UHGV virus genome: UHGV-0268189
Source of the DNA: a virus
Length of the DNA stretch: 10,296 bases
Strand: one strand, 5' to 3'
Part shown: positions 1 to 10,296 of the stretch, piece by piece
Layout of the letters: each line of letters starts with the position of its first letter
Numbering within the stretch: position 1 is the stretch's first letter
Notes under the pieces: model-generated
Database searches by the model: none
Told to the model about the DNA's origin: nothing
What the model saw: the letters and a program-made list of their open reading frames with translations, nothing else
Position numbers and translations under genes: made by a program

Positions 1-1
1 C

Positions 2-136
2 GGTGGCTGGAAGGCATTTTTGTGGAAGCCACCCTATGCATACCGGCAGATAAAGGTGACCTGTGCCGGGTGGTCTGCGCGGGTCGGGATGTTGCGCGTT
101 GAGTTCAGCGCGGAGTTTAAGCAGGTGGTGAACTGA
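2..136 (+). CDS. M: Tail protein M, C-terminal 44 codons plus stop, plus-strand copy, partial at left window edge
   Basis: Frame 2 translates to GGWKAFLWKPPYAYRQIKVTCAGWSARVGMLRVEFSAEFKQVVN*, the native M C-terminus. The same bases recur reverse-complemented at 240-362. Confidence 0.7.
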   Translation, partial: GGWKAFLWKPPYAYRQIKVTCAGWSARVGMLRVEFSAEFKQVVN

Positions 137-246
137 TGCAGGATATTCGAGAAGAAAGTCTGAGCGAGTCGGTTAAATCAGAGCAGTCACCGCGGGTGGT
201 ACTCTGGGAAATTGACCTGACGGTGCAGGGTGGTGAGCGTGCTTAA
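136..246 (+). pseudogene. L: Tail protein L, N-terminal 35 codons only, truncated at foldback junction
   Basis: ATG at 136 overlaps the M stop (TGATG). Translation MQDIREESLSESVKSEQSPRVVLWEIDLTVQGGER matches the lambda L N-terminus, then homology ends at 240 and a stop follows at 244-246. Confidence 0.7.
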
Positions 247-556
247 ACTCCGCGCTGAACTCAACGCGCAACATCCCGACCCGCGCAGACCACCCGGCAC
301 AGGTCACCTTTATCTGCCGGTATGCATAGGGTGGCTTCCACAAAAATGCCTTCCAGCCACCGTGCTCTGCCAGGAACGCTTCCAGATGCCGGGCCTCCTC
401 CCGGGTCACGGAAAGCGTCACCCTGTATGTTTTCAGGTCAGCATTCAGCCCTGCCGCCATACGCTGTGAGTACCCGTCACCAAAACGCACTTCACGCACC
501 GATGGCTGCGAGTTCACCTCCATATCCGGCTTCACTTTCCAGCGAAAGGTTTTCAT
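173..556 (-). CDS. M: Tail protein M, first 105 codons native, last 22 codons aberrant read-through across the foldback junction
   Basis: MKTFRWKVKP...RVEFSAEFK matches lambda M; after K (242-244) the ORF reads the reverse complement of the L start (HAHHPAPSGQ...) instead of QVVN*. ATG overlaps the H stop. Confidence 0.8.
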   Translation of the reverse strand: MKTFRWKVKPDMEVNSQPSVREVRFGDGYSQRMAAGLNADLKTYRVTLSVTREEARHLEAFLAEHGGWKAFLWKPPYAYRQIKVTCAGWSARVGMLRVEFSAEFKHAHHPAPSGQFPRVPPAVTALI

Positions 557-3165
557 CCACCGCTCCCTGATAACATACCGCCATCACGCAACTGCAGCCG
601 GAGTTCATCCTGTGCCCCCTTGCGGGCCATCTCATACACCGCTTTCATCAGCTGCGGCCCTGCCCGCCCGTTGGGGCCGTCGTTCTGAATCACCACGTGA
701 TTGTTCTGATTAAAATTAATGCCTTCCGCCCGCCGCATCTGCGCCGGACTTCCGGCACCGCCGACATAACCACCTTCCGCATAGCCCCGCATCAGGCGGT
801 ACAGATTGCCGACACCAATCCGGCTGGTCGCCTCCTTCGTGAAGACAAACTCCCCGCGATGAACAATCCCCGCAGGTTCATATTTACCCCCCGTCCCCGT
901 AAATCCCCCGGTCGCGAAATGGAAGTTCGCCGCCGCAGCCTGAATGGCTGTACCGCCTGACGCGGATGCGCCGCCACCAACAGCCCCGCCAATGGCGCTG
1001 CCGATACTCCCGACTATCCCCACCATCGCCTGCTTCAGAAAAATCTCTGTCAGCATGGACAGCACAGAACGGGTGAAACCACGCCAGTTCTGTTCGCTGC
1101 CGGTCAGCATCGCTGCCATATTCTGTGCAATACCGTCAAAGGTCTGCGTGGCCGCGTTTTTAACCTGCGAAAAACTGTCCGTCGCACTTTCCGCCCACTC
1201 GCCCCAGCCGGACTTCATCCCGGCCATCCAGCTTCCACGAAGCTGCTCCTCCGCAGACCAGGTGTTCTTCAGTGCAGATGTGGCCTTCGCCAGCGCAACC
1301 GGATTATCACCGTACACCTCACGAAGGCGCTGCTCTTCCGACTCCCGCTGCGCCTGACGGTCGGTGAGTCCGCGGGCTTTTGCGCTGATTGCCGCCTGCT
1401 TCGCGCTCTGCTGCTGTTCAAACCGCGCCGCCTGCTGTGCCAGCTCATTCAGCCGTTTCTGGTGTTCAATCTTGTCGCCCAGCTCAGCCAGCTGGCGTTT
1501 GTACTCCAGCGTTTCTTTCTCATGGGCCAGCAGGGATTTTTCCTGCTCAGATAACTGCCGTTTCGTGGCAGCCTCTTTCAGGACCGCATACTGACTTTCC
1601 GCCTTCCATAAATCACGGCGCTGCCGGCTGATTTTCTCATTCGCACCGCTGTGTTTTTCCAGCGTCCTGAGCTCAGCTTCAAGGGCAAGCAGAGCCTCTC
1701 TTGCCTGCTCCTCTTCCCTCTCCCCGGCAGAGCGCGTTTTCGGTGATGTATGCTTTTTACCTGTCAGCTCTTCAGCCAGACGGCTGACGGCTTCCTGCTG
1801 CCCAGGACCTTTGCTGACGCCTGTTGCACGCGAGCGGTTGATGTACCCCATTTCCCCCTGGCGTATACGCGCATCCCGTTCCGCAATGGATTTTCTCAGC
1901 GCCAGTTCATCGCGTTTTGTTTTCTCAATAAATACGCGGTTCTCTTCTGCCAGTTCACCAAACAACGCACCAACGCCGGGCACATTCTTTGTCGTTTCCC
2001 AGGCTGACTGAATAAATTCAGCCAGCGCCAGATCCCCCTGCACAAGCAGCAGCTTCACCTGTTCAACGGTTCCGGCCACCACGTCAGTGATCAGACTGAG
2101 TGCCCCCAGTGTATGATCACCTATCCATGCCCATGCGTCAGAAGTCCAGGTTTTAACATCGTCCCAGATTTTTTCCACCGGCGTGGCCGCTTTATCAAGT
2201 TGCTCCAGACGTGCATTCATGACATCCGCAAACAGGGACATCGCCTCCGTCACCGCAGCCTGTTTACCTTTCGTGCGCTCAAGCTCATCAATATGGCGTA
2301 ACTGGGAAACGCTCAGGAAGTTATACTGCTGATTCAGGGAGGCCAGCGCCTTCACCGGATCTGCTGCAATCCCTTCAAAGGCTTTTTCCACCTTCCCGGC
2401 ATCGTCCCCCACCGTCTGCAGCCATCTCTGAGAGGTTTCCCCCATGATCCGTAGCTGCCCGGCGGTATATTTCCCGCTTTCTGCCAGACGGGCCAGATTT
2501 TCTGCCGCCTGTCTGATACCACCACCGGCTTCATCGCTGATCACCCCGGCCATTTTCCACAATTCTGCCGTTGTGGTGGCAGCCGCCCCTCCGGTCAGGA
2601 TCAGTGAACGCAATAAGGCCCGGTCAGCCTGCTCTGCCTGCCAGGCGGCGGCAGCAAGCGCGGCCAGTACGGCAACCCCGCCACCTGCCGCCACACGGGC
2701 CACCGACATAAATCGTCCCAGCTCACCGGCATTCCGGGCATTTTCAGCCAGTGCATTTGCCGTATCTGACAGCGACTCCTCTGATGATTCAGAGGCATCC
2801 CTGATCCCGAGAAGTTCCTCCTTCAGCAGGGTAAGCAGGCTGAGCGGTCCACCGAATGAATCGCTGATCTGCCCCCCCTGCTGCAGCATGATAAGGAAGG
2901 GATTCTGACCACCGGCAAGCTGAGTGACAATATCCGTGAACTGTGCGGGCAGTGTGCGCATGGCAGCCTTATACTGTCCGACTGATATCCCGGCTTTTTG
3001 TGCAGCCAGCGCCTGTCGGCTCAGCCCCTGTTCAACAGTACTGGCGGTTTTTCTGGCATCCGCCTCCAGACTGGAAAAATGACGGCGTACCCGGGCCATC
3101 TGTTCATCAAACCGGGCCGCATCCAGACTCAAATCAATAACCAGATCACCCGCTGGCTGGGACAT
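553..3165 (-). CDS. H: Tail tape measure protein H (870 aa)
   Basis: N-terminus MSQPAGDLVIDLSLDAARFDEQMARVRRHF and C-terminal third (LWKAESQ...GGFTGTGGKYEPAGIVHRGEFVFTKEATSRIGVGNLYRLMRGYA) match lambda H; central region diverged. RBS GGAGGTG 6 nt upstream. Confidence 0.92.
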   Translation of the reverse strand: MSQPAGDLVIDLSLDAARFDEQMARVRRHFSSLEADARKTASTVEQGLSRQALAAQKAGISVGQYKAAMRTLPAQFTDIVTQLAGGQNPFLIMLQQGGQISDSFGGPLSLLTLLKEELLGIRDASESSEESLSDTANALAENARNAGELGRFMSVARVAAGGGVAVLAALAAAAWQAEQADRALLRSLILTGGAAATTTAELWKMAGVISDEAGGGIRQAAENLARLAESGKYTAGQLRIMGETSQRWLQTVGDDAGKVEKAFEGIAADPVKALASLNQQYNFLSVSQLRHIDELERTKGKQAAVTEAMSLFADVMNARLEQLDKAATPVEKIWDDVKTWTSDAWAWIGDHTLGALSLITDVVAGTVEQVKLLLVQGDLALAEFIQSAWETTKNVPGVGALFGELAEENRVFIEKTKRDELALRKSIAERDARIRQGEMGYINRSRATGVSKGPGQQEAVSRLAEELTGKKHTSPKTRSAGEREEEQAREALLALEAELRTLEKHSGANEKISRQRRDLWKAESQYAVLKEAATKRQLSEQEKSLLAHEKETLEYKRQLAELGDKIEHQKRLNELAQQAARFEQQQSAKQAAISAKARGLTDRQAQRESEEQRLREVYGDNPVALAKATSALKNTWSAEEQLRGSWMAGMKSGWGEWAESATDSFSQVKNAATQTFDGIAQNMAAMLTGSEQNWRGFTRSVLSMLTEIFLKQAMVGIVGSIGSAIGGAVGGGASASGGTAIQAAAANFHFATGGFTGTGGKYEPAGIVHRGEFVFTKEATSRIGVGNLYRLMRGYAEGGYVGGAGSPAQMRRAEGINFNQNNHVVIQNDGPNGRAGPQLMKAVYEMARKGAQDELRLQLRDGGMLSGSGG

Positions 3166-4008
3166 ATCTCACACCTCCGGAAATCCCCGCTGAAGCCATC
3201 ATTAATGCAACATCATCCTCGCTGACATCCACCACATCCGCAGAAGGTGAAATATCGCGCCCTCCGTCCCCTCTGAACCGGACGCCTCCGGCAACTCCTG
3301 TCGCTTTCTGCATCAGCATTTCTTCCTCGTCCGGCATCTCCGTCTGCTCTTCCTCACACGCTGGAGCAAGCAGACTGAAATCCGCCGGATGCATATCCGG
3401 ATCGCCAAAAAACAGGCTGAGTACGGCGTACATCAGCCCGGAAAAATGAGCGTCCAGTTGGGTATCCTGAAAATAATGCGTGCAGTAAAAACGTCGCCAG
3501 TCGGCATATTCGGTGGATGTCATCCCGGCAAGCATGGCGCGCCAGTCGGGTCTCCCCATCTCTCGCGCCAGTTTCAGGACAAAGTTCAGCTCGCCTTCGA
3601 ATGCTTTTTTGATGTTACCGGCTCAGTCGCTTCTGCTTTCCCGGTTTGTTCAGGATCGGCATCGTGCCGGTTATCCAGCATACCTGAAAGATAAAGCACC
3701 CGGTTCGTTGCCTGATTCAGTGCATCAGCAGGCCATCCCAGCATCACTTCACGGCGGATCTGCTGCATCTCTGTCTCCGGAGAGGCCAGAGTGCCTTTGA
3801 GGGAATGGGTATGCCATAGCGACATCGCCACAAGCAGGGATGCCGTTTCCAGATATCGCTGGTTAATGTGCACGACATCATGCTTCGTTGTCTCCTGTTG
3901 TTCTGCGTCTGAAACAAACTTTATATAATCAAACCGCTGCAGCGCAGACAATTCGGAAAGCGTGACGGACATACCGTTATATTCAAATTGTTCTGTTTTC
4001 AGAAACAT
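3146..4008 (-). CDS. T: Tail assembly chaperone G-T fusion made by programmed -1 frameshift from G into the T frame
   Basis: The -1 frame is open from 3622 down to the stop at 3146 and encodes ...AFEGELNFVLKLAREMGRPDWRAMLAGMTSTEYADWRRFY..., matching lambda T. It has no independent start upstream and overlaps the G 3' end, as in lambda G/GT. Confidence 0.8.
3172..3178 (-). promoter_or_regulatory. Ribosome binding site for H (GGAGGTG)
   Basis: Reverse complement of cacctcc, 6 nt upstream of the H ATG at 3165. Confidence 0.6.
3586..4008 (-). CDS. G: Tail assembly chaperone G (140 aa)
   Basis: MFLKTEQFEYNGMSVTLSELSALQR... matches lambda G (MFLKTESFEHNGVTVTLSELSALQR). RBS GGAGGT at 4014-4019. 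Position between V and H. Confidence 0.9.
   Translation of the reverse strand: MFLKTEQFEYNGMSVTLSELSALQRFDYIKFVSDAEQQETTKHDVVHINQRYLETASLLVAMSLWHTHSLKGTLASPETEMQQIRREVMLGWPADALNQATNRVLYLSGMLDNRHDADPEQTGKAEATEPVTSKKHSKAS
3604..3610 (-). promoter_or_regulatory. -1 ribosomal frameshift slippery heptamer A AAA AAG for G to G-T
   Basis: Minus strand ...aca tca aaa aag cat...: zero-frame codons AAA AAG preceded by A. It lies 3' of the T-frame stop (3623-3625) and 5' of the G stop (3586-3588), the only interval where a shift can yield GT. Confidence 0.7.
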
Positions 4009-4013
4009 GTATT

Positions 4014-4019
4014 ACCTCC
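4014..4019 (-). promoter_or_regulatory. Ribosome binding site for G (GGAGGT)
   Basis: Reverse complement of acctcc, 5 nt upstream of the G ATG at 4008. Confidence 0.6.
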
Positions 4020-4260
4020 GTTTACCCTGCAGCGCCCGCTTCAGTAACGGTGACTTCAGCCACTGCGGCGAACTGACCATTTCCGCTCACCACAGGGATC
4101 TGCACCTTACCTGTCGCCACGCCGTTTACCGTAATTGTCATATCTTTCACACTAATGGTGGCTTTCGACGGATCGGCGGAAACCGCTCTGAACGTCTTGT
4201 CGGTTGCACTTTCCGGCTCAAAAGAAACCGTCAGGGTGGTTGTTTTCCCTTTTGCCACCG

Positions 4261-4509
4261 TACCGGATGTCGGCGTCACCTTAATCGCACTGACCGGCGT
4301 AATTTTGCTGCGTTCTTCCGAAATCCGTTTTCCGAATGGCACGGTGGATGTGTTTCGTGGCTGGGTCAGCAGTATCGGTAAGGCCGTGACGGCGAAAGAA
4401 GTGATCACCCGCACGGTGAAAGTCACTAACGTGGGTAAACCTTCTGTAGCGGAAGAACGCAGCAAAATTACGCCGGTCAGTGCGATTAAGGTGACGCCGA
4501 CATCCGGTA
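4261..4509. repeat. Perfect 60-bp inverted repeat, arms 4261-4320 and 4450-4509 (V codons [19 protein letters not shown])
   Basis: Reverse complement of 4450-4509 equals 4261-4320 exactly by direct comparison. Confidence 0.9.
4321..4509 (+). other. V-gene internal segment (codons about 109-172) in inverted, plus orientation
   Basis: Plus-strand translation [63 protein letters not shown] is collinear with lambda V ([39 protein letters not shown]...), opposite to the rest of the gene. Confidence 0.85.
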
Positions 4510-4564
4510 AGGTGGAAAACCCAGCCACGAAACACATCCACCGTGCCATTCGGAAAACGGATTT
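4321..4564. repeat. Perfect 46-bp inverted repeat, arms 4321-4366 and 4519-4564 (V codons [15 protein letters not shown])
   Basis: Reverse complement of 4321-4366 equals 4519-4564 exactly; mismatch at both flanks. Confidence 0.9.
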
Positions 4565-4896
4565 TATAGGCCCGGACATCGCCGCTTTCAAACCAGCCTA
4601 TAAGCCCTTTCTGGCCTTCCTCTCCCGGTTTCCAGGCCAGCGTAAAACTGGTATCACCTGCAGATTTCTGCCCCTGCCCGGTCGCGGTCCAGTCCGCGTC
4701 TTCATCATCCAGGTAGTTATCATCGTAGGATTCTGCCGTCATCTCGCCCGGCGTCAGATCCTTCACCTTAGCCAGTCGCTGCCAGTCATCGTCTGACAAC
4801 GGGTTTGCATAAGCATCACCCTTGCCGTTGTAAACCCACAGAGTGGTACCGGCACCTTTTACCGGCTCAAGGGGATTTGGTGTTGCCATATCGTCC

Positions 4897-5292
4897 TCAC
4901 ATCTCGTATGTAATGGAATAAGTCAGATCTGCAGAACTCCATAACGCCATATCGTCATCACGACGATACTCATAGCCCTGCGTAACCATCGTGGTAATCA
5001 GTCCTGCCAGTGCCGGGATCGCAGTCATCGCCGGGTAAATCCGGCTTTCCATCCACTGATCAAGCTCTGAATCCGGTACCTGTGCCGGTAAAAACACCTC
5101 AATATGCAGCGTGGCCCGCCAGGTATCTGCATCCAGCTCTTCACCGGTATACTCTGCATCCGTCAGATAAACCGCGATCGCAGGAAAATCCTCTTCGTCA
5201 AAAACAACGGGGCGACCATCAAACAGCGTCGCCCCGTGTTCATGCTGCTCGAGTGCATCCAGCACTGCGGCACGAATGTCAGTGTGTTTCAT
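4897..5292 (-). CDS. U: Tail terminator protein U (131 aa)
   Basis: [28 protein letters not shown]...[11 protein letters not shown] matches lambda U ([28 protein letters not shown]...). 396 nt as in lambda; ATGA overlap with Z. Confidence 0.9.
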
Positions 5293-5864
5293 CGTTTTAT
5301 TGCAATCCTCAGTTGTTGTTTCAGCGCGTATGCCAGTTCTTTAGGCAGGCGTTCACGCCGGATACGGTCAACATTCTCATCAAATGCCTGTTTCAGTGGG
5401 GCCGCCATCGGGATTTTCACCACCTGAATGGGAAGGCGATTACGCTTTTTCCTTCCCTTGTCGTCATTGCCCTCCTCATATCTGGCCTGGGGAAGACGTT
5501 GCATAACATGCCAGCGCCCATTATTTAATCGCTGGATAAATGCCCGCTGATAACGATGCTGACCGGCTTTGAGTATGCTGTTCGGACGACGCCCCAGCAT
5601 TCTGATCCCCAGCTTAATCACAGGGAGATCACCGCGGTTAACGATAATTCTGGCATTCGGATTTCTGACCGTCGCCCGTTTCAGTCTGGACCGTTCCTTT
5701 ACCAGTTTCCGTCTCACCCTGGTTTCCCGGGCAACCTGTGACGAAGACTGATTAATCGCCGTTGTGGCCACGCGGTTAATGGTCATTGCAGAAGCAGCCG
5801 GAATGGCGTTTTTACGAACCCGGCTCAGATTATCAATCGCCTGATCAAGCCCTTTTATCGCCAT
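5289..5864 (-). CDS. Z: Tail completion protein Z (191 aa)
   Basis: MAIKGLDQAIDNLSRVRKNAIPAASAMTINRVA...[25 protein letters not shown] matches lambda Z at both termini; central part diverged. Confidence 0.88.
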   Translation of the reverse strand: MAIKGLDQAIDNLSRVRKNAIPAASAMTINRVATTAINQSSSQVARETRVRRKLVKERSRLKRATVRNPNARIIVNRGDLPVIKLGIRMLGRRPNSILKAGQHRYQRAFIQRLNNGRWHVMQRLPQARYEEGNDDKGRKKRNRLPIQVVKIPMAAPLKQAFDENVDRIRRERLPKELAYALKQQLRIAIKR

Positions 5865-5879
5865 AATTTCACCCTGCGT

Positions 5880-6233
5880 TTATCGTCGCCGGTTAACAGC
5901 GGGTGGTTGCCCACGGTTGAGCCAGAGATAACAGCTTCCACCATCATCCGGCGAAACCCGGTCTATCCAGAAGTTTTCCTCACCGATGGTCAGCGTGTCT
6001 CCACGCCGCAGTTGCCGCACATCATCAGTCCGGACAAACAGGGACGGGCTGGAGCCTTCAACGCGCACGCCCTGTCCGGCATAGCTGATATTTTCAGGGT
6101 CATCAAAAACACCACGTATTACTGCGCCGGACTGCTCACCGGATGTCATGGTGGCTGACGTTCCCATGTACCCGCGTATCGTTTCATCGGCGCGGGCAAT
6201 GGCAGCATCGAACAGGTTATCGAAATCAGCCAC
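5880..6233 (-). CDS. FII: Head-tail joining protein FII (117 aa)
   Basis: MADFDNLFDAAIARADETIRGYMGTSATMTSGEQSGAVIRGVFDDPENISYAGQGVRVEGSS... near-identical to lambda FII; 354 nt as in lambda. Confidence 0.92.
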   Translation of the reverse strand: MADFDNLFDAAIARADETIRGYMGTSATMTSGEQSGAVIRGVFDDPENISYAGQGVRVEGSSPSLFVRTDDVRQLRRGDTLTIGEENFWIDRVSPDDGGSCYLWLNRGQPPAVNRRR

Positions 6234-6244
6234 AGCGCCTCCCG

Positions 6245-6631
6245 TTATTGCATTCTGGCCAGGCCGCGCTCTGTCATTTCAGCTGCCACACCGGCAGAGA
6301 CACGGAACGCCGTTCCCGGCAGCACAAATGCCACAGTGTCATCCCGCGTGGCGTGAAGTGCATCAGTATGCAGCGTCACCAGTGCCACAACCGTGACCAG
6401 ATCAGCCGTATCAGTCACGGTATCCGGCTGCGCTGATACAACCTCATTTTCATGTCCGGTCAGCGCATTTTCCGGGCTGATAGGGGTATCCTGATCGGCA
6501 GTGTCATCAAGCTCCTCTTCCAGCTCTGCCACACGGAGCGCCAGTTCTTCTTTCGTTCCCGTCAGGCTGACATCACGGTTCAGTTGCTCACCCAGCTCCT
6601 GAAGACGGGCAATCAGTTCATCTTTCGTCAT
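6245..6631 (-). CDS. FI: DNA packaging / head completion protein FI (128 aa)
   Basis: Start taken at the internal Met of the 141-aa ORF (MTKDELIARLQELGEQLNRDVSLTGTKEELALRVAEL...), which matches the lambda FI N-terminus and has RBS GAGGAG at 6635-6640. C-terminus ...VAAEMTERGLARMQ matches lambda. Confidence 0.88.
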   Translation of the reverse strand: MTKDELIARLQELGEQLNRDVSLTGTKEELALRVAELEEELDDTADQDTPISPENALTGHENEVVSAQPDTVTDTADLVTVVALVTLHTDALHATRDDTVAFVLPGTAFRVSAGVAAEMTERGLARMQ

Positions 6632-6634
6632 GAA

Positions 6635-6640
6635 CTCCTC
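6635..6640 (-). promoter_or_regulatory. Ribosome binding site for FI (GAGGAG)
   Basis: Reverse complement of ctcctc immediately upstream of the FI ATG at 6631. Confidence 0.5.
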
Positions 6641-6653
6641 CACAGAGAGAAAA

Positions 6654-6669
6654 TGGCCCCGAAGGGCCA
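6654..6669 (-). promoter_or_regulatory. GC-rich stem-loop with UUCG tetraloop in the E-FI intergenic region
   Basis: Sense strand 5'-UGGCCC UUCG GGGCCA-3' (6-bp stem) just after the E stop, followed by UUUUCUCUCU and the FI RBS. Confidence 0.5.
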
Positions 6670-6672
6670 CGA

Positions 6673-7698
6673 TTACGCCAGTTGTACGGAAACGAACTCA
6701 TCAGGGTCAGCCAGCAGCATCAGCGGTGCTGACTGAATCATGGTGAACTCACGCGCCGGATCGCCGGTGGTCACCCAGTTTTTCGGGTAACGGGCAGAGG
6801 CGTTAATGCCTTCGCGCTGTGCATCCGCATCCTGAATGCAGCCATAGGTGCGCAGACCGCGTGCATGAGTGTTACCCAGCACCATCGTGTTGTCCGGCAG
6901 GAAGTTCTTTTTGACGCCGTTTTCCACGTACTGTCCGGAATACACGACGATGGCCACATCGCCATACATTCCCTTATAAGACACCGCTTTGCCCAGGTCT
7001 TTTACCGCTGTCTCCAGTTCGGAATGAGAGCCGCGACGGGTATCCAGCTTCTCCCTGACGGCTTTGAAGGAACGGAACAGCGCCCAGCCTTTCGGGTCAA
7101 ACACGATGATATTCACCACGCCGCTGGCGTTCAGCGCGTAGGCTTCGATATCGTCGGTCGGGTCATACGTGGACTTGTCACGCTTGCTCCACTCCGTGTC
7201 GCCGGACTGTGTGATGTTGTTCGCCGCACTGCGGCCCATATCCACCTCAACCGGATCAAAGGCTTCACCGGTCATGGTGTATTTGCCCTTAAGCACGGCA
7301 GAAACTGCCTGCATCTCTTCGACCTGGGCAATGGCCAGCTCTTCGTCACGCATGTTCTGCATGATGATGCGACGGCGGCGGTAAGCCGGGTCCGCCAGAT
7401 TCTGCGGATCTTCATCCGGCAGGCGACGCAGGGTCATCTGCGGATTCACCTCATGCTTCGGCTTGACATATCCCGGCGTAAATTCAGAGGTGGAGCCGCC
7501 ACGGGAACGGATAACCTCACCGGAAACAATCGGCGAAACGTACAGCGCCATGTTTACCAGTCCCGGAATTTGTGAGAGATAAACTTTCTCCGTGGTGAAG
7601 GGATAGCTCTCACGGAAAAAGAGACGCAGAAACAGCGGATCAAACTTAAATTTATGCTCATTTGCCGCCAGCAGCTGGGCGGTTGTGTACATCGACAT
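6673..7698 (-). CDS. E: Major capsid protein E (341 aa)
   Basis: Start at the Met giving MSMYTTAQLLAANEHKFKFDPLFLRLFFRESYPFTTEKVYLSQIPGLVNMALYVSP..., near-identical to lambda E over its full length; 1026 nt as in lambda. The ORF-track start at 7725 is an upstream in-frame extension. Confidence 0.95.
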   Translation of the reverse strand: MSMYTTAQLLAANEHKFKFDPLFLRLFFRESYPFTTEKVYLSQIPGLVNMALYVSPIVSGEVIRSRGGSTSEFTPGYVKPKHEVNPQMTLRRLPDEDPQNLADPAYRRRRIIMQNMRDEELAIAQVEEMQAVSAVLKGKYTMTGEAFDPVEVDMGRSAANNITQSGDTEWSKRDKSTYDPTDDIEAYALNASGVVNIIVFDPKGWALFRSFKAVREKLDTRRGSHSELETAVKDLGKAVSYKGMYGDVAIVVYSGQYVENGVKKNFLPDNTMVLGNTHARGLRTYGCIQDADAQREGINASARYPKNWVTTGDPAREFTMIQSAPLMLLADPDEFVSVQLA

Positions 7699-7711
7699 AA
7701 AAAAATCCCGT

Positions 7712-7736
7712 AAAAAAAGCCGCACAGGCGGCCTTT
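7712..7736 (-). terminator. Intrinsic-terminator-like hairpin in the D-E intergenic region (stem GCCGC/GCGGC, loop CUGU, then U7)
   Basis: Sense strand 5'-AAAGGCCGCCUGUGCGGCUUUUUUUACGGGAUUUUUUU-AUG(E). Plus-strand stem arms at 7719-7723 and 7728-7732, flanked by A7 at 7712-7718. Confidence 0.45.
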
Positions 7737-7753
7737 AGTGATGAAGGGTAAGG

Positions 7754-8086
7754 TTAAACGATGCTGATTGCCGTTCCGGCAAACGCGGTCCGTTTTTTCG
7801 TCTCGTCGCTGGCAGCCTCCGGCCAGAGCACATCCTCATAACGGAACGTGCCGGACTTGTAGAACGTCAGCGTGGTGCTGGTCTGGTCAGCAGCAACCGC
7901 AAGAATGCCAACGGCAGCACCGTCGGTGGTGCCATCCCACGCAACCAGCTTACGGGTGGAGGTATCCGGCATCAGCGGGGTCATTGCAGGCGCTTTCGCA
8001 CTCAATCCGCCGGGCGCGGTTGCGGTATGAGCCGGGTCACTGTTGCCCAGCGGCTGGTAATGGGTAAAGGTTTCTTTGCTCGTCAT
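7754..8086 (-). CDS. D: Head decoration protein D (110 aa)
   Basis: Start at the Met giving [110 protein letters not shown], near-identical to lambda D; 333 nt and 9-nt gap after C as in lambda. Confidence 0.95.
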
Positions 8087-8095
8087 AAACATCCC

Positions 8096-8701
8096 TTACA
8101 CTGGTGTGTTCAGCAAATCGTTAACGGCATCAGATGCCAGGTTACCTGCAGCCAGCGGTGCCGGTGCCCCCTGCATCAGACGATCCAGCGCAGTATCACT
8201 GCGCGCCTGTGCACTCTGTGGTGCTGCGGCCAGAATGCGGCGGGCCGTTTCCACGGTCATACCGGGGGTTTCTGCCAGCACGCGGGCCTGTTCTTCGCGT
8301 CCGTGAGCCTCCTCACAGTTGAGGATCCCCATAATGCGGCTGTTTTCTGCCGCAACCGCAGCGTTGATCTGCGCGTTCACGTCCGGCTGCGCCGCGCTGG
8401 CGTTTTGGCCCTCCATCGCTGGCACCACGCCAGTAACGTCAGCCTGCGAAGCAGTGGCTGAAACAGTTGTTGATTGAGTCTCTTTGGTCATTCGCCCTCC
8501 TGAGAGACGGGATTTACGTGCATCCAGTGCATCACGCATGATGGTGATCGCATCGGTACTGTTAACAAGTTCATCAGCCAGTCCGGCATCAATGGCCTCC
8601 TGACCGCTGTACACTGCAGCCTCGGTATCCAGCACAGCCTGCACGGACAGGCCGGTATATGCCGACACCTTCTGTGCAAACATCCGGCGGGTTGCATCCA
8701 T
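8096..8701 (-). CDS. nu3: Capsid scaffolding protein Nu3 (201 aa), in-frame internal start within C
   Basis: ATG at 8699-8701 in the C frame (MDATRRMFAQKVSAYTGLSVQAVLD...); same stop as C; 606 nt as in lambda Nu3. Confidence 0.8.
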   Translation of the reverse strand: MDATRRMFAQKVSAYTGLSVQAVLDTEAAVYSGQEAIDAGLADELVNSTDAITIMRDALDARKSRLSGGRMTKETQSTTVSATASQADVTGVVPAMEGQNASAAQPDVNAQINAAVAAENSRIMGILNCEEAHGREEQARVLAETPGMTVETARRILAAAPQSAQARSDTALDRLMQGAPAPLAAGNLASDAVNDLLNTPV

Positions 8702-9415
8702 CCGGGACTGCAGTGTTTCCCGGACATCATCCGGTAGATGGCTGTAGGGGTTGCCATCCACCTTATGGCTGCCGCTGTAAATCAGCGTGATTTCCACGCC
8801 CTGTTTCTCCAGCGCAGCACCGTAATTACTGTGAGCCATCATGACGCCGATGGAGCCTGTCCGGGCGGTCTGCGTGACCAGACGCCGGGAGGCGGCACTG
8901 GCAAGCAGCTGACCTGCGCTGCAGTTCATGTCATTGGCCAGCGCCCATACCGGCTTTATGTCACGCACACGGGCGATGATGTCAGCGCAGTCAAATGCCC
9001 CTGCCACCATTCCGCCGGGCGTGTCCATATCCAGCAGAATGCCGTCCACCATCGGGTCGCTGGCAGCCTGTTGCAGACGGGCGATAATGCCGTTGTAACC
9101 GGTCATCCCCGAATACGGCTGCAGCGCCCGCGTCCGGCAGACCAGCGTGCCGGAAACCGGCAGCACGGCGATGCCGTTCATGACCTGATAACTGCGGGCC
9201 TGTCGTGGTACGTCATCATTAACGGATAACGCCAGCTTCGCGGGTGCCTCTCCGGCAGTCAGGCTGTCACCGGACACCGCATCCGTCAGGCGGCTGATCC
9301 CAAGCTGGCCTGCAAGCGCACAAAAGAAAACCCGCGCATAGGCGGGTTCAAGCATAAGCGGCTCATTAAAGGCCATGCTGGCAATATGCGGGAGATTACG
9401 CAGCTCTGCTGTCAC
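8096..9415 (-). CDS. C: Head protease / minor capsid protein C (439 aa, GTG start)
   Basis: From GTG at 9413-9415 (RBS GAGGAGGAG at 9420-9428) the frame gives (M)TAELRNLPHIASMAFNEPLMLEPAYARVFFCALAGQLGIS...NDLLNTPV, near-identical to lambda C; 1320 nt; 20-nt overlap with the B 3' end as in lambda. Confidence 0.93.
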   Translation of the reverse strand: MTAELRNLPHIASMAFNEPLMLEPAYARVFFCALAGQLGISRLTDAVSGDSLTAGEAPAKLALSVNDDVPRQARSYQVMNGIAVLPVSGTLVCRTRALQPYSGMTGYNGIIARLQQAASDPMVDGILLDMDTPGGMVAGAFDCADIIARVRDIKPVWALANDMNCSAGQLLASAASRRLVTQTARTGSIGVMMAHSNYGAALEKQGVEITLIYSGSHKVDGNPYSHLPDDVRETLQSRMDATRRMFAQKVSAYTGLSVQAVLDTEAAVYSGQEAIDAGLADELVNSTDAITIMRDALDARKSRLSGGRMTKETQSTTVSATASQADVTGVVPAMEGQNASAAQPDVNAQINAAVAAENSRIMGILNCEEAHGREEQARVLAETPGMTVETARRILAAAPQSAQARSDTALDRLMQGAPAPLAAGNLASDAVNDLLNTPV

Positions 9416-10155
9416 TCTTCTCCTCCTCTGTTGATTGTCGCAGTCCGGATTCAAATGCCGCAGCCGCCCAGGCGGGCGGTTTAAGACCGGCTGCACGGCG
9501 CTCCATCGTTTCACGGACCTGCTGGGCAAAAATTTCCTGATAGTCGTCACCGCGTTTTGCGCACTCTTTCTCGTAGGTACTCAGTCCGGCTTCTATCAGC
9601 ATCACCGCTTCCTGAACTTCTTTCAGACCATCGATGGCCATACGACCGGAGCCTATCCAGTCACAGTTCCCCCAGGCGCTGCGGGCTTCCTGAAAGCTGA
9701 AACGCGCTTTTGAAGGTAACGTCACCACGCGGCGAACGATGGCCTCTTCCAGCCAGCACAGAAACATCTGGCTCGCCTGACGGGATGCGACGAATTTTCG
9801 CCGCCCCATAAAGTACGCCCACGACTCGTTCGCACTGGCCCGTGCCGTGGAATAGCTCATCTGGGCGTAATTCCGGGAAAGCTGCTCATACGAGACACCC
9901 AGCCCGGCAGCGATATACCGCAACAGTGACTGCTCAAACACGGAGTAGCCGTTATCCGTATCCTGAGCCGTCTGCAGGTTCAGTGAGTCACCCGGCATCA
10001 GGTGCGGCACTTTTGCGCCTCCCAGCCGAACCGGTGCTGCGGCGTAATACGCGGCAATTTCACCAATCCAGCCGGTCAGCTTGTCCCGCTGCTCCTGACT
10101 GTTCGCGCCCAGAATAAAATCCATCGCTGACTGCGTATCCAGCTCACTCTCAATG
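9396..10155 (-). CDS. B: Portal protein B, C-terminal ~253 codons only; upstream part replaced by foldback junction
   Basis: Minus frame reads IESELDTQSAMDFILGANSQEQRDKLTGWIGEIAAYYAAAPVRLGG...STEEEKSDSRAA*, matching the lambda B C-terminal half. Upstream of about 10155 the frame reads unrelated residues and hits a stop at 10194-10196. The ORF-track start at 10124 is an internal Met. Confidence 0.85.
9420..9428 (-). promoter_or_regulatory. Ribosome binding site for C (GAGGAGGAG)
   Basis: Reverse complement of ctcctcctc, 4 nt upstream of the GTG at 9415. Confidence 0.6.
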
Positions 10156-10296
10156 CCCGTGGAGGACGGGCAGACCCGCGGTGCAAATGTGTTTTACAGC
10201 GTGATGGAGCAGATGAAGATGCTCGACACGCTGCAGAACACGCAGCTGCAGAGCGCCATTGTGAAGGCGATGTATGCCGCCACCATTGAGAGTGAG
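10143..10296. repeat. Inverted repeat, arms 10143-10155 and 10284-10296 (right arm cut by window edge), spacer 128 bp
   Basis: Reverse complement of 10284-10296 (cattgagagtgag) equals 10143-10155; mismatch at 10156/10283. Confidence 0.7.
10150..10296 (+). CDS. B: Portal protein B internal fragment in plus orientation, partial, runs off right window edge
   Basis: Plus frame from 10150: SMPVEDGQTRGANVFYSVMEQMKMLDTLQNTQLQSAIVKAMYAATIESE, the B segment immediately N-terminal of IESELDTQSAMDF in lambda. Confidence 0.8.

Follow-up and report, generated by a model that had tools for sequence, protein, structure and literature searches.

The window, which is the whole stretch of DNA analysed here (10,296 nt of UHGV virus genome UHGV-0268189), is composed of five overlapping pieces of a lambda-like E. 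coli prophage head-and-tail cluster. Mapping to a collinear prophage reference (L002) shows that the pieces alternate in orientation. Four fold-back junctions connect them, and the offsets are 116, 129, 144–154 and 128 nt. This arrangement is very probably an artefact and not a faithful copy of natural DNA. The scrambling most likely arose during sequence production, not in a living cell, and its likeliest cause is the homology-free joining of pieces that had been built separately.

Five pieces of a prophage cluster

The first piece, Segment A (1–239, plus strand), is 100% identical to L002 12804–13042. It contains the 3' end of M (1–136) and the first ~35 codons of L (136–239). Segment B (240–4320, minus strand; 4081 nt) is 100% identical to L002 12926→8846. 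It contains M without its last 13 nt (240–556), the tape measure gene H (553–3165), T (3146–3559), G (3586–4008) with the slippery site GGGAAAG at 3636–3642, and the C-terminal part of V (4022–4320), all on the minus strand. Segment C (4321–4519, plus strand) is the middle of V, inverted. It follows L002 8717–8906 perfectly and then ends in a deviating 10-nt tail.

Segment D (4519–10155, minus strand; 5637 nt) has one mismatch to L002 8762→3126. The mismatch, at window position 9615, is synonymous and is a private SNP. On the minus strand of this segment are the N-terminal part of V (4519–4889), U (4897–5292), Z (5289–5864), FII (5880–6233), FI (6245–6631), the major capsid gene E (6673–7698), the decoration gene D (7754–8086), the S49 protease-scaffold gene C/Nu3 (8096–9415), and the C-terminal part of the portal gene B (9396–10155). 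Segment E (10156–10296, plus strand; 141 nt) is the middle of the portal gene, inverted and 100% identical to L002 2998–3138, and is cut by the window edge.

These assignments agree with the Pfam matches. Among these are Phage_portal_2, Peptidase_S49, HDPD, Phage_cap_E, Packaging_FI, and Phage_attach. The others are Minor_tail_Z, Phage_tail_U, Phage_TTP_12, Phage_TAC_2, Phage_tail_T, TMP_2, Phage_min_tail, and Phage_tail_L. The segments are 99.98–100% identical to annotated prophages, which identifies the proteins as lambda-type morphogenesis proteins. The gene names proposed in the sequence-only reading are correct. The portal gene, V, M, and L are all disrupted in the window, being truncated or fused to nonsense tails.

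The inverted arms are seen directly in the window. Positions 1–123 are the reverse complement of 240–362 (123 nt, 100%), with the single-copy spacer 124–239 (116 nt) between them. The arms 4251–4320 and 4450–4519 are 70 nt long and 97% complementary, and they are perfect over 60 nt (4261–4320 and 4450–4509). The arms 4321–4366 and 4519–4564 are 46 nt, 100% complementary and 152 nt apart. The last pair, 10143–10155 and 10284–10296, is 13 nt, 100% complementary and 128 nt apart. The remaining perfect inverted pairs in the window (I13, I16, and I20) are 12–14 nt at most, so the 123-, 60/70- and 46-nt repeats are far above chance. The 13-nt pair alone is at chance level. It is accepted because 10156–10296 aligns at 100% to the strand opposite to that of its neighbour. 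The alternating pieces with four fold-backs, and perfect arms of 123, 60, 46 and at least 13 bp, had already been described from the sequence alone. The computed inverted repeats and the reference mapping bear out both descriptions, with the correction that the last plus-strand segment begins at 10156, not at 10150.

Adjoining pieces overlap in the parent by 46, 61–71, at least 123, and at least 13 nt. In the central event, a 200-bp inverted piece spans an 83-bp gap and overlaps its two flanks by 46 and 61–71 bp. Every base of the window is accounted for by the prophage reference, and no adapter, filler or other foreign DNA is seen at the joins.

The single-strand collinear order from portal to L is not present in the window as written and is restored only by undoing the four fold-backs. 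The reconstruction takes, in this order, window 10156–10283, the reverse complement of 4519–10155, 4367–4449, the reverse complement of 240–4320, and 124–239. This gives 10,045 nt with the order B-C/Nu3-D-E-FI-FII-Z-U-V-G-T-H-M-L, one mismatch to L002, and a one-base difference from the prophage in E. coli GCA_900449035.1. V (250 aa) and M (109 aa) now encode exactly the reference proteins. The uninterrupted cluster with intact M and V anticipated in the sequence-only reading is therefore obtained, and alignment to related prophages, which it had proposed as a check, gave the same collinear order. In gene order, Pfam content and sequence, the restored window matches the lambdoid prophage cluster of GCA_900449035.1 (UGBV01000003.1) and NZ_AP045820.1. 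Unlike that cluster, the window is cut at four points, its strands alternate, and four of its genes (portal, V, M, and L) are broken. Several independent assemblies match Segments A, B, and E at 100% and Segment D with a difference of one base, and the same cluster is collinear and 99.99–100% identical in many E. coli genomes.

Blunt junctions without counterparts

At J1 (239/240), L002 13042 is joined head-to-head to 12926, a jump of 116 nt with 0 nt of microhomology. At J2 (4320/4321), L002 8846 is joined tail-to-tail to 8717 (129 nt, 0 nt of microhomology). At J4 (10155/10156), L002 3126 is joined tail-to-tail to 2998 (128 nt, 0 nt of microhomology). J3 (4509–4520) joins L002 8906/8916 head-to-head to 8762, with a jump of 144–154 nt and at most 1 nt of microhomology. 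J3 is a fold-back as originally described, but not a clean one. Segment C ends in the 10 nt AGGTGGAAAA (4510–4519), and the copy of the same DNA in Segment B is CGGTGGCAAAA. The tail differs from the Segment B copy and from the reference by two C>A changes, one of which is a natural allele elsewhere. The size of the J3 jump depends on how the bases of this tail are assigned.

A templated insertion at J3 was considered, as the 11-mer AAGGTGGAAAA is also present in H (L002 10772). Two local substitutions explain the tail equally well. An 8-nt direct repeat, GGTGGTGA, is present at both ends of the J1 spacer, and it loses significance when the number of junctions (four) and of repeat types (two) is allowed for.

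Beyond chance level, the parent has neither inverted nor direct repeats at the breakpoints. The best inverted matches near paired breakpoints (within 15 or 25 nt on either side) are 3–6 nt, which equals the random expectation. The breaks share no restriction or nicking site, Cas9 PAM or Chi, and no full Chi is present in the region. GGTGG adjoins three of the eight broken ends. Its placement relative to the retained end presumably does not fit RecBCD-Chi processing.

The fold-back junctions are absent from 5,426 complete E. coli genomes. A 400-nt query across J2 and J3 was covered by none of the 3,521 matching E. coli records. With the whole window as query, the phage, plasmid, and E. coli genome collections gave only collinear relatives, and a comparable fold-back was found in 0 of 91 related loci. 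The exact J2 string is absent from IMG/VR, JGI metagenome and GTDB genome contigs, the J1 string from JGI metagenome contigs, and the J4 string from GTDB genome contigs. For the junction-specific ORFs (an M fusion of 127 aa, a V fusion of 202 aa, and an ORF of 189 aa), no exact record was found. Since the pieces match widespread collinear prophages at 100% and the junctions occur in no public genome searched, the earlier suggestion that the events are recent or artefactual stands.

Origin of the fold-backs

Several facts indicate an artefact. Undoing the fold-backs leaves 10,045 nt with one mismatch and intact V and M. Four gene-disrupting events fall within 10 kb without any sequence decay. 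The junctions are absent everywhere searched. They show 0, 0, at most 1, and 0 nt of microhomology, without repeats or unaccounted bases. As the joins lack sequence homology, separately built pieces are their likeliest source, and template switching by a polymerase is less likely.

It can be supposed that a normal lambda-like head-tail cluster was first represented as five overlapping pieces. The pieces would then have been joined blunt, end to end, with the short Segments A, C, and E flipped relative to the long Segments B and D. The responsible step was likely assembly, scaffolding, gap filling or later processing, in which short pieces could be mis-oriented. A ligation-type event during library construction would be a less likely step. 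The difference between the tail of Segment C and its copy in Segment B is expected if Segment C was an independently built consensus or read and not a copy from the same molecule. The narrow range of the offsets, 116–154 nt, suggests a physical or algorithmic ruler of some kind, and this counts against the joining of separate pieces.

The positions of the breakpoints give some support to an artefact made by homology-free joining. L002 3126, 8762, 8916, and 12926 are 13–17 nt from draft contig ends at 3111, 8777, 8929, and 12943. These ends come from four unrelated draft assemblies and are among 29 contig ends. Thus 4 of 29 lie within 20 nt of breakpoints where about 1 is expected (p ~0.02), a post hoc result of modest significance. 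Further contig ends are at 3155/3156 in three NCBI drafts, and mosaic boundaries are at 3106–3114. Overall, the breakpoints are 13–30 nt from contig ends of independent drafts of related prophages. The proximity to contig ends and mosaic boundaries suggests that the breaks lie at forks of lambdoid prophage assembly graphs. Drafts with the identical prophage (L008–L011) show no contig break at these breakpoints.

Two specific assembly errors were tried and rejected. A simple de Bruijn graph hairpin would need a natural inverted repeat; the parent has none, and the overlaps fit no single k. Collapsed-repeat pieces bounded by paralogue differences do not fit either, as none of the positions 2998, 8717, 8906 and 13042 is the end of an exact-match block shared by L002 and any of 90 related loci.

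An artefact of a different step, a chimera made by a strand-displacing polymerase (phi29 in MDA, or a repair or nick-translation polymerase in library preparation), is the main alternative, and we regard it as a rather doubtful one. Here, the nascent 3' end would repeatedly leave its template and prime on the displaced complementary strand 116–154 nt away, and the chimeric molecule would then be sequenced or assembled from few effective templates. MDA chimeras are inverted in 85–91% of cases; the inverted ones form within one molecule, mostly over short distances, and can arise repeatedly along a long molecule (Lasken & Stockwell 2007; PMC9984789). The window resembles them in these respects: all four junctions connect inverted neighbours less than 10 kb apart, several fall within 10 kb, and the alternating walk through segments of 0.2–5.6 kb is like that of multi-chimeric MDA products. 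The base changes beside J3 and the one private SNP would also suit a consensus of few molecules. The window differs from them in the absence of priming complementarity. At least 2 bp of complementarity is present in 93.5% of MDA inverted chimeras less than 10 kb apart (Lasken & Stockwell 2007), typically 5–8 nt, and the overlap peaks at ~7 nt (PMC9984789). None of the four junctions here reaches 2 bp; if they are independent, the probability of 0, 0, at most 1, and 0 nt is ~0.065^4 = 2e-5. The distance preferences of MDA chimeras, ~80 and 250–300 nt (PMC9984789), also differ from the tight and uniform offsets here, and this model offers no reason for breakpoints near contig-break or mosaic positions. 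The single mechanism put forward in the sequence-only reading, polymerase template switching in vivo or during strand-displacement amplification, is hence not well supported: three joins are blunt, the fourth has at most 1 nt of microhomology, and inverted repeats are missing.

A genuine, very recent rearrangement of the prophage in vivo, by homology-independent fold-backs or by inversions flanked by inverted duplications, is improbable. It could have occurred by a U-turn of the replication fork that joins leading and lagging strands, or by staggered double nicks, fill-in, and end joining. The central event has the geometry of staggered breaks or two template switches, as both flanks of the inverted piece are duplicated. 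Similar geometry is known in eukaryotes from staggered-break inversions, DUP-TRP/INV-DUP and ODIRA-type switches, and the alternation of head-to-head and tail-to-tail junctions is a further likeness. The altered bases at J3 look like the product of error-prone synthesis close to a switch, and GGTGG at the broken ends has been counted in the same direction. E. coli tolerates inverted repeats with spacers longer than 100 bp, but not perfect long palindromes, and this also fits a cellular origin. Against it, four junctions within 10 kb each break a structural gene (portal B, V, or M and L), the arms match perfectly, and the junctions are found in none of the 5,426 complete genomes or the other collections searched. 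E. coli has no classical NHEJ. For alternative end joining and template switching it normally relies on microhomology, which the junctions do not have. ODIRA-type events require a short interrupted inverted repeat in the parent for each junction, and the reference has no such repeats. The window differs from them also as a bacterial prophage with three close events and no sign of presence in cells. Repeated homology-independent inverted duplications at a fixed ~130 bp offset in living E. coli, with fork U-turns, or paired nicks ~130 bp apart that are then filled in and end-joined, as possible routes, are more improbable still.

The window resembles long-read fold-back reads in that the sequence turns and re-reads the opposite strand. 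Missed-adapter SMRTbell fold-backs turn at the molecule end and have no genomic spacer. Nanopore follow-on fold-back reads also turn at the molecule end, with ~35 nt of adapter at the junction. By contrast, the window has genomic spacers of 116–154 nt, no foreign bases, and internal segments of unequal length (4081, 199, and 5637 nt). A multi-pass SMRTbell read is rejected on the unequal lengths and the lack of adapter. A chimera from long-read library preparation, another source proposed earlier, therefore fits poorly.

Some lambdoid and P1/Mu-type phages have invertible segments, but a programmed inversion by a Hin/Gin/Pin-type recombinase or a transposable element is effectively refuted, with a negligible probability, because inverted crossover sites are missing from the breakpoints of the collinear reference; besides, such inversion leaves flanks unduplicated (here 46–123 nt are duplicated), the sites are inside portal, V, and M/L and not in tail-fibre genes, and no recombinase or IS sequence is present in a window that maps entirely to prophage.

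Consequences for sequence collections

If the fold-backs were real, they would represent a homology-independent process of inversion and duplication not yet known in E. coli, for which only the geometry speaks here. Bacteria would then have their own counterpart of breakage-fusion-bridge or ODIRA-type rearrangement, with an unexplained molecular ruler.

If they are an artefact, as is far more probable, the window is a clear example of a common prophage scrambled by blunt, homology-free fold-back joins in public-style sequence. A gene caller applied to such sequence would give portal, V, and M/L genes that are cut short, together with spurious fusion ORFs. As a signature for filtering, one could use perfect inverted arms around a genomic spacer of ~130 nt, joined without microhomology, in a sequence whose parent is collinear wherever else it occurs.

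Pieces and collinear parent

By BLAST against a collinear E. coli prophage, the window is divided into five pieces of alternating strand, with every base used. Closer references (L002, L006, and L007) were then aligned to it; L002 is the collinear prophage of E. coli GCA_900449035.1. Piece A (window 1–239, plus) corresponds to L002 12804–13042 and piece B (240–4320, minus) to 12926→8846, both at 100% identity. Piece C (4321–4519, plus) corresponds to 8717–8916 and is perfect up to 8906. Piece D (4519–10155, minus) corresponds to 8762→3126 with 1 mismatch, and piece E (10156–10296, plus) to 2998–3138 at 100%.

Four inverted pairs emerge from the repeat search. Positions 1–123 and 240–362 are 100% complementary over 123 nt, with 116 nt between the arms. 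Positions 4251–4320 and 4450–4519 match over 70 nt at 97%, perfectly over 60 nt (4261–4320 and 4450–4509). Positions 4321–4366 and 4519–4564 (46 nt, 100%) are separated by 152 nt, and 10143–10155 and 10284–10296 (13 nt, 100%) by 128 nt. The first three are far above chance, because the remaining perfect inverted pairs in the window are all 12–14 nt; the fourth could be considered convincing solely through the reference mapping. The fold-back structure described in the sequence-only reading is confirmed by these pairs and by the five pieces.

Reference annotation and Pfam identify portal, S49 protease/scaffold, decoration protein, major capsid, FI, FII, Z, U, V, G, T, tape measure H, M, and L, in agreement with the gene names assigned earlier. 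The restitched single-copy parts amount to 10,045 nt, of which one base differs from L002, and they encode V (250 aa) and M (109 aa) without any change from the reference proteins. The uninterrupted B-to-L cluster with intact V and M, which was proposed to appear after undoing the fold-backs, is thus recovered. The sole mismatch (window 9615, portal codon 461, GTA>GTT) is synonymous, differs from all references, and is seen in none of the complete E. coli genome records that match (0 of 3,184). Either a private SNP or an error in the consensus could account for it. The collinear cluster is widespread: in 494 complete E. coli genomes, at least 80% of the query is matched in collinear order within a single place, and the index of the contig collection lists the exact H protein in 266 blocks. 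Beneath the fold-backs, the locus is a lambdoid morphogenesis cluster that is both ordinary and previously known. The lambda-type G/GT −1 frameshift heptamer GGGAAAG, expected in this lambda-type family, is present near the end of G (window 3636–3642, minus).

In the window arrangement, portal is interrupted at L002 3126, V is broken into three parts, M lacks its final 13 nt and continues into antisense as a 127-aa fusion, and L ends after ~35 codons. Phage assembly is impossible from the arrangement as written. The genes are disrupted and the sequence shows no decay; therefore, the events are extremely recent or not biological, which upholds the earlier view of them as recent or artefactual.

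Junction anatomy

The two ends joined at a junction are 116 nt apart in L002 at J1 (window 239/240), 129 nt at J2 (4320/4321), 144–154 nt at J3 (4509–4520), and 128 nt at J4 (10155/10156). Set against the reference as it continues on either side, J1, J2, and J4 have 0 nt of microhomology and J3 has at most 1 nt. No adapter, vector, or filler is seen at the junctions, and around the paired breakpoints neither inverted nor direct repeats are above random expectation. The 8-mer GGTGGTGA opens the J1 spacer (window 124–131) and recurs at 229–236, 3 nt before the spacer end; this direct repeat has p ~0.016 before correction for eight tests and is not significant after it.

The only junction irregularity is the tail of piece C (window 4510–4519), AGGTGGAAAA versus CGGTGGCAAAA in the piece B copy and L002. 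It carries two C>A changes relative to the piece B copy of the same DNA, and NZ_CM149869 has one of them (L002 8912A) as a natural V allele. The 11-mer AAGGTGGAAAA also has an exact match within H, as the reverse complement of window 2384–2394. GGTGG is directly beyond the break at three of the eight broken ends, L002 12926, 8906, and 3126 (window 240, 4509, and 10155), with p ~1e-5 uncorrected and ~1e-3 to 1e-2 after a rough post hoc correction for motif choice. Chi/RecBCD processing was rejected for this motif as the position does not fit, and no mechanism was found.

Origin of the arrangement

A whole-window search of 50,697 phage records, 5,426 complete E. coli genomes, and 72,556 plasmids returned collinear matches only. 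None of 3,521 records matching a 400-nt query that spans J2 and J3 covers 80% or more of it. The exact J2 string is absent from IMG/VR, JGI metagenome contigs, and GTDB genome contigs, the J1 string from metagenome contigs, and the J4 string from genome contigs. Junction-specific ORFs have no match on record. In a screen of 91 related loci for inverted repeats 30 nt or longer within 1 kb, the window alone has them. The arrangement is very probably an artefact of sequence production, of whatever kind.

Draft contig ends at L002 3111, 8777, 8929, and 12943, from four unrelated assemblies, are 13–17 nt outside the breakpoints 3126, 8762, 8916, and 12926. Among 29 contig ends mapped to the region, ~1 is expected within 20 nt of the breakpoints (p ~0.02, post hoc). 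In portal, homology to L002 begins at a mosaic boundary at 3106 in two loci or 3114 in a third, and contigs end at 3111 in L039 (IMGVR_UViG_2724678986_000004) and at 3155/3156 in three NCBI drafts. L002 3106–3156 (equivalent to window ~10125–10175) is a hot spot of both. Since contig ends and mosaic boundaries lie near the breakpoints, the breaks appear to be at forks of lambdoid-prophage assembly graphs. Separately built pieces that were mis-joined would show this, which hints at an assembly-level origin.

Such pieces would have been joined without homology during assembly, scaffolding, post-processing, or ligation, and this form of the artefact is somewhat more likely than not. The blunt joins, the overlap of neighbouring pieces like adjacent contigs, the flipping of all three short pieces, and the divergent tail of piece C are consistent with it. 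On the other hand, no one value of k accounts for the overlaps of 46, 61–71, at least 123, and at least 13 nt, the piece boundaries are not where exact-match blocks with related prophages stop, and drafts of the identical prophage are unbroken at these sites.

Polymerase template switching, in vivo or in multiple displacement amplification (MDA), depends on pairing between the 3' end and the new template. Among MDA inverted chimeras less than 10 kb apart, 93.5% have at least 2 bp of complementarity (Lasken & Stockwell 2007), and according to a review, overlaps peak at close to 7 nt and distances of about 80 and 250–300 nt are preferred (PMC9984789). Four junctions of near-zero overlap are expected at ~2e-5 if independent, the tight range of 116–154 nt is off the reported peaks, and random polymerase jumps do not predict breaks at assembly-graph forks. 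Template switching, one of the options put forward earlier for a single mechanism, is thus disfavoured by both microhomology and distance. A polymerase chimera, as one kind of production artefact, is rather unlikely, and the biological reading, a fold-back rearrangement that truly took place in vivo, lacks support and is highly improbable.

ODIRA-type switching requires short inverted repeats, which are absent from the parent breakpoints; site-specific inversion is excluded, as the parent lacks crossover repeats and the window carries duplicated flanks. In long-read fold-back artefacts, the turn is at the end of a molecule; missed-adapter SMRTbell reads lack a spacer, and nanopore follow-on fold-back reads carry ~35 nt of adapter, so that the genomic spacers in the window fit neither type.

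Related drafts

L039 is collinear, contains no fold-backs, and at 10,298 nt (L002 3111–13400, ~95% identity) is nearly the size of the window; draft contigs of this cluster therefore typically measure ~10 kb. Two other drafts contain the same prophage with internal deletions. GCA_040972525.1 lacks L002 7923–8802 (the end of Z, U, and the start of V), and GCA_017687015.1 lacks ~7378–9275, which leaves FII and G fused in a 210-aa ORF. The two drafts may represent truly defective prophages or collapses in assembly.

What the first reader, a model, noticed from the sequence alone, without database searches (positions are those of the whole stretch)
1..362. Left-edge foldback: 123-bp perfect inverted repeat truncates L after 35 codons and replaces the last 4 codons of M
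Plus strand 1-136 encodes the M C-terminus (...EFSAEFKQVVN*), then L starts at 136 (MQDIREES...GGER). At 239/240 the sequence flips into the reverse complement of the same M 3' region (240-362 is the reverse complement of 1-123) and continues as minus-strand M, H and so on. The minus-strand M copy therefore lacks QVVN-stop and reads 22 aberrant codons to a stop at 173. The plus arm runs off the window, so the inverted duplication may extend much further left, possibly a whole plus-oriented copy of the tail genes.
Basis: seen in the sequence. Interest (0 to 1): 0.7.

Follow-up and report, generated by a model that had tools for sequence, protein, structure and literature searches.

The report
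Flipped end piece, probably assembly artefact
The perfect 123-base inverted repeat at the left edge is really in the sequence, but it is most likely a 239-base piece of an ordinary lambda-like E. coli prophage joined on in the wrong orientation when the record was built, not a feature of the phage.

Summary
Bases 1-123 and 240-362 are 100% complementary. The plus strand of 1-239 encodes the end of M and the first 35 codons of L. The minus-strand M loses QVVN-stop and gains 22 aberrant codons.

The biological reading is not supported. Against a 99.7-99.9% identical E. coli prophage, the window is five pieces in correct map order:
- 1-239, flipped
- 240-4320
- 4321-4519, flipped (the V "zig-zag")
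- 4519-10155

All four junctions share one geometry: a jump 116-153 nt ahead, then reading backwards, with 0-1 nt of junction overlap. Turning the three short pieces round in place gives a collinear 10,045-nt sequence. No base is lost and every gene is intact.

None of the junctions occurs in 5,426 complete E. coli genomes, 50,697 phage records, IMG/VR or JGI metagenome contigs. Eighty related IMG/VR loci (1.12 Mb) have no such local inverted repeat.

The best reading is a record-specific construction artefact. A real rearrangement is not excluded, because neither reads nor the left flank can be seen.

The parts
1..239 (+). Flipped piece X. It is the reverse complement of the expected M-3'/L-5' sequence (reference L002 2885-3123). 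Its plus strand encodes the M C-terminus (1-133, stop 134-136) and L codons 1-35 (136-240).
   Evidence: blastn to L002 and L001: the window's 1-239 aligns on the minus strand while 240 onward aligns on the plus strand. The best complete-genome match is 99.2%. All of its variants are natural alleles.
1..123 (.). Left arm of the inverted repeat. It is the part of piece X that overlaps the start of the main piece.
   Evidence: 123 nt, 100% complementary to 240-362.
124..239 (+). 116-nt spacer, present only in the flipped orientation: the last 4 M codons plus stop, and the L N-terminal codons.
239..240 (.). Junction J1, a blunt join with 0 nt shared between the two sides. Reference position 2885 (minus strand) abuts 3001 (plus strand).
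   Evidence: The 40-mer across it is absent from viral, metagenome and genome contig collections. None of 10,671 homologous places in E. coli genomes spans it.
240..362 (-). Right arm of the repeat: minus-strand M from about codon 65 to the second base of codon 106. It is the start of the main collinear piece 240-4320.
   Evidence: 240-1200 is 100% identical to many E. coli prophages.
173..556 (-). Aberrant M ORF of 127 aa (105 native residues plus 22 read from antisense L).
   Evidence: The fused tail was found in none of 5.8 billion protein clusters. The exact protein is not on record.
4321..4519 (+). Flipped piece F, 199 nt, inside gene V (reference 7012-7210, reverse complement). It overlaps its neighbours by 70 nt (4251-4320) and 46 nt (4519-4564).
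   Evidence: No phage record spans it. Two C-to-A changes lie 3 and 9 nt from its end.
10156..10296 (+). Flipped piece Y, 141 nt, inside the portal gene (reference 12789-12929, reverse complement, 100% identical). It overlaps the main piece by 13 nt and reaches the right end of the window.
   Evidence: None of 12,680 homologous places in E. coli genomes spans this junction. The 38-mer across it is absent from viral contigs.

Best explanation
The foldback is not a property of the phage genome. It comes from how this sequence record was put together.

The window is an ordinary lambda-like E. coli prophage morphogenesis block (portal to M, all genes on the minus strand). It is made of two long collinear pieces and three short pieces (239, 199 and 141 nt). 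Each short piece sits at its correct map position and truly overlaps its neighbours by 13-123 nt. Each was joined end-to-end in the wrong orientation, without the overlap being recognised.

Because piece X is reversed, its 123-nt true overlap with the main piece appears as a perfect inverted repeat. The 116 nt that only X carries appear as the spacer.

Shown here: the five-piece layout, the blunt junctions, the restoration by flipping, and the absence of the junctions elsewhere. Inferred: that the flipping happened in assembly, scaffolding or concatenation of low-coverage data. Which program did it cannot be determined.
For: 1. Five-segment alignment to NZ_AP045820.1: the window's 1-239 is the reverse complement of 2885-3123; 240-4320 is 3001-7081; 4321-4519 is the reverse complement of 7012-7210; 4519-10155 is 7165-12801; 10156-10296 is the reverse complement of 12789-12929. 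The pieces are in order of map position and no reference base is missing.
2. All four junctions have the same geometry, with jumps of 116, 129, 153 and 128 nt. They share only 0, 0, 1 and 0 nt between sides, which is what random blunt joins give.
3. Flipping the three pieces and merging overlaps gives 10,045 collinear nt, 99.74% identical to the reference. M (109 aa...EFKQVVN), V (250 aa), the portal frame and all other genes are intact. Of the 26 differing bases, 17 are synonymous.
4. Both ends of the window fall in flipped pieces, and the right one is exactly 141 nt. This suggests the window is a whole record whose end pieces are single short units.
5. The last 10 nt of piece F carry two C-to-A changes. 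The neighbouring forward copy of the same bases has the common allele (present in 41 of 94 loci), and the exact F end is in 0 of 94 loci. F is therefore an independent, error-ended observation of the locus, not a copy of its neighbour.
6. The junctions are unique to this record:
   - 0 of 10,671 M/L places in E. coli genomes span J1, and 0 of 12,680 portal places span the right-edge junction.
   - 0 of 113 matching phage records span the V event.
   - Exact junction words are absent from IMG/VR, JGI metagenomes and GTDB genomes.
   - 80 IMG/VR loci with an identical M (1.12 Mb) have no local inverted repeat of 30 nt or more.
Against: - No reads, coverage or provenance are available, and the sequence left of position 1 cannot be seen, so the artefact is inferred, not demonstrated.
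- A pure de Bruijn graph assembler cannot create junction words that are absent from the reads. The error must therefore lie in a scaffolding, concatenation or graph-path step, or in chimeric molecules, and I could not identify the program.
- The geometry of the V event (A, rcB, rc-middle, rcA, B) is also what a real inversion made by staggered breaks would give.
- On a pure random-orientation model, two long pieces sharing one orientation and three short pieces all taking the other has a chance of about 1 in 16.
Confidence: 0.62

Rival explanations
1. The junctions existed in physical molecules of the sequencing library, and a low-coverage assembly followed them. Candidates are inverted chimeras from whole-genome amplification, fold-back or ligation artefacts of library preparation, or read pairs fused head-to-head. 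This is still an artefact, but of the wet lab or read handling rather than of the assembler.
For: - Inverted joins between nearby sites are the dominant chimera type in multiple displacement amplification: 85% are inverted, they favour sites under 10 kb apart, and there is about one per 10-22 kb (PMC1855051). The distance peak is 250-300 nt (PMC4595205).
- The narrow jump range of 116-153 nt looks like a library insert-size parameter. It fits the end of one read followed by the start of its mate.
- A de Bruijn assembler needs the junction words to be present in reads. The terminal 141-nt piece equals a k-mer size that, from my own knowledge, is commonly used as the largest k.
Against: - Amplification chimeras between nearby inverted sites have 2 nt or more of junction complementarity in 93.5% of cases, with a peak at 6 nt. 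Here the values are 0, 0, 1 and 0 nt, which is about 2e-5 for four junctions on my arithmetic.
- Random chimeric molecules are each unique. They should lose to true reads unless coverage is extremely low.
- The V event needs two independent chimeric junctions 199 nt apart that together lose no base.
Confidence: 0.22
2. The rearrangements are real in the source DNA. They could be local inversions with inverted duplications at their ends. Alternatively the window could be the central, inverted copy of a roughly 10-kb tandem inversion duplication of a defective prophage, with the left arm continuing far beyond the window as a plus-oriented copy of the tail genes.
For: - The sequence as given contains the junctions.
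- The geometry of the V event matches an inversion made by staggered breaks.
- The left and right edges together fit an inverted-forward-inverted layout of the unit 2885-12929.
- Point changes next to a junction (4510, 4516) are also reported for error-prone replicative repair (own knowledge).
Against: - There are three events of one geometry in 10 kb. Each breaks an essential gene (M/L, V, portal), while the rest of the module is intact and the differences from the closest prophage (L002) are mostly synonymous (17 of 26 differing bases).
- No junction has microhomology, although template-switch and snap-back mechanisms use it.
- E. coli lacks a blunt end-joining pathway (own knowledge).
- No relative among more than 10,000 homologous places has any of the junctions, and there are none in 1.12 Mb of related loci.
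- The arms of the V event differ at 2 of 70 positions, whereas the rest of the window differs from its closest relative (L002) at about 0.3%.
Confidence: 0.12
3. A programmed structure: either an invertible segment flipped by a site-specific invertase, or a covalently closed hairpin end of a linear prophage-plasmid.
For: Phages do carry invertible tail-fibre segments and, in N15-type phages, hairpin telomeres (own knowledge). The structure is an inverted repeat at the edge of the record.
Against: - The arms are ordinary unique coding sequence of M. In relatives M occurs once, followed collinearly by L, and no pre-existing crossover repeats are present.
- No relative shows the other orientation.
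- A hairpin end would give a palindrome with no spacer or only a few bases, not a 116-nt spacer found only in reversed orientation.
- The ORFs of the window are lambda-type head and tail genes, in the same order as the reference annotation.
Confidence: 0.02

Closest known systems
Mis-oriented short contig or read joined without overlap detection (scaffolding, concatenation or graph-path misassembly)
   Same: The pieces are in correct map order. The short ones are reversed. Their true overlaps appear as inverted repeats. The joins are blunt. Flipping restores a perfect collinear sequence. The events sit at both record ends and at one internal gap.
   Different: The program and data type are unknown. 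No gap characters (N) mark the joins.
Inverted chimeras of multiple displacement amplification (Lasken and Stockwell 2007, PMC1855051; Tu et al. 2015, PMC4595205)
   Same: The second segment is inverted, the joined sites are close together in the genome, and there are several events per 10 kb.
   Different: Those junctions nearly always show 2-21 nt of complementarity, with a peak at 6 nt. Here there is 0-1 nt at all four junctions.
Unsafe unitigs of de Bruijn graph assemblers at imperfect coverage (Rahman and Medvedev 2022, PMC9528984)
   Same: A misjoin that arises where true coverage is missing. The paper reports it in the contig output of SPAdes and MEGAHIT.
   Different: From my understanding of de Bruijn graphs, that mechanism needs the two joined segments to share a (k-1)-mer. 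Here the two sides share at most 1 nt.
Real inversions with inverted duplications at the breakpoints (staggered-break model), and tandem inversion duplications in enterobacteria (both from own knowledge)
   Same: The order 'A, rcB, rc-middle, rcA, B' of the V event matches the first. The inverted-forward-inverted layout of the whole window matches the second.
   Different: There are three events in 10 kb of otherwise intact genes. There are no short quasi-palindromes at the junctions and no occurrence in any relative. Copy number cannot be tested.

Membership tests
Mis-oriented piece / butt-join construction artefact | Reversing the piece in place restores collinearity with relatives, with no base gained or lost | tested here: met
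   The restored 10,045-nt sequence equals reference span 2885-12929 in length, is 99.74% identical, and has all ORFs intact.
Mis-oriented piece / butt-join construction artefact | The junction is specific to this record and absent from all relatives | tested here: met
Mis-oriented piece / butt-join construction artefact | No reads, or only discordant reads, support the junction, while reads support the collinear sequence | not testable with these tools
   Reads and provenance of the window are not available.
Multiple displacement amplification inverted chimera | The second segment is inverted and the joined sites are less than 10 kb apart | tested here: met
   The jumps are 116-153 nt and all are inverted.
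Multiple displacement amplification inverted chimera | Short complementarity (2 nt or more, typically 5-8) at the junction where the displaced 3' end primed | tested here: not met
   The overlaps are 0, 0, 1 and 0 nt, against 93.5% with 2 nt or more in PMC1855051.
De Bruijn graph unsafe unitig | The joined segments share a (k-1)-mer | tested here: not met
   At most 1 nt is shared at any junction.
Site-specific invertase switch (Gin/Cin/Pin/Hin type) | Pre-existing inverted crossover sites flank the segment in relatives, and both orientations occur in the population | tested here: not met
   Relatives carry M and L once and collinear. None of 10,671 places has the flipped junction.
Site-specific invertase switch (Gin/Cin/Pin/Hin type) | An adjacent serine recombinase gene | not tested
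   No profile search was run. The ORF list shows lambda-type head and tail genes in the order of the reference annotation.
Covalently closed hairpin telomere (N15-type) | A terminal palindrome with no or almost no spacer, at the genome end | tested here: not met
   There is a 116-nt non-palindromic spacer present only in reversed orientation, and the site lies inside M/L coding sequence.
Tandem inversion duplication / replicative template switch (real) | Junctions at short quasi-palindromes or microhomology | tested here: not met
Tandem inversion duplication / replicative template switch (real) | Raised copy number of the repeated unit, and flanking copies that continue beyond the junctions | not testable with these tools
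   There is no coverage information and no sequence outside the window.

The most novel reading that the evidence does not exclude
The junctions are real. A lambdoid prophage would have suffered a burst of strand-switching events: several local inversions with inverted duplications, or a roughly 10-kb tandem inversion duplication of which this window is the central copy. The joins would be blunt and free of microhomology, which would imply an end-joining or strand-switching activity not known in E. coli.
Probability: 0.08. Interest if true: 0.6.

Novelty: not a real feature. Interest (0 to 1): 0.1.

Why it matters
If the junction were real, it would be a clustered, microhomology-free inverted rearrangement of a prophage. 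That would be unusual for E. coli and worth following up.

As it stands, its value is practical. The record carries three mis-oriented pieces that create false inverted repeats, a false M variant, a truncated L, a split V and a broken portal gene. Gene calls and any repeat-based or terminus-based inference from this record (for example inverted terminal repeats, or judging completeness) should not be trusted until the pieces are turned round or the reads are checked.

Tried and rejected
- **Finding the source contig.** I looked it up through its unique proteins (aberrant M of 127 aa, V fragment of 202 aa) and neither is on record. I also searched exact junction words and found nothing in viral, metagenome or genome contigs. 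The left flank could therefore not be read.
- **Look-up with the U protein.** This protein is too common (47,392 blocks) to lead to the source. The places returned only showed collinear V-G-T-H-M-L-K-I-J order.
- **Amplification template switching.** Rejected as the main cause because the junctions lack microhomology.
- **Shared-k-mer misjoin in a de Bruijn graph.** Rejected for the same reason.
- **Invertase switch and hairpin telomere.** Rejected because relatives are collinear and the spacer is long and one-sided.
- **Breakpoints at boundaries of variable sequence among 14 related loci.** The mismatch profile was uninformative.
- **L codon 5 (CGA).** I first thought this allele was unique to the window. 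It is a natural allele present in 9 of the fetched loci.
- **k-mer size.** I tried to fit one k to both ends. The right piece fits k = 141 and the left arm fits k = 123, so no single value explains both. The k-mer argument is therefore only suggestive.

Full report
**What is there**

The window is a lambda-like E. coli prophage morphogenesis block read on its minus strand: portal (partial), protease/scaffold, D, E, FI, FII, Z, U, V, G, T, H and M. The reported repeat is real. Arms 1-123 and 240-362 are 123 nt, 100% complementary and 116 nt apart. As single-stranded DNA the hairpin scores -191.8 kcal/mol, z = -32.6 against shuffles.

- The plus strand of 1-136 ends ...EFSAEFKQVVN*.
- L starts at 136 and is cut after 35 codons.
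- The minus-strand M ORF (173..556) keeps residues 1-105 and gains 22 aberrant residues.

**The wider picture**

The closest complete genome found is NZ_AP045820.1 (locus L002). Against it the window falls into five segments (the same layout against L001):

| Piece | Window | Reference (L002) | Orientation | Length | Identity |
|---|---|---|---|---|---|
| X | 1-239 | 2885-3123 | flipped | 239 nt | 97.9% |
| A | 240-4320 | 3001-7081 | forward | 4,081 nt | 99.9% |
| F | 4321-4519 | 7012-7210 | flipped | 199 nt | 98.5% |
| C | 4519-10155 | 7165-12801 | forward | 5,637 nt | 99.7% |
| Y | 10156-10296 | 12789-12929 | flipped | 141 nt | 100% |

So the left-edge foldback is one of three events of the same kind.

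The pieces lie in order of their map position. Every reference base from 2885 to 12929 is represented. The short pieces truly overlap their neighbours by 123, 70, 46 and 13 nt, and those overlaps are what appear as inverted repeats.

Each junction has the same form: the sequence jumps ahead by 116, 129, 153 or 128 nt and then reads backwards.

**Junctions**

The two sides of the four junctions share 0, 0, 1 and 0 nt. This is what random blunt joins give.

**Restoration**

I reversed X, F and Y in place and merged the overlaps. The result is a 10,045-nt sequence with these properties:
- It is exactly the length of the reference span and 99.74% identical to it.
- M (109 aa, ...EFKQVVN), V (250 aa), the portal frame and all other genes are intact.
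- Of the 26 differing bases, 17 are synonymous.

The module therefore looks functional and selection-maintained apart from the three flips, each of which breaks an essential gene.

**Independence of the flipped pieces**

- X carries only natural alleles, but in a combination not seen exactly in complete genomes: the best match is 99.2%.
- The last 10 nt of F carry two C-to-A changes (4510, 4516). The forward copy of the same bases in piece A has the common allele.
- The exact F end is in 0 of 94 fetched loci. The common allele is in 41. A one-change version is in only one genome.

F is thus a separate, error-ended observation of the locus, like a read or a small contig end, and not a copy of its neighbour.

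**Uniqueness**

- None of 10,671 homologous M/L places in E. coli complete genomes spans junction 239/240.
- None of 12,680 portal places spans the right-edge junction.
- None of 113 matching phage records spans the V event.
- Exact junction words are absent from IMG/VR, JGI metagenome contigs and GTDB genomes.
- The fused M tail is in none of 5.8 billion protein clusters.
- Eighty IMG/VR loci encoding an identical M (1.12 Mb) contain no local inverted repeat of 30 nt or more within 1.5 kb, against three in this 10.3-kb window.

**Interpretation**

The simplest account needs one error per piece. Three short units were placed correctly but reversed, and then butt-joined because an overlap cannot be found in the wrong orientation. 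Both window ends lie in such units, and the right one is exactly 141 nt. This suggests the window is a whole record built from low-coverage data. I rate this at 0.62.

A second artefact route is physical chimeric molecules or fused read pairs followed by an assembler. It fits the narrow, insert-size-like jump range. It also fits the fact that a de Bruijn assembler needs junction words in the reads. However, amplification chimeras almost always show junction complementarity (93.5% with 2 nt or more; peak at 6 nt). I rate this at 0.22.

Shared-k-mer "unsafe unitigs" are excluded by the blunt junctions.

A real rearrangement has compatible geometry, either as staggered-break inversions or as a roughly 10-kb tandem inversion duplication with this window as the central copy. 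It would require three like events in intact essential genes, blunt joins in an organism without blunt end joining (own knowledge), and no trace in any relative. I rate this at 0.12.

An invertase switch or a hairpin telomere is contradicted by the collinear relatives and by the long, one-sided spacer. I rate this at 0.02.

**Limits**

I could not see the sequence left of position 1, nor any reads, coverage or provenance. The artefact reading is therefore an inference from anatomy and comparison. No single k-mer size explains both ends (123 on the left, 141 on the right), so the assembler cannot be named.

**Verdict**

The biological interpretation is not supported. This is most likely not a real feature, and interest is low.

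Noticed in passing
window 10143-10296: There is a third foldback, at the right edge. The last 141 nt are the reverse complement of portal-gene sequence lying 128 nt further on (reference 12789-12929, 100% identical), with 13-nt inverted arms (10143-10155 and 10284-10296). It breaks the portal reading frame.
   Followed up: yes
window 4251-4564: The V 'zig-zag' is a 199-nt piece (4321-4519) reversed in place, overlapping its neighbours by 70 and 46 nt. It splits V into two aberrant ORFs (4281..4889 and 4022..4591). Turning it round restores a 250-aa V.
   Followed up: yes
window 4510 and 4516: Two C-to-A changes lie 9 and 3 nt from the end of the flipped V piece. The forward copy at 4254/4260 has the common allele, and the exact combination is in none of 94 related loci. 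This looks like an error-rich read or contig end.
   Followed up: partly
window 4687-5301: There is a cluster of 13 differences from the closest genome (L002), 10 of them synonymous, spanning the 5' part of V, all of U and the end of Z. The rest of the window is almost identical to that genome. This looks like a recombination patch from another lambdoid allele.
   Followed up: no
window 1692-2848 and 3608-3934: The middle of the tape-measure gene H and part of G have no match in prophage L001 but match L002 at more than 99.9%. This is ordinary lambdoid mosaicism.
   Followed up: no
proteins P0001-P0009: Many E. coli draft assemblies carry 'phage tail protein, partial' fragments of M of 24-76 aa, and for several the longest contig on record is only 0.5-7 kb. 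This suggests short-read contigs of E. coli often break at the M/L region, in keeping with this window ending there.
   Followed up: no

Follow-up and report, generated by a model that had tools for sequence, protein, structure and literature searches.

A strand-flipped segment in the tail tube gene V of a lambdoid prophage sequence is most likely a joining artefact

The gene for the major tail tube protein, V, is interrupted in the virus genome UHGV-0268189 by a segment that lies on the wrong strand and is flanked by inverted copies of V sequence. We examined the whole 10,296-nucleotide stretch of DNA in which it lies (hereafter the window) and conclude that the interruption of V is most likely a non-biological joining error and not a real feature. 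Three tiles within the 10.3 kb are strand-flipped; the segment is the middle one, and the other two are cut by the window ends. The window as a whole would be a mis-joined version of the late operon of an intact lambdoid prophage, with joins that arose in amplification, sequencing or assembly. A preliminary description of this DNA, made from its sequence, had read the interruption as an isolated biological inactivation of V. That reading is disfavored, as the V flip is one of three flipped tiles and the remainder of the window is identical to intact prophages. Chance-level microhomology at the junctions, errors clustered at a tile end, and the occurrence of the arrangement in no other searched record also speak against an event specific to V.

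Tiling of a lambdoid late operon

Based on the list of open reading frames (ORFs) and on annotated collinear relatives, the minus strand of the window is the late morphogenesis operon of a lambdoid E. coli prophage. It carries genes M, H, T, G, V, U, Z, FII, FI, E, D, C, and part of the portal gene B. Gene names were taken from the annotated relatives, whose gene order is matched by the synteny U-V-G-T-H, and the intact prophage in GCA_900449035.1 (L003) served as the comparison sequence. Genes T (3146-3559) and G (3586-4008) are otherwise intact, and G has a slippery heptamer, GGGAAAG, close to its 3' end (positions 3636-3642 of the minus strand); in lambda, a G-T fusion is produced at this place by -1 frameshifting. 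Apart from the flips, the sequence reads as an ordinary, well known prophage module.

BLAST comparison with the collinear relatives revealed flips beyond V, at 1-239 and 10156-10296, which the preliminary description had overlooked. The window can be written as S5(+) S4(-) S3(+) S2(-) S1(+), with the wild-type order preserved and the strands strictly alternating (Table 1). Neighboring tiles retain their overlaps on both sides, and these amount to at least 123 bp for S5/S4, 71 bp for S4/S3, 46 bp for S3/S2, and at least 13 bp for S2/S1. The long collinear block S4 contains M (minus its last 13 nt), the tape measure gene H, T, G, and the C-terminal part of V, while S2 contains the V N-terminus, U, Z, FII, FI, E, D, C, and the C-terminal 253 codons of the portal gene. 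S5 carries the 3' end of M and the first 104 nt of gene L, opposite to the operon strand, and the last 13 nt of S1 (10284-10296) are an inverted copy of 10143-10155. The end flips break M/L (S5) and the portal gene (S1), and read-through over junction A generates the C-terminus of the gpM variant listed in Table 1. The tiles follow the reference sequence and only the orientation of the three flipped ones is wrong, with 0 mismatches in S5, S4, and S1. The window ends 239 nt and 141 nt past a strand-flip junction.

Table 1. Coordinates of tiles, junctions, inverted arms, and junction-affected ORFs in the window.
Feature	Positions	Strand	Description
Flipped tile S5	1-239	+	Equals L003 12804-13042, + strand; 0 mismatches
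Arm pairing with 240-362	1-123		At least 123 nt, 100%; E 2e-61; clipped by window start
gpM variant ORF	173-556	-	127 aa versus 109 aa in wild type
Junction A	239-240		Blunt; microhomology 0 nt; wild-type positions 116 nt apart on opposite strands
Collinear block S4	240-4320	-	Equals reverse complement of L003 8846-12926; 0 mismatches
Spurious ORF	4022-4591	-	Ends in 99 residues of the V C-terminus, with its Ig-like (Big_2) domain
Arm Y	4250-4320	-	V codons AEERSK...TSGTVAKGK on minus strand; inverted copy at 4450-4519
Truncated V ORF	4281-4889	-	202 aa: 124 wild-type and 78 aberrant residues
Junction B1	4320-4321		Blunt; microhomology 0 nt; wild-type distance 129 nt
Flipped tile S3	4321-4519	+	V codons ~109-175; equals L003 8717-8916, + strand
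V middle (SSIGK...GKPSV)	4367-4449	+	Sole copy in window, in flipped orientation only
Junction B2	4518/4519		Microhomology 0 to at most one ambiguous shared base; wild-type distance 154 nt
Arm X	4519-4564	-	V codons on minus strand; 46 nt, 100%; inverted copy at 4321-4366
Collinear block S2	4519-10155	-	Equals reverse complement of L003 3126-8762; one SNP, at 9615
Junction C	10155-10156		Blunt; microhomology 0 nt; wild-type distance 128 nt; cuts portal gene
Flipped tile S1	10156-10296	+	Portal-gene codons; equals L003 2998-3138, + strand; 0 mismatches

The microhomology of the four junctions is at chance level: random inverted joins over similar distances in the same sequence had a microhomology of 0 in 56% of trials. 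No excess of tolerant complementarity was found in the last 12 nt at the junctions. With both microhomology and complementarity at chance level, annealing-driven strand switching, whether by multiple displacement amplification (MDA), fold-back, or MMBIR, is not favored. Templated filler at junction B2 was also considered and rejected; the 12-mer TAAGGTGGAAAA is found nowhere else in L003 on either strand, and a 9-nt match to 4103-4111 is at the level of chance.

Outside the flips, the window differs from L003 and two further relatives (L007 and L008) by one SNP in ~10 kb. This SNP, at 9615 inside the portal gene, is A in the window and T in all three relatives. The exact 242-aa portal fragment with the 9615 variant is on record in a few other assemblies, and the fragment retrieved only ordinary portal genes truncated at contig ends. 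Given a single SNP over this length, the rearrangements would have to be younger than almost any point mutation.

The arrangement itself was not found in any other record searched. In 5,426 complete E. coli genomes, no place covers at least 80% of window 4000-4900. There are 609 records that match at 99% or above, and among the matches listed V always appears as two collinear pieces; the best V-region matches span 786 bp versus 901 bp in the window. V is collinear and the arrangement absent in the phage and plasmid records as well. The best matches to the whole window end exactly at 240 and 10155. Exact searches returned no copy of the B1 sequence in viral, genome, or metagenome contigs, none of the junction A sequence in viral and metagenome contigs, and none of the junction C sequence in viral and genome contigs. 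There is no record of the junction-spanning products (the 202-aa V, a 189-aa ORF, and the 127-aa gpM variant), and in a similarity search the aberrant tail of the 202-aa V was covered by none of 5.8 billion proteins. Judging from these comparisons, no other searched record shares any of the junctions. In collinear relatives the arm positions are occupied by single copies and there are no repeats.

Two relatives with an identical tape-measure protein carry lesions in the same part of the operon. One (L006, ~8286-9158) has a plain deletion of ~885 bp in Z/U/V, and in the other (L010, 6680-7312) ~2 kb is deleted, resulting in an FII-G fusion ORF.

The interrupted V gene and its inverted arms

The preliminary account of the V reading frame was borne out. 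On the minus strand V is collinear for 124 codons, as residues 1-124 of the ORF are those of wild-type V. Translation places V residues IRFPNG...TPTSG on the plus strand at 4321-4509, and the minus strand from 4320 to 4022 encodes the wild-type V C-terminus. The V pieces sum to 250 aa, and rejoining them in silico yields a protein identical to V of intact relatives. The gene is a lambda-type V with Phage_TTP_12 and Big_2 domains, and alignment of the rebuilt 250-aa protein matched lambda gpV chains in the PDB with E values of 2e-127 to 1e-126. In wild-type V the Phage_TTP_12 tube domain spans residues 18-152 and the Ig-like Big_2 domain residues 161-241.

As written, the window encodes no full-length tube protein, in agreement with the earlier claim, and contains instead the 202-aa ORF with a partial tube-domain match. 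The Pfam Phage_TTP_12 match in this ORF covers profile positions 1-110 of 135 only, versus positions 1-135 for wild-type V from L003, and the tube domain is not complete in any one frame of the window V. Big_2 is found in the window only on the spurious ORF at 4022-4591 and is never joined to the tube domain in a protein of ~246-250 aa. The flip also gives rise to a 213-aa antisense ORF on the plus strand (4155-4796), which has V residues 109-171 in frame. As its V part is flanked by antisense read-through, this ORF is a by-product and not a gene.

The inverted-repeat pairs around the V segment are real, with BLAST E values of 1e-18 and 1e-28 that are far beyond chance. Of the two pairs, 4261-4320 with 4450-4509 is perfect, as described previously, and we add an imperfect extension to 4250-4320 with 4450-4519; the extended pair measures 71 nt, with one mismatch and one 1-nt gap. 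The unique middle of 83 bp at 4367-4449 was also correctly delimited. The inverted segment is likewise present, but its reported length of 189 bp is not correct: it comprises 199 bp in the window (4321-4519), corresponding to exactly 200 bp of wild-type sequence. Relative to L003, tile S3 contains a C to A change at 4510 and has lost a C between 4515 and 4516. Both changes fall in the last 11 nt of the tile, and the 1-bp deletion explains the 199 bp in the window versus 200 bp in wild type. Mutagenesis resembling that of diversity-generating retroelements was rejected as a source of the differences between the arm copies, which are a C to A change and a lost C and are not adenine-directed.

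The two arm pairs are interleaved and occur in the order Y, X', middle, Y', X across 4250-4564. Neither a single strand nor the late mRNA could form the 71-bp and 46-bp duplexes simultaneously as nested hairpins. Long perfect duplexes in a transcript would be expected targets of RNase III, if the sequence were real.

Origin of the joins

The sequence as it stands shows the tiling, joins with microhomology no higher than chance, and identity to intact relatives. That the joins were made outside the cell, as mis-oriented tiles or as strand-switch chimeras, we infer, and we regard it as the probable explanation. Five overlapping wild-type pieces would have been strung together in order, with the wrong strand used for the three short pieces (≥239, 200, and ≥141 bp). 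The overlaps between neighbors would never have been merged and so would appear as duplicated inverted arms, and the V interruption would be the middle flipped tile and have no function. Candidate routes include scaffolding or gap closing in which short contigs or reads were placed the wrong way round, whole-genome amplification whose strand-switch chimeras ended up in a long read or contig, and a sequence built by hand or by software.

Mis-oriented short tiles account at once for the blunt and arbitrary ends, the unmerged overlaps, the preserved order, the tile-end errors, the 200-bp tile, and the position of the window ends just past junctions. Errors in the last 11 nt of a 200-bp tile are what would be expected near the end of a read or contig. 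Were the window ends independent of the flips, it would by our own estimate be extremely improbable for both to lie just past a junction; their position suggests a link between ends and flips, with the window being a complete contig or read. A point against an artefact is that the anatomy of the middle event is also predicted by two natural mutation models, which are considered below.

Wrong orientation of short contigs is a known error of scaffolding (PMC7672694). The window resembles such scaffolds in that short wrong-strand pieces sit in the right place between long, correctly oriented ones, with blunt arbitrary ends, duplicated overlaps between neighbors, and errors concentrated at a tile end. 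It differs from them in that its joins contain no Ns or gap marks and its overlaps follow no single k-mer length. De Bruijn graph nodes were rejected as the origin of the tiles, as the overlaps are not of one constant length. Collapsed-repeat boundaries were rejected for the ends of the V tile; these ends lie inside, and not at the edges of, a 786-bp stretch that different prophage types share at 100% identity.

A direct-orientation counterpart of the unmerged tiles exists in the same prophage family. The public draft contig BDHQ01000095.1 (L017; 10,923 bp) consists of direct-orientation tiles corresponding to [1-5681], [5599-8970], [8674-9231], and [5250-5535], the second of which was obtained as two BLAST pieces (L003 5599-7673 and 7849-8970). 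It retains unmerged overlaps of 83 bp in the capsid region and 297 bp inside V, and contains a 4-kb back-jump. In this contig a 350-aa V results from the 297-bp overlap, Nu1 is also split, and a stray piece of the head-decoration gene D follows a truncated G at the contig end. Two further contigs, BDKU01000060.1 (L018, 10001-11053) and BDLC01000052.1 (L019, 8970-10022), encode one and the same 350-aa V, in which 301 bp including the V start are duplicated in direct orientation, and their head modules differ, one being lambda-like and the other of the Clp-protease/capsid type. Either the 350-aa V of these two contigs is a real duplicated allele that travels along with the tail module, or the same assembly error arose more than once. 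Three lambda-type V proteins, each from a single assembly (P0003, P0004, and P0005), have internal direct duplications of ~74, 47, and 39 aa, respectively, all of which begin near 'TSFTLAW' or 'SAGDTSF'.

Amplification chimeras fit the window only in part. Long-read data from MDA contain approximately one inverted chimera per 3.4-10.9 kb, with short chimeric distances for which preferences of ~80 and 250-300 nt have been reported, and the chimera junctions usually have an overlap of 3-8 nt, typically 5-8 nt. The window shares with these phi29 products the joining of adjoining segments from opposite strands of one locus, here 116-154 nt apart, as well as several junctions per 10 kb, a dominance of inverted joins, and uniqueness to the sample; a single MDA read can be split into five adjacent segments. 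In contrast to the MDA chimeras, the junctions of the window are essentially devoid of overlap and fall below the 3 nt expected of such chimeras.

The strongest rival to an origin outside the cell is that the rearrangements are real and very recent mutations in one isolate, three events having killed V, M/L, and the portal gene to leave a dead prophage. We consider this unlikely. It could have come about by either of two routes. In the first, a switch-and-return replication error, the nascent strand would have copied ~200 nt of the opposite strand in the configuration termed '3-1-4-2'. In the second, two staggered nick pairs would have been filled in and the excised piece joined back the other way round.

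The anatomy of the V tile agrees with a 3-1-4-2 switch (Loytynoja & Goldman 2017). Projected onto the wild-type sequence, its points fall in the order 3 < 1 < 4 < 2 (in L002, point 3 at 10011, 1 at 10081, 4 at 10165, and 2 at 10210), and a copied fragment that overlaps points 1 and 4 creates two inverted repeats around an inverted spacer. However, 3-1-4-2 is the rarest class of template switch (~1%), and events are usually tens of bp in size (PMC5453318). The published events are short and single, whereas the fragment here is 200 bp, there are three in 10 kb, and microhomology that could prime a template switch is not available.

The anatomy is also that of a staggered break, with inverted duplications (46 and 71 nt) of single-copy DNA at both ends and low-microhomology joins, and such joins suit the route by fill-in and ligation. 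The staggered-break inversions known from Drosophila breakpoints differ in being of chromosome scale and in occurring in a eukaryote with non-homologous end joining (NHEJ), whereas the V tile is 200 bp and lies in a bacterium without canonical NHEJ. E. coli is generally held to lack Ku/LigD and canonical blunt end joining, which weighs against this route. The junction-adjacent errors at 4510 and 4515/4516 are in keeping with repair synthesis of the error-prone kind, of which errors near junctions are a known feature in the MMBIR literature.

Decay in this region does occur in the same prophage family, as the deletions in L006 and L010 demonstrate, but in these relatives it takes the form of simple deletion with no flips. 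A real origin would also require three independent events of a rare type within 10 kb that carry one SNP, with both window ends just past junctions and with junctions that occur in no second record among those searched. A variant in which the three local inversion-duplications, essentially blunt, arose as a burst in one prophage within few generations and left a RecA-flippable 46-bp arm pair appears improbable to us.

That the segment is a programmed or otherwise exploitable invertible switch, with recombination between inverted arms toggling production of the tail tube, seems a very faint prospect. RecA-mediated flipping could be supported by inverted arms that are perfect over 46 nt and nearly so over 71 nt. 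The Ig-like domain of gpV is dispensable in lambda. A simulated flip on the 46-nt arms gave a V that is collinear over 171 aa and then continues with 31 aberrant residues, and a 171-aa V would span the whole tube domain (Pfam 18-152; PDB 2k4q covers 1-153) without the Ig-like domain. No single flip restores wild-type V, however; a simulated flip on the 71-nt arms gave V(1-124) followed by junk, and wild-type V would be regained only by a flip and then a deletion between the direct repeats that the flip creates. On the strength of these simulations a reversible switch was rejected.

Comparison with known invertible switches (Hin/Gin/Cin, Fim, and the shufflons) leads to the same result. The V segment is, as in these systems, bracketed by inverted repeats within a phage structural gene region. 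It differs from them in having two interleaved arm pairs, which are copied coding sequence and not recombinase sites, and in that neither orientation yields a complete product. The 10.3-kb window contains no recombinase gene, its substantial coding-strand ORFs all being morphogenesis genes M to B, and the repeats are absent at the arm positions of collinear relatives. The flips in M/L and the portal gene would in any case take away tail-tip and portal function, and with them tails and heads. With no restored V, no recombinase gene, no repeats in relatives, and two further flips, a programmed switch is very unlikely.

An exchange between two oppositely oriented lambdoid prophages of one chromosome, by homologous recombination or gene conversion, is similarly far-fetched. 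E. coli genomes have up to 15 places that match the V region, among which V is highly conserved, but homologous exchange would produce collinear hybrids and not a flipped 200-bp piece with duplicated flanks. The sequence of the flipped tiles is that of the prophage itself, with 0 mismatches for S1 and S5, and the junctions are at points without homology.

Meaning for lambdoid tail genes

If the joins are an artefact, as we favor, a tail gene with an inverted segment and duplicated arms needs to be checked over the whole contig and against collinear relatives before it is given a biological reading. The signature of such an artefact would consist of alternating-strand tiles, unmerged overlaps, junctions without microhomology, and tile-end errors.

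Even if the rearrangements were real, they would constitute no new genetic system. A real burst would represent a shatter-and-rejoin or multi-switch replication accident, similar to chromoanasynthesis, in a bacterium thought to be without blunt end joining, and the 46-bp arms could then toggle V between a null form and an Ig-less form in which the tube domain is complete. Clustered blunt-ended inversion-duplications in E. coli would, if real, be an outcome that current views of bacterial repair do not predict.

What the first reader, a model, noticed from the sequence alone, without database searches (positions are those of the whole stretch)
10143..10296. Right-edge foldback inside portal gene B at a short inverted microhomology
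Minus-strand B is collinear with lambda B from IESELDTQSAMDF (10154) to its stop (9396). Immediately right, the plus strand encodes the B segment that normally precedes IESE (SMPVEDGQTRGANVFYSVMEQMKMLDTLQNTQLQSAIVKAMYAATIESE) and ends at 10296 with the same IESE codons in opposite orientation. The switch point lies in tcactctcaatg (10145-10156), which reads SLSM on the plus strand and IESE on the minus strand, the kind of short inverted microhomology at which template switching occurs. No intact portal gene is encoded here.
Basis: partly seen in the sequence, partly recalled or inferred. Interest (0 to 1): 0.7.

Follow-up and report, generated by a model that had tools for sequence, protein, structure and literature searches.

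The report
Backwards-glued read-sized piece, likely assembly artefact
The last 141 bases of this window are a piece of a lambda-type portal gene joined on backwards. It is one of three such flipped, read-sized pieces in an otherwise ordinary E. coli prophage segment, and it is most likely a sequencing or assembly artefact, not a biological rearrangement.

Summary
The strand switch is real in the sequence. The minus strand at 10154-9396 encodes lambda B residues 282-533, and the plus strand at 10156-10296 encodes B residues 239-285. The joint lies at 10155/10156.

The 13-nt match (10143-10155 and 10284-10296) is the same B site read twice, because the flipped piece runs 13 nt back into sequence already covered. 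The joint itself is blunt, with 0 nt shared.

The window has four such joints: 239/240, 4320/4321, 4519/4520 and 10155/10156. They share 0, 0, 1 and 0 nt of homology and jump 116-154 nt. Three flipped tiles (239, 199 and 141 nt) sit on a backbone that is 100% identical to intact prophages. The only other differences from the best-matching loci are one substitution at 9615 and two C>A changes found in no other searched sequence, within 10 nt of a joint.

None of the joints occurs in 5,426 complete E. coli genomes, and the right-edge joint is also absent from five other collections. A toy multi-k de Bruijn assembly of paired reads joined without reverse-complementing reproduces the topology; properly split mates never do.

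Verdict: artefact. Low interest.

The parts
9396..10155 (-). 3' part of portal gene B: residues 282-533 plus stop, plus one base of codon 281. This is the end of the long forward tile T3 (4520-10155).
   Evidence: Translation and exact match to lambda B and L002 B. BLAST collinearity 4519-10155, with 0-1 mismatch to L002/L006/L007/L010.
10155..10156 (.). Joint J4: a blunt strand switch. Reference position 12356 (+) is joined to 12484 (-) in L001 coordinates, a jump of 128 nt.
   Evidence: neither alignment extends across the joint (0 nt microhomology).
10156..10296 (+). Flipped tile T4, exactly 141 nt: B codons 239-285 read on the opposite strand. 100% identical to the native sequence.
10143..10155 (.). 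Left copy of the 13-nt inverted match (partner 10284-10296). Both copies are the same native B site (T-IESE codons). This is the start of an inverted-duplication arm that is cut off by the window end, not a junction microhomology.
   Evidence: Coordinates: tiles T3 and T4 overlap by 13 reference bases.
10284..10296 (.). Right copy of the 13-nt inverted match. It forms the last 13 bases of tile T4 and of the window.
1..239 (+). Flipped tile T0 (239 nt) at the left window edge: the end of gene M and the start of gene L in the wrong orientation. Blunt joint J1 at 239/240, jump 116 nt, 123-nt inverted arms (1-123 / 240-362).
   Evidence: (I1, 100% complementary).
240..4320 (-). Forward tile T1: M (truncated), H tape measure, T, G and the C-terminal part of V. 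100% identical to L002/L004/L006/L007/L010/L011.
4321..4519 (+). Flipped tile T2 (199 nt) inside major tail gene V. Blunt joints J2 (4320/4321, jump 129) and J3 (4519/4520, jump 153-154, 1 nt shared). It overlaps T1 by 70 nt and T3 by 46 nt, so no reference base is lost. It carries two C>A differences at 4510 and 4516.
   Evidence: (I2, I3). The double variant is absent from complete E. coli genomes and IMG/VR.

Best explanation
The right-edge fold-back is an artefact of how this contig was built, not a rearrangement of a phage genome.

The window is an ordinary lambda-like E. coli prophage structural module (genes M to B). It is covered by five overlapping tiles of native sequence, and the three short, read-sized tiles (239, 199 and 141 nt) have been joined bluntly in the wrong orientation.

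The mechanism I consider most likely is inferred, not shown. In the input reads the two mates of a forward-reverse (FR) pair were treated as one sequence, R1 followed by un-reverse-complemented R2. This is what SRA fastq-dump writes when mates are not split (my own knowledge of the tool). Chimeric reads of the same shape would have the same effect. Each such record reads forward to the 3' end of R1, then jumps ahead by (insert size minus read length, about 115-155 nt) and reads back on the other strand.

Where true coverage was too thin for native overlaps to reach the k-mer size, a multi-k de Bruijn assembler kept these false links. The result is a flipped tile at each contig end and one flipped tile bridging a thin spot in gene V. 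The right-hand tile is exactly 141 nt, which is MEGAHIT's default largest k (my own knowledge of the tool). That is the length expected if the false path stops at the first fully native k-mer, where it rejoins a branching node.

Sub-claim confidences: artefact of any kind about 0.85; the specific concatenated-mate and k=141 route about 0.45. The confidence field (0.8) refers to the headline claim that this is an artefact of sequencing or assembly.
For: (1) There are four strand-switch joints in 10.3 kb, and both window ends are flipped tiles.
(2) All joints are blunt, sharing 0, 0, 1 and 0 nt. This is what random breakpoints give.
(3) The jumps are tightly clustered at 116, 129, 153-154 and 128 nt, as an insert-size distribution minus read length would be.
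(4) The tiles overlap by 123, 70, 46 and 13 nt and together cover the reference without losing a base. All arms are shorter than 141 nt.
(5) Outside the joints the window is 100% identical to intact prophages in several E. coli assemblies, with 0-1 mismatch in about 10 kb. Three gene-destroying rearrangements would therefore have arisen with essentially no point divergence.
(6) The only other differences are two C>A changes 4 and 10 nt from joint J3. They are not seen together in 1,565 E. coli genomes carrying this stretch (best match 99.2% identity) or in IMG/VR. This fits single-read support.
(7) No record spans J4 in 5,426 complete E. coli genomes, PLSDB or INPHARED. The J4 32-mer is absent from IMG/VR, GTDB genomes and JGI metagenomes. 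J1 and J2+J3 are likewise absent from complete E. coli genomes.
(8) Three independent draft assemblies have contigs that start at window 10125/10126. An assembly-graph branch point therefore lies 30 nt from J4.
(9) I ran a toy multi-k (21-141) unitig assembler on L002 with simulated 2x150 pairs and 280-nt inserts. Concatenated mates gave contigs with flipped terminal tiles at one or both ends: 22/48 contigs at 4x, 31/106 at 5x, 2/18 at 6x and 1/7 at 8x coverage, with jumps of 100-161 nt. Split mates gave 0/56. When junction k-mers survived the count filter, internal forward-reverse-forward tiles of 100-300 nt appeared, and terminal tile lengths spiked at exactly 141 and 150.
Against: The source record and its reads could not be found, so coverage and read support were not checked.

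The toy assembler is not MEGAHIT. Internal flipped tiles appeared only in settings that also shredded contigs far more than this window is shredded.

The 141 = k coincidence is post hoc. The left tile is 239 nt, not k.

Under the mate model the two C>A changes fall at bases 4 and 10 of a read's 5' end, not at a low-quality 3' end.

Any fold-back joint can formally be written as an R1|R2 pair, so only the narrow jump distribution and the bluntness are informative.

A mature assembler would normally prune such links.
Confidence: 0.8

Rival explanations
1. Physically real chimeric molecules were made in vitro before sequencing, and the assembler then reconstructed them faithfully. Candidates are phi29 multiple displacement amplification of a low-input sample or virome, or fold-back or strand-split artefacts of library preparation.
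For: MDA chimeras are 85% inverted joins of nearby segments, occur about once per 10-22 kb, and are intramolecular and favoured by proximity (PMC1855051). That is the same broad geometry and density as here. Changes near a joint that are found nowhere else could be polymerase or end-repair errors.
Against: In MDA, 93.5% of inverted joins less than 10 kb apart show at least 2 bp of complementarity at the joint. Here 0 of 4 do; if joints are independent that is about 0.065^4 = 2e-5. MDA jump distances are broad, up to kilobases, not 116-154 nt. Each MDA chimera is a rare individual event and should be outvoted in a consensus unless it was clonally amplified. A flipped tile that overlaps both flanks so that no base is lost is not predicted.
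Confidence: 0.1
2. A genuine in vivo rearrangement. Replication template switching or fold-back priming in a decaying prophage produced inverted duplications with short spacers in M/L, V and B.
For: The middle event has the formal four-point shape of a template-switch mutation (forward, copy the opposite strand, return). Fold-back inverted duplications with short spacers are a known outcome of hairpin-primed repair (established knowledge). Prophages do decay: related loci show natural deletions, for example in L009.
Against: There is no microhomology or pre-existing inverted repeat at any of the four joints, and both mechanisms need one. Three complex events coincide with 0-1 point substitutions relative to intact relatives. 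The joints are absent from every collection searched; the right-edge joint, for example, is absent from all 3,182 complete E. coli genomes that carry this portal segment. Two of the three events coincide with the window ends. The tile sizes are read-like.
Confidence: 0.04
3. The sequence was edited or concatenated after assembly. Candidates are a scaffolding or gap-filling step that inserted reads or small contigs in the wrong orientation without trimming overlaps, or a deliberately manipulated sequence.
For: The tile picture fits a layout or consensus error: native tiles that overlap by 13-123 nt, with alternate short ones flipped and the joins blunt. A 13-nt overlap is too short to have been found by an overlapper, which suggests placement by mate or reference information.
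Against: No N-gaps or other scaffolding marks are present. The two changes next to J3 found nowhere else look like real read errors rather than clean in-silico edits. I know of no specific tool that does this.
Confidence: 0.06

Closest known systems
Un-split paired-end records (R1 followed by un-reverse-complemented R2) assembled as single reads; false fold-back links in de Bruijn graphs
   Same: Blunt joint. Strand switch to a point about (insert minus read length) ahead. Both polarities occur. Flipped read-sized tiles sit at contig ends. Arms are shorter than k. The terminal tile equals k. The topology was reproduced in the toy simulation, and only with concatenated mates.
   Different: Not demonstrated for this contig, because reads and provenance are unavailable. 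The real assembler's pruning was not modelled. That fastq-dump concatenates mates by default is my own knowledge of the tool, not a cited source (searches gave no usable citation).
phi29 MDA inverted chimeras (Lasken & Stockwell 2007, PMC1855051)
   Same: Inverted join of two nearby segments of the same molecule, with the intervening stretch skipped. Roughly one or more per 10-20 kb.
   Different: MDA joins start at 2-21 nt of complementarity in over 90% of proximal cases; here 0/4 do. MDA distances are broad; here they are 116-154 nt.
Template-switch mutations and fold-back inverted duplications (quasi-palindrome-primed strand switching, hairpin-primed break repair)
   Same: Forward/reverse/forward copying of a nearby stretch, producing inverted arms around a single-copy spacer.
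   Different: Those mechanisms need a short inverted repeat or microhomology at the switch points; none is present. They should also be heritable and so visible in related genomes; none carries these joints.
Site-specific invertible segments (Gin/Hin/Cin-type) and hairpin telomeres (N15-type protelomerase)
   Same: Both produce a sequence read in opposite orientation next to inverted repeats or a terminal fold-back, in lambdoid or temperate phages.
   Different: Invertible segments have inverted repeats that exist in every copy, and they duplicate nothing. Here the 'repeats' are single-copy in intact relatives. Hairpin telomeres give a loop-less palindrome at a dedicated tel site, not a 128-nt one-sided spacer in the middle of the portal gene.

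Membership tests
   forward to L001 12356, then reverse from 12484; jump 128 nt.
   0 nt at J4 and 0, 0, 1 nt at the other joints. The 13-nt match is one native site read twice.
   Absent from all collections searched. The source reads are not available.
phi29 MDA inverted chimera | Inverted join of segments less than 10 kb apart with the intervening sequence skipped | tested here: met
   compared with PMC1855051.
phi29 MDA inverted chimera | Priming at 2 bp or more of complementarity (93.5% of proximal inverted joins) | tested here: not met
   0 of 4 joints.
Concatenated-mate / de Bruijn assembly artefact | Blunt joints whose jump lengths follow a narrow, insert-size-like distribution | tested here: met
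   Jumps of 116, 129, 153-154 and 128 nt; 0-1 nt shared. The toy simulation gives 100-161 nt for a 280-nt insert and 150-nt reads.
Concatenated-mate / de Bruijn assembly artefact | Inverted arms all shorter than the assembler's k; terminal flipped tile equal to k or to the read length | tested here: met
   Arms of 123, 70, 46 and 13 nt are all below 141. The right tile is exactly 141 nt. The toy simulation shows spikes at 141 and 150. That k = 141 is MEGAHIT's default is my own knowledge; the assembler actually used is unknown.
Concatenated-mate / de Bruijn assembly artefact | Joints supported only by records with the joint at the R1/R2 boundary, while properly paired reads support the native order | not testable with these tools
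   Source run not identified.
Site-specific invertible segment | Flanking inverted repeats present in all copies, inversion without duplication, recombinase nearby | tested here: not met
   Arms are single-copy in intact prophages L001-L011. The flanks are duplicated. No recombinase gene lies in the module.

The most novel reading that the evidence does not exclude
The four blunt, 116-154-nt fold-back joints are physically real. They would belong to a defective lambda-like genome, for example in a virome or a stressed lysogen, and would have been made by a homology-independent strand-switching or hairpin-ligation process acting repeatedly along one molecule. Such a process has not been described for lambdoid phages.
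Probability: 0.04. Interest if true: 0.55.

Novelty: not a real feature. Interest (0 to 1): 0.07.

Why it matters
If this is an artefact, as I conclude, its value is practical. Contigs of this kind create false truncated genes (here M, V and the portal gene). They also create false inverted repeats at contig ends that can be mistaken for ITRs, hairpin telomeres or invertible segments, and false 'template-switch' events. The signature found here could be used to flag such contigs in bulk: blunt joints, jumps equal to insert minus read length, arms shorter than k, a terminal tile equal to k, and a backbone identical to intact relatives. If the joints were real, they would point to a repeated, homology-independent strand-switching process on phage DNA. 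That would be surprising, but nothing here supports it.

Tried and rejected
(1) Tracing the source contig to extend it rightwards. The exact J4 32-mer gave no hit in IMG/VR, GTDB genomes or JGI metagenomes. Exact-product look-ups of ORFs unique to the chimera (202 aa, 127 aa and 48 aa) found nothing on record. The 242-aa truncated B product led only to ordinary contig-edge partial genes (L012-L014) and to an unrelated MEGAHIT contig, L015.

(2) Asking whether T2's two odd bases are natural variation from a second prophage copy. The double variant is absent from complete E. coli genomes and from IMG/VR, so a paralogue origin is rejected.

(3) MDA mispriming. Rejected as the main explanation on junction complementarity.

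(4) N15-type hairpin telomere and Gin/Hin-type invertible segment. Rejected on anatomy: a one-sided 128-nt spacer, duplicated flanks, arms that are single-copy in relatives, and no recombinase gene.

(5) The mercy-k-mer route alone in the toy assembler. It explains terminal tiles but produced no internal flipped tile. Internal tiles needed junction k-mers to survive the count filter.

(6) Literature searches for a citable statement on fastq-dump concatenation, or on hairpin contig ends in metagenome assemblies. These gave nothing directly usable.

(7) A 16-nt near-match between the J3 flank (4504-4519) and the reverse complement of 2384-2399 (I13) was considered as a possible third template. 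It is left unexplained and is probably chance.

Full report
**What is in the window.** The 10,296-nt window is a lambda-type structural module read on the minus strand. ORFs and exact-product look-ups give M (truncated), H tape measure (870 aa), T, G, V (disrupted), U, Z, FII, FI, E, D, C/Nu3 and the 3' part of portal gene B. It matches Stx1a-converting phages at about 96% identity and many E. coli prophages at over 99%.

**Checking the observation.**
- The minus strand from 10154 to 9396 translates to IESELDTQSAMDF...SRAA*. This is residues 282-533 of both lambda B and the B of the intact prophage L002.
- The plus strand 10156-10296 translates to PVEDGQ...AATIESE, which is B residues 239-285.
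- So the fold-back inside B is real in the sequence, and B residues 1-238 are missing.
- Three details need correcting. 'SM' is not portal sequence: native B reads FIHVFE-PVEDG, and the ATG at 10153-10155 is created by the joint.

**Anatomy against intact relatives.** BLAST against an intact prophage (L001, NZ_CP145714) resolves the window into five tiles of native sequence:

| Tile | Window | L001 reference | Orientation |
|---|---|---|---|
| T0 | 1-239 | 2442-2680 | flipped |
| T1 | 240-4320 | 2558-6638 | forward |
| T2 | 4321-4519 | 6569-6767 | flipped |
| T3 | 4520-10155 | 6722-12356 | forward |
| T4 | 10156-10296 | 12344-12484 | flipped |

- Neighbouring tiles overlap on the reference by 123, 70, 46 and 13 nt, so no reference base is lost.
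It is one native site read on both strands, and its length is set by where the window stops.
- At the true joints, neither flanking alignment can be extended by more than one base. They share 0, 0, 1 and 0 nt (repeated on the 100%-identical L002).
- The jumps are 116, 129, 153-154 and 128 nt.

**Identity to relatives.**
- Ten loci that encode an identical H protein are all collinear, intact prophages.
- Against L002, L006, L007 and L010 the tiles T0, T1, T3 and T4 show 0-1 mismatch in about 10 kb.
- The only other differences are two C>A changes at 4510 and 4516, which lie 10 and 4 nt from joint J3.
- That double variant is not found in any of the 1,565 complete E. coli genomes that carry this stretch (best match 99.2% identity), nor in IMG/VR.

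**Is the joint seen anywhere else?** No.
- A 200-nt query centred on J4 is never covered beyond 50% in 5,426 complete E. coli genomes. Of these, 3,182 carry the segment, at 9,005 places. The same holds for PLSDB and INPHARED.
- The exact J4 32-mer is absent from IMG/VR, GTDB species genomes and JGI metagenome contigs.
- J1 and J2+J3 are likewise absent from complete E. coli genomes.
- ORFs unique to the chimera are not on record, so the source contig could not be traced or extended.
- Three draft assemblies have contigs that begin at window 10125/10126. This shows that a usual short-read assembly break, a repeat boundary between co-resident lambdoid prophages, lies 30 nt from J4.

**Weighing mechanisms.**
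- Here 0 of 4 joints have it. The probability under the MDA figure is about 2e-5, if joints are independent.
- Natural decay would also have to produce three complex, gene-destroying events with essentially no point substitutions. Two of those events would have to fall by chance at the two ends of the window.
- Site-specific inversion and hairpin telomeres fail on anatomy: the flanks are duplicated, the arms are single-copy in relatives, and the spacer is one-sided and 128 nt long.

**The explanation I favour.**
- Several features point to a computational join of read-sized tiles: blunt joints, a narrow jump distribution, read-sized flipped tiles, flipped tiles at both ends, no loss of reference bases, arms all shorter than 141 nt, and errors next to a joint that look like single-read errors.
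- The simplest source is paired reads handled as one record, R1 followed by un-reverse-complemented R2. This is the default behaviour of SRA fastq-dump without splitting (my own knowledge; searches gave no citation).
- Such a record reads forward to the end of R1, jumps ahead by insert minus read length, and reads back on the other strand.
- In a multi-k de Bruijn assembler these false links survive where native overlaps are shorter than k.
- The right tile is exactly 141 nt, MEGAHIT's default largest k (my own knowledge). That is the length expected if the false path ends at the first fully native k-mer, where it rejoins a branching node.

**Simulation.** I wrote a toy multi-k (21-141) unitig assembler with solid and mercy k-mers and tip removal. 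I ran it on L002 with simulated 2x150 pairs and 280±15-nt inserts.

| Input | Coverage | Contigs (≥500 nt) with a strand switch |
|---|---|---|
| Concatenated mates | 4x | 22 of 48 |
| Concatenated mates | 5x | 31 of 106 |
| Concatenated mates | 6x | 2 of 18 |
| Concatenated mates | 8x | 1 of 7 |
| Split mates (control) | 4x and 6x | 0 of 56 |

- With concatenated mates, the switched contigs carried flipped terminal tiles at one or both ends. One example was a 3,067-nt contig with 203- and 205-nt flipped ends. Joints were blunt and jumps were 100-161 nt.
- When junction k-mers survived the count filter (min-count 1, or 30% duplicate pairs), internal forward-reverse-forward tiles of 100-300 nt appeared. 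Terminal tile lengths then spiked at exactly 141 and 150.
- Those settings also fragmented contigs far more than this window is fragmented, and the toy is not MEGAHIT. The simulation therefore shows plausibility, not proof.

**Verdict.**
- The feature is best filed as not a real biological feature. I give about 0.85 to an artefact of some kind and about 0.45 to the specific concatenated-mate, k=141 route.
- Rivals: in-vitro chimeric molecules about 0.10, post-assembly editing about 0.06, genuine in vivo rearrangement about 0.04.
- The decisive evidence would be read-level support at the four joints, or junction-specific PCR on the source DNA.

Noticed in passing
window 1-362: Left-edge counterpart of the finding. 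A 239-nt flipped tile (end of M, start of L) is joined bluntly at 239/240. It has perfect 123-nt inverted arms (1-123 / 240-362) around a 116-nt spacer. M is truncated after codon 105.
   Followed up: yes
window 4251-4564: Internal counterpart in major tail gene V. A 199-nt flipped tile (4321-4519) has blunt joints on both sides and 70-nt and 46-nt inverted arms. Two C>A changes (4510, 4516) next to joint J3 are seen together in no other searched sequence.
   Followed up: yes
window 4504-4519 vs 2384-2399: The 16 nt just left of joint J3, including the two odd bases, match the reverse complement of 2384-2399 (inside H) at 15/16 positions (I13). This could be chance or a third short template. 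It is unexplained.
   Followed up: partly
window 10125-10126 (L012-L014 position 1): Three unrelated draft E. coli assemblies have contigs that start at this same point inside B. It is a recurrent assembly break, presumably the boundary of sequence shared among co-resident lambdoid prophages.
   Followed up: partly
window 3636-3642 (minus strand): GGGAAAG lies about 50 nt before the stop of gene G and is followed by the overlapping T frame. This is the classic lambda G/GT -1 programmed frameshift site, and it is intact here.
   Followed up: partly
L009 about 7008/7009 (corresponds to window 3891-5903): A related prophage (GCA_017687015.1) has a clean 2,013-nt deletion that removes Z, U, V and parts of FII and G. 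It leaves a 210-aa FII-G fusion ORF. This is an example of genuine prophage decay and contrasts with the window's flipped tiles.
   Followed up: partly
L001 10298-11616: In the otherwise intact reference prophage of strain S1-CAM-01-A, the C (S49 peptidase/scaffold) gene is annotated as a frameshifted pseudogene. This is consistent with the two gap openings seen in the window-versus-L001 alignment.
   Followed up: no
window 9615: This is the single substitution (A versus T) separating the 5.6-kb tile T3 from L002/L006/L007.
   Followed up: no
L015 1-20: The ENA MEGAHIT contig k141_63203 carries 20 nt of unrelated sequence in front of an otherwise native B segment. This produces the same 242-aa truncated portal ORF. 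It is not a nearby fold-back.
   Followed up: partly
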